A stretch of 64,000 nucleotides of DNA from an uncultured Nitrospirales bacterium. Its GTDB lineage: Bacteria > Hydrogenedentota > Hydrogenedentia > Hydrogenedentales > GCA-2746185. The position numbers and the translations under genes are program-made. This document shows positions 1-64,000 of this stretch, piece after piece. How positions within the stretch are numbered: the stretch's first letter is position 1; every line of letters starts with the position of its first letter. The notes under the pieces were generated by a model. The model was given only the letters and a program-made list of their open reading frames with translations. It did not search any database and was not told where the DNA came from. The stretch spans positions 15,203 through 79,202 of the forward strand of contig CAZUJL010000015.1 in the NCBI GenBank assembly GCA_964620045.1. Direction: 5' to 3'.

Positions 1-90
1 ACTTCGGCAGGCGCAGGCGGCGACCGGGGTGTTTCGCAGAAGTATCGAGGCAGAAGTGAACCCTTGCGGAATGATCACGATTCGCTCTAT

Positions 91-191
91 AGCCCTGAAA
101 GGGCGTCCTAAAGTAGCCCAGGGCACAGCGAACGTCAGTGAGCGACGCCCTGGGTTACGGCGTCCCTTACACACGAAGCCCTGAAGGGGCG
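91..191. repeat. REP-like palindromic element: two GCCC-TGAAR-GGGC hairpins flanking a central inverted repeat
   Basis: AGCCCTGAAAGGGCG at 91-105 and AGCCCTGAAGGGGCG at 177-191; TAGCCCAGGGC (114-124) pairs with GCCCTGGGTTA (147-157). Confidence 0.8.
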
Positions 192-384
192 ATCTAGGGT
201 GTGCGCGGAAACGCACGATGCAATCGAGGGCACGTCCGGCAATTCCATAAATACGCGTTTACCCGCGCCAATATTGGGCGATCTAGCGATCTATTTCTCT
301 GAAAATCTCTTGCCGGATTCTGATTTTACGTGGCACTATCTGGACACGTTCGTTCGCGTTAGCAGTACCTCGGGGGAGGCGGAT

Positions 385-1428
385 TTGAGCAGTATCGGAA
401 TTTCGCATGCCGCGCCGGACGCCTACCTGCGCGTCACGCGCGTGATGGCCCAGCGCCACATTCCCGCCACGCCGGAAAACTACCATGTCTGGTACAACCA
501 CCTCGCCGGCGTCGACCCCGACCTCTCGCGCAGCATCGAAGCACTGATCCATTCGAAAAAAGAATTCACCGAAGAAATCTGCGCGAATCTCTACCAGACC
601 TTCGTGCTCGCGAAATACACGCACGATCACCTGCGCAAGATGCAAGCGGACATGCAGTCGATCCTGCGAGACACGATCGGCAGCGTCTCCTCCGCCGGTT
701 CGGGGATGGCGAACTTCGGTACGCTGCTCGAATCTACCGCCGGCCGCCTGGAGTCGGCCTCCGACCTGAACGCCGTGCGCGGGATCGTCGAGACCCTCGC
801 CAAGCAGACGGTCAAGATGGCCAAGACGACGCGCGAGATGCAGGAAGAACTCGTCGACGCCGCGCGCGAAGTGCAGAACCTGCAGCAGCAGCTCCGCGAG
901 ACCGAGCAGGCCGTCCTGCGCGACCCGCTCACGGGTCTCTTCAACCGCACCGGCACCGATCGCCGCCTGCGCGAACTCGAGGGCGGCTATCGCACCGCAA
1001 ACGCTTCGTTCTCGGTCATCATGGCCGACATCGACCACTTCAAAAAGTTCAACGACACCTTCGGTCATCAGGTCGGCGACGCCGTGCTCCGCCTCGTCGG
1101 CAAGGTGCTGCAGGATTCCGTGAAGGGTAAGGACTTCGTCGCGCGCTACGGCGGCGAGGAGTTCATCGCCCTGTTGCCGGATACCCCGCGCGCCGGCGCC
1201 AGCGTGGTCGCCCAGCATATCCGCGAGGCCGTCCAGGCCCAGAAGCTCAAACTCGTCCGCACGGACCAGCATATCCCCACGATCACGCTGAGTCTCGGGG
1301 TGGCCGAGTTCGCGCAATCGGACAATCTGGAATCGGTGATCGAACGCGCCGACCAGGCCCTCTACCTCGCCAAGCGCTCCGGCCGAAACACAGTGAAGAC
1401 CGAGCAGGAACTCGCGCTATCCGCCTGA
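385..1428 (+). CDS. GGDEF diguanylate cyclase with soluble helical N-terminus
   Basis: DPLTGLFNR, DIDHFKKFNDTFGHQVGD and RYGGEEF motifs; start placed at TTG 385 after GGAGG (375-379); the ORF track starts at 199. Confidence 0.93.
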   Translation: MSSIGISHAAPDAYLRVTRVMAQRHIPATPENYHVWYNHLAGVDPDLSRSIEALIHSKKEFTEEICANLYQTFVLAKYTHDHLRKMQADMQSILRDTIGSVSSAGSGMANFGTLLESTAGRLESASDLNAVRGIVETLAKQTVKMAKTTREMQEELVDAAREVQNLQQQLRETEQAVLRDPLTGLFNRTGTDRRLRELEGGYRTANASFSVIMADIDHFKKFNDTFGHQVGDAVLRLVGKVLQDSVKGKDFVARYGGEEFIALLPDTPRAGASVVAQHIREAVQAQKLKLVRTDQHIPTITLSLGVAEFAQSDNLESVIERADQALYLAKRSGRNTVKTEQELALSA

Positions 1429-2064
1429 GGGCACCATCCGCACGGTGCGCGTCGCGACGGCAGCAAGGAAATGCTCGTCGTGCGACACGATCAGCATCTC
1501 CTGCGGCAGCTTGAGCAGGACCTCGATCAGACGCTTCTCGTACTTTTCGTCGAGTCCCGTCGTAGGCTCGTCCAGCAGCAGAATCCGCGGCTTCATCGCC
1601 AACACCGTCGCCAGCGCCACCATGCGCTTCTGCCCCGCCGACAGCCTGTAGGTGATCGACTGTTCCAGATGCTCCAGACCCAACAACTGCAACGTATCGC
1701 GTACTACATGATGGACATCGTGATGGTTCAGGCCAAGGTTGAACGGACCGAAGGCAACGTCTTCGTGCACCGTCGGACAGAACAACTGATCGTCGCAGTC
1801 CTGGAAGACCAGTCCCATTTCGCGCCGCGCCGCCGCGAACTCCGGTTCCGTGCGGCACGACCGCCCAAGCACCTCGATGCTCCCCGCGCGCGGCCGTTGC
1901 AGGCCCATGAGCAGCCGCAGCAGCGTCGTCTTGCCGCAACCGTTCGGACCCGTAAGCCCCACGCGCTCGCCCGGCGCGAGCTCCAGCCCGAAGCCATCCA
2001 GCAACGGCCCGTTCTGGCCGTAGCCGAAGCTCAGCCCCTGCACGCGCAGTACCGGCGACGTCAC
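1417..2064 (-). CDS. cbiO: ECF transporter ATPase (CbiO/NikO)
   Basis: GPNGCGKT Walker A, LVFQDCDDQLF, LSAGQK signature, LLLDEPT; GTG 2064 overlaps the cbiQ stop (GTGA). Confidence 0.92.
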   Translation of the reverse strand: MTSPVLRVQGLSFGYGQNGPLLDGFGLELAPGERVGLTGPNGCGKTTLLRLLMGLQRPRAGSIEVLGRSCRTEPEFAAARREMGLVFQDCDDQLFCPTVHEDVAFGPFNLGLNHHDVHHVVRDTLQLLGLEHLEQSITYRLSAGQKRMVALATVLAMKPRILLLDEPTTGLDEKYEKRLIEVLLKLPQEMLIVSHDEHFLAAVATRTVRMVPSGG

Positions 2065-2792
2065 GCCCATTCCGCCACTCCCACCGCGACCATCACCAGT
2101 ACAAGTCCCGCCGCGAACGCCCAATCCGCTCGCCGCGTGCGCATGTGGCGATGCGTGTGGAACTTACCCGTAAACCCGCGACACTTCATCGCAAGCTGGA
2201 TGCGCTCCGAGCGGTCGAACGCGTGCACGAGCAACATGCCGACCAAATTGCCGAAGCTGCGCAGCGTGTGCGCATCGAAGCGCGGCGTGAATCCACGCAC
2301 GCGCATCGCCTGCCGCAGGCGCAGATACTCGCGCTCGAAGACCTCGATATACCGAACCGTGAACATCATCAGCAGCACCAACCGATTCGGCAGGCGCAGC
2401 CGCTGCAGCGCATGTCCGGCCGTCATCGGCTCCATCTTCACCAGGAACGCCGTCAGCACGAGGAACACAATATTCGCGCGCAGCGCAATCTGCCCCGCCC
2501 ACGCCGCGCCCTCACGGGAGTACTGCAAGCCGCTGACGATCACGAGCGGATCACCCGGAATGCTCCACGGCACCACGATCGCCATCATCAACACGAACAG
2601 ATTGATTCCGATCAGGCGTGGCAACCAAGTCGACAACGGCACCCGCGCATACGCGGCCAGGATCAATGCCACGGCGAAGGCGAGTCCGAGTCCGCGCCAG
2701 GAGGACAGGAATAACGGCATCAGCGAGGCCGCCAGCGCCGTCACGAGCCGCACGCGCGGGTCGAGCCGATCGATCGCGCCTTCACGGGCCAC
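2061..2792 (-). CDS. cbiQ: ECF transporter T component (CbiQ/NikQ)
   Basis: LDPRVRL N-terminus, hydrophobic helices, AMRVRGF and AMKCRGF repeats; start uncertain (GTG 2792). Confidence 0.9.
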   Translation of the reverse strand: MAREGAIDRLDPRVRLVTALAASLMPLFLSSWRGLGLAFAVALILAAYARVPLSTWLPRLIGINLFVLMMAIVVPWSIPGDPLVIVSGLQYSREGAAWAGQIALRANIVFLVLTAFLVKMEPMTAGHALQRLRLPNRLVLLMMFTVRYIEVFEREYLRLRQAMRVRGFTPRFDAHTLRSFGNLVGMLLVHAFDRSERIQLAMKCRGFTGKFHTHRHMRTRRADWAFAAGLVLVMVAVGVAEWA

Positions 2793-2796
2793 GGTG

Positions 2797-3306
2797 TCAA
2801 TGGCCGGATCTCCCGCTGCGCGCCTTCCACAACGCCCAGAGGCCTGCGAGGCCGAAGATATATCCAATGCCGCCGATCACGTCGCGCATCCACAGGCGAT
2901 GTTCCAGTGTGTCGATCGCCTTGTAAAGACCAGCGATATCATCGTTGGAAGCACTCGCCGCAGGCGTCACAGGAGTGGGTGCTGCGGCCGCGCTGAACTC
3001 CACATTGGCCGCGGCCCGATGGCCGTCTTCGGTAGTAACAACAAACTTCATCACACCCACCGAGGGATCGCCGCTGTACTTAAAATTCCCCGCCGCGTCC
3101 GTCGTGGTTTCGCCCAACAGCTTCCCTTTGGGGTCTTCGATGCGCACGGCTAGATTCTGGGCCGGATCTCCACCGGTGAAGTACGCATTACCGGTGACCG
3201 TGCCGTCCGCGTTGCCGTGCACGAAGAGATTTAATGAATGGGCAGTTGCGCTACTAGACACAGTCCACGCCGCACATCCGACTGCAATAATCCAGATCAT
3301 TCTCAT
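2797..3306 (-). CDS. Accessory Ni/Co uptake protein (NikL/CbiL-like): signal peptide, beta domain, C-terminal TM
   Basis: Signal peptide followed by AH, C-terminal RDVIGGIGYIFGLAG helix, position between cbiM and cbiQ. Confidence 0.75.
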   Translation of the reverse strand: MRMIWIIAVGCAAWTVSSSATAHSLNLFVHGNADGTVTGNAYFTGGDPAQNLAVRIEDPKGKLLGETTTDAAGNFKYSGDPSVGVMKFVVTTEDGHRAAANVEFSAAAAPTPVTPAASASNDDIAGLYKAIDTLEHRLWMRDVIGGIGYIFGLAGLWALWKARSGRSGH

Positions 3307-3947
3307 GATGTGCTCTCCGTGGGTTGAGGCAATGGCGCGCCGTCGTCCGTCGCGCCCAGTGCCTCCGGCCGGACACGTCGCAGATAGGCTACGGCACCGC
3401 CGGTGACCAATGCCTCGATGATCATAATCGGGATGTGCGCGGCGAGTGCAACGCCCGCGGCCGTGGTGAAGTGCTTGCCGCTGGTCACCAATACACCCGC
3501 GAGAATCATCCCCGCCAACAGAATAGACAGCGCGCCCGCAATCGCGCCCGCGACAAAGGCCCGTTGCGGGCTTCCCCGCTGCGCCATCGGCCGCAACGCG
3601 AGGCCGACGATCACGCCGGGCGTTGCCATCATCATCACGTTCACGCCGAGTGTGCTGAATCCGCCCACCTGGAACACCATCGCCTGCAGAAAAAACGCGA
3701 TGGCGAAAGCGGGAAATGCGCGCCAGCCGAGCAGCATGCCGGCGAGACCGTTCAGGATTAGATGCACCGACGATGGCGGCATAGGCACCCGGATCAGCGT
3801 GGCGACGAACAGGGCCGACGAGACCACGGCCGTCTGCACCATGGATTTTTCGTCCAGCTTCGCGAGTCCGATGGCGACGCCGGCCGCGGAGAATACTCCA
3901 CAGCCGAGAAGCACCGGCACCGAGAGGACACCCTCGCTGATGTGCAT
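3303..3947 (-). CDS. cbiM: ECF S component (CbiM/NikM)
   Basis: N-terminal MHISEGVL metal-binding motif, SVHLILNGL, multiple TM helices. Confidence 0.93.
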   Translation of the reverse strand: MHISEGVLSVPVLLGCGVFSAAGVAIGLAKLDEKSMVQTAVVSSALFVATLIRVPMPPSSVHLILNGLAGMLLGWRAFPAFAIAFFLQAMVFQVGGFSTLGVNVMMMATPGVIVGLALRPMAQRGSPQRAFVAGAIAGALSILLAGMILAGVLVTSGKHFTTAAGVALAAHIPIMIIEALVTGGAVAYLRRVRPEALGATDDGAPLPQPTESTS

Positions 3948-3954
3948 CGCCGAA

Positions 3955-4731
3955 CTACTCCATATCCTGAACGGGTACCCACAACAGCGCGCCCCATTCG
4001 AGATCCGCCGCTTTACCGTCAGGGGCTTTCATACCTTCCGGACCATCCACCAGCGCCGCGAACCCCCACCATCCCGCGCGCGGCATTGTGTAGATGAACT
4101 CGCCATTTGCATCCGCGCGAATGACCTGCGTTTCAAATGCTCCGCTCGGGATCTTTACCTTCGGCTCGGTGTCGTTAAGGTATTCGACCTCCACCCGCGC
4201 ATTGGGCACGGGCTTACCGTCGCTGATCACGACGCCGCGAAAGGTGTTGCCGGTCCACAGGCCGTACGGCCGAACCAGCGGCATGATTTCGACCGGGAAA
4301 CCCACGGGCTTGTCCCAGCCACCGCCGCCTTCGAATCCATCCACGACGACCTTCGTGAAGTGGACAATGTAGGTGCCTTCGGCGGGTTCCCAATACGGCG
4401 CGGGCTCGACGAAGAAGACATGATCGCCCGGGGCTTCGAGCGTGTACTTGGCCTTGTAGGTATTTTTACCGTCGACTTCGACGCGCTCCAGAGAAGATTT
4501 CAGATCGATCTCAGTGCCGCGACGCATGACGCCGAACCGCACGGGCGGCGCCATGTTCATCAGCGGACCGCCGGCCATGGGATGCGAAAAACGCAGGTCG
4601 ATCGTGATTGTACGTCCCGTGGCGTCGCTGACGTAGACAATCGACGGGATAAGCATCTGGAAATGGGCAAAAACCGGTGCGGCCATACACATTGCGAGCA
4701 CAGCAGCCAGTATCAGTCGAAGCCGGGTCAC
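3955..4731 (-). CDS. DUF4198-family periplasmic metal-binding protein (NikK-like)
   Basis: Signal peptide then AHFQMLIP; SHP motif; PYWEPAE...HFTK; first gene of the Ni/Co operon. Confidence 0.8.
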
Positions 4732-4761
4732 TTCTACTCCCTATGCGCCGGGCGCGGGCGC

Positions 4762-4788
4762 GTATGACTATCTGGAAAATAGTAATAC
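4762..4788. promoter_or_regulatory. Putative NikR operator
   Basis: GTATGACTAT-ctggaaa-ATAGTAATAC, 9/10 inverted repeat resembling the GTATGA-N16-TCATAC NikR box, between the transporter operon and divergent nikR. Confidence 0.7.
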
Positions 4789-4979
4789 ATTCGCGAGAAT
4801 GCATCAACCGAGCCGCCTGCGCAAATCCGCCCGCCAGTACGCGCTGATCGGCTTTATTGCAGCGAAAAAGACGCGCGTTGAGGTGGGCCACGTTGGTGAC
4901 ATGGGCAAAAACGCTGGCGGCGTGCTTTGCCGAGGCCGCGCTCGCGCGGCATACTCCCCGGCAAGGGGAATCACACACG

Positions 4980-5396
4980 ATGTCCGAACTCGCACGACTC
5001 AGCTTTACGATCGAAGAATCGCTGCTCAAGCGGCTTGAATATTTGATGAAACGCGGCAAATTTCAGAACCGCTCCGAATTTATTCGTGACCTCATCCGCT
5101 CGCGCCTGGTCGAGACGCAATGGGAGCAGGACGAAGAGGCCATCGGCACGGTGACCCTGATTTACGATCACGAGACGCGCCAGCTCAGCGACAAACTGAA
5201 TGCGCTGCAGCATGAACACCACCATGCGATCATGGCGACCACGCACGTGCATCTCGATCATCACCTCTGCGCGGAAATGATCATGTGCCGCGGTCGCGCG
5301 CACATCCTGCGCGAGCTGGCGGAACAGTTGGGCCAGCAGAAGGGCGTGCTCCACTCGCAGTTGTCCATGAGTTCGACCGGCAAGCAGTTGCGCTGA
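4980..5396 (+). CDS. nikR: Nickel-responsive repressor NikR
   Basis: Ribbon-helix-helix N-terminus (RLSFTI...NRSEFIRDLIR); Ni ligands in QHEH and THVHLDHHLC. Confidence 0.95.
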   Translation: MSELARLSFTIEESLLKRLEYLMKRGKFQNRSEFIRDLIRSRLVETQWEQDEEAIGTVTLIYDHETRQLSDKLNALQHEHHHAIMATTHVHLDHHLCAEMIMCRGRAHILRELAEQLGQQKGVLHSQLSMSSTGKQLR

Positions 5397-5884
5397 TGCG
5401 CACGCTGCTCCTCATGCGGCATGCGAAGTCGAGCTGGAAGGACGACGCGCTGGCAGACGAGGAGCGGCCGCTGAATAAGCGCGGGAAAGCTGCCGGGACG
5501 CGCATGGGCGAATTTCTCGCGGAGAAAAAGCTCGTACCCGATGCTGTGATCTGTTCGACGGCGAAACGCGCGCGGCAGACGGCGAAACGTGTAAAGAAAG
5601 CGGCCGGCTGTAAAGTCGAGACTGTGAAAGCCGCGTCGCTGTATTTCCGGGGATCAGCGGCGTATTTGCAGGAAGCTTCTCAACTTCCGGCCAGAGCGAA
5701 GATCGCATTGCTCGTGGGTCACAACCCCGACATTGAATCATTGGTCTCCCGGATCAGCGGCGAACACATCGATATCCCCACGGCGACAGTCGTGCACTTG
5801 GTCGGGGATCTATCTGATTGGGCCGATATTGCCGATGGCCGCAGCCTGAAGATTGAAGGAATTTACCGGCCGAAGGAACCCTAG
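5396..5884 (+). CDS. sixA: SixA-type phosphohistidine phosphatase
   Basis: MRHAKSSW, ERPLNKRG, CSTAKRARQT and LVGHNP motifs; ATG overlaps the nikR stop (TGATG). Confidence 0.9.
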   Translation: MRTLLLMRHAKSSWKDDALADEERPLNKRGKAAGTRMGEFLAEKKLVPDAVICSTAKRARQTAKRVKKAAGCKVETVKAASLYFRGSAAYLQEASQLPARAKIALLVGHNPDIESLVSRISGEHIDIPTATVVHLVGDLSDWADIADGRSLKIEGIYRPKEP

Positions 5885-6906
5885 TCGTCGAAAAGTTCGT
5901 CGTCCTCGGCGGCGGCCGCGGTCTTCTTAAAGAGCGTGCCTTCGCGGTAGGCCTGCATCGCGCGTTGCGTCTTTTCGATCACACGCCGAAGCTGTTTGGC
6001 CTTGCGCTTCGCGGCGTCATTCTCCGGCTCGATTTCGAGGGCCTTCTCCATCCATTCGAGGGCCTTCGGATAGTCGCGGCGTTTAATAAAGCTGATACCG
6101 ACATTGATCGTCGATGCGAGCACTTTCTTTTTCAGCCGCAACGAATCCGGCGAGCGACGAAACGCGATGCGGTACTGTTCGAGCGAACCCGTGTAGTTGT
6201 GCTGCTCGAAGTAGAAATCCCCCATCACTTCTTCCTGGCTCGTCGGCGTGGCCTGGACGTTCTGACCTTCGGCCTTGAGTTGGCGCTTTTTCTCCTCGTG
6301 CGCGGCTTTTTTGGCGGCCCACTGCTCCGGCGTGAAGATTTGCTTTGCCGAGGCCGCTTCCACGAGCACGTTAATGTAGTTGGAATTGGGATCTTTTGGA
6401 ATGAAATAAAATCGCGGCGCATCGGGATCGTATGCGTTTACCGTCGTGCCGTCGAGCACTTCCCCGTCGTCAAACTCCACAATTAAGTTCACGCCGCCCG
6501 GCGTGTATCCGTGGAAAGGCTCCGACTTGTCGAACTTGCCCGTGTAACTCTTCACGTTCGCCACGAACTTGAGATCGGAGAAACGGATGCGCGCGGTCTT
6601 CCCCGTCGCCACGCCGTTGTCGTCTTCGCAGGTCAGATGGAAGCCCGATTCACGGATGTTCATCGCATGGCAGACGCCCTGCTCGCGGTTGCCGTTCTTG
6701 TAATAAGCGATCAGCGCGTGGCGGGAGTGCCGCTTGCGGGATTCGGCGCGCTTCTGTTCCTCGTCGATCTTGGCGGCGATGGGCTTGTAGTGCTTGGGGC
6801 AATAAAGGTTGCCGTCGTGCCGGGTGAGGCAGTCTTCGCAGAAAAACGAGCCGCAGACGCAGCAGTAGCCCGCGGCGTTGCGCATCAGATGGTTCGGACA
6901 CTTCAC
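5881..6906 (-). CDS. Hypothetical protein: B-box-like Zn finger, DUF6982-like domain, TPR
   Basis: C-x2-H-x8-C-x2-C-x4-C-x2-C-x9-C-x2-H; VEFDDGEVLDG...RFYFIPKDPNSN; YPKALEWMEKALEIEPEN TPR; start GTG 6906 after AGAGGAAG. Confidence 0.75.
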   Translation of the reverse strand: MKCPNHLMRNAAGYCCVCGSFFCEDCLTRHDGNLYCPKHYKPIAAKIDEEQKRAESRKRHSRHALIAYYKNGNREQGVCHAMNIRESGFHLTCEDDNGVATGKTARIRFSDLKFVANVKSYTGKFDKSEPFHGYTPGGVNLIVEFDDGEVLDGTTVNAYDPDAPRFYFIPKDPNSNYINVLVEAASAKQIFTPEQWAAKKAAHEEKKRQLKAEGQNVQATPTSQEEVMGDFYFEQHNYTGSLEQYRIAFRRSPDSLRLKKKVLASTINVGISFIKRRDYPKALEWMEKALEIEPENDAAKRKAKQLRRVIEKTQRAMQAYREGTLFKKTAAAAEDDELFDD

Positions 6907-7206
6907 GGCGACGTACTTCCTCTGGTCGTCGACTCGGGAGAACCCCCAAATTCCCCCACCCGTTCCAGGCTCTCGCAAATTTCGATTAATTCTTGTTATC
7001 AGTGGCTCCATCTTACGGATTGTGTGTGCCGGAATCAAGCGTATAAATCGTTAGACTACAAGCAGTTGCAGCACTTTACGGGGCCATTTTGTCAAGAAAT
7101 TACTGTAGCCCCAGTCCTGTATACTCTGCTCTGCTTGCATGTCGCCCCCATCCTCGGCGTACTCTGTTGAGCCTTGATTTTTGACCTGTCTTAATCGCGG
7201 AATGCG

Positions 7207-9792
7207 TTGATGTCATCCGGCCACTCGTCCAGCGCGCCAGAACCGTCTGCGAACCCGACCTCTACCCCGGCGGCTGCTCCCGATCGGCTTCCGCCCGTCT
7301 GGAATTTACGCGTCCCGCGTCAGCCTGATTTCGTCGGCCGAGATGCCGAGCTTGCGAATTTGCGCAACACGGTCTGCGCAAAGCGGCTTGTGGTTATTAA
7401 TGAAGGCGCTATCCCCCTTGGCGGTATGGGCAAGTCCGCGCTGGCGCGCGAGTTCGCGTATCGCTATGCGTCCAACTACCAAGTGGTCTGGTGGATGCAG
7501 GCAGACGAGCCGGCGGGATTACACCTCGCGTTCTCACAACTGATGACGGCGCTGAACCTCGTACGTCGTGTGCAGGATGACCCGCCTCACGATCCGGCCG
7601 AAGTCAGCGAATTCCTCGCGGCCCATGGTGGCTGGCTACTTGTGTTTGATGGGCTGGATGATCTCGCCGCGCTGGAAGCGTACTTACCGAAGCGCTTCGG
7701 CGGACACGTGATTGTGACGACGAACCTGGCCTGTACCGATTCGGCCTACCAGAAACTGGCCCTGGCGCCCTTCTCGGACGAGGCCGGCGCTGCGTATCTA
7801 AAGTCTCTGTTGCCGCAGATTAAGCCGGAGTCGGCCACGGCGCTCGCGCGCAAGTCGGGCGGCATTCCGTTGAATGTTGAGCTGCTCGGGGACTGGTCTC
7901 GAATCATGCCGACGGGCCCCGAAGGCGTGGTGAAGAATCTGAACGCGCGCCTGCCGGAGCCCCTGCGCGATAGCATTTCGTCCGATGTGGCCAAGGCGAT
8001 CACGCGCTTTGTCATCGGCGAACTCGCGAGCCTGCTCGAAGTGGAAGACAAGGCCACCCGCGACTTTTTCAGCTTGTGCGCGTATCTCGCGCCGTACGAC
8101 ATCCCTGAATTTCTGTTCGCGCCGCGCAAACGCGAAGATGAAATCTTCTCGCAGCGTCTGTCGACCGTACTCGCCGATCGCGCTGGCCTCGAGCCAATTC
8201 TCGTCCGGCTCGCGAAGTATGGCCTCATTACACGTCATGGCGACTCGTTCTCCATGCACGAACTCGTGCAGGAAGTCCTGCGCGATCGCTTGGCCGATGA
8301 CGCGGCGAAAGCATGGGCAAACGCCGCCACGCGCGTCGTGAGCGAAGCTTTCCCCTATGAACCGCAGTACACCGGCCCCGCGCCGGCGTGTTCGCGGCTT
8401 GTGGGCCATGCGCTTACGTGCACGCAGTATGCTGAGGAACAGAACGTCGCCCGTGAGGCCGCCTCGCAGTTGCTCTACTACACGGGCCTGTATCTGCAGG
8501 CCAATCGCGCGCTGCGAGAGGCCCGGAATTGCTACCAGCTCTCGCTCGCCATCGGGAAAAAGATCTACGGCGACGAGCATCCGATTCAGGCGACGCGTAT
8601 CAACAGTCTCGGCATCGTCGAGCATCAGCTCGGCAATCTGCAGGACGCCAAGCGATGCTTCGAGACCGCTTTTGCCATTTGCGAAAAGGTATACGGGCCG
8701 GTCGAGAAGGCGGTCTACGGCGCGCCAGACGAATCATTGCTCACGATCCCGATTCGCAACCTGTGCGCAATCCTCGAAGAAATGGGCGATACCGACGCGG
8801 CGCAGGCGACCTACGAAAAAGCGATGAAGATCTACCTTGAGGTGTATGGGTGGAACCATCCCCTCGTGGCGGAATGCGCGGATCGTTTCGGGCGGACCTG
8901 GCACACACTCGGAAAACTCGCCAAGGCGCGCAACTGCTTTGAAAAGGCCGTGCTCGCGGAAGAAAGCGCGTCGGAACCGAATTTCGGCGCGCTCGCAACC
9001 TATCTCAACAATCTCGCCATGGTGCTGATCGAGATGCGCGAGCCACAGTTGGCGCATGAACGTCTTGCGCGGGCGTTGCGCCTCGACAACAAGACCTTCG
9101 GCGAACGACACCCGGCCGTGGCACGCGACCTCGCCAATTTGGGCCACGTCTGCCGCGAGTTGCGCCAGTTGGAAGATGCGGAACGTTACTACCGCGACGC
9201 ATTGGCGATGGTGGAGCGCACCGAGGGCGATGACTCCCCCCATGCGGCCTCGCTGTTGAACCATTTGGGCGTGATCCTGCTCGACAACAGTAAGGCCGCC
9301 GCCGCGCGGTCGTGCCTGGATCGCGCGCTGGGTTTGAACAAGGAATTGTTTGGTCCGGAATCCGCCGAAGTCGTGCGCAACCTCACGAACCTCGGCCGGG
9401 CGCTGGACGAACTTGGAGCACACTCGCAAGCATTTAGCGCTTACGAAGAAGCGATCCAGATCGTCGAGAAACAAGGCGGGCCGCAGAGCGAGCGCAAGGC
9501 GACGATTCTCTACCGCATCGGGCGATCGCTGAACAAACAGAAGCGGAACGAAGACGCGCTTGAACGCTTGCAACAGGCGATGAAGATCGACACGGCGCTC
9601 TTCGGCAAGCAGCACCCGAACGTCGCGCGGGACGCCTTTGCCATCGGCTGCACGCTGGCGGACATGCGCGACACGGTGGTGGCGATGGGCCATCTGGCGC
9701 TGGCGCTCGACATTTACGAGAACACGGTGGGCAAAAATGATGCGCGCGCCCGAAAGGTGCGCCGCCGGCTTGAGGAATTAAGTTCGCGTTAG
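7207..9792 (+). CDS. NB-ARC (STAND) NTPase with C-terminal TPR array
   Basis: DFVGR, LGGMGKS Walker A, WLLVFD Walker B, GGIPL (GxP), SMHELVQ (MHD-like), repeated ~42-aa TPRs (HPxxAxxLxNL). Confidence 0.88.
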   Translation: MMSSGHSSSAPEPSANPTSTPAAAPDRLPPVWNLRVPRQPDFVGRDAELANLRNTVCAKRLVVINEGAIPLGGMGKSALAREFAYRYASNYQVVWWMQADEPAGLHLAFSQLMTALNLVRRVQDDPPHDPAEVSEFLAAHGGWLLVFDGLDDLAALEAYLPKRFGGHVIVTTNLACTDSAYQKLALAPFSDEAGAAYLKSLLPQIKPESATALARKSGGIPLNVELLGDWSRIMPTGPEGVVKNLNARLPEPLRDSISSDVAKAITRFVIGELASLLEVEDKATRDFFSLCAYLAPYDIPEFLFAPRKREDEIFSQRLSTVLADRAGLEPILVRLAKYGLITRHGDSFSMHELVQEVLRDRLADDAAKAWANAATRVVSEAFPYEPQYTGPAPACSRLVGHALTCTQYAEEQNVAREAASQLLYYTGLYLQANRALREARNCYQLSLAIGKKIYGDEHPIQATRINSLGIVEHQLGNLQDAKRCFETAFAICEKVYGPVEKAVYGAPDESLLTIPIRNLCAILEEMGDTDAAQATYEKAMKIYLEVYGWNHPLVAECADRFGRTWHTLGKLAKARNCFEKAVLAEESASEPNFGALATYLNNLAMVLIEMREPQLAHERLARALRLDNKTFGERHPAVARDLANLGHVCRELRQLEDAERYYRDALAMVERTEGDDSPHAASLLNHLGVILLDNSKAAAARSCLDRALGLNKELFGPESAEVVRNLTNLGRALDELGAHSQAFSAYEEAIQIVEKQGGPQSERKATILYRIGRSLNKQKRNEDALERLQQAMKIDTALFGKQHPNVARDAFAIGCTLADMRDTVVAMGHLALALDIYENTVGKNDARARKVRRRLEELSSR

Positions 9793-9859
9793 TAACGCAT
9801 TGCGCAATAACGCTTGCTCTGAAATAATCGAGTATTCATCGCCAAGGGAGGAACCATCC

Positions 9860-11185
9860 ATGCAATCGTATCGTAAAGTTTTCATGCCGCTGCTGGTCGC
9901 GCTGTTGGCCGCACCGGCGCTGTTTGCCGGCACCCTGCCAAAGTCCTCCCCCGCGGACGCCGGCCTTTCCGCCGAGCGCCTGCAGCGAATCACCGAGGCG
10001 ATGAAACGCGACACCGCGAATGGGGACATTCCCGGAGCGGTCGCGTTGGTCGCGCGCAACGGCAAGATCGCCTACATCGAGGCGGTCGGCCAAGCGGACA
10101 AGGAAAAGAGCGTCGCGATGCGGCCGGACACGATCTTCCGCATCTATTCGATGTCCAAGCCCATCACGAGCGTCGCGCTGATGTCGCTCTACGAGGAAGG
10201 CAAGTTTTTTCTGGATGATCCGGTGTCGATGTACATCCCGGAACTGAAGGACCTGAAGGTCATCGTTTCCAAGGAAGACAAAGGCGGCAGTGGGGTTTTC
10301 AATCTGCCCGAAACCGATCCGGCGAAGCAGGCGGCGAAGCCGACCACGGCGGCCGACGTCACCACGGAACCCGCGGTTCGCGAGATGACGATCCAGGATC
10401 TGCTGCGCCACACCTCGGGCCTCACCTACGGCTTCTTCGGCAACACCGAAGTGGACCAGATCTATCAGCAGGCCGGCATTCTGACGACGGACAAAGACTT
10501 GGCCGACATGTGCCAGAAGCTCTCGAAGATCCCCCTGCTCTATCAGCCGGGCACGCAGTGGCACTACAGCATTTCGGTGGACGTGCAGGGGCGCTTGGTT
10601 GAAGTGCTCTCCGGCCAACCCTTCGACAAATTCCTTGAGGAACGTATCTTCAAACCGCTCGGCATGGTCGATACCAGCTTTGCCGTGCCCGCAGACAAAA
10701 TGGACCGATTCGCGCAGATGTACACGCCGGACGCCGCGGCGAAGATTAAGCCGGCGCCGGCCTTCTACTCGCGCAACTTCGTCGGCAGCCCGACCTTCTT
10801 CTCGGGCGGCGGCGGTCTGGTGTCCACGGCGACGGATTACTTCCGTTTCTGCCAAATGATGCTGAACGGCGGCGAGCTGGACGGTGTGCGCATTATCAGC
10901 CGGCCGACGGTTGAGCTAATGACGACCGACCACCTGCTTGATATCCCCGGCATGGGCGCGGGCTACGGCTTCGGCCTCGGCTTCGCGGTTGCGAAGGAAC
11001 CGGGCGCGATTGGCGTGCCGGTCTCGCGCGGCGAGTTCAACTGGGGCGGCGCCGCCGGCACAAAATTCTGGATCGATCCGCAGGAAAAGCTGATCGGTGT
11101 GTACATGGTCCAGATCCTGCCGCACACAGGCCTGCGCTACGGTGAGACGTTCAAAAATCTTGCGTATCAGGCTGTTGCCGACTAA
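9860..11185 (+). CDS. Exported serine hydrolase, beta-lactamase class C/esterase family
   Basis: Signal peptide, SMSK (SxxK), LLRHTSG, WHYS, SGGGGL and WGG motifs. Confidence 0.9.
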   Translation: MQSYRKVFMPLLVALLAAPALFAGTLPKSSPADAGLSAERLQRITEAMKRDTANGDIPGAVALVARNGKIAYIEAVGQADKEKSVAMRPDTIFRIYSMSKPITSVALMSLYEEGKFFLDDPVSMYIPELKDLKVIVSKEDKGGSGVFNLPETDPAKQAAKPTTAADVTTEPAVREMTIQDLLRHTSGLTYGFFGNTEVDQIYQQAGILTTDKDLADMCQKLSKIPLLYQPGTQWHYSISVDVQGRLVEVLSGQPFDKFLEERIFKPLGMVDTSFAVPADKMDRFAQMYTPDAAAKIKPAPAFYSRNFVGSPTFFSGGGGLVSTATDYFRFCQMMLNGGELDGVRIISRPTVELMTTDHLLDIPGMGAGYGFGLGFAVAKEPGAIGVPVSRGEFNWGGAAGTKFWIDPQEKLIGVYMVQILPHTGLRYGETFKNLAYQAVAD

Positions 11186-11203
11186 CTAGAATCGAGACTC
11201 GTG

Positions 11204-12031
11204 ATGCCGATTGATTTTGCATCCCTCCCCTTGCGCGAAGTACGCAAGGGCCGTGCGCTGCAGTGGGACCCGCACACGGTGGATATCTCCCGCGATGCGC
11301 AGGACTGGTTTAGCCTCACGCCTATCGAGCGCCAGGTGCTGCTGAGCCAGGTGCTCGGCTTCTTGCAGGGCGAGCGCGCGGTCGCGCACGATCTCGCGCC
11401 GTTGCAGCAGGCGCTGCGCAAGGAACGCGGACACATGGAAGAGGAGATGTACCTCACGCAGCAGACCTACGAAGAATCGACGCATGTCGAGTTCTTCCAA
11501 CGATGGCTGAACGAGGTCGTCGGCGATAGCTTGGCCGAAGAGGTCAAGACGCTGCCGTTCAATCAGTCGCAGGTGATCAAGGACATCCTGCCGCGCGCGA
11601 TGACGGCGCTAAATACCGACACCAGCCCCACGGCGCAGCTCTACGCCGTCACGGTCTATCACCAGATCGTCGAGGGCGTCCTCGCGGAAGTGGGCTATCA
11701 GGTGTTTTACGACTGCCTCGACGCCCGCAGCGTGTTGCCGGGGCTGCGTCAGGGCATTCGGAATATCCAGACCGATGAATCGCGCCACATTGCGTTTGGC
11801 ACCTATCTCGGCCGACGGATCTTGTCGCAGAATCCCACGCTGAAGCAGAAGTTTGTGGGCTGGATGGAGGAACTTCGTTCGGCGACGCGCGAATCGGTGG
11901 ATAGCCTCTTTACGCCCTATACCCCGCCGTATCCGTTCGGATTGGATCGCGAGAAAATGCTGACCTTCACGGATACTTTGATCCGCCGCCGGACGGATGC
12001 TGTGCTGCAAGGCGCAGGAGTGGAAGTTTAG
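11204..12031 (+). CDS. R2-like ligand-binding oxidase (R2lox, Mn/Fe ferritin-like)
   Basis: WDP..VD...D..DW, GERAV, EESTH, VYHQIVEGVLAEVGY and DESRH; no R1 or R2 RNR partner nearby. Confidence 0.88.
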   Translation: MPIDFASLPLREVRKGRALQWDPHTVDISRDAQDWFSLTPIERQVLLSQVLGFLQGERAVAHDLAPLQQALRKERGHMEEEMYLTQQTYEESTHVEFFQRWLNEVVGDSLAEEVKTLPFNQSQVIKDILPRAMTALNTDTSPTAQLYAVTVYHQIVEGVLAEVGYQVFYDCLDARSVLPGLRQGIRNIQTDESRHIAFGTYLGRRILSQNPTLKQKFVGWMEELRSATRESVDSLFTPYTPPYPFGLDREKMLTFTDTLIRRRTDAVLQGAGVEV

Positions 12032-12489
12032 TCTTTCAGCGCACGCTTGATGCGTTTTTGAATCTTCGCCCGCGCGTCTTCGTTGCCCGCCAGAAAAGCC
12101 GTGAGTTCGCCGAGGCGCTTCGTGAAGTTGTCGTCAACCTGGTGTTCCAAGCGGCAGGCTTCGGTATCGGCCGCGGCATCATCAAATTGCAACACATCGC
12201 GCAGGAACTCGTGCAACACCACGTGGCGGTTGGCCAGTTTGCGCGCGATCGCCTGGCCTTTGGGCGTGAGATCGACGTAGCTGTAGGCCTTGTGCTCGAC
12301 GATGGCCTGCTCGGCCAGTTCGCGCACGGCACGAGACGCGGCGGGGCGGCTCACCTGCACCTGCTGCGCGATCTCGCTCACGCTGCAGACCTTCCCGCGC
12401 GTCAATAAGTCCGCGATCGCCTCGACGTATTGCTCGAGGGACGGACTCATGTCGCGCAGGTTGCCGCTGGATGGGCTGAACGCCGGCAC
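12028..12489 (-). CDS. DtxR/MntR-family metal-dependent regulator
   Basis: SLEQYVEAI, winged HTH (VSRPAASRAVREL), YSYVDLT, RH...EAC RLEH metal site; GTG 12489 follows AAGGAG. Confidence 0.9.
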   Translation of the reverse strand: MPAFSPSSGNLRDMSPSLEQYVEAIADLLTRGKVCSVSEIAQQVQVSRPAASRAVRELAEQAIVEHKAYSYVDLTPKGQAIARKLANRHVVLHEFLRDVLQFDDAAADTEACRLEHQVDDNFTKRLGELTAFLAGNEDARAKIQKRIKRALKD

Positions 12490-12506
12490 GCCGTTGCTCC
12501 TTAACT

Positions 12507-12526
12507 CTGTTAACCCGCGTTAACAG
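12507..12526. promoter_or_regulatory. Perfect palindrome, putative DtxR/MntR operator
   Basis: CTGTTAAC-ccgc-GTTAACAG overlapping the minus-strand extended -10 (TGtTATGCT, 12533-12525) of the regulator gene. Confidence 0.6.
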
Positions 12527-12612
12527 CATAACACATCCGGACCCGGCGGGCACAATGCCCCTCCCCCGCCTCGTTCGCTATACTCTGCGCCCGCGGGAGG
12601 AATTCGCAGTAG

Positions 12613-14307
12613 ATGAATGCTTTGACGAAGTTGCGATTGATTTATCGCATTGTGCGGTGGCGGCTTACCTGGGACAAGCGAAACACGCGCTACCAGTATC
12701 ACGTGCCCGGCAATCCGAAGTTTCTCGGCCCGCGCGAGGCCATCGGGCTCATCAAGGACAACGCCTTCGTCGCCGTCTCCGGTCTTGGCGGCAACCAGCA
12801 CGCCACCATCCTCTATTGGGCGATGAAGGAGCTCTTCGAGGAAACAGGACATCCCCGCGACCTCACGGTGATGCCGATCGGCGGCCAGGGCGGTCGCGGC
12901 AAAGTCCCCGGCACAGTCGATGAGCTTGGCATCGAGGGACTCACGCGCCGGTTCATCACCGGACACCACGAAACCTTTAAAAATTTCCTGCGCCTTGGCG
13001 AAGCGAACAAGGTGGAGCTTCAATGCCTGCCGCAGGGCACACTCGCGCTATTGATCGACGCGCAGACGCGCGGCGAGGACAGCGTGCTCATTCCAACCGG
13101 TGTCGGTACGGCCTTCGATCCGTCCATCGGCCGCGGCACGCCGCTCACGCCGGGCGGCGAACAGCTCGCCGCGCGGGAAGGCGATCGCATTCGCTATCGG
13201 CTGCCGAAGATCGATGTCGCGCTGATCAACGCGCCGGCCGCGGACAAGCAAGGCAATATCTACATGAAGCGCACGTCGATGCTGGCCGAATCCAAGGAAA
13301 TCGCAGCCGCCGCGCGCCGAAATGGCGGGAAAGTCATCGTGTGCGTCGGCAAAATGGTCGAGAAGGGCTATGACGACGTCTATCTACCCGCGGACGCGGT
13401 TGACGCGATTGTGCAGTACCCCGACGTCGGGCAGACGATGTCGCGCAAGCACACGAACCCCTGGCTGGCGCTGACAACCGAGAGCGATATCGATGTGCTC
13501 GACGCCTACGCGCAGATGCGCTTTGTGAACAAGGTGATCGGCGTCACGCCGCGCCGCACGCCCGTGGACGAGGCCATGGCGCGGCTCGCGGCAAAGGTGT
13601 TCGCGGAAAATGTGCCCGTCGGCGCGCTGGTGAATATCGGTACGGGTCTGCCCGAAGAAGTCTGCCGCACGCTGGTCGAATGCGGTCTGCTCGATAAGCT
13701 GACGTTCTTCACTGAGAGCGGTGTGGTCGGCGGACTCCCGGGCCCGGGCGTCTTCTTCGGCGCAGCGGCGTGTCCAGATCACATGGTGTCCTCCGCTGAT
13801 ATCTTCAAGCGCGCGCACCATGAACTCGACGTTACGATCCTGGGCACCTTACAGGTGGATTCCAAGGGCGACGTGAACGTGTCCAAGCGTGGGCCAAAGA
13901 TGACGGACTATGTCGGGCCGGGCGGTTTCATCGACTTCAGCACCTCGGCCAAGACCGTGATCTTCGTTGGCAATTGGATGGCGCATGGTGAGATGTCGAT
14001 CGAAAACGAATGCGTGAAGATCACGAACCGTGGCAAACCGAAGTTCGTGGAAGCCGTTGACGAAATCACATTTTGCGGCGCGGAAGCCCTGCGCGCAGGA
14101 CGAAAAGTCTTTTACGTAACACCGGTGGGCGTGTTTCGCCTGACCGCGCGCGGGCTGGAGCTGCAGGCCGTGATGCCGGGCGTTGATGTCGAAAAGGACA
14201 TTCTCGGCGTAGCCAAGGCGAAGATTCTGTTGCCCGAGACGGCCAAAATCCCGCAGGTAGACGCGTCTGTCGTTACCGGCCGGGGCTTTGCGCCGAAGAT
14301 GGCGTGA
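12613..14307 (+). CDS. Family I CoA-transferase, fused alpha/beta (propionate/acetate CoA-transferase-like)
   Basis: LPQGTLA, LVNIGTGLP, FTESG catalytic Glu, GDVNVSK and GPGGFIDF motifs. Confidence 0.9.
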   Translation: MNALTKLRLIYRIVRWRLTWDKRNTRYQYHVPGNPKFLGPREAIGLIKDNAFVAVSGLGGNQHATILYWAMKELFEETGHPRDLTVMPIGGQGGRGKVPGTVDELGIEGLTRRFITGHHETFKNFLRLGEANKVELQCLPQGTLALLIDAQTRGEDSVLIPTGVGTAFDPSIGRGTPLTPGGEQLAAREGDRIRYRLPKIDVALINAPAADKQGNIYMKRTSMLAESKEIAAAARRNGGKVIVCVGKMVEKGYDDVYLPADAVDAIVQYPDVGQTMSRKHTNPWLALTTESDIDVLDAYAQMRFVNKVIGVTPRRTPVDEAMARLAAKVFAENVPVGALVNIGTGLPEEVCRTLVECGLLDKLTFFTESGVVGGLPGPGVFFGAAACPDHMVSSADIFKRAHHELDVTILGTLQVDSKGDVNVSKRGPKMTDYVGPGGFIDFSTSAKTVIFVGNWMAHGEMSIENECVKITNRGKPKFVEAVDEITFCGAEALRAGRKVFYVTPVGVFRLTARGLELQAVMPGVDVEKDILGVAKAKILLPETAKIPQVDASVVTGRGFAPKMA

Positions 14308-15127
14308 AGAACCAGGCGGCCAAGGCCTCCCCTTCTTCTTCGGTAAACGTCACTTCGCGGCCGGATACGCGACCCGTGAGCAACGCAGTCAACAGCGGCT
14401 GCGGATTCGTGCGCACGGCTTGCTCGCTCGGCGTGGCGCCGTACTGCGTCGGAAACTTCGCCGCGATCACGGGGGCAATATCCTTCCCGAACTCCGGCGT
14501 CGTGTAGTACTCCATGTCGAGCACGCAGCCCTTCACGATGGTCGGCTCAACGGCTGGCGTGGCGCCCGTGGCAATCGCTTCCAGCGTATCGCGCAGCCAG
14601 AACTTGCTCGGGCTCATGCGCTGCAGGCCATAGTCGAAACGATCGTCCGCCATGCCGCGATACGTGATGTCCCCTGTGCGCGGATCGATGACGAACACTT
14701 CGGCGGAGCGCGTGAAGTTCAGCGAATGCGCCAGCGCGCGGAACATGTCGCGCAGCACGGGCGCGGTCGCCGAGTACTCCTTCATCTCCTCGACGATCGA
14801 CTCGTTCGTGTCCCACGGGTTCGCGTTCACGTACAGGAACTCGATTCCCTGCGGCTCGTACTTCGTGCGCAACTCTTCCATGTACGGATAGCTCTGTCGC
14901 ACGATCGGGCAGCCGTTCATTTGTACGAACAACACCACGGCCTTCGCGTCCTTGTGCGCGGCGAGTTCATACGCCTGGCCGTTCGCGTCCAGTAGACGGA
15001 AATTCGGCGAGTGCATCGGCAGGCCCGCGGTCGAGGTGAGTTTCTCTGCGACGGCGCTGAACGCAGGCAGCATCAGCACGGCGATGAACGCCGCGCTCAG
15101 CCGAACCGTATGTAATGTGATCCGCAT
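14273..15127 (-). CDS. Exported redoxin (AhpC/TSA-like) domain protein
   Basis: Signal peptide, NFRLLD, GCPIV, YRGMADD, GC motif; start at ATG 15127. Confidence 0.75.
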   Translation of the reverse strand: MRITLHTVRLSAAFIAVLMLPAFSAVAEKLTSTAGLPMHSPNFRLLDANGQAYELAAHKDAKAVVLFVQMNGCPIVRQSYPYMEELRTKYEPQGIEFLYVNANPWDTNESIVEEMKEYSATAPVLRDMFRALAHSLNFTRSAEVFVIDPRTGDITYRGMADDRFDYGLQRMSPSKFWLRDTLEAIATGATPAVEPTIVKGCVLDMEYYTTPEFGKDIAPVIAAKFPTQYGATPSEQAVRTNPQPLLTALLTGRVSGREVTFTEEEGEALAAWFFTPSSAQSPGR

Positions 15128-15200
15128 CGTAAATCCCACGCTGCCACTACCCAGATCAAACACACGGCCAACGCGCGAGTTCCGCGAAAATAGGCCGAAA

Positions 15201-16871
15201 TCAGGCCTCTACCGGCGCCGCGCGGTTCAAAATCGTCTCGAAATCCACATGCGGCGGCAGCGTGCCGTATTCGGCACCATGGTCGCCCGCGAGCCGCGAC
15301 GCGCAGAATGCCTCGGCGACAGCCGCATTGCCGTATCGCACCAGCAACGCGCCCTGCAGTGTCCGCGCCATGTGCTCGACTAAGCGTCGTGCGCGCAACT
15401 CCAGATTACCGGTGTCCATCAGCATGGCTTTCAGTTCATCGATCGCGGCATCGACGCGTTTATCGCCACCACGCGCGGCTTCCAGTTCGCCGATAAAAGC
15501 CGTGGCCGTTTCGGGTTCGCGGTTCATCGCACGCAATACATCGAGGCACATTACGTTGCCGGAACCTTCCCAGATCGACGTCAGCGGCGATTCGCGGAAC
15601 AAGCGCGGCAGCGGAGATTCTTCCACATAGCCCGCACCGCCGAGACATTCCATCGCTTCGTACACATGATGCGGACCGCGTTTGCACACCCAGTATTTCG
15701 CGACGGCCGTCGCAATCCGCACGAAGTCCTGTGCGGAGGTGTCGTTCATGGCTTCGTCGTAGCCGCGCGCGAGGCGGAACATCAGCATCGCGGCCGCCTC
15801 CCACTCCACGGCGAGGTCCGCGAGCACGTTCTTCATCAGCGGCTGATCACGCAGCTTCTTGCCGAAGGCGGAGCGGTATCTAACGTGATTCATCGCCTGC
15901 GCGACGCCCTGCCGCATAAATCCGGCGGACGCCAGCCCGCAATCCAGCCGAGTGTGCGTCACCATGTCGATGATCGTCGGCACGCCGCGGCCGTCTTCGC
16001 CGAGCATCTGCGCCCAGGTCTCGCGGTACTCGATTTCGCTGGACGCGTTCGAGCGGTTGCCGAGCTTGTCTTTCAGACGCTGGATGAAAAAGTTGTTCTT
16101 GGTGCCGTCCGGCCGGAAGCGCGGCACAAAAAAGCACGACAACCCGGCATCGGTCTGCGCGAGCGTTAGGAAGGCGTCGCTCATTGGCGCGGAACAGAAC
16201 CATTTGTGGCCGGTCAGCTCATACTCTCCGCCGGGGCCGCCCTTGCCGAGCGCGCGGGCGCGGGTCGTGTTCGCGCGCACATCGGAGCCGCCCTGCTTCT
16301 CGGTCATCGCCATGCCCATCTGGGCCGAGCGCTTCTGCGACACAGGCAAGTGGCGGCCGTCGTATTCGTTCGACAACAGCTTCGGCAGCCAGGCGTCCGC
16401 GATCGCGGGCGTGTGCTTGAGCGCGGGCACGACGGCGAACGTCATCGTGATCGGGCAGCCGACGCCGGCCTCGGTCTGCGGGATCATGTACGCCAACGCC
16501 GCACGCGCGACATGTGCGCCCTGCCGCTTCTCGACCCACGGCCACGAATGCGCGCGGTACATTACGTACAACTTCTGGATGTCGTGATACGCCGGGTGAT
16601 ATTCGACGGTGTCAATGCGGTGCCCATAGCGATCGTGCGTGTGCAGCACCGGCGGATTTTCGTTCGCGAGGCGCCCGGCCTGAATGTAGCGCGCGCTGCC
16701 GCAGTGTCCGCCAAACTCGGCGACCTGCCCCTCGGCCCACGCCGCGCCTTCGCGCTTAATCGCTTCGCGCAGGGCGGTGTCGGCCTTGTATAGGTTGTAG
16801 TCCTCGAGCGGGACAGCTTGGTTCGTGACGTCGTGGGTCGCCAGCGGACTTTTCGTTTCTGGTGTTTCCAT
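15201..16871 (-). CDS. aidB: AidB-like acyl-CoA dehydrogenase
   Basis: THDVTNQ, CPITMT, GMAMTEKQGGSDV, GHKWFCSAP, RLKDKLGNRSNASSEIE and ECLGGAGYVEE motifs. Confidence 0.9.
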   Translation of the reverse strand: METPETKSPLATHDVTNQAVPLEDYNLYKADTALREAIKREGAAWAEGQVAEFGGHCGSARYIQAGRLANENPPVLHTHDRYGHRIDTVEYHPAYHDIQKLYVMYRAHSWPWVEKRQGAHVARAALAYMIPQTEAGVGCPITMTFAVVPALKHTPAIADAWLPKLLSNEYDGRHLPVSQKRSAQMGMAMTEKQGGSDVRANTTRARALGKGGPGGEYELTGHKWFCSAPMSDAFLTLAQTDAGLSCFFVPRFRPDGTKNNFFIQRLKDKLGNRSNASSEIEYRETWAQMLGEDGRGVPTIIDMVTHTRLDCGLASAGFMRQGVAQAMNHVRYRSAFGKKLRDQPLMKNVLADLAVEWEAAAMLMFRLARGYDEAMNDTSAQDFVRIATAVAKYWVCKRGPHHVYEAMECLGGAGYVEESPLPRLFRESPLTSIWEGSGNVMCLDVLRAMNREPETATAFIGELEAARGGDKRVDAAIDELKAMLMDTGNLELRARRLVEHMARTLQGALLVRYGNAAVAEAFCASRLAGDHGAEYGTLPPHVDFETILNRAAPVEA

Positions 16872-16891
16872 GTGTGTCCCCTCGGCGAATC

Positions 16892-18034
16892 TTAAAAGCC
16901 CATCGTCCGCCCGATGATTTCCTTCATGATTTCGGTCGACCCGGCATAGATCGTCTGCGCGCGGCTGTCGATAAATGCCTTCGCGACGGGATACTCCATC
17001 ATATAGCCGTAGCCGCCGTGCAATTGCACGCAGGTATCCACCACCCTCTTCTGCATCTCCGTGCACCACCACTTCGCCATCGACGCCGTTTCGGTCGTCA
17101 GGCGGCCCGCGTTGTGCTCCAAGGTGCAATGGTTCAGGAACACCCGGCCGATTTCGATTTCGGTTTTCATTTCGGCCAGTTTGAAGCGCGAGTTCTGGAA
17201 GGTGCCGATTGGTTTGCCGAAGGCCGTGCGCTCTTTGCAGTATTTGATCGTTTCTTCGAGCACGGCCTCCGCGCCCGCAATCCCGAGCGCCGCCACCGAT
17301 AGGCGCTCCTGCGGCAGCATCGCCATCAGGTGATAGAAGCCGCGGTTCTCTTCGCCAAGCACGGCATCCGAACCCAGTTTTACATCCTTGAAGAACAGCT
17401 CGGCCGTATCCTGCGCGTGCATGCCGACCTTGGCCAGCTTGCGCGGCGGATCAAAGCCCGGCACGCCGCGCTCGACGAGCAACAAGGTAAACGCCGCGTG
17501 CTTCTCTTTGGGATGCGTGCGCGCAACCACCACCACCAAGTCGGCCATCATGCCGTTGCTGATAAAGGTCTTCTGCCCGTTCAGAATCCAGCCGTCGCCC
17601 GTGCGCGTGGCATTCGTGCGCACGCCGGCGAGGTCGCTGCCGGTGTTCGGTTCGGTCATCGCGACCGCGAGAATGCACTCGCCCGTAACCGTGCCCGGCA
17701 GGTATTTTTTCTTCTGTTCTTCGGTGCCGTATTCCATGAGGTACGGCACGATGATGTCCGTGTGGATGCTGAATCCGAGTCCGCTCGCGCCGACGCGCGA
17801 ACATTCTTCCTGGATGATGTTGTTGAAGCGGAAGTCGGTGATGCCGGGGCCGCCGTAGGCCTCGGGCACGTTCATGCCGAGGAAGCCCTGCTCCCCCGCC
17901 TTGAGCCATACCTCGCGCGAGACTTGCCCGTCACGTTCCCACTGCGCGTGGTACGGAATGACCTCGCGCTCGAGGAAAGTCTTGAAGCCTTGCCGAAACT
18001 GCCGGTGATCTTCTTCGTAGATATCGCGCAACAC
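16892..18034 (-). CDS. Acyl-CoA dehydrogenase (long-chain type)
   Basis: AMTEPNTGSDL, NGQKTFISNG, QERL, RTAFGKPI, QLHGGYGYMMEYP and IYAGSTEIMK motifs. Confidence 0.93.
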   Translation of the reverse strand: MLRDIYEEDHRQFRQGFKTFLEREVIPYHAQWERDGQVSREVWLKAGEQGFLGMNVPEAYGGPGITDFRFNNIIQEECSRVGASGLGFSIHTDIIVPYLMEYGTEEQKKKYLPGTVTGECILAVAMTEPNTGSDLAGVRTNATRTGDGWILNGQKTFISNGMMADLVVVVARTHPKEKHAAFTLLLVERGVPGFDPPRKLAKVGMHAQDTAELFFKDVKLGSDAVLGEENRGFYHLMAMLPQERLSVAALGIAGAEAVLEETIKYCKERTAFGKPIGTFQNSRFKLAEMKTEIEIGRVFLNHCTLEHNAGRLTTETASMAKWWCTEMQKRVVDTCVQLHGGYGYMMEYPVAKAFIDSRAQTIYAGSTEIMKEIIGRTMGF

Positions 18035-18037
18035 GTC

Positions 18038-18403
18038 TTAATCCAAATCCAGGGCTGGCCGCGACATCATTCGTGAACCCACTGCGACCGGCCGGCCCTT
18101 TACTTGTCGCAGCAGCACATACACGCCATTGCCGGCGGGATCGTCGGGCGAGGCCGTGCCGTTTTCCGAAACTTCGGCCACAAAGCCGTAGGCATTGGTC
18201 GGGTGATACGCGACCACGACCGACTCCAGCCCTTTGCAGGCTTCCACCAGCACGCGCTCAAGTTGCTTGATGGAACACGTCGAGTGCTTCGGCTTTCCCT
18301 TGGTCAGCCGGATGACTTCCAGCTCACAATCGGGAAAGTCGTGAAAAAGCCCCTGCGACAGATACTGGGCCGCTTTGATGGAATCCCGGAACCGTTCCGC
18401 CAT
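18038..18403 (-). CDS. Hypothetical protein
   Basis: 121-aa ORF ending 3 nt before the acyl-CoA dehydrogenase start; no recognisable motif. Confidence 0.6.
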   Translation of the reverse strand: MAERFRDSIKAAQYLSQGLFHDFPDCELEVIRLTKGKPKHSTCSIKQLERVLVEACKGLESVVVAYHPTNAYGFVAEVSENGTASPDDPAGNGVYVLLRQVKGRPVAVGSRMMSRPALDLD

Positions 18404-18480
18404 GAGTTGACCGTGTAATTCCTCGATTTCCGGTGAAGGCTTTAGTATAACATGCGGGAATTTTTGGGGGCCGCCGCGCG

Positions 18481-19401
18481 ATGAATTTCGAAGACTGGAT
18501 CCCGTCCACGCAGGAAGCGCACGCCATCGCGGCGCATATGCCCGTGGCCCTGTCCGCGCTCGGCGTGCTGGGCGTGCTGGTCGCTGTCCTCGTCAAGACG
18601 CAGCGCGATTCCCTCCGCTGGGCCGTCGTGGGCCTGTACGTCGTCATGGCCGTCTGCGCCTGGCTCGCCGTGCAGACCGGCGAGAAAGCGCGCGCCGAAG
18701 TTTCCGGCGCGATCGGCTCGGCCATTTGGGACACAATCGACACGCACCAGTACCGCGCGGACCGCGTATGGATGTTCGCCCTCGGCACCGCGGTCGTCAT
18801 GGCCGGCAGTATCGCGGCCAGGGGCGGCCTGCGCACGATCATGAGCGTGGTCACGCTGTTTGCCAGCCTTGCGACCGCCGGCTGGGTTATGGCGACGGGC
18901 CACGCGGGCGGCACGCTGGTGTATCAGCACGGCATCGGCATTCCGCCGGATCAGGTGGTCGAATGGCGCCTGCATCCGCCTGCGGCCGATCCGACCAAAC
19001 CCGTGGCCGCTGCACCGGCGGCGACGCAGGCCAATGGACGTGCGTTGATCGAAGTTCTGCCCATCGATATGGCCGAAGCGCAGAAAATCAGTTGGACCAG
19101 CGACGTGCTGCCATTGCTGGAAGATGCGTGCAACGAGTGCCACAAGCCGAGCAAGATCGAATCGAAGTTGTTGATGACCACCGTGCCGGGCCTGCTCACG
19201 GGCGGCGAGAAGTATGGTCCGGCGATCATCCCCGGCAAGCCGGACGAGAGCACGACGGTGAAGTACATCCGCGGCGAATTGCTCCCGCAAATGCCGAAGG
19301 ATGAACTCCCGCTATCCAAAGACGATCTCCACATTATTCGCATGTGGATCGCGGCCGGCGCGATCGACGACACAGGCCACACGGCGCCGCTCGAAAACTA
19401 A
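18481..19401 (+). CDS. DUF2231-like membrane domain fused to a Planctomycete-type cytochrome c domain
   Basis: HMP...H...GH..GGTLVY membrane His pattern; CNECH heme motif, IIPGKPDES, MP, IRMWIAAGA. Confidence 0.82.
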   Translation: MNFEDWIPSTQEAHAIAAHMPVALSALGVLGVLVAVLVKTQRDSLRWAVVGLYVVMAVCAWLAVQTGEKARAEVSGAIGSAIWDTIDTHQYRADRVWMFALGTAVVMAGSIAARGGLRTIMSVVTLFASLATAGWVMATGHAGGTLVYQHGIGIPPDQVVEWRLHPPAADPTKPVAAAPAATQANGRALIEVLPIDMAEAQKISWTSDVLPLLEDACNECHKPSKIESKLLMTTVPGLLTGGEKYGPAIIPGKPDESTTVKYIRGELLPQMPKDELPLSKDDLHIIRMWIAAGAIDDTGHTAPLEN

Positions 19402-19588
19402 CAGTTGCGCGGCGGGGCGCTTCTCCCCTATCGTACTCGTAATTACAACTGACGACACTGAGCGTGCGTGCGTGAACGACTGGCCGAAACCGAACTCCGC
19501 TTCCTTTTCTCTGGCCGTATGCCCCGATGGTCTCTCGTGATGACCCTCCTGGTTCGCCCGCCGCGACTCCGCTTCAGCCAGGAATGAC

Positions 19589-20791
<1,203 letters not shown>

Positions 20792-20804
20792 TCTCCGCCC
20801 CTTT

Positions 20805-20865
20805 TGTCATTCTGAGCGAAGCGAAGAATCTCCCCGTCCGCACAGTGAGAGGCTTCGCTTCTTGC
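20805..20865. repeat. Degenerate palindromic miniature element (TGTCATTCTGAGCGAAGCGAAGAATCT family)
   Basis: Intact left arm at 20805-20831 and decayed right arm (GAGGCTTCGCTTC) between convergent helicase and marR. Confidence 0.65.
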
Positions 20866-20878
20866 GGGGAACTAAGAC

Positions 20879-21364
20879 CTACCGCGCGCCGAGCTGATCC
20901 AAGTTCACACGGATCTTCTCAAGCACATTCTTCAGCGCGTCGAGTTCGACGTTATCGAGCACGCCCATGATGTCGTTCACGCGTTTCTTGTACGCGCCCG
21001 ACACGCGCGCGTAAGTATCGATACCCTTCTGCGTCAGGCAGATCACGTTGTAGCGTCGGTCGTCGGGCACGGGGCGGCGCGCGACGAGCCCCGCCTTCTC
21101 CATGCGATCGATCAGCGTCGTGATGTTCGCCCGGTTCACGAGCATCATGCGGCTCAGGTCGACCTGCGTCAGCCCGCCCGCCTCCCCACTTTGGTGCTTG
21201 AGCAGAGACATCACGTTGTACTGGACGTCCGTCAGCCCATAGGTGCGGAAAAAGTCCCCGGCGCGCTTGCGGATGCGTGCGGCCGTGTAATAAATGTTTA
21301 ACAAGGCCTCGTGCGCCGGGTTCTCAAACCCCTTGCGCATGCCGAGTTCGGACTTTAAGGTCAT
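20879..21364 (-). CDS. MarR-family regulator
   Basis: GLTDVQYNVM, TQVDLS...NITTLIDRMEKAGLVAR, DRR...LT.KG. Confidence 0.92.
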   Translation of the reverse strand: MTLKSELGMRKGFENPAHEALLNIYYTAARIRKRAGDFFRTYGLTDVQYNVMSLLKHQSGEAGGLTQVDLSRMMLVNRANITTLIDRMEKAGLVARRPVPDDRRYNVICLTQKGIDTYARVSGAYKKRVNDIMGVLDNVELDALKNVLEKIRVNLDQLGAR

Positions 21365-21483
21365 AACGGTCTACCTCTGAATGGTATACAGGGTGATTTG
21401 TTTATGTATTAACACATCGCCTGCGAAGCTTTCCACTTAATGGGCGTGGCATACTGCGCGCTTCTGTTCGGAGAACTTCTTCC

Positions 21484-23169
21484 ATGCGGACTATCTCGGT
21501 TCTGGTCACACTTCTTACTATGCTTCCCACAATGAGTGCTGTAGCCCAAAACGGTGAGCCTTCCGCAGCCCCCGCAAAACCCATCATCGCGGACGCGTAC
21601 CGCCAGGGGCGCTCGATGGTGATTGCGCGGCACGGGATGGTGGCGAGTTCGCATCCGCTGGCGACGCAGGCCGGGCTCGACATGCTGCGCGCGGGCGGCT
21701 CGGCGATGGATGCTGCGGTGGCGGTGGCGTCGACGCTCGGCGTGGTCGAGCCGATGTCGATCGGCATCGGCGGCGACGCGTGGATGCTCTACTACGAAGC
21801 CAAGACCGGCAAGGTGTACGCGCTGAACGGCAGCGGGCGCTCGCCGGTGGGCCTCACGCGCGATCATTTCAAGGACGGCGACAAGATCAACGGCTGGGCG
21901 TCGGTCACCGTGCCGGGCGCGGTCGACGCATACTGGACCGGGCACCAGAAGTTCGGCAAGTTGGCGTGGAAGGATTTGTTTCAGCCGGCGATTCGCCATG
22001 CGGACGAAGGCTATCCCGTCGCCGAGATCATCGGCACGATGTGGAGCACCGCGGCCGGCAAACTCGCGCGCGATACGTGGTCGAAGCAGTGCTGGCTGAT
22101 GTCGGACGGTAAGGCGCCGAAGGTTGGCGAGGTGATGAAGCTGCCGAAGCTCGCCGCTTCGCTGAAGACGATCGCCGACGGCGGGCGCGACGCATATTAC
22201 AAAGGTCCCATCGCGGCCGAGATCGTGCGCTACGCGAAGGAGTCCGGCGGATTTTTCACGGCCGAGGACTTCGCGAACACGCACTCCGACTGGGTCGATG
22301 CGATCAGCACGAACTACCGCGGCTACGAGGTCTACCAGTGCCCGCCGAACGGCCAAGGCGCGGGCGTGCTAATGATGCTGAACATCCTCGAAGGCTACGA
22401 CCTGCCGAAGATGACGTTCAATTCGCCGGAGTACCTGCACCTTCTGATCGAGGCGAAGAAGCTCGCGTATGCGGACCTGTATAAGTTTGTCGGCGACCCC
22501 GCGCGCGGCGAGTTGCCGATTAAAGGCCTGCTCTCGAAAGACTACGCGGCGGAGCGGCGTAAACTGATCGACCCGGCAAAGGCCGCGGCCGAAGTGAAGC
22601 CCGGCATTCCAAAGACCGGCGACACGGCCTGCTTCTCGGTCGTGGACGCCGAAGGCAACGCCTGCTCGTTCATCAACTCCAACTTCGCGAATTTCGGCTC
22701 CGGCATCACGGGCGGCGCGACGGGCATCATCCTGCAGAACCGCGGCGAAGGCTTCACGCTCGAGAAAGGCCACTTCAATGAATACAAGCCCGGCGTGCGG
22801 CCGTACCACACGATCATCCCCGGCCTTGTCACGAAAGACGGCAAGCTGTACATGACCTACGGCCTCATGGGCGGCGACATGCAGCCGCAGGGGCACGTGC
22901 AGTTCCTGCTCGCGCATCTCGACCACGGCTTCAACCTGCAACAGGCGATCGACATCCCGCGCTGGAAACACGAAGACGGCGTGAAGGTATATCTGGAACA
23001 GGGCAACGCCCCCGCCACCTTCGATGGCCTGAAAGCCCTCGGCCACGAAGTCACCCAGGCCAACTTCCTCACCTTCGGCAGCGCCCAAGCCATCAGCCGC
23101 GATCCCGACACCGGCGTCCTCTTCGGCGCCAGCGATTCACGGAGAGATGGCTTGGCGTTGGGGTACTAA
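21484..23169 (+). CDS. ggt: Gamma-glutamyltransferase family Ntn-hydrolase (YwrD-like subgroup)
   Basis: GMVASSHPLA, GIGGD, ALNGSGR, PPNGQG, nucleophile GD-T-ACFS, PYHTIIPG, GGDMQPQG and DSRRDG motifs; signal peptide. Confidence 0.9.
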   Translation: MRTISVLVTLLTMLPTMSAVAQNGEPSAAPAKPIIADAYRQGRSMVIARHGMVASSHPLATQAGLDMLRAGGSAMDAAVAVASTLGVVEPMSIGIGGDAWMLYYEAKTGKVYALNGSGRSPVGLTRDHFKDGDKINGWASVTVPGAVDAYWTGHQKFGKLAWKDLFQPAIRHADEGYPVAEIIGTMWSTAAGKLARDTWSKQCWLMSDGKAPKVGEVMKLPKLAASLKTIADGGRDAYYKGPIAAEIVRYAKESGGFFTAEDFANTHSDWVDAISTNYRGYEVYQCPPNGQGAGVLMMLNILEGYDLPKMTFNSPEYLHLLIEAKKLAYADLYKFVGDPARGELPIKGLLSKDYAAERRKLIDPAKAAAEVKPGIPKTGDTACFSVVDAEGNACSFINSNFANFGSGITGGATGIILQNRGEGFTLEKGHFNEYKPGVRPYHTIIPGLVTKDGKLYMTYGLMGGDMQPQGHVQFLLAHLDHGFNLQQAIDIPRWKHEDGVKVYLEQGNAPATFDGLKALGHEVTQANFLTFGSAQAISRDPDTGVLFGASDSRRDGLALGY

Positions 23170-23179
23170 AAAACTCTCC

Positions 23180-23242
23180 CTTCGCGTTCCTTTGCGTTCT
23201 TCGCGGTTTGCTCTAACCGCAAAGAACGCGAAGAGCGCAAAG
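23180..23242. repeat. Inverted repeat built from CTTYGCGTT units
   Basis: CTTCGCGTTCCTTTGCGTTCTTCGCGGTT (23180-23208) pairs with AACCGCAAAGAACGCGAAGAGCGCAAAG (23215-23242). Confidence 0.8.
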
Positions 23243-23259
23243 AAACGATTGGAAAACGC

Positions 23260-24192
23260 GTGAACATTTTTATTGCAGGCGGTTCCGGCGCCATTGGCCG
23301 CTCTCTCGTTCCTATGCTCGTGCGCGAGGGGCATCGCGTTGTTGCGATGACGCGGTCGGCCGAACGCGCCGCGGCATTGGAAGCGATGGGCGCTCAGGCC
23401 GTTGTGGTGGATGTGTATGACGAGCCGCGCTTGATCGAAGTCGTGAAGACGGCGAAGCCGGATACCGTCATCCATCAACTGACCGCATTTGGCGCGACGG
23501 AAGGCGATCCATTGGCCGAGACGCTGCGTGTGCGTACGGAAGGCACGCGGAATTTGGTCTTGGCGGCGATCATCGCGAAGGCACGGCGCTTCATTACGCA
23601 GAGCATCTCGTTCATCTGTACGCCGCACGGCGAGGGCCTCACGACCGAGCAAACGCCGCTGTATTTGGACGGCCCCCTCCCACAGATTCGTCCGCTGGCC
23701 GAAGCCGTCCGCGAACTGGAAGTGCGCACGATGCGCAACGCGAGCATGGAGGGTCTCGTGCTGCGCTACGGCTGGTTCTATGGCCCCGGCACGAACTATG
23801 GCCCAAACGACGTAATCCCCCGCGCGATTCGCAAAGGCAAGATGCCGATCGTGGGCAACGGCGCGGGCACGTATTCGTTCATCCACGTCGATGATGCCGC
23901 GGCGGCGACAGTAAACGCGTTGACCCGTGGCGACACCGGCATCTACAACATTGTCGACGACGACCCCGCCCCACTCCGCGACTGGCTCCCGGTTGCTGCC
24001 GAGTTATTGGGCGGCCCGCCGCCGCAACACGTCGATGCCGAAACCGTCCGCGCGAAGCTCGGCGACATGATGGTCTATATCTACGACGAACAACGCGGCG
24101 CTTCGAACGTGAAAGCGAAGCGTGTTTTGGAGTGGCAGCCGCGCCTGAAGTCGTGGCGCGAAGGATTTAAACAGATTTACAGCCAAACCTGA
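23260..24192 (+). CDS. NAD-dependent epimerase/dehydratase (atypical SDR)
   Basis: IFIAGGSGAIG Rossmann motif, VIHQLT, LRYGWFYGPG, SFIHVDDAA, GIYNIVDD. Confidence 0.9.
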   Translation: MNIFIAGGSGAIGRSLVPMLVREGHRVVAMTRSAERAAALEAMGAQAVVVDVYDEPRLIEVVKTAKPDTVIHQLTAFGATEGDPLAETLRVRTEGTRNLVLAAIIAKARRFITQSISFICTPHGEGLTTEQTPLYLDGPLPQIRPLAEAVRELEVRTMRNASMEGLVLRYGWFYGPGTNYGPNDVIPRAIRKGKMPIVGNGAGTYSFIHVDDAAAATVNALTRGDTGIYNIVDDDPAPLRDWLPVAAELLGGPPPQHVDAETVRAKLGDMMVYIYDEQRGASNVKAKRVLEWQPRLKSWREGFKQIYSQT

Positions 24193-24223
24193 TCGAATTC
24201 GCTTTTACACGCCAGCCCCACAC

Positions 24224-24304
24224 TGTCATCCCCGCGAAAGCGGGGACCTCCCGTAAACCGTGATCATCGGTAGATGAGAGGTCCCCGCTTTCGCGGGGAT
24301 GACA
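24224..24304. repeat. Perfect 27-bp inverted repeat element
   Basis: TGTCATCCCCGCGAAAGCGGGGACCTC (24224-24250) and its exact complement (24278-24304); each arm is itself a CCCCGC-GAAA-GCGGGG hairpin. Confidence 0.9.
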
Positions 24305-24352
24305 TTTGGGAGCGCTTGGTTAAAGCCGTGATCGTAGATCGACGAACCAAGA

Positions 24353-25006
24353 TCACCGCGCCGGCACGATATCTGGCTGCGGCGCCGCGTTGGTGAAGCG
24401 AATAATAATTGCGGCAACCACCGCGCCGACCATGTTCGACACAAGATCCCAGCCGGTGTTTTCGTAACCGCCGACATTGGTCGTCGTCAGCAGCGTCGCC
24501 ACGAACTCGATAATTTCGTTCATGGCGCCGAAGCCCATGCCGCCGGCGACGCAGAGCGTGAGCACGCCGAAGGTGGGCTGCAATTTGCCGAAGGGCTTTA
24601 CGGCCGCGCGGATCGCCTGCCAGCACACCCAGGTGGTGACGCCGAACCCGTAGGCGTGCACGATCTGGTCGTACTTCAATCGATCCGGAATGAGCCACCA
24701 CGAATACAGTACGCGGATGTCGCCGTTGATCGGCCACGACTCCGGCACGGGCACGAGTCCGCCCGCCATGTGCAGCGCGCCCCAAATGCTGAGCGCCCAC
24801 AGTGCGCCGATCGTGAGGTGTACGCGATGGTGCACATAGCCGACGACGCCCATCAGCACGAGCATCACGCCGATGTAGATCAGAAACTCCATGTTGCCGC
24901 GGCTGAACGCGCCGCCGATCGCGGCGATCATGTACGCGACCGTAAAAATCACCACGTAGATCACGCCGCCGCTCAACAGACTGCCCTGTTGTTCTTGCTT
25001 CTGCAT
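24353..25006 (-). CDS. DUF2238/YjdF-like membrane protein
   Basis: YDQIVHAYGFG, GAMNEIIEF and GYENTGWDLVSN motifs, hydrophobic helices; start ATG 25006. Confidence 0.78.
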   Translation of the reverse strand: MQKQEQQGSLLSGGVIYVVIFTVAYMIAAIGGAFSRGNMEFLIYIGVMLVLMGVVGYVHHRVHLTIGALWALSIWGALHMAGGLVPVPESWPINGDIRVLYSWWLIPDRLKYDQIVHAYGFGVTTWVCWQAIRAAVKPFGKLQPTFGVLTLCVAGGMGFGAMNEIIEFVATLLTTTNVGGYENTGWDLVSNMVGAVVAAIIIRFTNAAPQPDIVPAR

Positions 25007-25165
25007 GGTTTGCTCCCAATGTTCCCCGACCAGCATAGGTCTAACAGTTTGTATCTTAATACTTCAGACGGGCGCGGCGCTCCATAATGTGGCTAATGGC
25101 TTATGGCCGCATGGGTTGCAACGGGGCAGCCTGGGTGCCAGCATAGGCGGATTGGAGGGCGTTCC

Positions 25166-26737
<1,572 letters not shown>

Positions 26738-26766
26738 CAAGATTTATCTGCGCGCGCGGCCCGCGT

Positions 26767-26796
26767 TTGACACTCCCCCGCGCGGAATGGCAGCAT
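26767..26796 (+). promoter_or_regulatory. Sigma70-type promoter of the gcv operon
   Basis: TTGACA (26767-26772), 18-nt spacer, extended -10 TGgCAGCAT (26788-26796). Confidence 0.55.
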
Positions 26797-26802
26797 TTTC
26801 GT

Positions 26803-26886
26803 TCGCCGCCGCGACTGGCGTTCACGTGGGCTGCCACGAGGGAGCGGATGGCGCTGGAAGGTCCCTTTTAGCCGCACGCCTGGGCC
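26803..26886 (+). ncRNA. ZMP/ZTP riboswitch (pfl motif)
   Basis: P1 CGCCGCCGC/GCGGATGGCG; J1/2 CGCGACTGGCG; P2 CGTGG-gctg-CCACG; AGGGAGCG; linker; P3 GCCGCACGCCTGGGC whose loop CGCC can pseudoknot with GGCG. Confidence 0.9.
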
Positions 26887-26968
26887 GCGGAGGGCACGCT
26901 TAAGCCGAGCTTGGGCGTGGCACCCAATGGCGATTTGTTTCGGGACGCTTCTTTTTTCGGAGGGCTGC

Positions 26969-28042
26969 ATGCAAAAGACCCCGTTGTACGACGAGCACGT
27001 CCGCCTCGGCGGCAAAGTCGTCGACTTCAACGGCTGGGCCCTGCCCGTCCAGTTCGCCGGCATCGTGAAGGAACACACGCAGTGCCGCACGCAGGTCTCC
27101 CTCTTCGACTGCTCGCACATGGGCGAGTATCTCGTGAAGGGGCAGGACGCGATCGCGAAGTACGACCGCGAGATCATTTCCGACACGAGCAAGATTCCGC
27201 TCGGCCGTTGCCGTTACGGCGCGATCCTGAACGAACAAGGCGGCATCTTGGACGACGTGATCACGTTCCGCATGGCGGCGGATGAGTTATACGTGGTGAC
27301 GAATGCCGGACCGCTCGCGTCGGTCACCGCGCGCTTCTGCGACAAGAACCCCGGCATGACGCATATCTCATACGAGACCGCGAAGATCGACGTGCAGGGT
27401 CCGCGCGCGCAGGAGATCGTGCTGAAGGCTGGATTCAGCGCGGCCAAGACGCTCAAATATTTCAACGCGACGTGGACCACGTGGGAAGGCCACAAGGTCC
27501 TTCTCTCGCGCACGGGCTACACCGGCGAACTCGGCTACGAACTCTTTATGGCGAACGATCTCGCCGTGAAGATGTGGAACATATTTCTCGATCTTGGCGT
27601 GGAGCCGGCGGGTCTCGGCGCGCGCGACACGCTGCGTACGGAAGTGGGCTACAACCTCTCTGGTCAGGACTTCGACAGCACGATCACGCCGCTCGAAGCG
27701 AACATGGAAAATTACATCGCGTGGGACACGGAATTTGTCGGCAAGTCCGCGCTGCAGAAGAAAAAAGACGCAGGCGACTATGCGCAATTGGTGGGCATAG
27801 TGACCCATTCGAAACAAAAGCCGCAGCACGGTTTCGAAGTGCAGCACGACGGCAAGGTCGTCGGCGAAGTGACCAGCGGCACCTTCGGGCCTAGCCTCGG
27901 CCACGGCGTGGGTCTGGCGCGCGTGCCTGCGGTGCTCGCGAAACCAGACACAAAGCTGACCTGCGGTCCGCGCGGACTCGAAATCGAAGTGGCCACAACA
28001 CCTTTTTATAAAAACGGCACCTGCCGGGCGAACGTCGCCTGA
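26969..28042 (+). CDS. gcvT: Glycine cleavage T protein (aminomethyltransferase)
   Basis: KTPLY, FNGWALPVQF, LFDCSHMGE, SRTGYTGELGYE, GLGARDTLRTE and VTSGTFGPSL motifs; start ATG 26969. Confidence 0.96.
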   Translation: MQKTPLYDEHVRLGGKVVDFNGWALPVQFAGIVKEHTQCRTQVSLFDCSHMGEYLVKGQDAIAKYDREIISDTSKIPLGRCRYGAILNEQGGILDDVITFRMAADELYVVTNAGPLASVTARFCDKNPGMTHISYETAKIDVQGPRAQEIVLKAGFSAAKTLKYFNATWTTWEGHKVLLSRTGYTGELGYELFMANDLAVKMWNIFLDLGVEPAGLGARDTLRTEVGYNLSGQDFDSTITPLEANMENYIAWDTEFVGKSALQKKKDAGDYAQLVGIVTHSKQKPQHGFEVQHDGKVVGEVTSGTFGPSLGHGVGLARVPAVLAKPDTKLTCGPRGLEIEVATTPFYKNGTCRANVA

Positions 28043-28065
28043 GCAGATAGGCAAGGGGAGCAAAT

Positions 28066-28455
28066 ATGTATCCAAAGAACCTGAAGTACACCAACGAACA
28101 CGAGTGGGTGCGTGCCGAAGGTGACACATACACCGTCGGCATCACGTCGTACGCCGTCGAGCAACTCGGCGACATCACGTATGTCGAGCTGCCGAAGGTC
28201 GGCGAAAAAGTGAAGCAGCACGGTGAAGCGGCGACGGTCGAATCCGTGAAGGCCGCCAGCGACGTGTATGCGCCGGTCGGTGGCGAAGTCGTGGCGATCA
28301 ACGACGCACTCGACGAAACGCCGGAACTCGTGAACGAGAATCCATACGAGCAGGGCTGGTTCTTCAAGCTCAAGGGCGTGAGCCAGGCGGAACTGTCCGG
28401 CCTGATGGACGCCGCGGCGTACCAGAAATTCGTTGAGGAGGCGCACGACAAGTGA
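28066..28455 (+). CDS. gcvH: Glycine cleavage H protein
   Basis: HEWV, GITSYAVEQLGDI, VESVKAASD lipoyl lysine, NENPYEQGW. Confidence 0.97.
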   Translation: MYPKNLKYTNEHEWVRAEGDTYTVGITSYAVEQLGDITYVELPKVGEKVKQHGEAATVESVKAASDVYAPVGGEVVAINDALDETPELVNENPYEQGWFFKLKGVSQAELSGLMDAAAYQKFVEEAHDK

Positions 28456-29735
28456 GCTGGGCTCCTCTTACCGACACCGATCGCGACGAGATGCTGGCGA
28501 CGATTGGCGTCAAACGAATCGAAGATCTGTTCGACACGATCCCGGCTTCGGCGAAGGTGAAGTCGTGGAATCTGCCGGCCGGCATGTCCGAGATGGCCGT
28601 GCGCGAAGAACTCGGCCGGCTGGCGGGAACGAACACTCCCGCGCCGATCAGCTTTTTGGGCGGCGGATTTTACGATCACTACATTCCGGCGGCGGTCGAT
28701 GCGCTATCCGGCCGTAGCGAGTTCTACACGGCCTACACGCCCTACCAGCCCGAATGCGCGCAGGGCACGCTGCAGAGCATCTACGAGTACCAAACCTCGA
28801 TCTGCCGCCTGACGGGCATGGAATTCGCCAACGCCTCCCTGTACGAAGGCGGCACGGCGGTGTTCGAAGCGGCCACGATGGCGATGCGCCTCACCGATCG
28901 CAGCAAGATCGTCGTGCACTCCTCGCTGAGCCCGGTCTATCGCAAGCAGCTCGACACGCACACGGCGAACCTGCCGGTGCAGATCGTGAGCGGCGATGAT
29001 CCGACGGATGCGGCCTGCGTGATCGTGCAGAACCCGTCCTTCCTCGGCGAGTTGAGCGACTTCACCGAACTTGGCAAGCGCTGCCAGGCCACTGGCGCGT
29101 TGCTGGTGGTTTCTTTTTATCCCATCTCTCTCGGCATCGTGAAGACGCCGGACGAAATGGGCGCGGACATTGCCATCGCCGAAGGCCAAAGCCTCGGAAT
29201 TCCGCTCGCCTTCGGCGGACCCTACCTCGGCATTCTCGCGACCTTGAAGAAGCACGTGCGCAAGATGCCGGGCCGTCTCTGCGGCGCGACGACGGACACC
29301 AAAGGCCGTCGCGGCTTCGTGCTCACGCTACAGGCGCGCGAGCAACACATCCGCCGCGCGAAGGCGATGTCAAACATCTGCTCGAACCAGGCCCTGTGCG
29401 CCTTGCGTGCGCTGATCTTTATGTCGCTCTACGGCAAGGAAGGTTTCCGCGATCTCGCGCGGCAGTGCCATTCCAAGGCCGAGTACCTCAAGAAGAAGCT
29501 GATTTTTGCGAAGGTGATTTCCAAAGGCGCGACGTTCAATGAATTTGCCGTGCGCCTGCCGAAGAATGCGGATGATGTGGTGAAGAAACTCGCCGCGCAG
29601 GGTTACCAGGCGGGTCTTCCACTCGCGTCGGTTGGCGCCGGCGAAGCGAATGACCTGCTCATCGCCGTCACCGAGCGCCGCACCAAAGCCCAACTCGACG
29701 CCTTCGCGAGCGCCCTGGAGGCCGCATGCAACTGA
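28452..29735 (+). CDS. gcvPA: Glycine dehydrogenase subunit 1
   Basis: FLGGGFY, YTPYQPE..QGTLQ, ANASLYEG, GIPLAFGGPYLG, LQAREQHIRR and SNICSNQ motifs. Confidence 0.96.
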   Translation: MSWAPLTDTDRDEMLATIGVKRIEDLFDTIPASAKVKSWNLPAGMSEMAVREELGRLAGTNTPAPISFLGGGFYDHYIPAAVDALSGRSEFYTAYTPYQPECAQGTLQSIYEYQTSICRLTGMEFANASLYEGGTAVFEAATMAMRLTDRSKIVVHSSLSPVYRKQLDTHTANLPVQIVSGDDPTDAACVIVQNPSFLGELSDFTELGKRCQATGALLVVSFYPISLGIVKTPDEMGADIAIAEGQSLGIPLAFGGPYLGILATLKKHVRKMPGRLCGATTDTKGRRGFVLTLQAREQHIRRAKAMSNICSNQALCALRALIFMSLYGKEGFRDLARQCHSKAEYLKKKLIFAKVISKGATFNEFAVRLPKNADDVVKKLAAQGYQAGLPLASVGAGEANDLLIAVTERRTKAQLDAFASALEAACN

Positions 29736-31168
29736 TTTACGAAAAATCCCGACCCGGCCGCCGTGCGATCACGCTGGACGCCTTGGATGTACCCGAAGCG
29801 ACGCTCCCGGCGAACGTCAGCCGCGCGGAATCCGCCGGCCTGCCCGAAATCGCCGAGATCGACGTCGTGCGTCACTTCACGGCGCTCTCGGATCGCAATC
29901 TCGGTCTCGACGCGCATTTCTATCCGCTCGGGTCCTGCACGATGAAATATAATCCGAAGATCGCCGAGGTCGTGGCCGCGCTGCCGGGTTTTGCGGCGCT
30001 TCATCCGCACCTCTCCTCGAGCGCGGCGACCTGGGCGCAGTGCCAGGGTGCGTTTGAGCTGATTTACGAAACCGAAAAAATGCTCGCCGAGATCGCGGGC
30101 ATGAGCGCCTGCTGTCTACAGCCGATCGCGGGCGCGCACGGCGAACTCGCCGGTACGCTGCTGATCGCGGCCTACCACCGCGAGCGCGGCAATACGCACA
30201 AGACGAAGATCATCGTGCCCGATTCCGCGCACGGCACGAACCCGGCCAGCGCCGCGATTGCGGGCTATGAAATCGTCGAGATCCCGTCGAACGATCGCGG
30301 GCTCATGGACGTCGAAACCTTCAAGGCCGCGCTGGACGACAATGTCGCCGGCGTGATGACGACCTGCCCGAACACGCACGGTCTCTTCGAGCCGGAGATT
30401 CAAGAAATCGCGCGGCTGTCGCACAAGGCCGACGCGCTGCTCTATTACGACGGCGCGAACCTGAACGCGATCCTGGGCGAATGCCGCCCGGGCGATCTGG
30501 GCTTCGACGTGATGCACTACAACCTGCATAAAACCTTCGCCACGCCGCACGGCATGGGCGGCCCCGGCAGCGGTCCTGTCGGCGTCAGCGAGCGCCTGGT
30601 TCCCTATCTCCCCGGCCCGCGCGTTGTGAAGAAGGGCAATGCCTTCGCGCTCGAGATGCCGCCGAAGTCCATCGGCAAGATGGCGCCGTTCTTCGGCAAC
30701 TTCGGCATGGCGGTGCGCGCGTACGCGTATATGCGCCACCTCGGGAAGGACGGCCTTCGCCAGGTCTCGCACGCGGCCGTGTTGAATGCGAACTACATCC
30801 ACGCGCGGCTCAAGGGCGCATATCAGTCGGCGTTCAACAGCCGCTTCATGCACGAGTGCATCTTCGACGCGACGCCGCAGGCCAAGAAGGGCTCGCGCGC
30901 GATGGACATCGCCAAGGCGCTGCTCGATTACGGCTACCACGCGCCGACCGTGTACTTCCCGCTCACGGTGCACGAAAGCATCATGATCGAACCGACGGAG
31001 ACCGAGTCGAAAGAAACGATGGATGCGTTCTGCGATGCGATGCTCGAAATCGCAAAGCGCATCGAGGCCGAAGGCGACCCGTACAAGGATGCGCCGTTCA
31101 CCACGCCGGTGAGCCGGCTCGACGAAGCCAAGGCTGCGCGCCAGCTCGATTGTTGCTACCGGCCATAA
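29726..31168 (+). CDS. gcvPB: Glycine dehydrogenase subunit 2
   Basis: YPLGSCTMKYNP, SAHGTNPASA, YYDGANLNA, HYNLHKTF (PLP lysine), LNANY and IEPTETES motifs. Confidence 0.96.
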   Translation: MQLIYEKSRPGRRAITLDALDVPEATLPANVSRAESAGLPEIAEIDVVRHFTALSDRNLGLDAHFYPLGSCTMKYNPKIAEVVAALPGFAALHPHLSSSAATWAQCQGAFELIYETEKMLAEIAGMSACCLQPIAGAHGELAGTLLIAAYHRERGNTHKTKIIVPDSAHGTNPASAAIAGYEIVEIPSNDRGLMDVETFKAALDDNVAGVMTTCPNTHGLFEPEIQEIARLSHKADALLYYDGANLNAILGECRPGDLGFDVMHYNLHKTFATPHGMGGPGSGPVGVSERLVPYLPGPRVVKKGNAFALEMPPKSIGKMAPFFGNFGMAVRAYAYMRHLGKDGLRQVSHAAVLNANYIHARLKGAYQSAFNSRFMHECIFDATPQAKKGSRAMDIAKALLDYGYHAPTVYFPLTVHESIMIEPTETESKETMDAFCDAMLEIAKRIEAEGDPYKDAPFTTPVSRLDEAKAARQLDCCYRP

Positions 31169-31169
31169 C

Positions 31170-31237
31170 CCGGGAACGTCAATCTCCCGATTGGCGATTT
31201 CAATTGCATGCGCCAATCGGGAGATTGGCGTTCCCGG
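31170..31237. repeat. 27-bp inverted repeat element
   Basis: CCGGGAACGTCAATCTCCCGATTGGCG (31170-31196) pairs with CGCCAATCGGGAGATTGGCGTTCCCGG (31211-31237), one G-U. Confidence 0.88.
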
Positions 31238-31251
31238 CAGCGTGAGGTGCC

Positions 31252-31962
31252 ATGTGGCTGCTTGACCATACCTGCGCAACGCCGGCCGAGAACCTCGCAC
31301 TGGACGAGGTCCTGCTGGACGAAGCGGAAGCCGGGCGACTGGACGAAGTCCTCCGGTTCTGGGAAAGCCCGACGTATTTTGCGGTCCTGGGGCTGAGTCA
31401 GGCGGTCGACACCCACGTCTACCGCGAAACCTGTGACCGGGACGGCGTCCCCATCCTCCGCCGTTGTTCTGCGGGTGGATGTGTACTCCAGGGGCCGGGC
31501 TGCTTGAACTTCTCCCTCATCCTGCGACTCGACCGCCCCGGCTGCGGATCGATCACGGCCTCGTACCGGACCATCCTGGGAAGCATCGCCACCGCCCTAA
31601 TTCCAACGGTGACGTTAACGGGAATTTCGGACCTGGCCATCGACGGCCGCAAGGTATCCGGTAACGCCCAGCGCCGGCGCGGCAAGTTCTTTTTGCACCA
31701 CGGCACCCTGCTCCTGAATTTCGACATTTCGAAATGCAGCACGTACCTTCGCGAACCCGACGATCGTCCGGAGTATCGAGCGGCGCGTTCGCACGGCGCC
31801 TTCATACGGAATCTAAACCTAACACAAGATGCGACGAAGATTTCTGTTTCGAGATTGTTTCAGGCGTCTCAATTGCTGTCTTTTTCGAGCGATCTCGCAG
31901 GCAAGATGACTTCGTTGGCAGGTTTGAAATACAACAATTCTGCATGGATCTTTCGAAAGTAG
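31252..31962 (+). CDS. Lipoate-protein ligase/lipoyltransferase, catalytic domain only
   Basis: ENLALDE, RFWE, RRCSAGGCV, KVSGNAQ and HHGTLL motifs; no C-terminal LplA domain. Confidence 0.88.
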   Translation: MWLLDHTCATPAENLALDEVLLDEAEAGRLDEVLRFWESPTYFAVLGLSQAVDTHVYRETCDRDGVPILRRCSAGGCVLQGPGCLNFSLILRLDRPGCGSITASYRTILGSIATALIPTVTLTGISDLAIDGRKVSGNAQRRRGKFFLHHGTLLLNFDISKCSTYLREPDDRPEYRAARSHGAFIRNLNLTQDATKISVSRLFQASQLLSFSSDLAGKMTSLAGLKYNNSAWIFRK

Positions 31963-32034
31963 CCATCCTCCGCTATTCCTCATATGGTACGATTACTGCG
32001 TACTAGTCAACAGATATTTTGATCGGGGGATCGT

Positions 32035-32463
32035 ATGCCGCTCGCCAGATGCGCTCGTTGCGAAAAGCTTTTCGAGAAAACCGCGCTCCCCGTCTGTCTG
32101 AACTGCATGCCGGCCGAAGAGGGCGACTACGAAAAAATCCGCGAATGCCTCAAAGATCATCCCGAAATGACGGTCGAGTTCATTAGCGAGACCACGGGGG
32201 TCACGCTAAGCTGCGTCATGCGAATGCTGGAACAGGGCCTGATCGTCAACGAAAAGACCGTCGGCATCTCGCGCTGCGGCCGATGCGGCGCACCCGCCAT
32301 CAGCGCCACCAAGAAGCTCTGCAACGGGTGCCTGGAAGAAATGAACCGGGAGGTCGCCAAGCAGCGCCACCTGGCCCAGACGCACCGCCGCAAGGACGTT
32401 AAAATCGGCGAATTCTCCACGGTCCGCGAATCGATGGATTCCAAACGCACCCAAAACAATTAG
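32035..32463 (+). CDS. YvyF-like Zn-finger/HTH protein
   Basis: CARC..LF...VCLNC, EDYEKIRECL, HTH, CGRCG and LCNGC motifs. Confidence 0.7.
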   Translation: MPLARCARCEKLFEKTALPVCLNCMPAEEGDYEKIRECLKDHPEMTVEFISETTGVTLSCVMRMLEQGLIVNEKTVGISRCGRCGAPAISATKKLCNGCLEEMNREVAKQRHLAQTHRRKDVKIGEFSTVRESMDSKRTQNN

Positions 32464-32663
32464 GTAGTGTTGCAACCCCCCGCGATCCTCGTGTAAAACG
32501 GAGCTATTCGGGCCGAGGGGGACCCGGATTCGCAGGCTGCCTGTTCTACGTCATGGCACTGCAATCCTCTTTCCCACTCCATCGAACGCAGTTCCGAACC
32601 TTTTCCGTTGTCGCGGGATTGCAGATGCGAGAGGCCCGCACGGGTGGATGATCGTTTAACAAC

Positions 32664-33908
32664 ATGAGTCTACGCTCCGCAGGGCGGATTCTTCCGCGCG
32701 TTGTGTCCGTCGCCTATCTGTGTCTTGCCGTGGCGACGGCGCAGGCCGAGCTTGTTCAATTCACGCTGCACAACGGCGGCACGGAACGGCTCCTCTCTCT
32801 CAACACGGTCTCGATTGAGGGTATCGACTATGTGCCCCTCGAAACGCTGGTGCAGCAAGCCGGCGGCTCATACAATGCCCTTCCCGCCCGCTTGCGCGTC
32901 GATCTCGGCGGCTCGACCGCGTGGCTGCGCGTCGGCGAATCGCGTGTCAACGCGCTGAGCATCTTCTCGCTCCGATATCCGTTGCGTGAGGAGAACAGCA
33001 TCCCGCTGATCGCCGCGAGCGACATTCCTGACTTCTTTCTAAAATCCTTCCGCACCAACGTTCGCGCGGAAGCGCCGATCGCGCCCGTGGCGCCGCCGAC
33101 ACCGATCGTGACACCACCGGGCGCGACTCCGACGACGACAGACACGCCGCCGGCGCGGCCGCTCCAGCCGATGGACGAACCAGACGCCTTGGAACAGCTC
33201 GGCGATCTGCCGACCGAGGCCACGCCCGTGGGGATCAGCCGCATCGTGATCGATCCCGGCCATGGCGGATACGACTCCGGCGTGCAGGCGGGCGATACGC
33301 TGAGCGAAGAGGCCATCACATTGGGTGTCGCGGAGCGCCTGAAATCGCTGCTGACAACCGACGAGCGCTTCGTCGTGGTGCTCACGCGTGAAGAAGACAC
33401 CGATATGTCCTTCGCGCAACGCGCGGATGCTTCCGGCGCCGCGCCGGGGACCCTGCTGATTAGCCTGCATGTGGGCAGCTCGCTCTCGCCAACGGCCGAA
33501 GGCGTTGCGGTGTTTTTCCCGACGCCGTCCAACGCCCCGCCAACCGGAAGCACCAGCGTGACCGCGACCTTGCTCGGTGTCGATCATCGCCTGCTGGTGG
33601 AAGGCCGCAAACTGGCTACTGAACTCGCCACCGCGATTAGCGCCTCGGCCAACGCGCGTCTGCGCGGTGTCATGGAAGCGCCGTTGCGCATGCAAAGCGA
33701 TATGGAAATCGTTACGGCGCAGATCGAACTCGGCTGCCTTACGAATGTGGCAGACGCGCAGCGTCTCGCATCGGAAGGATACCTCGCAAAACTCGCGACG
33801 GGCATTTTCAACGGCATCGTCGCCTACATCGACGGCCCCAAAGTAGAGCAAGCGGCCCCGGCGGCCAATGCGCCGGCGGAAACGCCGCCCGCGACCGTGG
33901 AGAACTGA
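32664..33908 (+). CDS. N-acetylmuramoyl-L-alanine amidase (Amidase_3)
   Basis: Signal peptide; IVIDPGHGG, SEE, LTREED, ISLH and IELGCLTN Zn/catalytic motifs. Confidence 0.87.
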   Translation: MSLRSAGRILPRVVSVAYLCLAVATAQAELVQFTLHNGGTERLLSLNTVSIEGIDYVPLETLVQQAGGSYNALPARLRVDLGGSTAWLRVGESRVNALSIFSLRYPLREENSIPLIAASDIPDFFLKSFRTNVRAEAPIAPVAPPTPIVTPPGATPTTTDTPPARPLQPMDEPDALEQLGDLPTEATPVGISRIVIDPGHGGYDSGVQAGDTLSEEAITLGVAERLKSLLTTDERFVVVLTREEDTDMSFAQRADASGAAPGTLLISLHVGSSLSPTAEGVAVFFPTPSNAPPTGSTSVTATLLGVDHRLLVEGRKLATELATAISASANARLRGVMEAPLRMQSDMEIVTAQIELGCLTNVADAQRLASEGYLAKLATGIFNGIVAYIDGPKVEQAAPAANAPAETPPATVEN

Positions 33909-33909
33909 G

Positions 33910-34557
33910 ATGTCTCCCCGCCGACCAACCCGCCCGAAAGACGTCGCCCGCACCGCCTTTGTGTCCATGTGGGGCGTGCTTACACTCGTATTGCTCTTCA
34001 TGGTCACGTTCCTGTTCGTGCGTCTGTCGCAGCGCGAACGCGATCTCGACGCCGTCACGCCGCTGATCGAGAGCCGCGGCGCCGTGCGCGAAGTGCCGCT
34101 GGATGCCGATCTGCCGCGCGTGCGCCTGTACTTCGCCAATCCGACCGATCTGCGTCTCGTGGGTGAAGAACGCCCGCTTGCGCTCACCGATTCCACGCGC
34201 GAGAACTGCCGCGCGGCGATCGATGCGCTCATCAAAGGCCCAACATCCGCGGCCGCGCCCACTTTGCCCTCCGTGGCGCAGGTGCGGGCGATTTATCTGC
34301 TCGACTCCGGCGAATTGATCCTGGATTTCTCGCGCGCGATCGATGTGCCCGAGATGCGCAGCGCCGGCGCGGAATGGCTTATGGTGCAGTCGCTCGCCCA
34401 CACGCTCACGCAGCCGGGCCTGCAAGGCTCCAAAGATCGCGCGGTCACCAGCATTCGTATCTTGTATGAAGGTTCGCCCGCCGCGCAGGGCAGTTTCCCA
34501 GCGCACATTCTGTTGAACGGCCCCGTGCGCCCCGACATCCGCCTCCTGGGCAGCTGA
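33910..34557 (+). CDS. GerMN domain protein with N-terminal TM anchor
   Basis: VRLYFAN, ALIKGP, LILDFS, SLAHTLT and VTSIRIL motifs. Confidence 0.83.
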   Translation: MSPRRPTRPKDVARTAFVSMWGVLTLVLLFMVTFLFVRLSQRERDLDAVTPLIESRGAVREVPLDADLPRVRLYFANPTDLRLVGEERPLALTDSTRENCRAAIDALIKGPTSAAAPTLPSVAQVRAIYLLDSGELILDFSRAIDVPEMRSAGAEWLMVQSLAHTLTQPGLQGSKDRAVTSIRILYEGSPAAQGSFPAHILLNGPVRPDIRLLGS

Positions 34558-35379
34558 ATGTCCACCTCCCCCACTGTTGCTTCGCCCACCATGCCGCTGG
34601 GCGTGTTCGATTCGGGCGTCGGCGGACTCACCGTGGTCCGCGCGCTGCGCCATCATCTGCCCGGCGAAAATATTTTGTATCTCGGCGACACCGCGCGCGT
34701 CCCCTATGGCAATCGATCGCCGGAAACGATCATCCGGTATGCACGCGCGTGTGTGGACCTACTGATGAAACGCGGTATCAAGGTGCTCGTCGTCGCGTGC
34801 AACACGGCGACGGCGCACGCCCTGCCCACGCTCGAGCGCGAGCTGAGCCTGCCCGTGATCGGCGTGCTGGAGCCCGGTTCGCGCGCGGCCGCGGCCCGCA
34901 CGAGGCGTGGGCGCATCGGCGTCATCGGAACGCGCGCCACGATCTCCAGCGGTGTGTATCAGGCGGCCCTGGGCCGTCTCGCGCCGGAGGCCTATGTGCT
35001 CGCGCGGGCGTGTCCAATGTTCGTGCCGCTTGCCGAGGAAGGCTGGATCGAAGGTCCGATTCCCACACAAGTAGCCGAGACCTATCTCACCGATCTGCGC
35101 AAGATCGAGATCGACTCGCTCTTGCTCGCGTGCACGCACTATCCTGTGCTTCTCAACACGATCCAGAAAGTCATGGGACCGGAGGTCACGATCGTGGACA
35201 GCGCCGACGCGACTGCGGAGACCGTCGCCGGCCTACTCGAACGTCTCGGTCTGCGCAACACCACCGGCGGCCGCGGCACTCTGGTCTCGCTGGTGAGCGA
35301 CGCACCGGAACGGTTCGCCGAAACCGGGCGCGCGTTCCTGGGCGAGTCGATTGGTAAAGTGGAATGGGTGGATCTCTGA
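34558..35379 (+). CDS. murI: Glutamate racemase
   Basis: GVFDSGVGGLTV, DTARVPYG, ACNTAT, LACTHYP and DSA motifs. Confidence 0.97.
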   Translation: MSTSPTVASPTMPLGVFDSGVGGLTVVRALRHHLPGENILYLGDTARVPYGNRSPETIIRYARACVDLLMKRGIKVLVVACNTATAHALPTLERELSLPVIGVLEPGSRAAAARTRRGRIGVIGTRATISSGVYQAALGRLAPEAYVLARACPMFVPLAEEGWIEGPIPTQVAETYLTDLRKIEIDSLLLACTHYPVLLNTIQKVMGPEVTIVDSADATAETVAGLLERLGLRNTTGGRGTLVSLVSDAPERFAETGRAFLGESIGKVEWVDL

Positions 35380-36782
35380 TGCCCGCCGACACTCCAAAAC
35401 CCGAAGCCACAGACGCGCCGGAGACGCCCGTCGGCCCGCGCCATTCGTGGATGGGCATCGGCCTTGGATTCGCGGTCTCGGCCGTGATGCTGGTCGCCAC
35501 GATGTGGGTGATTGGGCAATACCTGAAGCATCGTCCGATGGACCTCGCCGGACCCACGCACCAAGTCGCCGAAATCGCCGAAGGCGTTCTAAAAAATCTC
35601 GGGACGTCCGAGGAACTGATCGAAACCGTTGGCCCGCACTTGGAAAAGACGCCGCGCGCACAATTTTACCGCACGAGCATCACGGCGCATCTGCCCGGCT
35701 CGGTAAATCCGAATATTGCCGTGGACGCGATCGAGCGCGCGCTCCTGCGCAGCCGGATCGTGATCTCCGGGGAAGACGCTGCGGAATCCGAGCGCGTAAC
35801 CTACCTCAGCTTTGAAGGCAACGAAGTCGCCGACATTCGACTGATTCATGCGCCATCGTCAGACGCATCGCCCCACGGCCGGCGTCTGGATGAATCCTCT
35901 CACGACACACCCGAATTACACGCCGCGCCGTCGCACGACGAGCACGGCGCGGCCCCCGCCGATCAGCACCTGCTCGAACACGCCGAACCGGCCGCGGAAC
36001 CAGAGCACCATTCCGAAGCGCCGGCGGACCACTCCCCGGTGCGCGCGATGGCGATTCCGATGGGCATGTACGCGCCCTCGTTTGGCGAAATTGCCGCGCA
36101 CGGCCGCGCGAAGGTTGCACAGGCACACCCGCGCGTCGCGATTATTGTGGACGATGGCGGCTACGGCGGCGAGTGTACAGAGATCATCCTCGGCCTCGAT
36201 CCGGGGCTGACCTTCGCTATCTTGCCGAACACCCCCGTCGGCACAACGCTCGCGGTCGAAGCCGCGCAGCGCGGCTTTGAAATCATGTTGCACATGCCAA
36301 TGGACAACGATAGCGAATCGCTGAAGCATCCGGGGCAGATCGACACGACCATGGGCGCCGCCGAGATTCAGCGCCTTACGCAGGATGCCCTCGCGCAGGT
36401 GCCCGGTGCCGTCGGCATCAACAATCACACCGGCTCGAAATTCACGGCGGACGCAACCGCGATGCGCCATTTCATGGGGGGAATTCAAAAATCCGGTTTG
36501 TATTTCGTCGATAGCCGGACGACGGCGAACTCCGTGGCCGGCGATATCGCGCGTGAGTTCCACATCCCCGAAGCCGCGCGAACCTTGTTCCTCGATCACG
36601 ACAATGCCGATGCGGAAATCCGCGCACGGTTTCACGAATTAATCCAGGACGCCCATGCGCAGGGCAGCGCCATAGGCATCTGCCATTTCCGGCCAAACAC
36701 CGCCGTCGTGCTGCGCGACATGCTTCCGTTGCTGCAGACCGAAGGCATCCAGTTGGTCCACGCCTCGGAACTCGTACGATGA
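35379..36782 (+). CDS. Divergent polysaccharide deacetylase (YibQ-like) with His-rich linker
   Basis: AIIVDDGG, LTFAILP, EIMLHMPM, GINNHTGS, YFVDSRT, FLD and GICH motifs; N-terminal TM. Confidence 0.88.
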   Translation: MPADTPKPEATDAPETPVGPRHSWMGIGLGFAVSAVMLVATMWVIGQYLKHRPMDLAGPTHQVAEIAEGVLKNLGTSEELIETVGPHLEKTPRAQFYRTSITAHLPGSVNPNIAVDAIERALLRSRIVISGEDAAESERVTYLSFEGNEVADIRLIHAPSSDASPHGRRLDESSHDTPELHAAPSHDEHGAAPADQHLLEHAEPAAEPEHHSEAPADHSPVRAMAIPMGMYAPSFGEIAAHGRAKVAQAHPRVAIIVDDGGYGGECTEIILGLDPGLTFAILPNTPVGTTLAVEAAQRGFEIMLHMPMDNDSESLKHPGQIDTTMGAAEIQRLTQDALAQVPGAVGINNHTGSKFTADATAMRHFMGGIQKSGLYFVDSRTTANSVAGDIAREFHIPEAARTLFLDHDNADAEIRARFHELIQDAHAQGSAIGICHFRPNTAVVLRDMLPLLQTEGIQLVHASELVR

Positions 36783-37756
36783 GCCGCGTGCTTGCGATCG
36801 AGACATCCTGCGACGAAACCGGTGTCGCCGTGATCGAAGACGGCTGTCGCATCGTGAGCAATGAACTGGCCTCGCAAATCGAAGTCCACGCCGCGTTTGG
36901 CGGGGTTGTGCCGGAAATCGCGTCACGCCGGCATACGGAAATCATTTCGCAGATGGCTCAGCGCGCGCTGGATGCCGCCGAGAGTCGCGTGGACGCTGTC
37001 GCGGTTACGGCAGGCCCCGGACTGATGGGCTCGCTGTTGGTGGGGGTGTGTTTCGCGAAGGCCTTTGCGCATGTGCGCGATCTACCGCTGATCCCCGTGC
37101 ACCACATCGAGGGCCATCTCTTCTCTCCCTTCCTCAATGGCGAGCCGCCGGCTTTTCCCGCGCTCGCGCTCGTGGTCAGCGGCGGGCACACGCAACTGGT
37201 TTATTGCCGTGCAGCGCATGAGTACGAATTGCTCGGCGCCACGCGCGACGACGCGGTGGGCGAATCGTTCGACAAGGTCGCACGACTCCTGGGGCTTCCC
37301 TATCCCGGCGGGCCGAGCATTCAGCGCGCCGCGGCGACTGGAAACCCGAAGGCTTTTGACTTTCCGCGCAGCATGGCGCACTCGGACAATCTCGATTTCA
37401 GCTACAGCGGCCTGAAAACGGCCGTGCTCTATGCCTTGCGCGAAAATCCATCGGCGAACCCGTCAGACGTCGCCGCGAGTTTCCAGGCGGCCGCCATCGA
37501 CATTCTTGTCACCAAAACCCAGACGGCCCTGGAACAGACCGGCGCCCCGCGGCTGCTCGTCGTGGGCGGCGTGGCCGCCAATAAACTGCTCCGCGATCGC
37601 CTGCTGGCCGAGATCCGGGTGCCGGTCCTGATCCCCCCGTTTGCCCTTTGCACCGACAATGCCGCAATGATTGGGGCGGCCGGCCATTCCCGCTGGATGC
37701 ACGGAAACGTGGGAAATCTCCGTCTCACCCCCAATCCTGGATTATTTTTGGTATAA
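36779..37756 (+). CDS. tsaD: tRNA t6A biosynthesis protein TsaD
   Basis: IETSCDET, GGVVPEIASRRH, HHIEGH, VSGGHT, DDAVGESFDKVAR and CTDNAAMI motifs. Confidence 0.97.
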   Translation: MSRVLAIETSCDETGVAVIEDGCRIVSNELASQIEVHAAFGGVVPEIASRRHTEIISQMAQRALDAAESRVDAVAVTAGPGLMGSLLVGVCFAKAFAHVRDLPLIPVHHIEGHLFSPFLNGEPPAFPALALVVSGGHTQLVYCRAAHEYELLGATRDDAVGESFDKVARLLGLPYPGGPSIQRAAATGNPKAFDFPRSMAHSDNLDFSYSGLKTAVLYALRENPSANPSDVAASFQAAAIDILVTKTQTALEQTGAPRLLVVGGVAANKLLRDRLLAEIRVPVLIPPFALCTDNAAMIGAAGHSRWMHGNVGNLRLTPNPGLFLV

Positions 37757-37757
37757 T
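37749..37757 (+). promoter_or_regulatory. Extended -10 promoter overlapping the tsaD stop codon
   Basis: TG-G-TATAAT; the TAA at 37754-37756 is the tsaD stop; lies 28 nt before the pilT-like ATG. Confidence 0.5.
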
Positions 37758-37785
37758 TCCCGGAGTCACAGGGGGGTCGTCCGTA

Positions 37786-38895
37786 ATGGGGGACGTGACA
37801 ACTACGAAAACGCTTAAAAAAGTCCCGATGTCGATGGAAGAATTGTTGCGCGAGGCCATCGTACGTCGGGCGTCGGATATTCACATCAAGACGGACAATC
37901 CGCCCGTCTTTCGCATCGACGGCGAGTTGGTCCGGCTCGACTACGAGACGCTCACCGACGCGGATGTCGAAACGCTGCTCGGTTCGATCGTCAGTCCCAA
38001 GGACATGGCGAAGTTCACGAAGCTGCTTGAACTCGACTCGTCCTACACGCTGGCCGGCGAAGCACGCTTCCGTATCAACGCCTGCCGCGACGACGGCGAC
38101 TCCCGCATCGTGCTGCGTTTGATCCCGATGCAAATCAAGTCGCTGTCTGAACTTGAAGTGCCGACGGTCCTTTCCAAGGTTGTGCACGAAAAAGACGGCC
38201 TGATCCTCGTTACCGGTCCCACCGGTAGCGGTAAATCCACCACGCTCGCCGGCATGATTCGCGAGCTGAACACGACCGAGTCGGTGCACATCGTCACCGT
38301 TGAAGACCCGCTCGAATTCCTACACTCGGACATGAAGGCGATCATCACGCAACGCGAAGTCGGCCGCGACACCTTGAGTTTCGCGAACGCCCTGCGCGGC
38401 GCGCTCCGCCAAGACCCGGATGTGATTCTGATCGGTGAAATGCGCGACGCCGAGACCGTGCGTACGGCTCTGGCGTCCGCCGAAACCGGCCACTTGGTGT
38501 TCTCCACCCTGCACACCGTGGACGCGGTCGAAACGCTGAACCGCGTCATGGACTTCTTCGAACCGCATCACCAGTCGCAGATCCAAAAACAGCTTGCCAG
38601 CGTGCTCCGCTGCGTGGTTTCGCAGCGCATCCTGCCGCGCAAGGGCAAGGAAGGCCGCTGCGTGGCCGCGGAAATATTGCTCGGCACACGCGCCGTCCGC
38701 GACTATATCGAAGAAGGCAAGCCCATCAAGGAAATCGTCGCGCTCATCGAAGAAGGCCACTCCCAGTATGGGATGCAGACCTTCGACCAGGCGCTGTATA
38801 TACTCTGGGAGAAGAAAATGATCTCCGCGGAGACTGCCCTGCAGTATGCCTCCAAGCCGAAAGACCTCAAGCTGCGCCTGCAAGGCATGGGCTGA
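37786..38895 (+). CDS. pilT: PilT/PilU-family twitching ATPase
   Basis: ASDIH, GPTGSGKST, EDPLE, QREVG, ALRQDPDVILIGEMRD, TLHT and GMQTFDQ motifs. Confidence 0.92.
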   Translation: MGDVTTTKTLKKVPMSMEELLREAIVRRASDIHIKTDNPPVFRIDGELVRLDYETLTDADVETLLGSIVSPKDMAKFTKLLELDSSYTLAGEARFRINACRDDGDSRIVLRLIPMQIKSLSELEVPTVLSKVVHEKDGLILVTGPTGSGKSTTLAGMIRELNTTESVHIVTVEDPLEFLHSDMKAIITQREVGRDTLSFANALRGALRQDPDVILIGEMRDAETVRTALASAETGHLVFSTLHTVDAVETLNRVMDFFEPHHQSQIQKQLASVLRCVVSQRILPRKGKEGRCVAAEILLGTRAVRDYIEEGKPIKEIVALIEEGHSQYGMQTFDQALYILWEKKMISAETALQYASKPKDLKLRLQGMG

Positions 38896-38919
38896 TTCGT
38901 CTCGGCCCGGAGCCGCGGC

Positions 38920-39738
38920 ATGAAGCTTGCCCTTGCGTTGTGTCTCGCAGTTTCGGCAGCGGGCGAAAATCTGCTGGCGAATCCGTCCTTCGAACAGCTC
39001 GCGCCGGATGGCACTCCCATAGCTTGGTCGGCCTTTGTCATGCCGCAAGCGGGCGCCTTTGCCGAAGCCGACCCGCTCGCGCGCGACGGCTCTCGCGCCG
39101 CGATGTTGCACGTGCCCAATCTGTACGAACACGAACCGGCCAACAACTGGAGCCAGGTCGTGCTTGCCGATGTCGCCGATCAGGACCTCGTGCTCACGGC
39201 GTCCGTGCGCACGGAGGGCGTTGGCGAAGCGGCTGTATGGTTGCAATGCTTCTCCCGCGATCCGGCCCGCGTCGTTGCCGGTGCCACCACCAGCGCCACG
39301 ACCTTCCTCGCCGGCACCAATGAGTGGACCCCTGTCGAGATTCGCCTGCACGCGCCCATCGAAACGGAGTTCGTGGTGGTCCGCTGCGTGATCAAGGGCC
39401 GCGGCTCGGCGTGGTTTGATGCGATGGACCTTCGCCTTGCCGCGACGGCCACGCCGGATTTGCCCGCATTTGAGCCCGAAGAGCCGGCGGAGGACAACAG
39501 CCCGGAACCCACCGCCCCGCCACAGGACGCCGATTTGCTCGAGTTGAGCCAGATGCTCAACCAGGCCATTCAGGAACTCGAAGCCAATAACCAGCAGATT
39601 CTTGAGCGAGTGCAACGAATTCAGAAAGAATTGGATGCCACCCGCGCCGAAGTATCGCCGGAATCGGCGCCGCTGGAAGGATCCGTGGTGCGGCATCCGC
39701 TGGTGCCCCACGGCTGGACCGAAGGAGAACCGAAATGA
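38920..39738 (+). CDS. Exported protein with carbohydrate-binding jelly-roll (CBM4/9-like) domain and C-terminal coiled coil
   Basis: Signal peptide, NLLANPSFE ... AWFD pattern, acidic linker, heptad region LNQAIQELEANNQQIL. Confidence 0.68.
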   Translation: MKLALALCLAVSAAGENLLANPSFEQLAPDGTPIAWSAFVMPQAGAFAEADPLARDGSRAAMLHVPNLYEHEPANNWSQVVLADVADQDLVLTASVRTEGVGEAAVWLQCFSRDPARVVAGATTSATTFLAGTNEWTPVEIRLHAPIETEFVVVRCVIKGRGSAWFDAMDLRLAATATPDLPAFEPEEPAEDNSPEPTAPPQDADLLELSQMLNQAIQELEANNQQILERVQRIQKELDATRAEVSPESAPLEGSVVRHPLVPHGWTEGEPK

Positions 39739-39914
39739 CGCTGATTCGCATCGTTGCGTTGTCCGTACTGCTCGGCAGCGCCGTCACCGGCGTCGTATGG
39801 TTCCTCTGGGGCGCGATCGAAAACGTCCTGCCGCAGCGAAAGACTGCCGAAGAACCGGCAAAAAAAGATGGCAAGGGTGGCGCCAGAGACGCAGACCCCG
39901 GCAAGGCCGCCTAG
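39735..39914 (+). CDS. Small single-pass membrane protein (59 aa), absent from the ORF track
   Basis: MTLIRIVALSVLLGSAVTGVVWFLWGAIENVLPQRKTAEEPAKKDGKGGARDADPGKAA; ATGA overlap with the upstream stop; GAAGGAG SD at 39721-39727. Confidence 0.72.
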   Translation: MTLIRIVALSVLLGSAVTGVVWFLWGAIENVLPQRKTAEEPAKKDGKGGARDADPGKAA

Positions 39915-39919
39915 TCCGA

Positions 39920-40738
39920 TCAGTCTGGACCGAGCTTTCCGGTCGCCTCTTGCAACGTTTCGATCGTTGTCGGCTCCACGAATCCGCCGAGCCGCTGCAC
40001 TTCACGAACTTCTTCCCACGCGCGCGTGTAATCGCTCCGGCGCGTATATACCTCGACCAATATTTCGTGCACCTTCACGAAGTCGTTGTCGATCGCAAGT
40101 GCCTGTCTCCATGACGCGATCGCGGCTTCCGATTTTTGCTGTTCTTCCTGACAGATTCCCAACTCGAACCAGGCTTGTTTTTCATTGGCTGATTTCGCGA
40201 GCAGGCGCGTGTATGCCGATTCCGCCTCCGGGAACTGTCCGAGGTTTTGGTACAGCACAGCGAGGTGCCGCAGAACGTCCAAATCGTCCGGTGTTTGCCG
40301 CGACAGCTCGGCCAAGTGCGATGTCGCCTGTGGATATCGCTGAGCCGACTCCAACGCCACGATTAGATTGCGCCGCGTGACCACGTCGTTGGGCGCGATG
40401 ACGAGGGCCTTTTCGTACTGCGCGATCGCCGACTCGATATCCCCTTCAACCCGATAGGTTAAGCCAAGATTGGTGTAGGCGTCGGCAAAGTTCGGGTCTA
40501 GTGTTGTCGCCTGACTATAGGCGCTCCGCGCTTCGGCATAGCGCTTGGCGTCGAAATAAGCATTCCCGAGCACATACTGCGCGCGAGCGTCCGACGGCGC
40601 GGCGGCAGCGGCCTTTTCCAATTCCAGAATATGCTCGGCAACTGGGTCTTTGGGTTCCTTGTCGCCGCTCGAGGCACAGCCGACGACGGCGACGGACAGC
40701 AGCAGCGCCAACGCAATGCGAAGAATTCCCCGGAACAC
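39920..40738 (-). CDS. TPR-repeat lipoprotein
   Basis: Lipobox VVGC, repeated TPRs (LDPNFADAYTNLG); start GTG 40738. Confidence 0.85.
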   Translation of the reverse strand: MFRGILRIALALLLSVAVVGCASSGDKEPKDPVAEHILELEKAAAAAPSDARAQYVLGNAYFDAKRYAEARSAYSQATTLDPNFADAYTNLGLTYRVEGDIESAIAQYEKALVIAPNDVVTRRNLIVALESAQRYPQATSHLAELSRQTPDDLDVLRHLAVLYQNLGQFPEAESAYTRLLAKSANEKQAWFELGICQEEQQKSEAAIASWRQALAIDNDFVKVHEILVEVYTRRSDYTRAWEEVREVQRLGGFVEPTTIETLQEATGKLGPD

Positions 40739-40870
40739 GCAGCGTTCCCCCACTTCAGCACCTGCATAGTAGCTGCGCCGATGACCAAAACGGAAGCGAG
40801 ATGCTCGCGCGGACTTCGCCATCCGCGCGGGCATCTCGCCCGCACTAACCCTACCCCTGATTATAAAAAC

Positions 40871-41116
40871 TTAAGACGCGTGACCGTTGGCCGTCTCACC
40901 CACCGGTACTACGTTCGCCGCTTGCAACCCTTTGGGACTCTGGAGCAGATCGTACATCACCATCTGCCCTTCCTTCAGCGTTCTGAATCCATCCATCTGG
41001 ATCGCGGTGTGGTGGACGAAGATGTCCGCCTCCTGCTCCCGAAGGATAAATCCATAGCCTTTCGGATCACTGAACCACTTCACTACGCCTTTTTGACGCG
41101 CATCCTGCTCGCTCAC
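40871..41116 (-). CDS. csp: Cold-shock domain protein
   Basis: GVVKWF..KGYGFI (RNP1), DIFVHHTAI (RNP2), GFRTLKEGQ and GLQAANV motifs. Confidence 0.96.
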   Translation of the reverse strand: MSEQDARQKGVVKWFSDPKGYGFILREQEADIFVHHTAIQMDGFRTLKEGQMVMYDLLQSPKGLQAANVVPVGETANGHAS

Positions 41117-41219
41117 GGCCGCAGCCTCCTCTACATCCGCCTCACCGCCCGCCCACGGTCCGCTGTTTTTCGCCTCAAAGCGAACCGCGAAACTTGTGCT
41201 GAAATACTAGGATGCGTTC

Positions 41220-41284
41220 AGGATAGCCAAGGTAGCGTATTCTGTCAATAGGTTTGAAAACATGAAAATAGCGTATTCTGACAA
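41220..41284 (-). promoter_or_regulatory. csp sigma70 promoter with a 16-bp direct repeat
   Basis: Minus strand TTGACA (41248-41243), 17 nt, TATCCT (41225-41220); repeat TAGCGTATTCTG(T/A)CAA at 41233-41248 and 41269-41284. Confidence 0.7.
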
Positions 41285-41296
41285 GAAAAGAATAGT

Positions 41297-43054
41297 TTAT
41301 TTTTCGGACTTTGGTGTAATGCGGCCATGGCTGCCCTGGAGCGTGATAACTTGGCTGGAATCAAGGGCTTCGGGGTCAAACACCTGAACCGTGGACGGGT
41401 CTTCCCAGTTGCTTTCCACGTTCACCCATCCGTCCTTGGTGTCGCCACTCTTTTCGTTGACCAGATAGGAATGCGCGTAAATCGGACTCGACATGGCGAG
41501 CACTTCGCTGGGCCCATAGCCGTCTTTCTTGGGCGCCATTGTGACCCGGGCGCGATACACCCCAGGGCCGCCGGGTTCATCCGCCACGCTGAACAGGAAC
41601 CGCTTCGCCTCGATGCGTCGCGAGCGAATGGGATATCCGTTGAACAAAATCTCCACATGCGCGCCTTCGGCGTTTTCGACACCTACGCGGAATAGCGACT
41701 TGGTGTTTACGGGCACGATACCGCCCGATCCGGCATCGATGGTGCCGTCGTTGTTCACGTCCGCCATGAACTCAATAAAGGGACCTTCGGTGCCGGAGGT
41801 CACAAACGTGCGGCCACGGCGAATGCCGTCCAGGATCCCGTTCATTGATTTCTCTTTGGCCCATACATACGTCAACGGCGATCCGAGCACTTGCTTGCGG
41901 CCCACGCTGCCGCTGCCCGCAATCATCGCGGCGCGCACCCCGCGCGTTGTTTCAATGTCGTAGTACAGCGTCGCCTGGCCGTTGGCCGAAAGCACGTTCA
42001 TCGCCGCGGCCGCCGCGATCGGATACGCATAGTCGCCGTTCTCGAGCCGTTTGCGCGTCTCTTCGGACAGATCGCCGACGTTCATCGGCTGCGTGGCACG
42101 CCATCCGCCGAACCACACTTCGACAGCGTTGTAGTAATTCAGACCCCATTGCCACTGCTGGCCCGGATGGGCCGGATGCGCCACCGCGACGATGCCGCCC
42201 TGCGCCTGCAAGCGAAGCGCAAGCGCCTGCGCCTCCGCGCGCGCGGCATCGGCCACCGGCAACGATCCCGGCGCCAGCACGAGCGCACTGCCCAACTGCG
42301 GGTGACGCCACTCGACCGCGGGAATGAGCACGAGTTTGTTTGATTTGAAGGCGGGGTCCTGCGCGGCGGCCAGCGTATTCGGGTCCGCGATGGCGAGGAA
42401 GTCCAGACGGGCCGCTTCGGCCCGGCGAATCAGATCCGCGACCCCTTCCGTTCCGGCGCCGTACTTTGATTGCGCGTGCAGTTCGCCGCGATACCACCCG
42501 CCCCGATCATTCAGCACGGGCGAGGGCCAGTCGTAGGCAGTTTCGCCCGGCATGCTGCGCGGATTGGCCGGGTCGCTGCCAAGCTCCACTTCGACACGAT
42601 CGAGCACCAAGTCGAAATCGCCGTCAAATGCGCTCAGTGAGCGATTGCCCGCGCTGCCCTCCAGCACGCTGACGGCGATCGTGGGGGTTTCCGTCGTCGA
42701 AAGTGTTATATTCTGCTGGTGCACCAGAATTGGAACGCCCCCATCGTACGCGTAAACTGAGGCCACATAAGTTCCTATTGGGGCGCTTATCTCTCCGGAG
42801 CCGTTCTGCAGTTCAACACTCACCGCATCGCCCCCGATCGTTGGAACAAGCCGAATGCGCGCGGGAAGGGCTTCCTCAAGGATGTTTTGCACGGTAACGG
42901 CGCATTTTGCAGCCGGTTTTACTTCAGCATTCGAGGTTTGCGCAGTATCCTTGTTTCGCTCTCGCCGTTGTTGCGCCTGTGCCTCAACTCCGCTTAAGGC
43001 ACACAGAAGAATGCACAGCACTCCACTCATTCGACACACACAGCGGATCATCAT
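41297..43054 (-). CDS. Exported PHP-like (CehA/McbA-type) protein with degenerate metal motifs
   Basis: Signal peptide, RGELHAQS, LAIADPN, AHP, AVEVW, GIRRGRTFVTSG...GP and YRARV...MSSPIY; start near 43054. Confidence 0.75.
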   Translation of the reverse strand: MMIRCVCRMSGVLCILLCALSGVEAQAQQRRERNKDTAQTSNAEVKPAAKCAVTVQNILEEALPARIRLVPTIGGDAVSVELQNGSGEISAPIGTYVASVYAYDGGVPILVHQQNITLSTTETPTIAVSVLEGSAGNRSLSAFDGDFDLVLDRVEVELGSDPANPRSMPGETAYDWPSPVLNDRGGWYRGELHAQSKYGAGTEGVADLIRRAEAARLDFLAIADPNTLAAAQDPAFKSNKLVLIPAVEWRHPQLGSALVLAPGSLPVADAARAEAQALALRLQAQGGIVAVAHPAHPGQQWQWGLNYYNAVEVWFGGWRATQPMNVGDLSEETRKRLENGDYAYPIAAAAAMNVLSANGQATLYYDIETTRGVRAAMIAGSGSVGRKQVLGSPLTYVWAKEKSMNGILDGIRRGRTFVTSGTEGPFIEFMADVNNDGTIDAGSGGIVPVNTKSLFRVGVENAEGAHVEILFNGYPIRSRRIEAKRFLFSVADEPGGPGVYRARVTMAPKKDGYGPSEVLAMSSPIYAHSYLVNEKSGDTKDGWVNVESNWEDPSTVQVFDPEALDSSQVITLQGSHGRITPKSEK

Positions 43055-43331
43055 GCTGACCCGGTGTTCATGTGCGTAGGCTCGATTTTGGAGCACGATT
43101 TTCTTCAAAAATCCCCCTATTTCCGCTTGAATGAATCGACAGTAAACTGTAGGATTCATGTGCGCGGAAGAGTCGGCGTAACAAGAGGCGACCCCCTTTT
43201 CACGCGGCCAGTTATGCGAGTTGCACGGCAACTTCCATCCGGCGACATCGCTACGGGTCACTCTGCGCGTATCTTAGCACAGCATAGTGTTGTGCGCAGC
43301 CAATTCGGCTTCATAAACGGGAAGGATCGAC

Positions 43332-43772
43332 ATGCTCGCAAGTATCGACATTCACAGCACCGTTGCCGTTTACATTCAAATTGAGAACCACATTCAGTTT
43401 GCTATTGCATCTGGAAAACTCAAGGCCGGTGATCAGTTGCCGTCTGTGCGAGAACTGTCCGAACGGCTGAGCGTCAATCCCAATACCGTGGCCAAGGCCT
43501 ACCGCGATCTGGAAGTCATGGGCTTGCTGTACACGCGCCGCGGCATGGGCGTGTTCGTGAACAAGGGCATCGAAGCCAAGTGCCGCGAAGACTGCCGTAA
43601 ACGCATCATCATGCGGATGCACGAAGTGGTCGCCGAATCGAAGGCCGCCGGCCTGTCGAAGAAGGACGTCCAGGACATTGTGGACAAAAGCATGGCCACC
43701 GATGCCAGCCCATACGCGGAAACGCCGCCTCCCCTCCTGGCCATGGCGAAGAAGAAAAAAGGCGCCAAGTAA
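43332..43772 (+). CDS. GntR-family regulator (YtrA-like)
   Basis: VYIQI, GDQLPSVREL, VNPNTVAKAYRDLE and RRGMGVFV motifs. Confidence 0.93.
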   Translation: MLASIDIHSTVAVYIQIENHIQFAIASGKLKAGDQLPSVRELSERLSVNPNTVAKAYRDLEVMGLLYTRRGMGVFVNKGIEAKCREDCRKRIIMRMHEVVAESKAAGLSKKDVQDIVDKSMATDASPYAETPPPLLAMAKKKKGAK

Positions 43773-43801
43773 CCGCTCCCCCGCTCCTGTAAATAATTTT
43801 G

Positions 43802-43838
43802 CACCGCACTTCGAACTGCGAAGTGCGGTGATTTCTTT
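43802..43838 (+). terminator. Rho-independent terminator after gntR
   Basis: 12-bp stem CACCGCACTTCG/CGAAGTGCGGTG, 5-nt loop, ATTTCTTT tail. Confidence 0.8.
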
Positions 43839-43943
43839 GGTCTCGCAGCTTCCCGACAACTGCAATCCCTCGCGAAGGCAAAAACTACGACAAAACCAGT
43901 CGAATAGTGCCTATTTTTGTCTAAATTCGCAGAGCGGAAACTA

Positions 43944-43972
43944 TTGACATCACCCCACTTTTGTCGTAAAGT
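43944..43972 (+). promoter_or_regulatory. Sigma70 promoter of the recombinase-domain gene
   Basis: TTGACA, 17 nt, TAAAGT. Confidence 0.75.
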
Positions 43973-44152
43973 ACGAGGAGGAACGAGTGTCTGGCGCAGG
44001 CTTGGGCTGCCTCTTGGGTCGCGCGCCAAACCCGGTTCCGTAATGTGTCGTCGGTTGCGTTTTGGAACGCGCATTAAACTACTTTAGTAGTGCTGCAACA
44101 GATACTGGGCACAGGCGCAATTTCAACAGCGGATGGTCGGACAGGCGGAAAC

Positions 44153-44671
44153 ATGGTGAAACTGGGTGAAGCAACTCGCAAGAAAACCGGAGACGAGGCC
44201 GGTGTGTCGCTGTCTGAACTCGAGATCGGCGATCACGGCGCGAAAGTAAAGCGCGGCCAATTGAGCGCTGTGCAACAGGGACGCTACGGCACAGGCCCGG
44301 CCCCCTACGGCTATCGTCGCGGCCGCGAAGGCGAACGTCCGCTCGAAATCGACGATCGCGAAGCGGAAGTCGTGCGTACCATTTTCCGCGAATACCTCCG
44401 CACGCGGAGCACTGGCAAGGTGGTCCAGTACCTCCACGCCAAGAACATCATGACCCGCAAGAAGAACAAGTGGTCGCGTCAGGCGATCGCGATCATTCTT
44501 TCCAACCGCACGTACCGCGCGCGCGTGACCTACGGTGAAGTCGAAACCCAGGGCCTGCACGACGCGATCATCGATCCGGCCCTCTTCTACAAGGCCAACG
44601 CCATCCGCGAACGCAAGCAGCGGGGCACGCGCAAGCCGCGCCGCGCCGCCGAGAACGGCAAGAAGAAATAG
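44153..44671 (+). CDS. Stand-alone large-serine-recombinase DNA-binding (Recombinase) domain lacking the catalytic domain
   Basis: ELE..D...VKRG...QGRY..GPAPYGY, EAEVVRTIF, WSRQAIAIILSN..Y and HDAIIDPALF; no YxRxS resolvase motif; in-frame TAA at 44075. Confidence 0.85.
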   Translation: MVKLGEATRKKTGDEAGVSLSELEIGDHGAKVKRGQLSAVQQGRYGTGPAPYGYRRGREGERPLEIDDREAEVVRTIFREYLRTRSTGKVVQYLHAKNIMTRKKNKWSRQAIAIILSNRTYRARVTYGEVETQGLHDAIIDPALFYKANAIRERKQRGTRKPRRAAENGKKK

Positions 44672-44690
44672 GACTCATTTCGCTTTTCCT

Positions 44691-44730
44691 CCGCCGGTAT
44701 CTTTGATAAGGTGCCGGCGGTTTCATTTTT
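44691..44730 (+). terminator. Rho-independent terminator after the recombinase-domain gene
   Basis: 13-bp stem CCGCCGGTATCTT/AAGGTGCCGGCGG (with G-U), TTTCATTTTT tail. Confidence 0.75.
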
Positions 44731-44749
44731 CGCCGCAGAGGATTCATCC

Positions 44750-45676
44750 GTGACTTCGAATTTCCGCATCGCGCTCATCGGCCAGGCGGCCTTTGGCGAA
44801 GCTGTATTGAACGCGCTCGTGAAGAATGGCGAGACCATCGCCGGTGTATTTTGTCCGCCCGACAAGGAAGGCAAGCCCAGCGACGCGCTCAAGATCGCGG
44901 CCGACAAGCACGGCCTGCCGTCGTTCCAGTTCCGCCGCATGCGCTCGCCGGAGGCGATTGCGGCTTTCCGCGCGCTGAACGCCGACCTCGGCGTGATGGC
45001 CTTCGTGACGGACATCGTCCCCGCGGAAATCCTGAATGCGCCGCGCCTCGGCACGATCCAGTACCACCCCTCCCTGCTGCCGCTCCACCGCGGGCCGAGC
45101 AGCATCAACTGGCCAATCATCCAGGGCCGCACGACAACCGGCCTCAGCATCTTCTGGCCCGACGCCGGTCTCGACACGGGCCCGATCCTCATGCAAAAAG
45201 AAACGCCAATTAGCGCCGACGACACCCTCGGCACGGTGTACTTCGATCGGCTCTTCCCGATGGGCGTGGAGGCCATGGCCGAGTCCGTGGCGCTGGTGAA
45301 GGCCGGCCGCGCGCCCAAGACCGCGCAGGACGAGTCCCAGGCCACCTACGAGGGCTGGTGCAAGGCGGAGAACTCCATCGTCGATTGGGCGCAGCCCGCA
45401 GCCACCGTACACAACCTCATCCGCGGCGCCGATCCCAGTCCCGGGGCGGGCACCACGTTCAAGGGCGCCCCGATCCAGCTTTTCGGCTCCAAACGCGATT
45501 CTGGCGGCCCAGCGGCCCCCGGCGAGGTCATTGGCGTGGGCCCCGACGGCCTGCGCGTGTCCGCCAAGGACGGCGTCGTCCGCATTGCGAAGGTGAAAGG
45601 CGGCGCGGGCAAGCTGGCCGCAGCCGATTGGGCAGCACAGGCCGGTCTCAAGCCCGGCGATCGCCTCGGCAGCTAG
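44750..45676 (+). CDS. Formyltransferase-family protein resembling the 10-formyl-THF dehydrogenase N-terminal domain
   Basis: IALIGQAAFG, QYHPSLLPLHRG.SSINW, SIFWPDAGLDTG, LFPMGV and ATYEG motifs; GTG 44750. Confidence 0.85.
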   Translation: MTSNFRIALIGQAAFGEAVLNALVKNGETIAGVFCPPDKEGKPSDALKIAADKHGLPSFQFRRMRSPEAIAAFRALNADLGVMAFVTDIVPAEILNAPRLGTIQYHPSLLPLHRGPSSINWPIIQGRTTTGLSIFWPDAGLDTGPILMQKETPISADDTLGTVYFDRLFPMGVEAMAESVALVKAGRAPKTAQDESQATYEGWCKAENSIVDWAQPAATVHNLIRGADPSPGAGTTFKGAPIQLFGSKRDSGGPAAPGEVIGVGPDGLRVSAKDGVVRIAKVKGGAGKLAAADWAAQAGLKPGDRLGS

Positions 45677-45679
45677 TTT

Positions 45680-46159
45680 CTAACCGTCCAGCCGTTCCGG
45701 CTCGTACACGGAAGGCTTCGGTGTCGGCGGCACATCTTCTTCCTTGGGGTACGACGGCGCAGGTGCCGACGTCGTGCCATAGGGCACCGTGGCATCCGGC
45801 GCGGCGGTCTCCGCCGGCGTTTCAGATGGCGTGGACGTCTGGTAGTTCCCGGGAATCGGCGCGCCGAGATCCACTTCGCTCGGATGCGGCTCGGGGTTCG
45901 GCGGAGTCTTGTCGTCCTCGTCTTCCTTCATCAACTTATCGAGATATTTTTCCGGGCTGATCCGGCGCAGATCGTTGAGCTCTTTCGTCAGCGGCACGAG
46001 GTCTTTCGCGATTTCGTTCTGCACTTCGTTGGCGTAGGACCGAACGTCACGAACAAAACGCGCGGCCATTTTCGCGAACTTCGGAAACTGTTCGGGGCCC
46101 AACACCAGCAACCCAATCGCCGCGAGGACCAGGGCTTCAAAAAATCCGATACCAAACAT
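45680..46159 (-). CDS. tatB: Twin-arginine translocase TatB
   Basis: MFGIGFFE...LLVLGPEQFP, amphipathic helix, Pro-rich tail. Confidence 0.88.
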   Translation of the reverse strand: MFGIGFFEALVLAAIGLLVLGPEQFPKFAKMAARFVRDVRSYANEVQNEIAKDLVPLTKELNDLRRISPEKYLDKLMKEDEDDKTPPNPEPHPSEVDLGAPIPGNYQTSTPSETPAETAAPDATVPYGTTSAPAPSYPKEEDVPPTPKPSVYEPERLDG

Positions 46160-46162
46160 TGC

Positions 46163-47011
46163 TCAGGCCCCCGCTGCCACAGCCGCCTTGGCCTTTTGCC
46201 GGACGACGAGGTACGAAACGAGGATGCTGATTTCGTACAGCCCAATCATCGGAAATCCCATGAGCAGCATCGACACCGGATCGGGCGGCGTGAACACGGC
46301 CGCGGCCACAAAGATGAGCACGATGGCCACGCGGCGATACGCCTTCAGTATCGCGGGCGTCAGGATTCCGATATACACCAGCGCCAAGACGATCATCGGC
46401 ATCTGGAACGCGAGCGCGAATCCCAAGAGAACCTTGAGCACCGTCGAAATGCTCTCGCTGAGACGCAGCATCTGCGTGACCGAGCTCGGAATCATGTGCA
46501 TCATGGCTTTTAAGATGGCCGGCAAAATCAGGAAGTAAGCCATGCAAATGCCCGCGATCGCGAGGATAAAACCACCGAACAACAGGAAACGAATGACGCG
46601 CCTTTCCGTAAGCGTCAACCCTGGAAAGACAAACGCGCAGATTTGGTACACGATGATCGGCAACGCGAGGATAGTTCCGAAGTAGCCGCTGATGCGCATG
46701 CGAACCAAAAAAGGCTCGAAGGGCGACAACGATATGGTTTCGCCCTGCGTAACGTGGGGTTGGGCCGTCGTCACCGTACCATCCGCCGCCTGCACCGGTG
46801 CGGGCGGGGGCGACGCCAAGGGCGCCATCAGCGCGTCCAGGATCGCATTCGAAAATGTGTAACAAACGACGCAACCGATGGCGACGGCAATGATCGAACG
46901 GATCATGCGCGTGCGCAATTCGCCCAGATGCGCCGTGAACGTCATCCGGCCGTCAGGATCCTTCGGGGGCTCCTGCGGCGCGGCTGGCTTATCGGGAAGA
47001 TTGGCGGTCAC
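46163..47011 (-). CDS. tatC: Twin-arginine translocase TatC
   Basis: MTFTAHLGELRTR, SPFEPF, YQICAFVFPGL, FQMP and TPPDP motifs; start about GTG 47011. Confidence 0.95.
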   Translation of the reverse strand: MTANLPDKPAAPQEPPKDPDGRMTFTAHLGELRTRMIRSIIAVAIGCVVCYTFSNAILDALMAPLASPPPAPVQAADGTVTTAQPHVTQGETISLSPFEPFLVRMRISGYFGTILALPIIVYQICAFVFPGLTLTERRVIRFLLFGGFILAIAGICMAYFLILPAILKAMMHMIPSSVTQMLRLSESISTVLKVLLGFALAFQMPMIVLALVYIGILTPAILKAYRRVAIVLIFVAAAVFTPPDPVSMLLMGFPMIGLYEISILVSYLVVRQKAKAAVAAGA

Positions 47012-47131
47012 GGCGCTGCAACTCCTCGGACGCAGTAACGATTCGCGCCGGCGAATGCCCACGGCACACGCGCAAAGATCGTATCACACGGAGAGATCGG
47101 GGTTCAGCCTGCGGACGCCGCGCGAATTCAG

Positions 47132-47503
47132 CTAGAACTGCGGGTTCGGGCTGCCGGAAGAACTGGACGGCGTGTCGTCTTCGTCGTCACTTTTGAACAG
47201 GTGCACCGGCTTGTGTTCCGGGCCCGCCTCCACCCACTCCTTGAGCGCCTTGCCGGGGCGGAACGAGGTGACGCGCTTTTTCGGGATGGGTACTTCCTGT
47301 CCGGTGCGCGGATTGCGGCCGATGCGCGACTCGCGTTCTTTGACCTCAAACACCCCGAAGTTGCGGATTTCGAGGCGATTGCCTTCGACCAGCGAGGCCG
47401 TGATCGCGTCCAGCAATTCCTGGACGACCGATCCCACTTCGTTTTGCGTGAGGCCCAGCTTGGTGGCGACGTCGTTTACGAGTTCCCGCTTCGTCAGTGA
47501 CAT
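47132..47503 (-). CDS. IHF/HU-family DNA-binding protein
   Basis: LTKREL, RLEIRNFGVF, GRNPRTG and FRPGKALK motifs; acidic/Ser tail. Confidence 0.95.
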   Translation of the reverse strand: MSLTKRELVNDVATKLGLTQNEVGSVVQELLDAITASLVEGNRLEIRNFGVFEVKERESRIGRNPRTGQEVPIPKKRVTSFRPGKALKEWVEAGPEHKPVHLFKSDDEDDTPSSSSGSPNPQF

Positions 47504-47554
47504 CTTTCGCCCCTCCCCAACGCTTATCGCCGCTTCCCCGCCGCCTGAAAAACG

Positions 47555-48178
47555 TTATACCGCCTCGAGATCCACCGGCGGCAACCAGCCGATCGGCTCG
47601 AGGATCATTCGGAAGTATTCGCTCACCGGCGGCACAAACAGGATCACGCCAATCACCGCCGCGATAATCACCAGTACCAAAAGTAGCTTCTTCTGGCCGT
47701 CGGACATGCCGCCGCCCTTGCCGCCACCGCCCCCACCACCGCCGCCGGCGACCATCATGTCGAGGAAGATCTTTTCGCCGTTTTCCGCGCGGGCTTTTTT
47801 GTCTTCAATGGCGCCCAGCGTTTCGTTGATCGAGATGAACGAGCGATGCCATTCGCCCTGCAGCTTCTTCACGGCCACTTCGGACTGTGAATACACGGCT
47901 TCGAGGTTGGTCGCGCCGGACACGATGTTCATCGTGTTCGAATCGATCTTGTAGTCCGAACCGAGCTGATCGCGAAGCACGTTGTGCTCGCGCGCCAGCT
48001 TGCTCTTGATCTTCAGGAACTGGTTTTCGAGCTGCGCCTTGTTCACACCCGGGCTCGGGTACGCGCTCAGGATCTGGTTGAACAGAAGCCAGTCGTTCAT
48101 GAATTCGCGGCACATGCTGACGCGGCGGTCGAGCACTTCCACGACTTTTTGCTGCTTTTTGCTGAGTTTAGCGGCCAA
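47555..48178 (-). CDS. Hypothetical protein: helical domain, poly-Gly linker, C-terminal TM
   Basis: GC3-biased ORF, AAGGGAAG before TTG 48178, hydrophobic LLLVLVIIAAVIGVILFV segment. Confidence 0.72.
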   Translation of the reverse strand: MAAKLSKKQQKVVEVLDRRVSMCREFMNDWLLFNQILSAYPSPGVNKAQLENQFLKIKSKLAREHNVLRDQLGSDYKIDSNTMNIVSGATNLEAVYSQSEVAVKKLQGEWHRSFISINETLGAIEDKKARAENGEKIFLDMMVAGGGGGGGGGKGGGMSDGQKKLLLVLVIIAAVIGVILFVPPVSEYFRMILEPIGWLPPVDLEAV

Positions 48179-48304
48179 GAATCTTCCCCTTAAATGGCAC
48201 TTCGGCCCGCCCGTGAAATTGGCGCGTACAGTAACACAGCGATCCGGCCAAGTCAAACGAAGACAAGGCCTAAGTTCCTGCCCGCCGGGTTCTTACGCCG
48301 ATGA

Positions 48305-48877
48305 TTAACGCTTTCCCAGACCGAGAAAATTCTGAATGATCCGCTTGCCCGCGTGCGTCAGGATGCTCTCGGGATGGAACTGCACGCCCCAGATTGGGTG
48401 CTTCTTGTGCGCCACCGCCATGATCACCTGATCGTCGGTCTCGGCGATAATCTCCAAATCGCCAGGGCAACTCTTCCGTTCAATGATCAGCGAATGGTAG
48501 CGCGTCGCGTCGAACGGGGTCTCTATTCCGGCAAACAGCGCATTGCCCGTGTGCCTGATTTTGCTCACCTTGCCGTGCATGATCTTGTCCGCGCGGATCA
48601 CATTCCCGCCGAAGACTTGCCCGATGCACTGGTGACCCAGACACACGCCCAAGGTCGGAATCTCCGGCCCGAGGGCCTTGATAATCTCGTTGGAGTTGCC
48701 GGCCTCGCTCGGCGTGCAGGGTCCCGGCGAAATCACGATCTTCGCGGGCTTCAGTTTCCGAATGCCGGCGGCGTCGATCGCGTCGTTGCGGTAGACGCGA
48801 ATGTCCTTCTCGAACTCGCCGAAGTACTGCACCAGGTTGTAGGTGAAGGAATCGTAGTTGTCGATCATCACAATCAT
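48305..48877 (-). CDS. trpG: Anthranilate synthase component II (glutamine amidotransferase)
   Basis: IDNYDSFTYNL, ISPGPCTP, GVCLGHQ, TRYHSL and GVQFHPES motifs. Confidence 0.95.
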   Translation of the reverse strand: MIVMIDNYDSFTYNLVQYFGEFEKDIRVYRNDAIDAAGIRKLKPAKIVISPGPCTPSEAGNSNEIIKALGPEIPTLGVCLGHQCIGQVFGGNVIRADKIMHGKVSKIRHTGNALFAGIETPFDATRYHSLIIERKSCPGDLEIIAETDDQVIMAVAHKKHPIWGVQFHPESILTHAGKRIIQNFLGLGKR

Positions 48878-50355
48878 GATTCCAACCCCCGCTCGGCGAA
48901 CTCGACCGCCAGGAACATCGCCTTGGCCTTGTTGCGACTCTCTTCGTACTCCGCTTCCGGCACGCTGTCGTACACAATCCCGGCACCGGCCTGCAGGTGC
49001 GCTTTGCCGTCCTTCACGACCATCGTGCGGATCAAACTGCAGGAATCCATATCGCCGTTGAAACTGAAGTAGCCGCAACCGCCGCTATATGGCCCGCGGC
49101 GCAGGTTCTCCAGTTCGTCGATGATTTCCATCGCGCGAATCTTCGGCGCGCCGCTCACCGTGCCCATCGGGAACGTGGCCCTCAGCGCGTCGAAAGCGTC
49201 CGCGTCCTTGCGCATCGTGCCTTCGACCTGGCTCACGATGTGCATTACATGCGAGTAGCGCTCAATCACCATGAGCTGGGTCGGATGTACGGTCCCGATC
49301 TCGCTCACGCGGCCGAGATCGTTCCGGCCGAGGTCCACGAGCATGATGTGCTCGGCCCGTTCCTTCTCGTCGGCCATCAGCTCGGTTTCGAGTGCGTTGT
49401 CTTCTTCGCGTGTTCCTCCGCGCTTGCGCGTGCCCGCAATCGGGCGCACCATGCAGGTGCCGCCCTTCACTTGCGTCATCACTTCGGGGCTTGAGCCGAC
49501 CAGCGAAAATTCGGGGAACTGCATCAGGATCATGTACGGCGAGGGGTTCACACAACGCAGCGCGCGGTAAAGATTCACCGGGCTGTTGTACACATTCCGC
49601 TCGAAGCGCTGCGACAGCACCACCTGAAACACGTCGCCCGCGCGGATGTACTCCTTCGCCTTCTCCACCAGTCCACAGAACTGGTCTTTCGTGAAATTGG
49701 AGCGCACGGTCGTATCGAAGGCCGCGCCGTGCACGTGTTCGTCCGTAACCACCACCGGCTGGCGCAACTTCGCCTGCAGGGCGTCGATCTTGCCGACAGC
49801 TTCCACGTAGGCCGCGTCCGCGTCGCCTTGCACGTGCGCGTTCGACACGATCATCACGCGGTTGCGCACGTGATCGAAAATCAGCAACGTGTCGGTGATG
49901 TAAAAATAGAGGTCCGGCAGGTTCAGCGGATCGGGGTTCTTGTCGGGCAGCTTCTCGAAGAAGCGCACATGATCGTATGACATGTAGCCCACCGCGCCGC
50001 CGTGAAATTCAGGCAAGCCATCCACTTTCACGGGCTTGTACGAGTTCATCAGCTGGCGCAGATCGTCCAGGGGCTGCTCAGATTCGTAGCTCTCCGTCGC
50101 GCCCTTGCGCAGCACAGTCACCTGCTTTCCGCGCGACTTGAACACGATCGACGGGTCCGCGCCCAGGAACGAATAGCGTCCGATCACATCCGCCTGTTCA
50201 ACGCTTTCCAGCAGGAACGCGCGATCATGTCCGCGCGAAATTTTCAGATACGCCGCCACCGGCGTTTCGAGGTCCGCCACGATCTCGCGGTACACCGGCA
50301 CCAGGGCGCCCGGGGTCGCGAGCTTGCGGAATTCATCCAGAGTAGGTCGATGCAT
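48874..50355 (-). CDS. trpE: Anthranilate synthase component I
   Basis: FLLES, FQVVLSQR, NPSPY, PIAGTR, EHIMLVDLGRND, HVMHIVS and GTVSGAPK motifs. Confidence 0.95.
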   Translation of the reverse strand: MHRPTLDEFRKLATPGALVPVYREIVADLETPVAAYLKISRGHDRAFLLESVEQADVIGRYSFLGADPSIVFKSRGKQVTVLRKGATESYESEQPLDDLRQLMNSYKPVKVDGLPEFHGGAVGYMSYDHVRFFEKLPDKNPDPLNLPDLYFYITDTLLIFDHVRNRVMIVSNAHVQGDADAAYVEAVGKIDALQAKLRQPVVVTDEHVHGAAFDTTVRSNFTKDQFCGLVEKAKEYIRAGDVFQVVLSQRFERNVYNSPVNLYRALRCVNPSPYMILMQFPEFSLVGSSPEVMTQVKGGTCMVRPIAGTRKRGGTREEDNALETELMADEKERAEHIMLVDLGRNDLGRVSEIGTVHPTQLMVIERYSHVMHIVSQVEGTMRKDADAFDALRATFPMGTVSGAPKIRAMEIIDELENLRRGPYSGGCGYFSFNGDMDSCSLIRTMVVKDGKAHLQAGAGIVYDSVPEAEYEESRNKAKAMFLAVEFAERGLES

Positions 50356-50367
50356 GGTCCGGCTCCC

Positions 50368-50736
50368 CTACTCTTTCGCCACGCCGTCGCCGGCCAGCGC
50401 GAGTGCGCCGTCGGCGGCAACGGTACGGTAAAAACAGCTCGTCTCGCCCGTGTGACAGGTCGGCCCAGCGGGCGTGCAGCGCAGCAGCAGCGCGTCCTGA
50501 TCGCAGTCCACGCGGATGTCCTTTACGGCCAGCGTATTGCCCGAGGTCTCGCCCTTGAGCCACAGCTCCTGCCGCGATCGCGACCAGAAGCACGCGAGTT
50601 TGCGCTCCAGCGTGATCTTCAGCGACTCGCGGTTCATGTATCCCACCATCAGCACCTGGTTCGTGCGGTCGTCCTGAATCACCGCGGCCACCAGGCCGTC
50701 TTTGTCGAGTTTCAACACATCAAACAGGTTCTTCAC
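50368..50736 (-). CDS. hisI: Phosphoribosyl-AMP cyclohydrolase
   Basis: SRSRQELWLKGETSGN, DCDQD and CHTGETSCF motifs. Confidence 0.96.
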   Translation of the reverse strand: MKNLFDVLKLDKDGLVAAVIQDDRTNQVLMVGYMNRESLKITLERKLACFWSRSRQELWLKGETSGNTLAVKDIRVDCDQDALLLRCTPAGPTCHTGETSCFYRTVAADGALALAGDGVAKE

Positions 50737-50853
50737 GTTGCATTCTCCGGAAAACGCAGGGAAACGTCGTTGGATTGGCGCACAGTCTACCGAATCAGCC
50801 CACGGAATGATGGGGCCATCGATGGACCGCCGGATGAGGATAGTGGGCGTGTG

Positions 50854-51654
50854 TCATGAGCCCGCCTTCACGGCCGCCGGGATATCCGACAGCCGCACCG
50901 AAACGCCGTGCTCGGCCAAAAACTCCTTGGCCTGCCGGATCGTGTATTCGCGGAAATGAAAAATGGACGCCGCCAGCGCCGCGTCCGCCCCGCCTTCGTC
51001 GAGCGCCGCGCGCAGGTGTTCCAGCGTACCCGCGCCGCCGCTCGCGATGACGGGCACGCTCACGGAATCGGCAATGCGGCGCGTCAGCGGGATGTCGTAG
51101 CCTTTTTTCGTGCCATCCTGATCCATGCACGTCAGCAGGATTTCGCCCGCGCCGCGCTTGGCGACTTCTACGGCCCACGCCACCGGCTCCAGCGGCGTAA
51201 CCCGCCCACCGTCGCGCCCGCCGTGGCTTTTTACGATGTACTGGCCGCCCTCGATTCTCTTGGCGTCGATCGCGACCACGATACACTGTGAGCCGAAACG
51301 GTCCGCGGCACGGTTCACGAAATCGGGGTCCTGAATGGCCGGGGTGTTGATCGAGACCTTGTCCGCGCCCGCGCTCAGCAGCCGCCGAATGTCGTCCAGC
51401 GTGCGAATACCCCCACCCACGCACAGCGGCATGAAGGCCTGCTCGGCCGTGCGGCGCACGACGTCGACCATGGTATTGCGGTTGTCGGTCGAGGCCTGGA
51501 TGTCGAGGAAGACGATCTCGTCGGCGCCTTCTTCGTCGTAGCGGCGCGCGATTTCGACCGGATCGCCTGCGTCACGCAGGCCGAGAAAGTTTACGCCCTT
51601 GACCACGCGCCCTTCGGCGACATCGAGGCACGGAATGATGCGCTTGGTCAGCAT
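50854..51654 (-). CDS. hisF: Imidazole glycerol phosphate synthase cyclase subunit
   Basis: [44 protein letters not shown] and ASGGAG motifs. Confidence 0.97.
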
Positions 51655-51662
51655 TGGCTCCG

Positions 51663-52319
51663 TCAGGACGCTTGCGGCGCCTGACCCTCCGCCGGGCCTA
51701 CGGCGACGATCGTCGTTTCCTTCGGCCCTTCAAGCAGAAGCGGCATCGGCTTCACCGATCGCATGTTGAGCAGGAATTTTTTCACCGTCAGCCGCACGTC
51801 CACATCCTGCACGCCGAGAATCTTGCGCGTGTGTTCCTTGATGTACTCTTGCACGCGATCGGTCACCATGCGCGCGTCCGCATCGGCGTCTTTCATCAGC
51901 GCCGTTTCCGCCAGCACCATCACCCGCGACCGCGCGTCGGTCGGCTCCAGCCGCACCGAAATGGCCTTCACCTCCGGCAGCTTGTAGGCCACTTTCTCAA
52001 TGACGCCCTCGATGCTCTCGAGCTCAATGGTCACGTCACCATGCGCACCGGCGAACGTAATACTCTTTTTGCGCCGCTTTTTGCCGCCCATGATGAAGGA
52101 AAGCGCCACAATCAGACCCAGAGCGATGAAGATTCCGCCCAAAATCTGCCGGTACGGCAGGCCTTCCGGCAGATAGGATTTCAGATCATTCCAATACGTA
52201 TCGACGTGCTTCATGACGTCGTGCAGGTACATCTGGGTCAGCGCGGCGCCGAGGGCAATCAGGAGCACAGTGGTGACGAAGGTGGTCACCCAGGCAGTGA
52301 GCCGAATCAGGAATCGCAT
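51663..52319 (-). CDS. AmaP/Asp23-like membrane-anchored protein
   Basis: Two N-terminal TM helices, then GDVTI...IE...LPEVK...[15 protein letters not shown] pattern. Confidence 0.62.
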
Positions 52320-52385
52320 GTGAGGTGGTTTCCTTAAGTCGCAGCGAACGAAAAGTATACGGCGCTTCCGAGGGCGAAGCAACGA

Positions 52386-53747
52386 TTAGGAACGCCCGCC
52401 ACCGCCCATCTGGCTTTGCATGAACCAGTCGAGGAAATTCATCGACAACTCGCCGCGGCGGAAGCGGCTGGTACGCAGGACGCGCGCGCAGAACTCCGCC
52501 GTGGTCTTGATTCCTTGGATCTGGAACTCGTCCAGCGCGCCGGCCAGCCGTTCGATGGCCTCCTCGCGGTCCTCGCCCCAGGCGCAGACCTTGGCGAGCA
52601 AGGAGTCGTAATAGCGCGGCACTTCGTAGCCCGCGAAAATATGCGTATCCACGCGCACACCGGGCCCACCCGGCATATACATGTTCTTGATCACGCCGGG
52701 ACTCGGCATAAAGTTATGCTCGGGGTCTTCGGCGTACACACGGGCTTCGATGGCGTGGCCGATGCGATCGGGTCCGTTGAAATCGAGCTTCTCCCCAGCC
52801 GCGAGACGGATCTGCTGTTTCACGAGGTCGATGCGCGTGACGAGTTCCGTCACGGGATGCTCGACCTGAATGCGCGCATTAAACTCAATGAAGTAAAAGC
52901 TGCCGTCCTGTGCGAGCAGGAACTCTGCCGTGCCGGCGTTCGAATAGTTCACGGCCTTGGCCGCGCGCAGCGCCGCGCGCATGAGGCGGTTCCGCTGCGA
53001 GGCGTTGAGCCCCGGCGACGGCGACTCTTCGATCAGTTTCTGGTGCCGGCGCTGAATGCTGCACTCGCGTTCGCCGAGCGCGATGATCTTGCCGTAGTTG
53101 TCGCCCAGCACCTGCACTTCGATGTGTCGCGCGTTCTCGATGAATTTTTCGAGATACACCCCGCCGTCGCCAAAGGCCGCTTCGGCTTCCGCCGTCGCCA
53201 CCTTGAACGAGCTGTTCAGCGAGGCGTCGTTGTGAGCGATGCGCATGCCCTTGCCGCCGCCACCCGCCGCCGCTTTGATCAGTACCGGGAAGCCGATTTT
53301 CTTGGCGATCGCGAGCGCTTCTTTGGGATCCGTCACGCGCCCTTCGCTGCCCGGCACGGTCGGCACGCCGGCGGACTTCACCGCCTCGCGGCAGCGCGAT
53401 TTATCGCCGGTGAGCGCGATGGATTCCGGTGTGGGCCCGATGAACCCGATATGACAGTCTTTGCAGATCGTCGCGAACTTGGGATTTTCAGACAGAAACC
53501 CGTAGCCCGGATGAATCGCCTGCGCGTCGCAGATTTCCGCCGCCGCGATGATCCCCGGGATGTGCAGATAACTTTCGCTCGCGCTCGGCGGACCAATGCA
53601 GATGCTCTCATCGGCGAGGCCGACGTGCATCGAGGTTTGATCCGCTTTGGAGTACACGGCGATCGACGTGATGCCCATTTCGCGGCAGGCGCGGATCACG
53701 CGGATCGCGATCTCGCCGCGGTTGGCTATCAGAATGCGTCGGAACAT
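52386..53747 (-). CDS. accC: Acetyl-CoA carboxylase biotin carboxylase
   Basis: ILIANRGEIA, HPGYGFLSEN, KAAAGGGGKGMR, ERECSIQRRHQK, RIQVEHPVTE and YDSLLAK motifs. Confidence 0.97.
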   Translation of the reverse strand: MFRRILIANRGEIAIRVIRACREMGITSIAVYSKADQTSMHVGLADESICIGPPSASESYLHIPGIIAAAEICDAQAIHPGYGFLSENPKFATICKDCHIGFIGPTPESIALTGDKSRCREAVKSAGVPTVPGSEGRVTDPKEALAIAKKIGFPVLIKAAAGGGGKGMRIAHNDASLNSSFKVATAEAEAAFGDGGVYLEKFIENARHIEVQVLGDNYGKIIALGERECSIQRRHQKLIEESPSPGLNASQRNRLMRAALRAAKAVNYSNAGTAEFLLAQDGSFYFIEFNARIQVEHPVTELVTRIDLVKQQIRLAAGEKLDFNGPDRIGHAIEARVYAEDPEHNFMPSPGVIKNMYMPGGPGVRVDTHIFAGYEVPRYYDSLLAKVCAWGEDREEAIERLAGALDEFQIQGIKTTAEFCARVLRTSRFRRGELSMNFLDWFMQSQMGGGGRS

Positions 53748-53786
53748 GCGCGGCGCCAAGCCCGTGCGCTGCACGGACTTCCTTTT

Positions 53787-54260
53787 CTAGTCACGCCGCA
53801 CCACGAAGAGCGGCTGGCCGAATTCGACGGCTTGCGCATTCTCGACCAGCACCTTTTCGATGACGCCGGAGAACTTCGCGCCAACTTCATTCATCAATTT
53901 CATCGCTTCAACGATGCAGATGGTCTGGTTTTCTTCGACGCGATCGCCCACCTTCACGAACATTTCCGCATCGGGCGATGGCGCGCGGTAGAACGTGCCC
54001 ACCATCGGAGAATCGAAGGTCGGCAGGCCGCCCGTGGGATCGTCCGCCGCCGGAGCGGGTGCCGCGGCCGGAGCAGATGCCGCGGGATGGGCCATCGGAG
54101 CGGGTGCGGGAGCCGGCGCCATGACCATTGGCGCAGCCACGGGCGCGACCGCGCTCGCCTTCTGCAGGCGGATACGGCGGCCGTTTTCCTCGACTTCCAA
54201 CTCGCTCAAACCGGATTGTTCGAGAATCCGGATCAAATCTTTTAGCTCACCGAAGTCCAC
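53787..54260 (-). CDS. accB: Biotin carboxyl carrier protein
   Basis: Ala/Pro linker, SPMVGTFY, EAMKLMNE biotin lysine. Confidence 0.97.
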   Translation of the reverse strand: MDFGELKDLIRILEQSGLSELEVEENGRRIRLQKASAVAPVAAPMVMAPAPAPAPMAHPAASAPAAAPAPAADDPTGGLPTFDSPMVGTFYRAPSPDAEMFVKVGDRVEENQTICIVEAMKLMNEVGAKFSGVIEKVLVENAQAVEFGQPLFVVRRD

Positions 54261-54323
54261 TGGGGACCCTCCGTTGAACTCCCGTTCCGGCGCATCATAC
54301 GCGGAACGCCCTTGATTTTCAGC

Positions 54324-54887
54324 CTACGCGCGTTCCAGGTAGGTTCCGGTGCGGGTGTCCACACGGACCACCTCACCCTCGTTCACAAACAGCGGCACCT
54401 GCACCACCGCGCCGGTCTCCAGCGTGGCCGGTTTCGTGCCGCCCTGCGCACGGTCGCCCTGCACACCGGGCTCCGAATAGGTAATTTTCAGATCGACCGT
54501 GTTCGGCAGGTCCACGCGAATCACGCGGGCCTCGTGGAACAGCAGGCCCACTTCCAAATTCTCTTTCAGGTAATCCTTAGTATCGCCCACGATCTGCGGC
54601 GTTACGGCGATCTGCTCATAAGTCTGCCGGTGCATGAAGTGGAAGAAATCGCCGTCGGAGTACATATACTGATACGGCTCCTGGATGAGGCGCACTTCCT
54701 CAAGACGCTCGCCCGAGCGGTAGGTGCGTTCCAGCGTGCGGCCGGTCAGCACGTTGCGCATCTTCGTGCGCACAAACGCGCCGCCCTTGCCGGGTTTCAC
54801 GTGCTGGAACTCGACCATTTCCAGAAGATTGTTTTCAATCTCCAGCACCATGCCGTTGCGGAAATCCGCCGTCGATATTTGTGTCAT
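54324..54887 (-). CDS. efp: Elongation factor P
   Basis: HVKPGKGGAFVRTK, GDRAQGGTKPATLETG and VDTRTG.YLER motifs. Confidence 0.97.
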   Translation of the reverse strand: MTQISTADFRNGMVLEIENNLLEMVEFQHVKPGKGGAFVRTKMRNVLTGRTLERTYRSGERLEEVRLIQEPYQYMYSDGDFFHFMHRQTYEQIAVTPQIVGDTKDYLKENLEVGLLFHEARVIRVDLPNTVDLKITYSEPGVQGDRAQGGTKPATLETGAVVQVPLFVNEGEVVRVDTRTGTYLERA

Positions 54888-55963
54888 AGCACCTGTAAAT
54901 CCTTCGAAGTCTTCGTGAACACGTCACAACCCGTTTCCGTTACCAACACCAGATCTTCAATCCGCACACCGCCCTGGCCGGGCAGGTAGATGCCTGGTTC
55001 CACCGTCACCACCATGCCGGGTTCGAGCACAGTGTCCGAGCGCGTGTTGAGCCGCGGCTCCTCGTGGATTTCAATGCCGACGCCGTGGCCAAGGCCATGC
55101 CCGAATCGGTCGCCATGACCGCCCCCGGCGATAATGCCGCGGGCGACGGCGTCCACGTCGCGTCCGGTCACCCCCGGCCGGATCGCCTCGAGCGCCGCCT
55201 GCTGCGCGCGATGGGTCAAGGTGTAAATCTCCTCAAACCACGGGCCGGGGAGTTTACTGAACACAAAAGTCCGGGTCAAATCCGAGCAATATCCGTCGCG
55301 CCGGCAGCCCATGTCGATCAGCACAATATCGCCGTCTTTGAGCCTACGATCGCCCGGCACGCCGTGCGGCAGCGAGCTGTTCGCACCGAACAGCGCAATC
55401 GTGCTGAACGAGGTGCCTGTCGCGCCCCGGCGCTTGAACTCATATTCAATCTGGGCAGCGAGATCGCGCTCGGCCATGCCCTCTTCCAGATTGGGGATCA
55501 CGTCGATCAGCACACCCTCGGCTAGTTCCGAAGCTGCGCGGATGGCCTTGGCTTCGGCCGGTTCCTTGCGAATGCGCAGCGGCGTCACCAAGGCCTCGTT
55601 CGCCACCAGTTCACCGCCGTAGGCATCCACCATGCGTGCGTGATCAGCCACGGTGTGCCCCGTCGGATCGAAGGCCGCGCGTTTCACCCCGAGTTTCTTG
55701 AGCAGTTCTCCCCCGCGCTGCATCTGATCGCCCGTGATCTGGGTAATCTGCAGGCCGTGCACCTGTACTTGCGCCTGCTCGGTGTAGCGGGAGTCGCACA
55801 GAAAGTGCGCTTCTTTTTCGGTGATCACAATCACCGAGGAAATGTGATCGAGGCTGGTCAAGAATCCGCTGAGGTACTGGTTCGCGGGTGGATGCACGCT
55901 CACAAATCCGTCGCAGCCGGCCGCGGCCACGCGTTCCCGGAGCGCGCTGATTCGTTGCTTCAT
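54884..55963 (-). CDS. Xaa-Pro aminopeptidase (M24)
   Basis: DSRY, SSLPHG, DMG...[27 protein letters not shown] and GGVRIED motifs. Confidence 0.94.
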
Positions 55964-56400
55964 TTGGCCGGAGCAAACTTCCGTGCGGCGGCGTGCAACG
56001 CAAGCCGGTAGCTCTCGACGCCGAAGCCGCAGATCAGGCCTTTGGCTACGGGCGTAATGTACGAATGCCGGCGGAAGTCCTCGCGGGCGTGTACGTTCGA
56101 CAAATGACATTCGATCGTCGGCACACTCACACCGGCAATCGCGTCGCGCAAGGCGATGCTCGTGTGTGTATAAGCGCCGGGGTTGATGATGATCGCATGG
56201 GCCCACTTCGCCGCGCCCTGAATCGCGTCCACCAGCGCGCCCTCGCTATTGGACTGCGTGCTCTTGATCGTGATGCCCAGCGTCTTGGCTTCGTCCGCCA
56301 GCATCTTGTCCACGTCCGCCAGGGTCTGCGTGCCATACACCTCCGGCTCGCGCGTGCCCAGCAGATTCAGATTTGGACCGTGTATGACCAGAACGTTCAT
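55960..56400 (-). CDS. aroQ: Type II 3-dehydroquinate dehydratase
   Basis: HGPNLNLLGTREPEVYG, INPGAYTHTS and HLSNVHAREDFR motifs. Confidence 0.97.
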   Translation of the reverse strand: MNVLVIHGPNLNLLGTREPEVYGTQTLADVDKMLADEAKTLGITIKSTQSNSEGALVDAIQGAAKWAHAIIINPGAYTHTSIALRDAIAGVSVPTIECHLSNVHAREDFRRHSYITPVAKGLICGFGVESYRLALHAAARKFAPAK

Positions 56401-56468
56401 GGCACCCCTTCCGAACCGTATCCCACCAAGCGCAAGGGTATCGTATCCCCCCGCGCCGATTCATCCCC

Positions 56469-59168
56469 TTAGCGCACGAGCGACACGTAGCGATCCAACA
56501 CCACCGAGCGCTCGTACATGGCCTTGCTTTCATCGATCAGCGGCTGCCCTTCGTCCGCACGCCCCGAGCGCACCAGCTCCTCGCCCAGTCGTTGCAGCGC
56601 ATTCCCCAACTGAAACGCCAGGGACGGCCCCGTCGGATACAGCGCCGCCGCCTTGCGGTAGTACTGCAGGCCCGTGCGGTAGAAATCGATTCCGGGTTCG
56701 CCCGGCTCCAGGCTGCCGCGCATCCACAGGGACTTCGCGTAGAAGGACCACCAGATGAAGCTCTCCGGGCTGCGTTCCGTCGCCGTCCGCGACCAGCGCT
56801 CCGCCTCGGCGGCGTAACGCTTCTTCTCCTGAACGTTGTCCGTGATGCTAAACAGCAAGTCGTACCACGAGAAAATATGCGCAGCCATCTCGGCGTCGTG
56901 CGGATAAGACTTGTCCCATTCGTGCAGCACTTCGATCCGGCGCTCGGCCGCCTTGCGCAACGCCGCGCGCGCCGCAGGCAGGGCCTGCAAATCGAAGAAT
57001 ACGTAGCCATTCATCGGCACAGCCTGGCCCGGCTTCAGGCGCTGAAACATCCGGGGGTTTTCCGGCAGCGGCACGCGGATCGTGCCAAGCGTCTGCAGTT
57101 CCGCCAGATCCGGAATCGCGCGCAGCGCGCCGAGCACCTGCACAATCGGAGGATTCCCCGCGCTCATATCCAGTTTGGTCAGTTCTTGCTTCACGACCTG
57201 GGCCGCCTCGAGTTTGGCCTCCATCGGCTTGCGATCGCCAATCACATAAAGCCGGCCCAGGCCTCCGCTTTCGGTCGTTCCCAAATCGTAAAAGTAGATG
57301 CGCGTCACCGCGGCCGTGGTGTAGAGCGTCAGGACTGAAAGCGCACCCGCCGCCACATATTTCCACACGGGATTCGAAGCCGATGCCTCGGTCGATGCAG
57401 CAGCAGGATTCAGACCCGCGATCGCGAAGAAAAGTCCCGCCATCGCGTACACCAGCAGCGCCAGGCACGGGTTCTGCAAATCGAAATCGAGGATGCAATG
57501 CAGCGCGAACGCACCAGTTGCGCAATAGGTCGCGGCCAACCAGCGCCGCGTTTCCGGGTCCTGCTCGAACAACAGGCGGCGGCCACCCCAGACCGCGAAA
57601 TACACCCAGAACGCCAGAAATGCGATGCCCCCGAAGATGCCCGTCTCGCAGAAAGCCTGCAGGTAGTCGTTGTGCGCGGTTTCCGCCGAACCCGCCCCGA
57701 GGTACTGGTACTTCGGATAACCCGTGCGGAAGTTGCCGATGCCGACACCCTTCCAGAAGTTGTCGTAGAACATCCGCAGGCCTACGCGCCAGTAGGTCGT
57801 GCGCAGGCGCAGCGAATTCGGATCAGCGAGGCTGTCGAGCCGGCGATCCATGCCCTCGATGTTCAGCGTCTGCATCTCCTGGGCTACTTCGAGATGCTTG
57901 CGCTGCAGATACTCCATCGAACTCGGCTGCGGTTCGGCGATGCGATAGCCATCCACATCGTCCGCGTGCGATCCGGTGATCGACCACAGTGTCGCGCCCA
58001 GCAACACCAGCGCCGCCGCGGCACGCGTATACCGCGCGGCCCAGGGCAGTTTGGACGCATTCAGCAGCAGCAGGGTCGCCGCGCTCGCCAGCACCAAGCC
58101 CAGCATCGCGCCGCGGGAGTACGAGAGCCACAGCGACACAAGACACGCCACCAGCGCGACCGGCACCGCCATGCCCATGAAGCCGTAGCCCAAGGCCCGG
58201 GCGCCTTTGCGCGCCGTGATCCACCCCGCCGCGGCGCCGAACACGCCCGCCACCGGAATGAAAAACAGATATGGCCGATAGGCACCCTCGATCAGGGCCT
58301 TTTGCTTCGGCAGGGACAACCCAATCAACTCGTTCGCGAACGACAGCATCACTAGCACCACGACGCCGACCAGCAGCGTGATCCCCATCACGACCCAGCG
58401 GCCCTGATCGGTTTGCTTCGGGCGCGCGCTGTTTCGCGCGAGGGCCAATGCGCGCCGCGCCGACGGCAAGGCCGCCGCGAGCACGGGTATCCCCAGAATC
58501 ACATAGGCGCCGAGCGCGTTCGGAAACAGAAAGGTGCCGAAGGCGCGGTTGGACTCAATGCGGTGCTTCAGTTCCGGCGTGGGCACGCGCACGCCGAAGT
58601 ACATTTCCAGCACGCTCGGGTTTTCCTGAAGCACGCGCCGCATGCCGCGCAGCATCACGTTGTAATGGAAAATGGTCCACAGGGAATTCAGGAACAGCCC
58701 AATAACAGTCGCGCCCAGCACAATTGCGATCGCGCGACGCGTGCGCAGGGCATTCGACGCCATCGCAAACACGAGCAGACACGCCGACAGATTCTGGAAG
58801 CCGCGATCGGCCATCTCGTAGGTGTACGCGGAATAGCTCGTCAGCCACGCGATGCCCACGTACACGCCGAATATCGCCAGCGGCACCGGCGCGCGCAGCG
58901 GCTGCGGCCGTAGCAGACTCCGGGCGCACCAGAACGCGGCGAGCACCAACACGAGCGCGTAAAAGTAGGCGTTGAACGCAACGAACGTAAGCCCGTCGCG
59001 CCAGGGGCGGAAAATGATCAGCAGGCCCAGCCCAAGCGCTATTGGCTCCGACCAGAACCCGCTGCCGCTCGACGCCTCGGAAAGAGAAACGTCCTTAGCG
59101 GGCGGATCGCTCGGAGATTTCTGCGCGGACGCCGACGCCGGATGCTTCTTCAGTTTTTTTTTGCTCAC
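56469..59168 (-). CDS. O-antigen ligase/O-oligosaccharyltransferase-like membrane protein with large C-terminal helical domain
   Basis: RAFGTFLFPN, SYSRGA, R..YW...LRMF...GVGIGNF and AHNDYLQ...ETGIFG (Wzy_C) motifs; many TM helices. Confidence 0.85.
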   Translation of the reverse strand: MSKKKLKKHPASASAQKSPSDPPAKDVSLSEASSGSGFWSEPIALGLGLLIIFRPWRDGLTFVAFNAYFYALVLVLAAFWCARSLLRPQPLRAPVPLAIFGVYVGIAWLTSYSAYTYEMADRGFQNLSACLLVFAMASNALRTRRAIAIVLGATVIGLFLNSLWTIFHYNVMLRGMRRVLQENPSVLEMYFGVRVPTPELKHRIESNRAFGTFLFPNALGAYVILGIPVLAAALPSARRALALARNSARPKQTDQGRWVVMGITLLVGVVVLVMLSFANELIGLSLPKQKALIEGAYRPYLFFIPVAGVFGAAAGWITARKGARALGYGFMGMAVPVALVACLVSLWLSYSRGAMLGLVLASAATLLLLNASKLPWAARYTRAAAALVLLGATLWSITGSHADDVDGYRIAEPQPSSMEYLQRKHLEVAQEMQTLNIEGMDRRLDSLADPNSLRLRTTYWRVGLRMFYDNFWKGVGIGNFRTGYPKYQYLGAGSAETAHNDYLQAFCETGIFGGIAFLAFWVYFAVWGGRRLLFEQDPETRRWLAATYCATGAFALHCILDFDLQNPCLALLVYAMAGLFFAIAGLNPAAASTEASASNPVWKYVAAGALSVLTLYTTAAVTRIYFYDLGTTESGGLGRLYVIGDRKPMEAKLEAAQVVKQELTKLDMSAGNPPIVQVLGALRAIPDLAELQTLGTIRVPLPENPRMFQRLKPGQAVPMNGYVFFDLQALPAARAALRKAAERRIEVLHEWDKSYPHDAEMAAHIFSWYDLLFSITDNVQEKKRYAAEAERWSRTATERSPESFIWWSFYAKSLWMRGSLEPGEPGIDFYRTGLQYYRKAAALYPTGPSLAFQLGNALQRLGEELVRSGRADEGQPLIDESKAMYERSVVLDRYVSLVR

Positions 59169-60324
59169 TACGCCGTCGCTCCGACGATTTCCCTGCCCGC
59201 ATGAGCAGAATGATCAGAAAAAATACACCCGCGGTCTGCGCGAGAATCACGAGCGTGCCCATGACGTCGACCTGCCCGATCAGCGCGCCGCTCAGCCCCG
59301 TCACACCGGCCACCAGGAAGATGAACTCCACCGCCTGCCGCGGCGTCATCCCCAATTCCACCAGCCGGTGCGAGAAGTGTCGCTTGTCCCCCTTCATAAT
59401 CGACTCGCCGCGCCGCCAGCGGATGTAAATCACGCTGGCCGTGTCGAATAGCGGCACACACAGTGCCAGCACCGGCGCCGCCACCGCAATGCGCGTCGGC
59501 GCGGACTCGGTGTAGTACGTACCCAACATCGCCACCGTCGCCAGCATGTAGCCGCAGAACATCGCGCCGGCGTCGCCCATAAAGATTCGCGCGGGATTCA
59601 GATTGTGATAGAGGAAGCCGGCCACGGACCCCACGAACACCATCATCAACACGCACACAAAATATTCTTCCTGGGGCAGCACACACAGGAAGAACGACAG
59701 CCCCGCGATACCGGACACGCCGCCGCACAGGCCGTCCATGTTGTCGAGCAGGTTCATCGCGTTGGTCATCAACACGACCCAGAAAATTGACACGCCACCC
59801 GCCACCGAACCCGAAATCCAGCGCTGCGAGAAGTCCGGCAGGTTGATGAACCAGTCGAATTCCATCAGCAGGCGATCGAGGAACGAATCGACGTGTACCC
59901 CGGAAATCACGAGGATGAAACCCGCCACTACCTGCCCCGCGAGTTTCACTTCCGGGCTAAGCGCCTTGACGTCATCCACAATCCCCAGCAGGAAAATGAT
60001 CAGGCCGCCGGCGAACACGCCGATCAGCGGGCGGGTTGTATTCTCGCCCAGAAACGAGAGCACACTCTGTTCGAGCCACGAGAAGCCCAGCTGCGGCGCG
60101 CGCAGCAGGATGGCCAGATTGACGAAAATGACGAGGTTGAAGGTAAGGAAAATCGCCACGCCGCCCAGCAGCGGAATCGGGCTCGAGTGCATTTTGCGCT
60201 CGCCGGGTTTGTCCACCACGCCCAGCGTGATTGCCACGCGGCGGACCAATGCCGTCAGCACCAGCGAAATCAGGAACGATTCCACCAACACGTAGCTGAA
60301 TATGAGATACCAGTTGTTCAGCAT
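59095..60324 (-). CDS. WecA/TagO-type polyprenyl-phosphate sugar-1-phosphate transferase (MraY family)
   Basis: VDKPGERKMH..P.PLLGG, GIVDD, NAMNLLDNMDGL, IFMGDAG and GDKRHFSHRL motifs. Confidence 0.93.
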   Translation of the reverse strand: MLNNWYLIFSYVLVESFLISLVLTALVRRVAITLGVVDKPGERKMHSSPIPLLGGVAIFLTFNLVIFVNLAILLRAPQLGFSWLEQSVLSFLGENTTRPLIGVFAGGLIIFLLGIVDDVKALSPEVKLAGQVVAGFILVISGVHVDSFLDRLLMEFDWFINLPDFSQRWISGSVAGGVSIFWVVLMTNAMNLLDNMDGLCGGVSGIAGLSFFLCVLPQEEYFVCVLMMVFVGSVAGFLYHNLNPARIFMGDAGAMFCGYMLATVAMLGTYYTESAPTRIAVAAPVLALCVPLFDTASVIYIRWRRGESIMKGDKRHFSHRLVELGMTPRQAVEFIFLVAGVTGLSGALIGQVDVMGTLVILAQTAGVFFLIILLMRAGKSSERRRSEQKKTEEASGVGVRAEISERSAR

Positions 60325-61427
60325 CCCGCCGCTTCCCGATACAAATCGAATTCCCGCTGCGCGATATCGCGCGCCTGAAACTCACGCCGCACCCGTGCCT
60401 GCGCCTGTGCGCCCAGGCGCGCCCACAGCACAGAGTCGTCCAACAGGCGATTGATCGCATCTGCCAGCGCCGACGCATCGCGCGGCGGCACGTTCAAACC
60501 CGTCTCTCCGTCCAGATTCGCATACGCCACGCCAGTATTCAGCCGCGTCGCCACGACCGGTTTCCCGCACGCCTGCGCTTCCAAAATCGAAATCCCGAAG
60601 GCCTCGCTGCGTTCGATGGATGGAAACGCGAACACATCGCACGCGTGCAAATGCGCGACCAAGTCCGCATCGCTCAACTCGCCGGGAAAATGAATTTTCG
60701 CTTTCATCTCCGCTGCGCGCGCCATCAAACGCGAACGCTCCGGACCATCTCCAGCGATCACAACCGGGGCATGGATCTGCGCGGCGGCATCCACGAGATA
60801 GTCGAGTCCCTTGTAGTATCGGTGCCGCCCCGAGAACAGCACGAATCGCCCGCCATAGCGCGCACGGAGCGCATCCAGCGCCGCGGCCGGTGGCGACGCG
60901 AAGTCTTCCGCCACAATGCCCAGCGGCACCACGCGGCAACGGTCGCGCACCTTGCCCAGCACCGGAGAAGACGCTAAATACGCCTCCGAAGTGGGCAAAA
61001 TCATAGCAGCTTGCCGCAGGAATTGCATTTGAATTGGGCCGTATACACGCATCGCGGCGGCTTGGCGCACGACGTCACTGTGATAACGCACCACGAGTTT
61101 CGCGCGCGGCCGCACGCCCAGCCAGCCGACCTCGGCCGTAGGATTCGGCACGTGCACCACGACCACGTCCGCCTTCGCGGCTTCCTGCCGCAGGCGCCAC
61201 GGGTAGGCCGGCGACACCGGTGCGCTTTGGAAACGCCCCCACTCGCCCACTTCCAGCACGCGCGTGCCGTCGCGCTCGGTCCACGCCGTTTTCGGCGATC
61301 GGCTGCAGGTCAGCGCCCACACCTCGCCCAGTTCGCGCTGGTATCGGCACATCAGCGCAATGTGCCGCTCGATGCCGCCGCGCACGGGTGGATCGAAATC
61401 CTTATAGGCGTGCAGCACGCGCATCAT
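60318..61427 (-). CDS. Glycosyltransferase family 4
   Basis: GGIERH, GRH..YKGL, FPS..RSEAFGISILEAQACGKPVV motifs. Confidence 0.92.
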   Translation of the reverse strand: MMRVLHAYKDFDPPVRGGIERHIALMCRYQRELGEVWALTCSRSPKTAWTERDGTRVLEVGEWGRFQSAPVSPAYPWRLRQEAAKADVVVVHVPNPTAEVGWLGVRPRAKLVVRYHSDVVRQAAAMRVYGPIQMQFLRQAAMILPTSEAYLASSPVLGKVRDRCRVVPLGIVAEDFASPPAAALDALRARYGGRFVLFSGRHRYYKGLDYLVDAAAQIHAPVVIAGDGPERSRLMARAAEMKAKIHFPGELSDADLVAHLHACDVFAFPSIERSEAFGISILEAQACGKPVVATRLNTGVAYANLDGETGLNVPPRDASALADAINRLLDDSVLWARLGAQAQARVRREFQARDIAQREFDLYREAAGC

Positions 61428-62548
61428 GCACCCGCCACCCGGCGATAGACCGCCGCCGTCTGCTCGGCCATGCGCCGCCACGTCAGCAGCTTTGCGCGCG
61501 CGAAGCCACCTTCGCGCAGCCGCGCGCGCAGGACGTCGTCCGTCACCACGCGCAGCATCCCGGCCGCGATCTCGTCCACGCGCTCGGGATCGACCAACAC
61601 AGCCGCATCGCCGACGACTTCGGGCAGGCTAGAGGTTTTCGAAGTCACTACTGGCGTGCCACACGCCATCGCGTCCAGCGGGGGCAATCCAAAGCCTTCC
61701 CACAGGCTCGGCCATACAAACGCCGTGGCCGCCGACAGCACCGCCGCCATGTCTTCCGCCGCAATAAAGCCCGGAAACTTGATGCGGTCCCGGTGCGCCG
61801 ATTCCGTATAGGCTCGCCGAGTGGCTTCGGCCTTCCAGCCTTCGCGCCCCGCGATCACGAGGCCTGCGTTGGTCTTGGTCGCGATGGCGTCAAACGCCTC
61901 AATCACGCGCGGCAGGTTCTTGCGGGGTTCGATCGTGCCGAGATACAGAAAAAAACGGTCCGGCAGGCCGTACTTCACGTGCGCCTTTTTGATCGCCGTG
62001 GCGTCCGCCGGCCGCAGCTCAGAATCCACGCCAAGGTGCACGACGGCCACCCGGTCCGCGGACACCTGCATGTACTGCTGCAGATCGTCCGCCGTGGCCT
62101 GTGAATCTGCGATCACCATATCGGCCAACCGAATGCTCGGCCGGATGGCCGCGCGGTAATAGCGGGCGCGTTCCCAGCGAAACCACTCCGGCGCGCGCAT
62201 GAAGCTCAGGTCGTGCACCGTCAGCACCACCTTGGTCGACGCCACGCCGCCGCGGCCCGCCCAGCGCGCGAAGTTCGCGGGATAGTGAACTATATCTGGG
62301 CGAATCTGCTGCAGCGCCGCGCGCATCTGGGCCGTCCGCTGGAAAGTACCCACGGGGAATCGTGCGGAACTACAAGGAATCACACCCGCCAGCCCCGCGT
62401 TTCCCAACGACGCCGCCTGGGCCTCGGGACAGGCCACGCTCAGCGCTGCTTCGGGCATCGCGGCGGGTAAATGGCGCACCAAGGCGGACGCATAGGACCC
62501 CGTGCCGCTCAGGTTCGTGGATTGGAGTGCGTCCAGTAGTATTTTCAC
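61424..62548 (-). CDS. Glycosyltransferase family 4
   Basis: [38 protein letters not shown] and SSLPEV motifs. Confidence 0.92.
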
Positions 62549-62637
62549 AAACGAGGCGTGCCCTTGGCGGCGTAAGGCGTGATCACGCTAAGCAAAGCCA
62601 TAGTAACAACTTACGGCAATTTGAACAAGCCGCGGGA

Positions 62638-62666
62638 TTGAAACGATATACCCCATATGTTAGACT
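62638..62666 (+). promoter_or_regulatory. Sigma70 promoter of the hrcA operon
   Basis: TTGAAA (62638-62643), 17 nt, TAGACT (62661-62666). Confidence 0.65.
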
Positions 62667-62676
62667 TTTCCGGTTA

Positions 62677-62703
62677 TTAGCACTTGACCTATTCGAGTGC
62701 CAG
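62677..62703 (+). promoter_or_regulatory. CIRCE element (HrcA operator)
   Basis: TTAGCACTT-N9-GAGTGCCAG against consensus TTAGCACTC-N9-GAGTGCTAA, directly upstream of hrcA. Confidence 0.88.
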
Positions 62704-62719
62704 AGGCCGGAACTCCTGA

Positions 62720-63769
62720 ATGACTGCCCATCAACTCAATGAACGCGAGCAGCTTATCCTGCAGGCCGTCGTGCATTTGTACATCACGTCGGCCGAACCG
62801 GTGGGCTCGCGCGCCATTGTGAAGCGGCTTGGACTGGACATCAGTCCCGCCACGGTGCGCAACGTGATGGCCGATCTCGAAGAACTTGGCTACCTGCAGC
62901 AACTACACCCCAGTTCCGGCCGCGTCCCCACCGATCGCGGCTATCGGTACTACGTCGACTTCCTCATGCGGATTCAGGACGTCACCCAACTGGAACGCAC
63001 CCGCATCGAACAACAGCTTGGCGATCAGCTCACCGACGCCGACACGATCCTGCGCCAGACGAGCTATCTGCTCGGCCTGCTGTCGCACCAGACCAGCATC
63101 GTCGAAGCACCGCGCGCGAACATCGCCGAGGTGCGCCACGTCGAACTGATCACCATCGCCGATCGTCGGCTCGCGTTTTTGCTGGCCGACAACTACGGCG
63201 GGGTGCGCACGGTTGTCCTGCCAACGGAGCGCGCGCTCACAAGCGATGAAACGCAGCGCCTGAGCCGTTTCCTGAACGACCACCTACATGGCACGTCGAT
63301 TGAAACGCTCGCCGACTCGCTGCGCGAAAAGCTGCAGCGTTTCGCGGACGAACAGCGCACGCTCGCCAGCCAGGCATTGGAACTCGTCAGCCTCGTGCCC
63401 ACGCCCGAAGGCGGCAAGCTCTTCCTCGAAGGCACCACGCAGTTGTTCGAGCAGCCGGAATTCAAAAACGTCGATCGCGCGCGCGAGGTGTTTGGCCTGC
63501 TCGAAGAGCAGGATCGCGTCGTCGCCCTGCTGCGCGCGGGCATTGTGAACGCCGAACCCCACCCCTCGCGCGTCGTCATCGGCAGCGAGGCGCAACACCA
63601 AGGCTTTGAAGAACTCAGCATGGTCTCGGCGCCGTACAAGGTCGGCGAGACCACGGTCGGCATGGTGGGCGTCCTCGGCCCACGCCGCATGCCCTATTCC
63701 CGCCTTGCGGGAATTGTTGAACACACCGCCGCGCGTCTTAGCAGCCTGCTGACGCGGCTTGCCCGGTAG
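62720..63769 (+). CDS. hrcA: Heat-inducible transcription repressor
   Basis: AEPVGSR, SPATVRNVMADLE, HPSSGRVPTDRGYRYYV and GVLGPRRMPY motifs. Confidence 0.97.
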   Translation: MTAHQLNEREQLILQAVVHLYITSAEPVGSRAIVKRLGLDISPATVRNVMADLEELGYLQQLHPSSGRVPTDRGYRYYVDFLMRIQDVTQLERTRIEQQLGDQLTDADTILRQTSYLLGLLSHQTSIVEAPRANIAEVRHVELITIADRRLAFLLADNYGGVRTVVLPTERALTSDETQRLSRFLNDHLHGTSIETLADSLREKLQRFADEQRTLASQALELVSLVPTPEGGKLFLEGTTQLFEQPEFKNVDRAREVFGLLEEQDRVVALLRAGIVNAEPHPSRVVIGSEAQHQGFEELSMVSAPYKVGETTVGMVGVLGPRRMPYSRLAGIVEHTAARLSSLLTRLAR

Positions 63770-63789
63770 TACCGAAGGACATCACGTAC

Positions 63790-64000
63790 ATGTCGGATCA
63801 TCAAAACGAAACCGAATTGGAGCGGCGCCTGCGCGAGCGGGCCGCCGCCGAAGATCAGAACAACATCGGCACCGAACAGCCGCCCGTCGAAGGTGAGCCG
63901 GGCGTTGCCGATGCGCAGGCCGACGAAATCGCGGCGCTGAAGGATCAGCTCCTCCGCGCGCGCGCCGAGTTCGACAATTTCCGCAAGCGCACCGCGCGCG
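63790..64000 (+). CDS. grpE: GrpE nucleotide exchange factor, 5' part, truncated by the window edge
   Basis: Acidic N-terminus then LKDQLLRARAEFDNFRKRT; follows hrcA. Confidence 0.9.
   Translation, partial: MSDHQNETELERRLRERAAAEDQNNIGTEQPPVEGEPGVADAQADEIAALKDQLLRARAEFDNFRKRTAR

Follow-up and report, generated by a model that had tools for sequence, protein, structure and literature searches.

The window, that is, the whole 64-kb stretch of DNA that was analysed, carries a complete split-P glycine cleavage (gcv) operon, in which GcvT, GcvH, GcvPA and GcvPB all scored over the curated family cut-offs and which is followed by a gene for a lipoate-protein ligase. The gene for the L protein (lpdA) lies outside the operon. 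The genes are arranged as follows:

26969..28042, + strand: gcvT, aminomethyltransferase, 357 aa (Pfam GCV_T, 1.4e-71; NCBIfam GcvT, 355.6 bits, cut-off 300)
28066..28455, + strand: gcvH, lipoyl carrier protein (NCBIfam, 174.8 bits, cut-off 117; Pfam)
28452..29735, + strand: gcvPA, glycine dehydrogenase subunit 1 (NCBIfam, 556.8 bits, cut-off 364; Pfam)
29726..31168, + strand: gcvPB, glycine dehydrogenase subunit 2 (NCBIfam, 695.5 bits, cut-off 441; Pfam)
31252..31962, + strand: lipoate-protein ligase / octanoyltransferase-type catalytic-domain protein, 236 aa (Pfam LplA-B_cat, 4.4e-35)

The first start of the gcvT open reading frame, at 26927, was replaced by the ATG at 26969, which is preceded by a Shine-Dalgarno (SD) sequence, and an independent gene call on Logan assemblies returned the same product length of 357 aa. 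The gcvPA gene overlaps the gcvH stop by 4 nt and gcvPB overlaps gcvPA by 10 nt, while 83 nt separate gcvPB from the lipoate-ligase gene, a gap in which no convincing terminator was found. The LplA/LipB-type protein scored under the NCBIfam equivalog cut-offs. As its gene directly follows gcvPB in 40 of 64 related loci, it may represent the last gene of the gcv operon, whose gcvT-H-PA-PB order is conserved in the related loci.

The 64-kb window was scanned with the Rfam covariance models and returned a single match, to the ZMP/ZTP riboswitch family RF01750, which lies 76 nt before gcvT and on the same strand. The preliminary description had recognised all the elements of the pfl/ZTP motif in this leader, and they were indeed read off the sequence at the same place: CGCGACUGGCG at 26810-26820, AGGGAGCG at 26839-26846 and GCCGCACGCCUGGGC at 26871-26885. 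The match spans model positions 1-86 of 86 and reached 44.8 bits, where the gathering score is 39 bits (E=4.4e-4 for the whole window searched with 4227 families, E=2.8e-6 for the leader alone); a covariance model built in this analysis, R1, scored the same element at 46.1 bits. The Fmt-like and His-biosynthesis genes gave no Rfam match, and no other folate or purine gene in the 64-kb window has a riboswitch. The aptamer and the elements preceding it are listed below:

26767..26772, + strand: candidate -35 box TTGACA, by direct reading of the sequence
26788..26796, + strand: candidate extended -10 element TGGCAGCAT, from the conservation of TGGCAnnnT
26802..26892, + strand: ZMP/ZTP riboswitch aptamer (RF01750), from Rfam, model R1 and helix covariation across 74 homologues
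26804-26812 with 26844-26853, + strand: P1, with A26848 bulged
C15-U16 with G40-G41, + strand: extra pairing of the aptamer
26817..26820, + strand: 5' strand of the pseudoknot, GGCG (after GACU), invariant in 74/74 homologues and always complementary to CGCC
26825-26829 with 26834-26838, + strand: P2
26871-26873 with 26883-26885, + strand: P3
26877..26880, + strand: 3' strand of the pseudoknot, CGCC (P3 loop), inside the conserved CGCCUGGGC, from the Rfam match and the homologue alignment

The conserved segment CGCCUGGGC, which putatively belongs to the ligand pocket, occupies 26877-85, and its CGCC strand is the one expected to switch partners. The window aptamer is a fairly low scorer within its family, showing a bulged A in P1, an atypical P2 loop and a conserved junction G replaced by A. 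On these sequence features, a canonical ZTP aptamer is found at the head of the gcv operon, and its binding of the ligand is predicted. The search for a glycine riboswitch was negative at every level: RF00504 had no match at the gathering score in the 64-kb window, none within 26650-27050 even at E<=10, and none in 25 related loci, and no tandem with a glycine or THF aptamer was found in those relatives having long leaders. This agrees with the absence of glycine-aptamer motifs noted previously.

The conservation of the arrangement was evaluated on 78 GcvT loci with upstream sequence taken from Candidatus Hydrogenedentota MAGs, from which the homologous aptamers were collected with model R1. 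In 72 of them the aptamer immediately precedes gcvT, with one degenerate copy (L017), thus leaving 71 intact (about 90%), and the original claim that the riboswitch at the head of the gcv operon is of the ZTP and not of the glycine class was strengthened accordingly. Six loci gave no aptamer with model R1, including L003, which comes from the window's own neighbourhood and has a GcvT identity of 69%. Of 25 related loci tested with the generic Rfam model, 24 exceeded the RF01750 gathering score, in a range of 41-69 bits, the lowest values belonging to L002 (41.2 bits), L004 (44.0 bits) and the window itself.

Among the 74 homologues, compensatory changes were observed in 13 base pairs, a count that benefits from an alignment fitted to the model, which favours structure, and none of 500 shuffles reached the observed values. 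These changes affect 10 of the 12 pairs of P1, while P2 and the core of P3 are nearly invariant; overall, 89.6% of the cells were paired, compared with 40-49% in slid controls. The GGCG/CGCC pseudoknot was paired in 99.7% of the cells and is invariant, hence showing no covariation. Since the aptamer is conserved before gcvT in 71 of the 78 loci and carries compensatory changes in 13 pairs, a chance match was excluded. A predicted ZTP riboswitch before gcv is the rule across Candidatus Hydrogenedentota and not a single occurrence.

The upstream boxes are shared as well. A TTGAC-like box occurs at equal distance from the aptamer in 64 of 72 related leaders, the TGGCAnnnT motif is kept at a constant distance before P1 in 62 of 72, and 56 of 72 have both. 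The sigma-70 consensus scan of the window did not report this candidate promoter because its -10 hexamer is weak. The position of the two boxes would place the transcription start near 26803.

The region between the aptamer and gcvT was then considered as the putative expression platform, with the following features:

26886..26968, + strand: expression platform; folding gave alternative states at most 3 kcal/mol apart, none of which stands out
26895-26905 with 26909-19, + strand: stable hairpin, from the fold
26929-26949, + strand: small hairpin, from the fold
26949-26957, + strand: U-rich run UUCUUUUUU
26959-26964, + strand: gcvT Shine-Dalgarno sequence GGAGGG

Support for a switching mechanism came from the relatives. 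AGGCG, which is exactly complementary to CGCCU, was present in the SD region of 21 of the 55 gcvT leaders that have an SD, as compared with 32 of 621 other ORF starts with an SD from the same loci (Fisher p ~1e-11, with phylogeny ignored). RNAalifold analysis of five related leaders, all from one subclade, returned a predicted helix between UGCCGAUCGCCU and AGGCG..AUGCGG that would sequester the SD and the AUG; this helix encloses two hairpins, one of which shows compensatory changes. In minimum free energy (MFE) folds, the SD paired with the pseudoknot/P3 strand in 29-31 of 73 leaders and in 20 of the SD-shuffle control. Being only modestly over the control, this count was set aside as weak evidence of sequestration, and we relied on the AGGCG enrichment and the subclade consensus fold. 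The SD of the window reads GGAGGGC and lacks AGGCG. An analogous duplex is possible there between 26865-26887 and 26958-26977 (-17.4 kcal/mol), whose enforcement costs 2.7 kcal/mol over the MFE and which is no better than the duplexes of the pseudoknot-side strand with the start regions of other genes (-7.6 to -23.6 kcal/mol); the fold energies of the window leader were no better than those of shuffles, with no significant z-score. The ON direction proposed in the preliminary description thus found support in the relatives, through the AGGCG-type SD and the subclade helix, but in the window itself no single structure emerged in its favour.

As for termination, a consensus terminator scan returned none on the + strand of the window leader, and inspection revealed no consistent terminators in 73 leaders. 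Two hairpins ending at the U-run, a long and irregular one at 26877-26947 and the small one at 26929-26949, were considered as terminators (z of -0.5 and -1.3, respectively). Both failed to tell the bound from the unbound state, and no terminator was therefore claimed. Control would be translational rather than transcriptional.

The low Rfam scores of the window, L002 and L004, the absence of the aptamer from L003, its degeneration in L017 and the missing AGGCG in the window could be read as signs that the aptamer of this lineage is an eroding relic without regulation, the operon being effectively constitutive. We consider this quite unlikely, as the four pseudoknot pairs, CGCCUGGGC, GACUGGCG, P2 and a 9-bp P1 are all intact in the window, its score is still over the curated Rfam threshold and the promoter boxes are kept. 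A functional aptamer might bind ZMP/ZTP and yet act as an OFF switch, so that folate stress would repress GCV, either sparing free THF or with GCV working in the reductive, glycine-forming direction. The small hairpin followed by UUCUUUUUU can form with the aptamer folded, which makes a ligand-promoted terminator conceivable, and a tandem moeA example is predicted to comprise OFF-type ZTP switches (PMC9481103). However, the extended hairpin that ends at the U-run is formed just as readily when the aptamer is not, the 73 leaders share no consistent terminator, and the strand captured by the ligand in the relatives is the complement of the SD, i.e. an ON design; moreover, shutting down a one-carbon supply while one-carbon units are scarce would be contrary to the logic of every other common target. 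We hold this direction of switching to be very improbable.

It is instead highly probable, in our judgement, that the mRNA of gcvT-gcvH-gcvPA-gcvPB (and possibly the lipoate ligase) begins with a genuine ZMP/ZTP-sensing riboswitch, which would turn expression on by releasing the SD. When 10-formyl-THF is short, PurH would stall and ZMP/ZTP would accumulate. The ligand, whose binding by the gcvT-leader aptamer is predicted from its sequence, would stabilise P3 and the pseudoknot between GGCG (26817-20) and CGCC (26877-80), withdrawing the CGCC(U)GGGC strand and the 5' strand of P3 from alternative pairing with the SD and start-codon region. The freed SD would allow expression of gcvT and of the translationally coupled genes behind it, and the lipoate ligase may be part of the regulated unit. 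The glycine cleavage system would then convert glycine and THF into 5,10-methylene-THF, from which FolD would produce 10-formyl-THF, thus closing the loop. As the ZTP riboswitch precedes gcv in about 90% of the relatives, this Hydrogenedentota group probably makes glycine cleavage, its one-carbon-producing enzyme, when formyl-folate is short.

Locus L067 carries a second ZTP aptamer, of the same sequence type as those of the gcvT leaders, before a gene similar to purH, the classical ZTP riboswitch target. The clade thus appears to have a ZTP regulon of the ordinary kind and to make normal use of ZTP signalling. Kim, Nelson and Breaker are said to have placed ZTP (pfl motif) riboswitches, in 2015, upstream of glyA, folD, purH, fhs and pfl. 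Our own survey of 120 randomly returned metagenomic ZTP-motif loci, in which 95 downstream ORFs were annotated with Pfam, gave glyA 21, purH 15, purE 9, folD 8 and pfl 5 as neighbours. This tally agrees with the gene lists in the accessible parts of Weinberg 2010, from which gcv is absent, and bears out the view, put forward beforehand, that ZTP riboswitches mostly control purH, fhs, folD, glyA and pfl. The gcv target was also rare in this survey, since GcvT, GcvH or GcvP occurred within 3 kb downstream in 0 of the 120 loci and gcv genes were absent among the 95 annotated ORFs. No gcv term occurs in the first 200 of the 438 supplementary files of Weinberg 2010, the pfl motif lies outside the coverage of Sun et al. 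2013, and a full-text literature search, leaving aside Kim et al. 2015 and Meyer et al. 2011, turned up no paper describing a ZTP riboswitch in front of gcv genes. The gcv operon is apparently unreported as a target of this class.

Such an atypical target might suggest a variant of the ZTP fold with altered specificity, for instance for a glycine- or folate-related metabolite, but this can be given hardly any probability, because the Hydrogenedentota gcvT aptamers reach 53-69 bits with the generic Rfam model and retain all the highly conserved nucleotides of the pocket and pseudoknot, with no class-specific substitutions in invariant columns, and the purH-associated aptamer of L067 is of their own sequence type. 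We regard the gcv leader element as a real, conserved ZTP riboswitch, for which gcv is an unusual target and a new regulon member. The broader proposal, that the phylum as a whole has replaced glycine sensing by recruiting the gcv operon, often together with the GcvH-activating lipoate ligase, into the core of the ZTP alarmone regulon, and that the association is unreported, is in our opinion evenly balanced.

Classical ZTP riboswitches share with the gcvT-leader aptamer the P1/P2/P3 helices, the GGCG/CGCC pseudoknot and CGCCUGGGC, a location within the 5' leader of genes supplying or using one-carbon folates, and the expected logic by which a shortage of 10-formyl-THF raises ZMP/ZTP and turns expression on. 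They differ in the operon regulated, here gcv, in an association fixed across a whole candidate phylum, and in a control that appears to act by SD/AUG sequestration, whereas the Firmicute and Fusobacterium ZTP models have terminator-based platforms. The glycine riboswitch (gcvT motif, RF00504), as in Bacillus subtilis gcvT-gcvPA-gcvPB, occupies the same 5' UTR position of the same operon and is also an ON switch, as predicted here, but with a different fold and ligand: it senses substrate excess (glycine), while the ZTP switch would sense one-carbon and purine shortage.

The idea that GCV expression is linked to the demand for purines and one-carbon units is an old one, from E. coli GcvA/GcvR/PurR. 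The E. coli gcvTHP operon is under GcvA/GcvR, PurR and Lrp, and purines repress it via GcvA/GcvR and PurR, so that GCV is tied to purine and one-carbon status and not to glycine alone, as we propose here. In E. coli, however, protein transcription factors sense purine end products, whereas here the RNA would directly sense the stalled intermediate ZMP/ZTP. ZTP and glycine signals are likewise linked in one-carbon metabolism by the tandem riboswitches of Bacillus and Oceanobacillus, where two aptamers in series before a serine-biosynthesis gene form an A AND NOT B gate (PMC9481103); unlike these, the arrangement found here has a single ZTP aptamer before gcv and no glycine aptamer.

The glycine cleavage system would thereby be added to the pathways under the ZMP/ZTP folate-stress signal, consistently within an entire uncultured phylum, and gcv is a sensible target for this well-known RNA switch. 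If our proposal is true, GCV would be a demand-driven one-carbon generator, and its operon a clean natural example of one set of genes tied to an excess of substrate in some phyla but to a shortage of product in another, allowing gcv control to be compared across lineages (glycine riboswitch, GcvA/PurR, ZTP). We know of no cultured representatives of Hydrogenedentota, for which a testable statement of physiology follows: their purine synthesis would draw one-carbon units from glycine in a regulated way. In annotation pipelines, not every gcvT should be expected to have a glycine riboswitch before it. Finally, the 70-odd leaders provide a natural collection of GC-rich ZTP expression platforms, probably of the translational kind, which has received less study than the terminator-type models.

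Scanning the entire 64-kb window with Rfam 15 returned a single match above the gathering threshold, RF01750 (ZMP/ZTP riboswitch, pfl motif) at 26802-26892 on the forward strand, which scored 44.8 bits where the gathering cut-off is 39 bits, and covered model positions 1-86 of 86 (E=4.4e-4 in the 64-kb scan). This significant match bore out the preliminary description, which had read ZTP motif strings ahead of gcvT and proposed this Rfam search; all the strings it quoted are present. A permissive scan of the leader (26650-27050, E<=10) gave RF01750 at E=2.8e-6 and a meaningless 4-bit lncRNA match, while neither a glycine aptamer nor a THF aptamer was found there, in agreement with the earlier statement that glycine-aptamer motifs are absent from the gcvT leader. 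The features of the leader, with helices taken from the Rfam alignment, and of the operon are the following.

26737, end of the upstream neighbour, a TPR protein gene
26767-72, forward strand, candidate TTGACA box, conserved among leaders
26788-96, forward strand, candidate TGGCAnnnT box, conserved among leaders
26804-12 with 26844-53, P1, 9 bp, A26848 bulged
26810-20, forward strand, motif string CGCGACUGGCG
26817-20 (GGCG) with 26877-80 (CGCC), pseudoknot
26825-29 with 26834-38, P2
26839-46, forward strand, motif string AGGGAGCG
26871-73 with 26883-85, P3
26871-85, forward strand, motif string GCCGCACGCCUGGGC
26969-28042, forward strand, gcvT, above NCBIfam cut-off
28066-28455, forward strand, gcvH, above NCBIfam cut-off
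28452-29735, forward strand, gcvPA, above NCBIfam cut-off
29726-31168, forward strand, gcvPB, above NCBIfam cut-off
31252-31962, forward strand, LplA/LipB-type catalytic-domain protein of 236 aa, below every equivalog cut-off

Compared with the consensus, the window aptamer has a bulged P1, a GCUG loop of unusual type capping P2 and, at one junction position 3' of P2 that is normally a conserved G, an A; as a riboswitch it is an ordinary representative of a well-known class. The gcvT start codon was taken to be ATG 26969, which has GGAGGG ahead of it (26959-64); every GcvT relative aligns from residue 1, and a separate gene call in public assemblies likewise gives 357 aa. The gcvH/gcvPA and gcvPA/gcvPB overlaps would imply translational coupling, and the 83 nt between gcvPB and the ligase gene contain a weak hairpin only. 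Of 72 related leaders, 56 carry TTGACA, followed after about 17 nt by TGGCAnnnT(AT), at a fixed distance ahead of P1, as does the window, and the constant spacing of these promoter-like boxes therefore argues that the aptamer begins the mRNA. House-keeping promoters of the phylum may share these boxes as their consensus; low-GC Hydrogenedens loci carry TTGAA...TGATATAAT in place of the pair.

A GcvT search among GTDB representatives (one genome per species) collected 80 related loci (numbered with the prefix L) with 44-78% identity, 57 labelled Candidatus Hydrogenedentota, Hydrogenedentes or Hydrogenedens and 23 labelled "uncultured Nitrospirales/Nitrospiraceae" or "uncultured bacterium", the latter interleaving with the former by sequence identity. 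A covariance model made from 28 related leaders was run on all the loci, 78 of which include upstream sequence, and an aptamer was matched immediately 5' of gcvT in 72 of these 78; 71 matches were sound (48-88 bits), while that of L017 was degenerate, with 29 bits on our model and a score below the Rfam threshold. RF01750 itself, independent of our model, confirmed 24 of 25 tested loci (41-69 bits), and no glycine or THF riboswitch was found by Rfam in 25 related loci. In an alignment of 74 sequences, standard pairs occupied 89.6% of cells against 40-49% with partners slid by 1-3 columns, compensatory changes were seen in 13 pairs, and not one of 500 shuffles matched any observed measure; covariation was mostly in P1 and the pseudoknot was invariant. 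The gcvT-H-PA-PB order is conserved throughout the related loci, with a ligase gene directly 3' in 40 of the 64 having enough sequence. The preliminary interpretation, a ZTP riboswitch heading a gcv operon, was thus supported by the conservation of the aptamer in relatives and the absence of a glycine riboswitch.

The covariance model found no aptamer ahead of gcvT in six of the 78 loci (L003, L024, L055, L058, L062 and L068). L055 and L062 each hold a solitary GcvT-like gene (46-49% identity) that is neither followed by gcvH nor preceded by an aptamer, and these are probably paralogous aminomethyltransferases and not the T protein of the glycine cleavage system (GCV). The weakest aptamers on Rfam are those of the window and its nearest relatives L002 and L004 (41-45 bits), and L003, with 69% GcvT identity, has none; some lineages (the window, L002, L003, L004 and L017) may be losing the ZTP switch. 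The aptamers of L005, L006 and L011 carry insertions of about 25-30 nt between the GGCG strand and P2, apparently an extra hairpin, and L005 and L006 still reach 53-56 bits on Rfam. An Acido-Lenti-1 RNA (42.3 bits) was also detected at L061:5161-5209, just 5' of the gcvT promoter region. L065 has a cobalamin riboswitch near its gcv locus (2437-2682, reverse strand, 93 bits).

The target operon is unusual for a ZTP riboswitch. A metagenome collection was scanned with the generic ZTP pattern ACTGRCG..CCACNGNGNANC..CGYCTGGGC, which is biased to aptamers that are rich in GC and whose pseudoknot is GGCG or GACG, and which gave a sample, not a census, of at least 120 loci. When the window proteins were used in tblastn, no relative of GcvT, GcvH, GcvPA or GcvPB occurred within 3 kb downstream among the 120 matches listed; by the rule of three on these matches, gcv targets were estimated at less than about 3% of pattern-type loci. 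The 95 ORFs of 100 aa or longer that lie downstream of the matches listed were annotated with Pfam and comprised SHMT/glyA (21), AICARFT/purH (15), AIR carboxylase/purE (9), FolD (8), pyruvate formate-lyase (5), archaeal-type IMP cyclohydrolases (3) and formate-THF ligase (2), with no GCV family. This recovery of the textbook target set validated the sampling method, and the tally agreed with the preliminary description on the usual targets (purH, glyA, folD, fhs and pfl); that description had also proposed such a downstream-gene count to gauge how rare gcvT is. The searchable literature, a scope that leaves the gene tables of Kim et al. 2015 outside, returned no statement of a ZTP riboswitch governing gcv genes, and within it the association appears unreported. 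The tandem ZTP/glycine systems of 2022 are placed before a serine-synthesis gene (PMC9481103).

In the established model of the class, the ligand steadies the pseudoknot and P3 and so denies their 3' strand to a competing helix that would shut expression off (Weinberg 2010). AGGCG, which is exactly complementary to the pseudoknot strand CGCCU, lies within the Shine-Dalgarno (SD) region of 21 of 55 SD-bearing gcvT leaders; for the remaining SD-bearing ORF starts of these loci the count is 32 of 621 (odds ratio 11, p about 1e-11, a value that overstates independence because the sequences are related). In the consensus structure predicted for five of the leaders (L010, L031, L022, L025 and L026), UGCCGAUCGCCU, comprising the P3 5' strand and the pseudoknot strand, pairs with AGGCG...AUGCGG, comprising the SD and start codon; this sequestering helix encloses two hairpins, one with two compensatory pairs. 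Both observations would fit a translational version of the class model in the Hydrogenedentota leaders. A thermodynamic survey gave weaker evidence, with minimum-free-energy pairing of the SD with the pseudoknot/P3 strand in 29-31 of 73 leaders versus 20 after shuffling of the SD window.

The window SD is GGAGGGC; a co-linear duplex of 26865-87 with 26958-77 is possible (-17.4 kcal/mol), no better than background, and competing leader folds lie less than 3 kcal/mol apart. A terminator reading would not tell the two states apart, since the U-run at 26949-57 has hairpins before it in both. Considering the AGGCG and consensus fold of the relatives, we judge it rather likely that the switch is ON, and we commit to an action mainly on translation initiation, a reading drawn from the relatives' leaders; for the window's platform no single fold stands out. 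Ligand capture of the pseudoknot/P3 strand would release the SD and start codon and allow gcvT translation to initiate.

GCV converts glycine to 5,10-methylene-THF, which FolD oxidises to 10-formyl-THF, and it is a lack of this last cofactor that lets ZMP/ZTP build up. Placing gcv under ZTP control would follow the same logic as the frequent targets glyA and folD, and we infer that GCV answers one-carbon demand, not glycine excess. The often adjacent lipoate-ligase-type gene fits this demand reading, since GcvH is active only when it bears a lipoyl group. Control of gcv by purine status is an old idea; in E. coli the coupling is exerted by GcvA/GcvR and PurR, whereas in Hydrogenedentota an RNA would do so. 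The novelty would lie in this RNA implementation, fixed across a candidate phylum, and we give roughly even chances to the reading that GCV has been recruited into the ZTP regulon throughout the phylum and that this has not been described before.

Finally, we considered other ZTP targets in the clade and the window. L067 carries a second ZTP aptamer (2574-2667, reverse strand, 63.8 bits on Rfam) about 3 kb away from that of gcvT and on the opposite strand, preceding an AICARFT (purH-like) gene, so that the classical target and the gcv target occur together in at least one Hydrogenedentota genome; on this basis, the ZTP regulon of the clade appears otherwise classical. HisF releases AICAR (ZMP) in its reaction. 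The window holds three further genes of interest.

44711-45676, Fmt-like formyltransferase, a consumer of 10-formyl-THF
48874-50355, anthranilate synthase component I
50854-51654, HisA/HisF-family gene

No RNA-family match was found at these three genes in the Rfam scan of the 64-kb window, and thus gcv alone would be under ZTP control within 64 kb. A ZTP-motif match was also observed at L081:937-999 (reverse strand) on IMGVR_UViG_3300009388_000013, an IMG/VR contig filed as viral, with glyA (serine hydroxymethyltransferase) 42 nt on; either a phage may carry the gene as an auxiliary one, or the contig may be a bacterial fragment misfiled as viral.

Follow-up and report, generated by a model that had tools for sequence, protein, structure and literature searches.

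In serine recombinases, the N-terminal half of helix alphaE makes the dimer and tetramer interfaces. The DNA-binding function of such enzymes can also serve another end; for instance, the Tn3/gamma-delta resolvase represses its own operon by occupying sites over the promoter. A different family of small DNA-binding proteins is represented by ParR, a ribbon-helix-helix protein that acts as the adaptor for the actin-like ParM. In the large serine recombinases (LSRs), the end of alphaE and the alphaE-beta6 linker sit in the DNA minor groove; in the LI integrase, both of these contact DNA, as do alphaH and the loop that precedes it, and the zinc ribbon of integrases has a larger share in site recognition than the recombinase domain (RD) (PMC3783163). 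Here we describe a gene, in a 64-kb stretch of DNA analysed as a whole (the window), whose product contains the RD and the end of alphaE. Literature searches on domesticated or catalytically inactive serine recombinases, on PF07508, on recombinases of Hydrogenedentota and on serine recombinases with actin-like proteins in Planctomycetes turned up no account of such a protein. Because it is nearly unchanged across Hydrogenedentota and has its own strong promoter, the PF07508-only gene is a working host gene, not a pseudogene or integrase debris.

Domain content and structure

The protein-coding ORF (44153-44671, forward strand) starts with ATG and encodes 172 aa. An alternative reading of 193 aa is possible from the GTG at 44090; the ATG and the codons after it are conserved as the start in L001-L004, the four closest relatives. 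The frame is shut upstream by an in-frame TAA on the same strand (44075-44077). PF07508 (Recombinase) is the sole Pfam match of the protein (E 1.1e-17), as a previous sequence-only reading had proposed, and the Pfam scan of the 172 aa detected no PF00239, no zinc ribbon and no HTH_7 domain of the resolvase/invertase type. NCBIfam returned only partial matches, to the middle of CcrA, CcrB and XisF. The same reading had stated that the resolvase catalytic domain is missing, which is borne out by the stop at 44075, by the absence of YxRxS from the protein sequence and by the lack of any resolvase-like N-domain remnant, in any frame, in the window and 80 related loci (best tblastn E 0.08). It was also right about the zinc ribbon, which is ruled out because the protein has no cysteine. 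Its description of an alphaE-like helix needs to be narrowed: conservation is limited to the C-terminal ~14 residues of alphaE and does not extend to the entire helix. The N-terminal half, which makes the subunit interfaces in serine recombinases, is missing, and the dimeric state proposed in the same reading is therefore unsupported.

From the N-terminus, the protein begins with a variable, mildly acidic tail (aa 1-27; 44153..44233, +) that is not conserved and is modelled with pLDDT <65; across 114 orthologues this tail has a median length of 28 aa and a net charge of -2. It is followed by the invariant end of alphaE and the alphaE-beta6 linker (HGAKVKRGQLSAVQQGRYGTGPAPYG, aa 28-53; 44234..44311, +), which form invariant alignment columns and of which the alphaE end is covered by a modelled helix spanning aa 20-41. 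The RD proper (aa 54-157; 44312..44623, +), delimited by PF07508, Foldseek and model pLDDT values of 88-99, contains beta strands and helices at 68-84, 87-96, 109-117, 119-122 and, as the final one, 142-159, with the recognition helix WSRQAIAIILSN corresponding to helices 109-117 and 119-122. The protein ends 15 aa past this domain with the basic tail RERKQRGTRKPRRAAENGKKK that had been noted earlier (aa 158-172, 7 K/R; 44624..44671 with the stop codon, +), which stands where integrases carry the RD-ZD linker and the zinc ribbon with its coiled coil. Among the 114 orthologues, 91% have a tail with a net positive charge (median +6), and the tail sequence varies. The protein as a whole has a pI of 10.4 and consists of K+R at 23%, and the GC3 of the gene is 0.77 vs. 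0.68-0.86 in neighbouring genes, i.e., host-like as claimed.

The AlphaFold (AF2) model was built from 73 diverse sequences (pLDDT 85, pTM 0.74); 37 near-identical orthologues gave an unusable model (pLDDT 58). All 26 Foldseek matches with E < 0.01 are LSRs. The top matches were the A118 integrase CTD-attP complex (4kis/6dnw; rmsd 1.5-2.0 Å over ~129 columns), while the match to the SPbeta integrase (9dxh) extends over 158 columns, alphaE included; the Foldseek probability was 1.0 for all three entries, and a profile-to-PDB sequence match agrees with this assignment. The invariant residues of the orthologue alignment lie in alphaH and the loop preceding it, in the linker and in the end of alphaE, that is, in the elements that contact DNA in the LI integrase. 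Since these residues are invariant, the target sequence should be common to all Hydrogenedentota. On the other hand, the lesser importance of the RD relative to the zinc ribbon in integrases means that the binding of an RD by itself might be weak or lack specificity.

Orthologues and selection

Orthologues were confirmed in 109 stretches of GTDB species-representative genomes, almost all labelled Hydrogenedentota, and form a single tight clade with a long stem; the gene is seemingly single-copy. The contig of the most divergent orthologue (P0123) is only 544 nt long. Of 506 homologues found in databases, the best 120 all have 140-260 aa and are PF07508-only. The short architecture was found in 80/80 loci examined; in every one of them, the open frame extends for 19-139 codons ahead of the core and for no more than 29 codons past it. 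The 130-aa core is 72-98% identical among orthologues, and the median identity of the protein (81%) makes it the most conserved of its neighbourhood (vs. 76% for GntR, 73% for TrpE and 66% for HU), noting that loci were located via two invariant peptide patterns, which somewhat inflates the apparent conservation. Values of dN/dS were 0.020, 0.032, 0.047 and 0.039 against L001-L004, respectively, with a median of 0.088 over 84 unsaturated pairs and an overall range of 0.02-0.19, and mean pS was 0.73 vs. a pN of 0.09.

No orthologue was found among 2.9 million viral contigs, which contained four weak relatives only. The best viral family match was the PHROG 'integrase', and the PHROG 'DNA invertase' was marginal (E 3e-4). 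The protein had no match to the PADLOC defence families, the surroundings are housekeeping and show no defence island, and neither att sites nor a mobile element carrying the gene were encountered, its chromosomal synteny being conserved. As for expression, whose absence would have refuted the earlier reading, orthologue fragments were recovered from four metatranscriptomes; this evidence is weak because DNA carry-over is possible, and one of the contigs also spans DNA 5' of the predicted start site and so may represent DNA or read-through. The exact sequence of the window gene also occurs in bioreactor samples (runs X1-X4).

Transcription signals and genomic neighbourhood

A sigma-70-type promoter-like site, TTGACA-17-TAAAGT (43944..43972, +), matches the consensus at 10/12 positions and is the sole match of its kind in the entire 64-kb window. 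The near-consensus promoter claimed previously is thus real at the sequence level and, moreover, conserved phylum-wide: a promoter-like match is present in 78/78 loci with enough upstream sequence. The exact -35 with a TAnAnT -10 occurs in 58 of the 61 gntR-adjacent regions and a relaxed pattern in the other 20; the promoter is present also where gntR is not the neighbour. In 1.73 Mb searched, 73 of the 90 exact promoter-consensus matches fall upstream of the PF07508-only gene, and the remaining ones are mostly upstream of the HU-containing block. Immediately 5' of the -35 lies an UP-element-like A-rich block (GGAAACTA; 43936..43943, +; family consensus aGAAAAct), whose information content at positions -7 to -2 is 0.9-1.6 bits across 55 distinct promoters.

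Two further elements may bear on regulation. A perfect 10-nt inverted repeat and candidate operator pair, TACGACAAAA (43886-43895) and TTTTGTCGTA (43959-43968), brackets the -35 box (43886..43968 overall), and its GACAAA and TTTGTC blocks are conserved in L001-L004. The palindrome TCGTA-aag-TACGA (TCGTAaagTACGA element; 43964..43976) overlaps the -10 and is of the GT..AC type (cf. GntR-family operators). The corresponding GTAnnnTAC form over the -10 is present in 8/54 gntR-adjacent promoters vs. 0/17 others; we rejected it as a general operator given that only these 8 carry it, and as a GntR-type operator it offers a weak lead. The predicted 5' leader (43979..44152, +; start placed from the -10 position) is about 173 nt long and contains CTTGGG motifs at 44001-44006 and 44013-44018, with [CT]TTGGG found 6-32 nt from the -10 in 37 loci. 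A 5' hairpin with CTTGGG in its loop was considered and set aside, as its support was moderate (mean stem 3.9 vs. 2.9 bp in shuffles; stem of at least 4 bp in 16/31), and no Rfam match was obtained for 43700-44800 at E <= 1.

The strong terminator described earlier is also present (44691..44730, +), with a 13-bp stem including 8 G-C pairs (44691-44720) followed by the T-run TTTCATTTTT; a similar hairpin and T-run occur within 130 nt past the stop in 34/78 loci vs. 9/78 in shuffles. Upstream, a small GntR-family (YtrA/PmtR/Rv1152-like) regulator gene of 146 aa (gntR; 43332..43772, +; PF00392, E 3e-16, with partial NCBIfam matches to the PmtR and Rv1152 families) ends in its own hairpin terminator (43802..43830, +; 12-bp perfect stem, T-rich tail), which divides the two genes into separate transcription units. 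In L001-L004, a hairpin of different sequence occupies this position.

The expected gntR/formyltransferase synteny held on one side only: in 60/80 loci, gntR immediately precedes the gene in the same orientation (identity 65-91%), whereas a formyltransferase gene is downstream in only 8/80. In the window, the latter gene most likely starts at GTG 44750, past the terminator. The link to gntR is positional and is missing from 20/80 loci, where no conserved alternative neighbour was found. The neighbours in the window are of GntR type, formyltransferase type, TatB/TatC, HU (2.5 kb away) and TrpG/TrpE. In agreement with the housekeeping setting proposed before, no mobile-element genes are among them. 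ORF 41297-43261 was considered as a PHP-domain protein and rejected, having no Pfam match. A search for actin-like genes in the window and the 80 loci was negative, and no intergenic repeat arrays were found near the gene.

Relatives outside the orthologue clade

The nearest non-orthologous relatives are 'recombinase family proteins' that terminate after the RD and come from Planctomycetota, the source of most of them, and from phage-like contigs (e.g., P0126, P0135, P0271, P0279, P0294 and P0346), which are 28-41% identical to the window protein in our alignment (A5), with P0126 reaching up to 54% in the phmmer search. They have a basic tail right after the RD and no zinc ribbon. Most retain an N-domain of ~130 aa that is either resolvase-like or unrelated, and many have lost the catalytic Ser, the motif being YxRxS in 33, YxRxT in 31 and neither in 49. 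Their recognition helix differs (WSRAGVSWILKN). In all four chromosomal (non-phage-like) contexts examined, the relative is directly downstream of a divergent MreB/actin-like gene, two of these four RD proteins being named Planctomycetota by NCBI; others occur within phage-like gene runs. Identity is 61% between the two actin-like proteins that were compared. The actin-like gene is preceded by two genes without significant Pfam match, which showed weak coiled-coil matches in the one locus scanned. Candidate centromere-like repeats near the Planctomycetota operons turned out to be coding heptads and were discarded.

Proposed function and alternative explanations

We favor, with a probability of roughly 0.6, the hypothesis that the protein is an RD-derived, non-catalytic DNA-binding factor that acts as an abundant regulator or chromosome-architecture protein; the analysis establishes architecture, fold, purifying selection, synteny and promoter conservation, while DNA binding, abundance and target specificity are what we infer from homology and promoter quality, as is the GntR link from position. 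According to this hypothesis, the DNA-binding half-site module of a serine recombinase was domesticated in ancient times, and would have kept the last turns of alphaE, the alphaE-beta6 linker, the RD with its helix-turn-helix and a short basic tail. With the catalytic domain, zinc ribbon and coiled coil gone, the protein cannot cut or join DNA. It would most likely bind double-stranded DNA as the RD of a large serine integrase does on an att half-site, with the recognition helix WSRQAIAIILSN inserted into the major groove and the GTGPAPYGY linker, together with the end of alphaE, lying in the minor groove next to it; further backbone contacts would come from the basic tail. The gene would be transcribed alone, driven by a strong promoter of the sigma-70 type (an A-tract resembling an UP element, a perfect -35 and a 17-nt spacer), through the long leader to its own terminator, and the product would probably serve as an abundant regulator or architectural factor of the chromosome. 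A functional tie to the adjoining small GntR/YtrA-like regulator is probable. Ordinary transcription factors do not usually reach an identity of ~81% across a phylum, and this level may hint at a partner machine or an RNA target.

Alternatively, the protein might be, by analogy to ParR-ParM, a DNA-tethering adaptor that links a chromosomal site to a segregation, positioning or replication machine rather than controlling transcription. The actin-adjacent relatives (4/4 chromosomal contexts) and the extreme whole-surface conservation, which would fit multiple partners, point in this direction; however, neither the window nor any of the 80 loci has an actin-like gene close to the Hydrogenedentota gene, its partner is a GntR-type regulator, and centromere-like repeat arrays were not seen near the Planctomycetota operons, so we consider this explanation unlikely. 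A non-specific nucleoid-associated protein, i.e., an abundant basic coater or bender of DNA with little sequence preference, would be consistent with the small size (172 aa), the pI of 10.4, the variable sequence of the basic tail, a strong promoter conserved as for the HU block, and the relatively tolerant RD contacts of integrases (PMC3783163). Yet the phylum-wide invariant recognition helix and linker suggest a defined target and HU is already encoded 2.5 kb away, which renders this possibility improbable as well. It is even less probable that the main ligand is RNA or otherwise not DNA (its own long leader, another RNA or a machine such as the ribosome). While the conservation equals that of ribosomal or RNA-polymerase-associated proteins, and the leader has a conserved CTTGGG near its 5' end in 37 loci, which some loci could place in a hairpin loop, the fold and conserved residues are those of a double-stranded-DNA-binding module, the leader motif varies where the recognition helix does not, no Rfam family matches, and the hairpin support is weak.

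Defence genes are usually fast-evolving and patchy. The suggestion in the sequence-only reading of a dominant-negative blocker, that is, an anti-phage decoy occupying att sites or poisoning incoming phage serine integrases, draws on the RD being common to integrases and on the PHROG 'integrase' match, but is disfavoured by a syntenic, seemingly single-copy gene with a median identity of 81%, by the lack of a PADLOC match or defence island in a housekeeping context, by the absence of orthologues from the viral contigs (four weak relatives only) and by the lack of a coiled coil or alphaE interface with which it could engage an integrase; we regard it as very unlikely. Least probable of all, and hardly credible, is a decaying integrase fragment or one part of a split recombinase with its catalytic portion encoded elsewhere. 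The domain content is indeed that of an integrase's middle section, and a stop closes the frame upstream, but the signs of a pseudogene (dN/dS near 1, variable truncation, patchy presence) were not observed: short orthologues have the same boundaries in 80/80 loci, dN/dS is 0.02-0.10, and promoter and start are conserved, all of which upholds the earlier view of a domesticated gene. Further, no catalytic-domain remnant or gene was found in the window or the 80 loci, and the N-terminal half of alphaE, needed for catalytic-domain docking, is missing. A domesticated DNA-binding factor remains our preferred explanation. A broader version, in which the RD was long ago taken over as a core protein for handling the chromosome, serving as an abundant factor at one phylum-wide site in Hydrogenedentota and as the DNA adaptor of actin-like filaments in the Planctomycetota-type relatives, is speculative and rather doubtful; if true, it would mean an unrecognised class of recombinase-derived housekeeping DNA-binding proteins.

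Significance

Serine-integrase domains are normally taken as markers of mobile DNA, and here such a domain makes up a host gene that evolves slowly. It offers a clean case, in bacteria, of the DNA-binding module of a recombinase being exapted without its chemistry. In surveys of MAGs, PF07508-only genes should not be taken for integrases or used to mark prophages. That the phenomenon is broader is suggested by the related clade, in which the catalytic motifs are decaying and the gene lies beside an actin-like gene. As a naturally minimal RD, the protein also allows DNA recognition to be studied separately from the zinc ribbon, and, for the uncultured phylum Hydrogenedentota, one of the most conserved uncharacterised proteins is now flagged for in-vitro work.

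Comparison with known systems

The likeness to ParR/ParM concerns the RD relatives only, where a small DNA-binding protein is encoded beside an actin-like ATPase; the Hydrogenedentota gene has no actin-like neighbour, and centromere repeats were not found. The window protein and its Planctomycetota/phage-like relatives both end after the RD with a basic tail and no zinc ribbon, although most of the relatives have the ~130-aa N-domain and, in the four chromosomal contexts, an actin-like gene rather than gntR upstream. With the large serine recombinases (A118/LI integrase 4kis, SPbeta SprA 9dxh, Bxb1 and phiC31), the protein shares the RD fold (rmsd 1.5-2 Å), the alphaE end and alphaE-beta6 linker, and the recognition-helix motif W-S-x-x-x-(I/V)-x-x-I-L-x-N-x-x-Y-x-G, and by analogy the half-site binding geometry is expected to be the same. 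Unlike them, it has no catalytic domain, nucleophile serine, zinc ribbon or coiled coil, and its gene is without att sites or a mobile element, being instead syntenic, chromosomal and under strong purifying selection. Finally, the Tn3/gamma-delta resolvase is a full, active recombinase with a small HTH, whereas the window protein has no catalytic part and a larger, LSR-type RD; nonetheless, the resolvase provides a precedent for the DNA-binding function of a serine recombinase doubling as transcriptional control.

Reading frame, orthologues and selection

The RD gene (44153-44671, + strand) opens with an ATG and runs for 172 codons, and the sole Pfam match of its protein is the PF07508 Recombinase domain (RD; E 1.1e-17), with partial NCBIfam matches to the middle of CcrA, CcrB, CcrC and XisF. 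A TAA at 44075-44077 (+) interrupts the frame upstream, and searching every frame of the window and the related loci revealed no resolvase-like N-terminal domain (best E 0.08). GTG 44090 is a possible alternative start that would give 193 aa, but in the four nearest relatives conserved sequence starts only at the ATG (ATGGTGAA), and upstream of it the DNA cannot be aligned. The protein lacks cysteine, has a pI of 10.4 and 23% K+R, ends in RERKQRGTRKPRRAAENGKKK, and is encoded with a GC3 of 0.77, inside the neighbours' range (0.68-0.86). The sequence-only reading had correctly described a 172-aa ORF with PF07508 only, the in-frame stop, a promoter-like site, a terminator hairpin and neighbour-like GC3; its "alphaE-like helix" stands for the last ~14 residues, which are conserved, and not for the rest of alphaE.

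Among 5.8 billion proteins, a word-indexed search found 506 homologues; the top 120 are all 140-260 aa long, carry PF07508 only, are 69-96% identical to the RD protein and, where the source is named, come from Candidatus Hydrogenedentes/Hydrogenedentota metagenome-assembled genomes (MAGs). Scanning one genome per GTDB species confirmed 109 stretches with the RD gene, and 80 loci were retained. In all 80, the frame closes 19-139 codons upstream of the conserved 130-aa core and no more than 29 codons downstream of it; no locus offers room for an integrase. For the core, Nei-Gojobori dN/dS is 0.020, 0.032, 0.047 and 0.039 against the nearest loci (L001-L004), and its median is 0.088 over the 84 pairs whose synonymous sites are unsaturated; taking all pairs together, pS is 0.73 and pN 0.09. 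Median identity to the window's proteins across loci is 81% for the RD protein, 76% for GntR, 73% for TrpE, 66% for HU, 63% for TrpG and 44% for TatC, a ranking to be read with the caveat that the loci were found via two invariant peptides of the RD protein. At 50% identity the orthologues form about four clusters followed by a sharp drop to the next relatives, and in a neighbour-joining tree of the core they are one tight clade on a long stem. The RD gene is a real, old and slowly evolving gene; orthologue length and dN/dS, by which the sequence-only reading had proposed to separate a domesticated gene from a decaying one, both strongly support domestication.

Neighbouring genes

Directly upstream on the same strand, 60 of the 80 loci have a gene for a 146-aa GntR-family protein, which is YtrA-like: it matches PF00392 and, in part, PmtR and the Rv1152 family. 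An ORF of 654 aa with no Pfam match (41297-43261, - strand; 36-59% identical to its counterparts) lies divergently upstream of gntR in 56 of 80, and the 20 loci without gntR have no other conserved upstream neighbour in common. The anticipated gntR/formyltransferase synteny thus holds on its gntR side and is not general downstream, where the formyltransferase gene is found in 8 of 80 loci only and TatB, TatC, HU, X233, TrpG and TrpE genes in 21-26 of 80. X233, a 233-aa ORF (47555-48256, - strand; no Pfam match, 57-81% identical to its counterparts) with a poly-Gly stretch, is the first gene of the HU-containing block. The formyltransferase scores 141 bits, below the NCBIfam Fmt cut-off of 201.5; its mechanical ORF begins at GTG 44711, within the terminator hairpin (region 44711-44752), and a start at GTG 44750, which GAGGA precedes by 8 nt, is more likely.

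Some loci (L002, L003, L005, L007, L016, L017 and others) come from records titled "uncultured Nitrospirales/Nitrospiraceae" and one from a "Bathyarchaeia archaeon"; since they share the 654-aa ORF/gntR/RD-gene synteny with Hydrogenedentota MAGs, these are probably mislabelled bins. Two different copies of the gntR/RD-gene locus in the MAG AMX-MBFR-4 (L012 and L062) may reflect a mixed bin rather than duplication.

Promoter, leader and transcript ends

By sequence match, a promoter-like site, TTGACA-17-TAAAGT, lies at 43944-43972 (+), the sole exact match to TTGACA-N16-18-TAnAnT in the 64-kb window. The same exact pattern is present in 58 of 61 gntR-adjacent intergenic regions, the spacer being 17 nt long in 55 distinct promoters. 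The -35 of gntR-adjacent promoters follows an A-rich block (consensus aGAAAAct) at the position of a proximal UP element. Among the other 23 loci (20 without gntR upstream and three gntR-adjacent exceptions), 20 yield a similar promoter-like match once the pattern is relaxed, and the remaining three have <230 nt of upstream sequence. In 1.73 Mb, both strands included, the exact pattern occurs 90 times: 73 upstream of the RD gene, about 11 upstream of the X233-HU-TatC-TatB block and the rest at about chance level. Because the pattern recurs across loci and most of its matches sit there, the predicted promoter travels with the RD gene. Its quality equals that of the HU-containing block's promoter, which argues, as far as promoter sequence can, for high expression.

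Upstream of the latter block lies a further conserved sigma-70-type promoter, in addition to that of the RD gene, and it has an extended -10 (TTGACAT-N-TGTGCTAnAnT). It is on the minus strand, 3.4-5.4 kb past the core, in L002, L004, L019, L025, L027, L037, L038, L042, L044, L056 and L057; its equivalent in the window is near 48280.

At the RD-gene promoter, a perfect 10-nt inverted repeat (43886-43895/43959-43968) brackets the -35 and a palindrome, TCGTA-N3-TACGA (43964-43976), covers the -10. Operators of the GntR-family type have a GT..AC core, which GTAnnnTAC fits; this form occurs in 8 of 54 gntR-adjacent promoters and 0 of 17 others. Both elements are possible candidate operators for the neighbouring GntR-type regulator, a lead rather than evidence.

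Between promoter and conserved core there are 165-310 nt, giving a leader of roughly 60-200 nt (predicted at ~173 nt in the window, 43979-44152). In 37 loci a [CT]TTGGG motif follows the -10 by 6-32 nt; elsewhere in the entire data set it accompanies such a promoter a single time. The window has it twice, as [CT]TTGGG(A) (44001-44006 and 44013-44018), and one subgroup (L035, L042, L060, L063) has a GCnCGGAU variant. In some loci the motif may form the loop of a 5' hairpin. Such a hairpin can form in roughly half of the sequences, where it is little better than in shuffled ones, and no Rfam family matches the leader.

A hairpin with a 13-bp stem and a T-run, the putative terminator (44691-44730, +), follows the RD-gene stop, and a perfect 12-bp hairpin ends the gntR gene (43802-43830, +); terminator-like hairpins follow the stop in 34 of 78 loci vs. 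9 of 78 shuffles. Contigs 80-95% identical to the core in four metatranscriptomes (aquatic, sediment, soil and wetland) hint that orthologues are transcribed; read-through or DNA carry-over is possible, since one contig, from soil, also spans 43809-43990, ahead of the predicted start. Four bioreactor metagenomes contain the window sequence exactly.

Relatives outside Hydrogenedentota

The next-best relatives (54-34% identity, 250-360 aa), many named "recombinase family protein [Planctomycetota]", end directly after the RD as well. In retrieved relatives with at least 100 residues before GPAPYGY, the catalytic motif is YxRxS in 33, YxRxT in 31 and neither in 49, and several relatives have no PF00239 match. 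In 4 of 4 non-phage-like chromosomal contexts examined, the RD relative comes immediately after a divergent MreB/actin-like gene (PF06723, E 5e-18; the MreB_Mbl/Salactin family match is weak, and the two actin-like proteins compared are 61% identical). These conserved runs of two genes with no significant Pfam match, the actin-like gene and the RD protein gene (L081:3021-7053, L082:1737-6633, L084:1798-5885, L085:926-5945) encode RD proteins with YxRxS, YxRxT or a lost motif; the two leading genes, scanned in one locus, gave weak coiled-coil matches and no significant Pfam match. P0126 and P0140 (L083:6001-6783 and L086:5001-5687), RD-terminated homologues with non-resolvase N-termini, have a phage-like setting, with many small ORFs in a row on one strand together with an N6/N4 DNA methylase. 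The Hydrogenedentota RD gene has no actin-like neighbour. Recombinase chemistry seems dispensable in this wider clade, of which the window's gene is thus the extreme case.

Structure and proposed function

From a diverse 73-sequence alignment, AlphaFold2 models the RD protein (pLDDT 85, pTM 0.74) as a helix (20-41), a linker, two short strands, helices at 68-84, 87-96 and 109-122, a beta hairpin (124-133) and a last helix (142-159). Foldseek gave 26 matches with E < 0.01, every one a large serine recombinase, and a profile-to-PDB sequence search agrees. The best are the C-terminal domain of the A118 (LI) integrase on attP (4kis, 6dnw; rmsd 1.5-2.0 Å, ~129 columns) and the integrase of SPbeta (9dxh and its related entries; ~158 columns, among them alphaE), with Bxb1 and phiC31 next. 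In the RD of LI integrase, helices alphaF-alphaH make the HTH, whose alphaH lies in the major groove; the alphaE-beta6 linker runs along the minor groove, and the linker from RD to zinc ribbon domain lies in the next minor groove (PMC3783163). The invariant columns of the Hydrogenedentota protein are just those DNA-contact elements: the alphaE end (HG-KVKRGQL--V), the linker and beta6 (GRYGTGPAPYGYRRG), the loop before alphaH (TRK-N-W), and alphaH with the following strand (SRQA--IIL-NRTYR-RV-Y). The N-terminal segment, of 8-119 residues, is variable and mildly acidic, and the N-terminal half of alphaE, which in serine recombinases provides subunit interfaces, is missing.

We therefore propose, with a probability of about 0.6, that the RD protein is non-catalytic and would bind duplex DNA, as a monomer or a dimer, in the geometry of an integrase half-site; since the recognition elements do not vary, its target sequence would be the same across the phylum. 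Most probably it functions as a DNA-binding regulator or architectural factor that is abundant and linked to the neighbouring GntR-type regulator. The rival explanations are that it acts as a tethering adaptor, that it is a non-specific nucleoid protein, or that it binds RNA or another ligand. The anti-integrase decoy also suggested by the sequence-only reading is unlikely; 2.9 million viral contigs held four weak relatives only (26-40% identity), and PADLOC gave no match for the protein. Databases name it "hypothetical" or "recombinase family protein", and the searchable literature yielded no account of such a protein. At its C-terminus, in place of the zinc ribbon and coiled coil of integrases, the RD protein has a tail of variable sequence and conserved positive charge (median net charge +6, positive in 91% of 114 orthologues).
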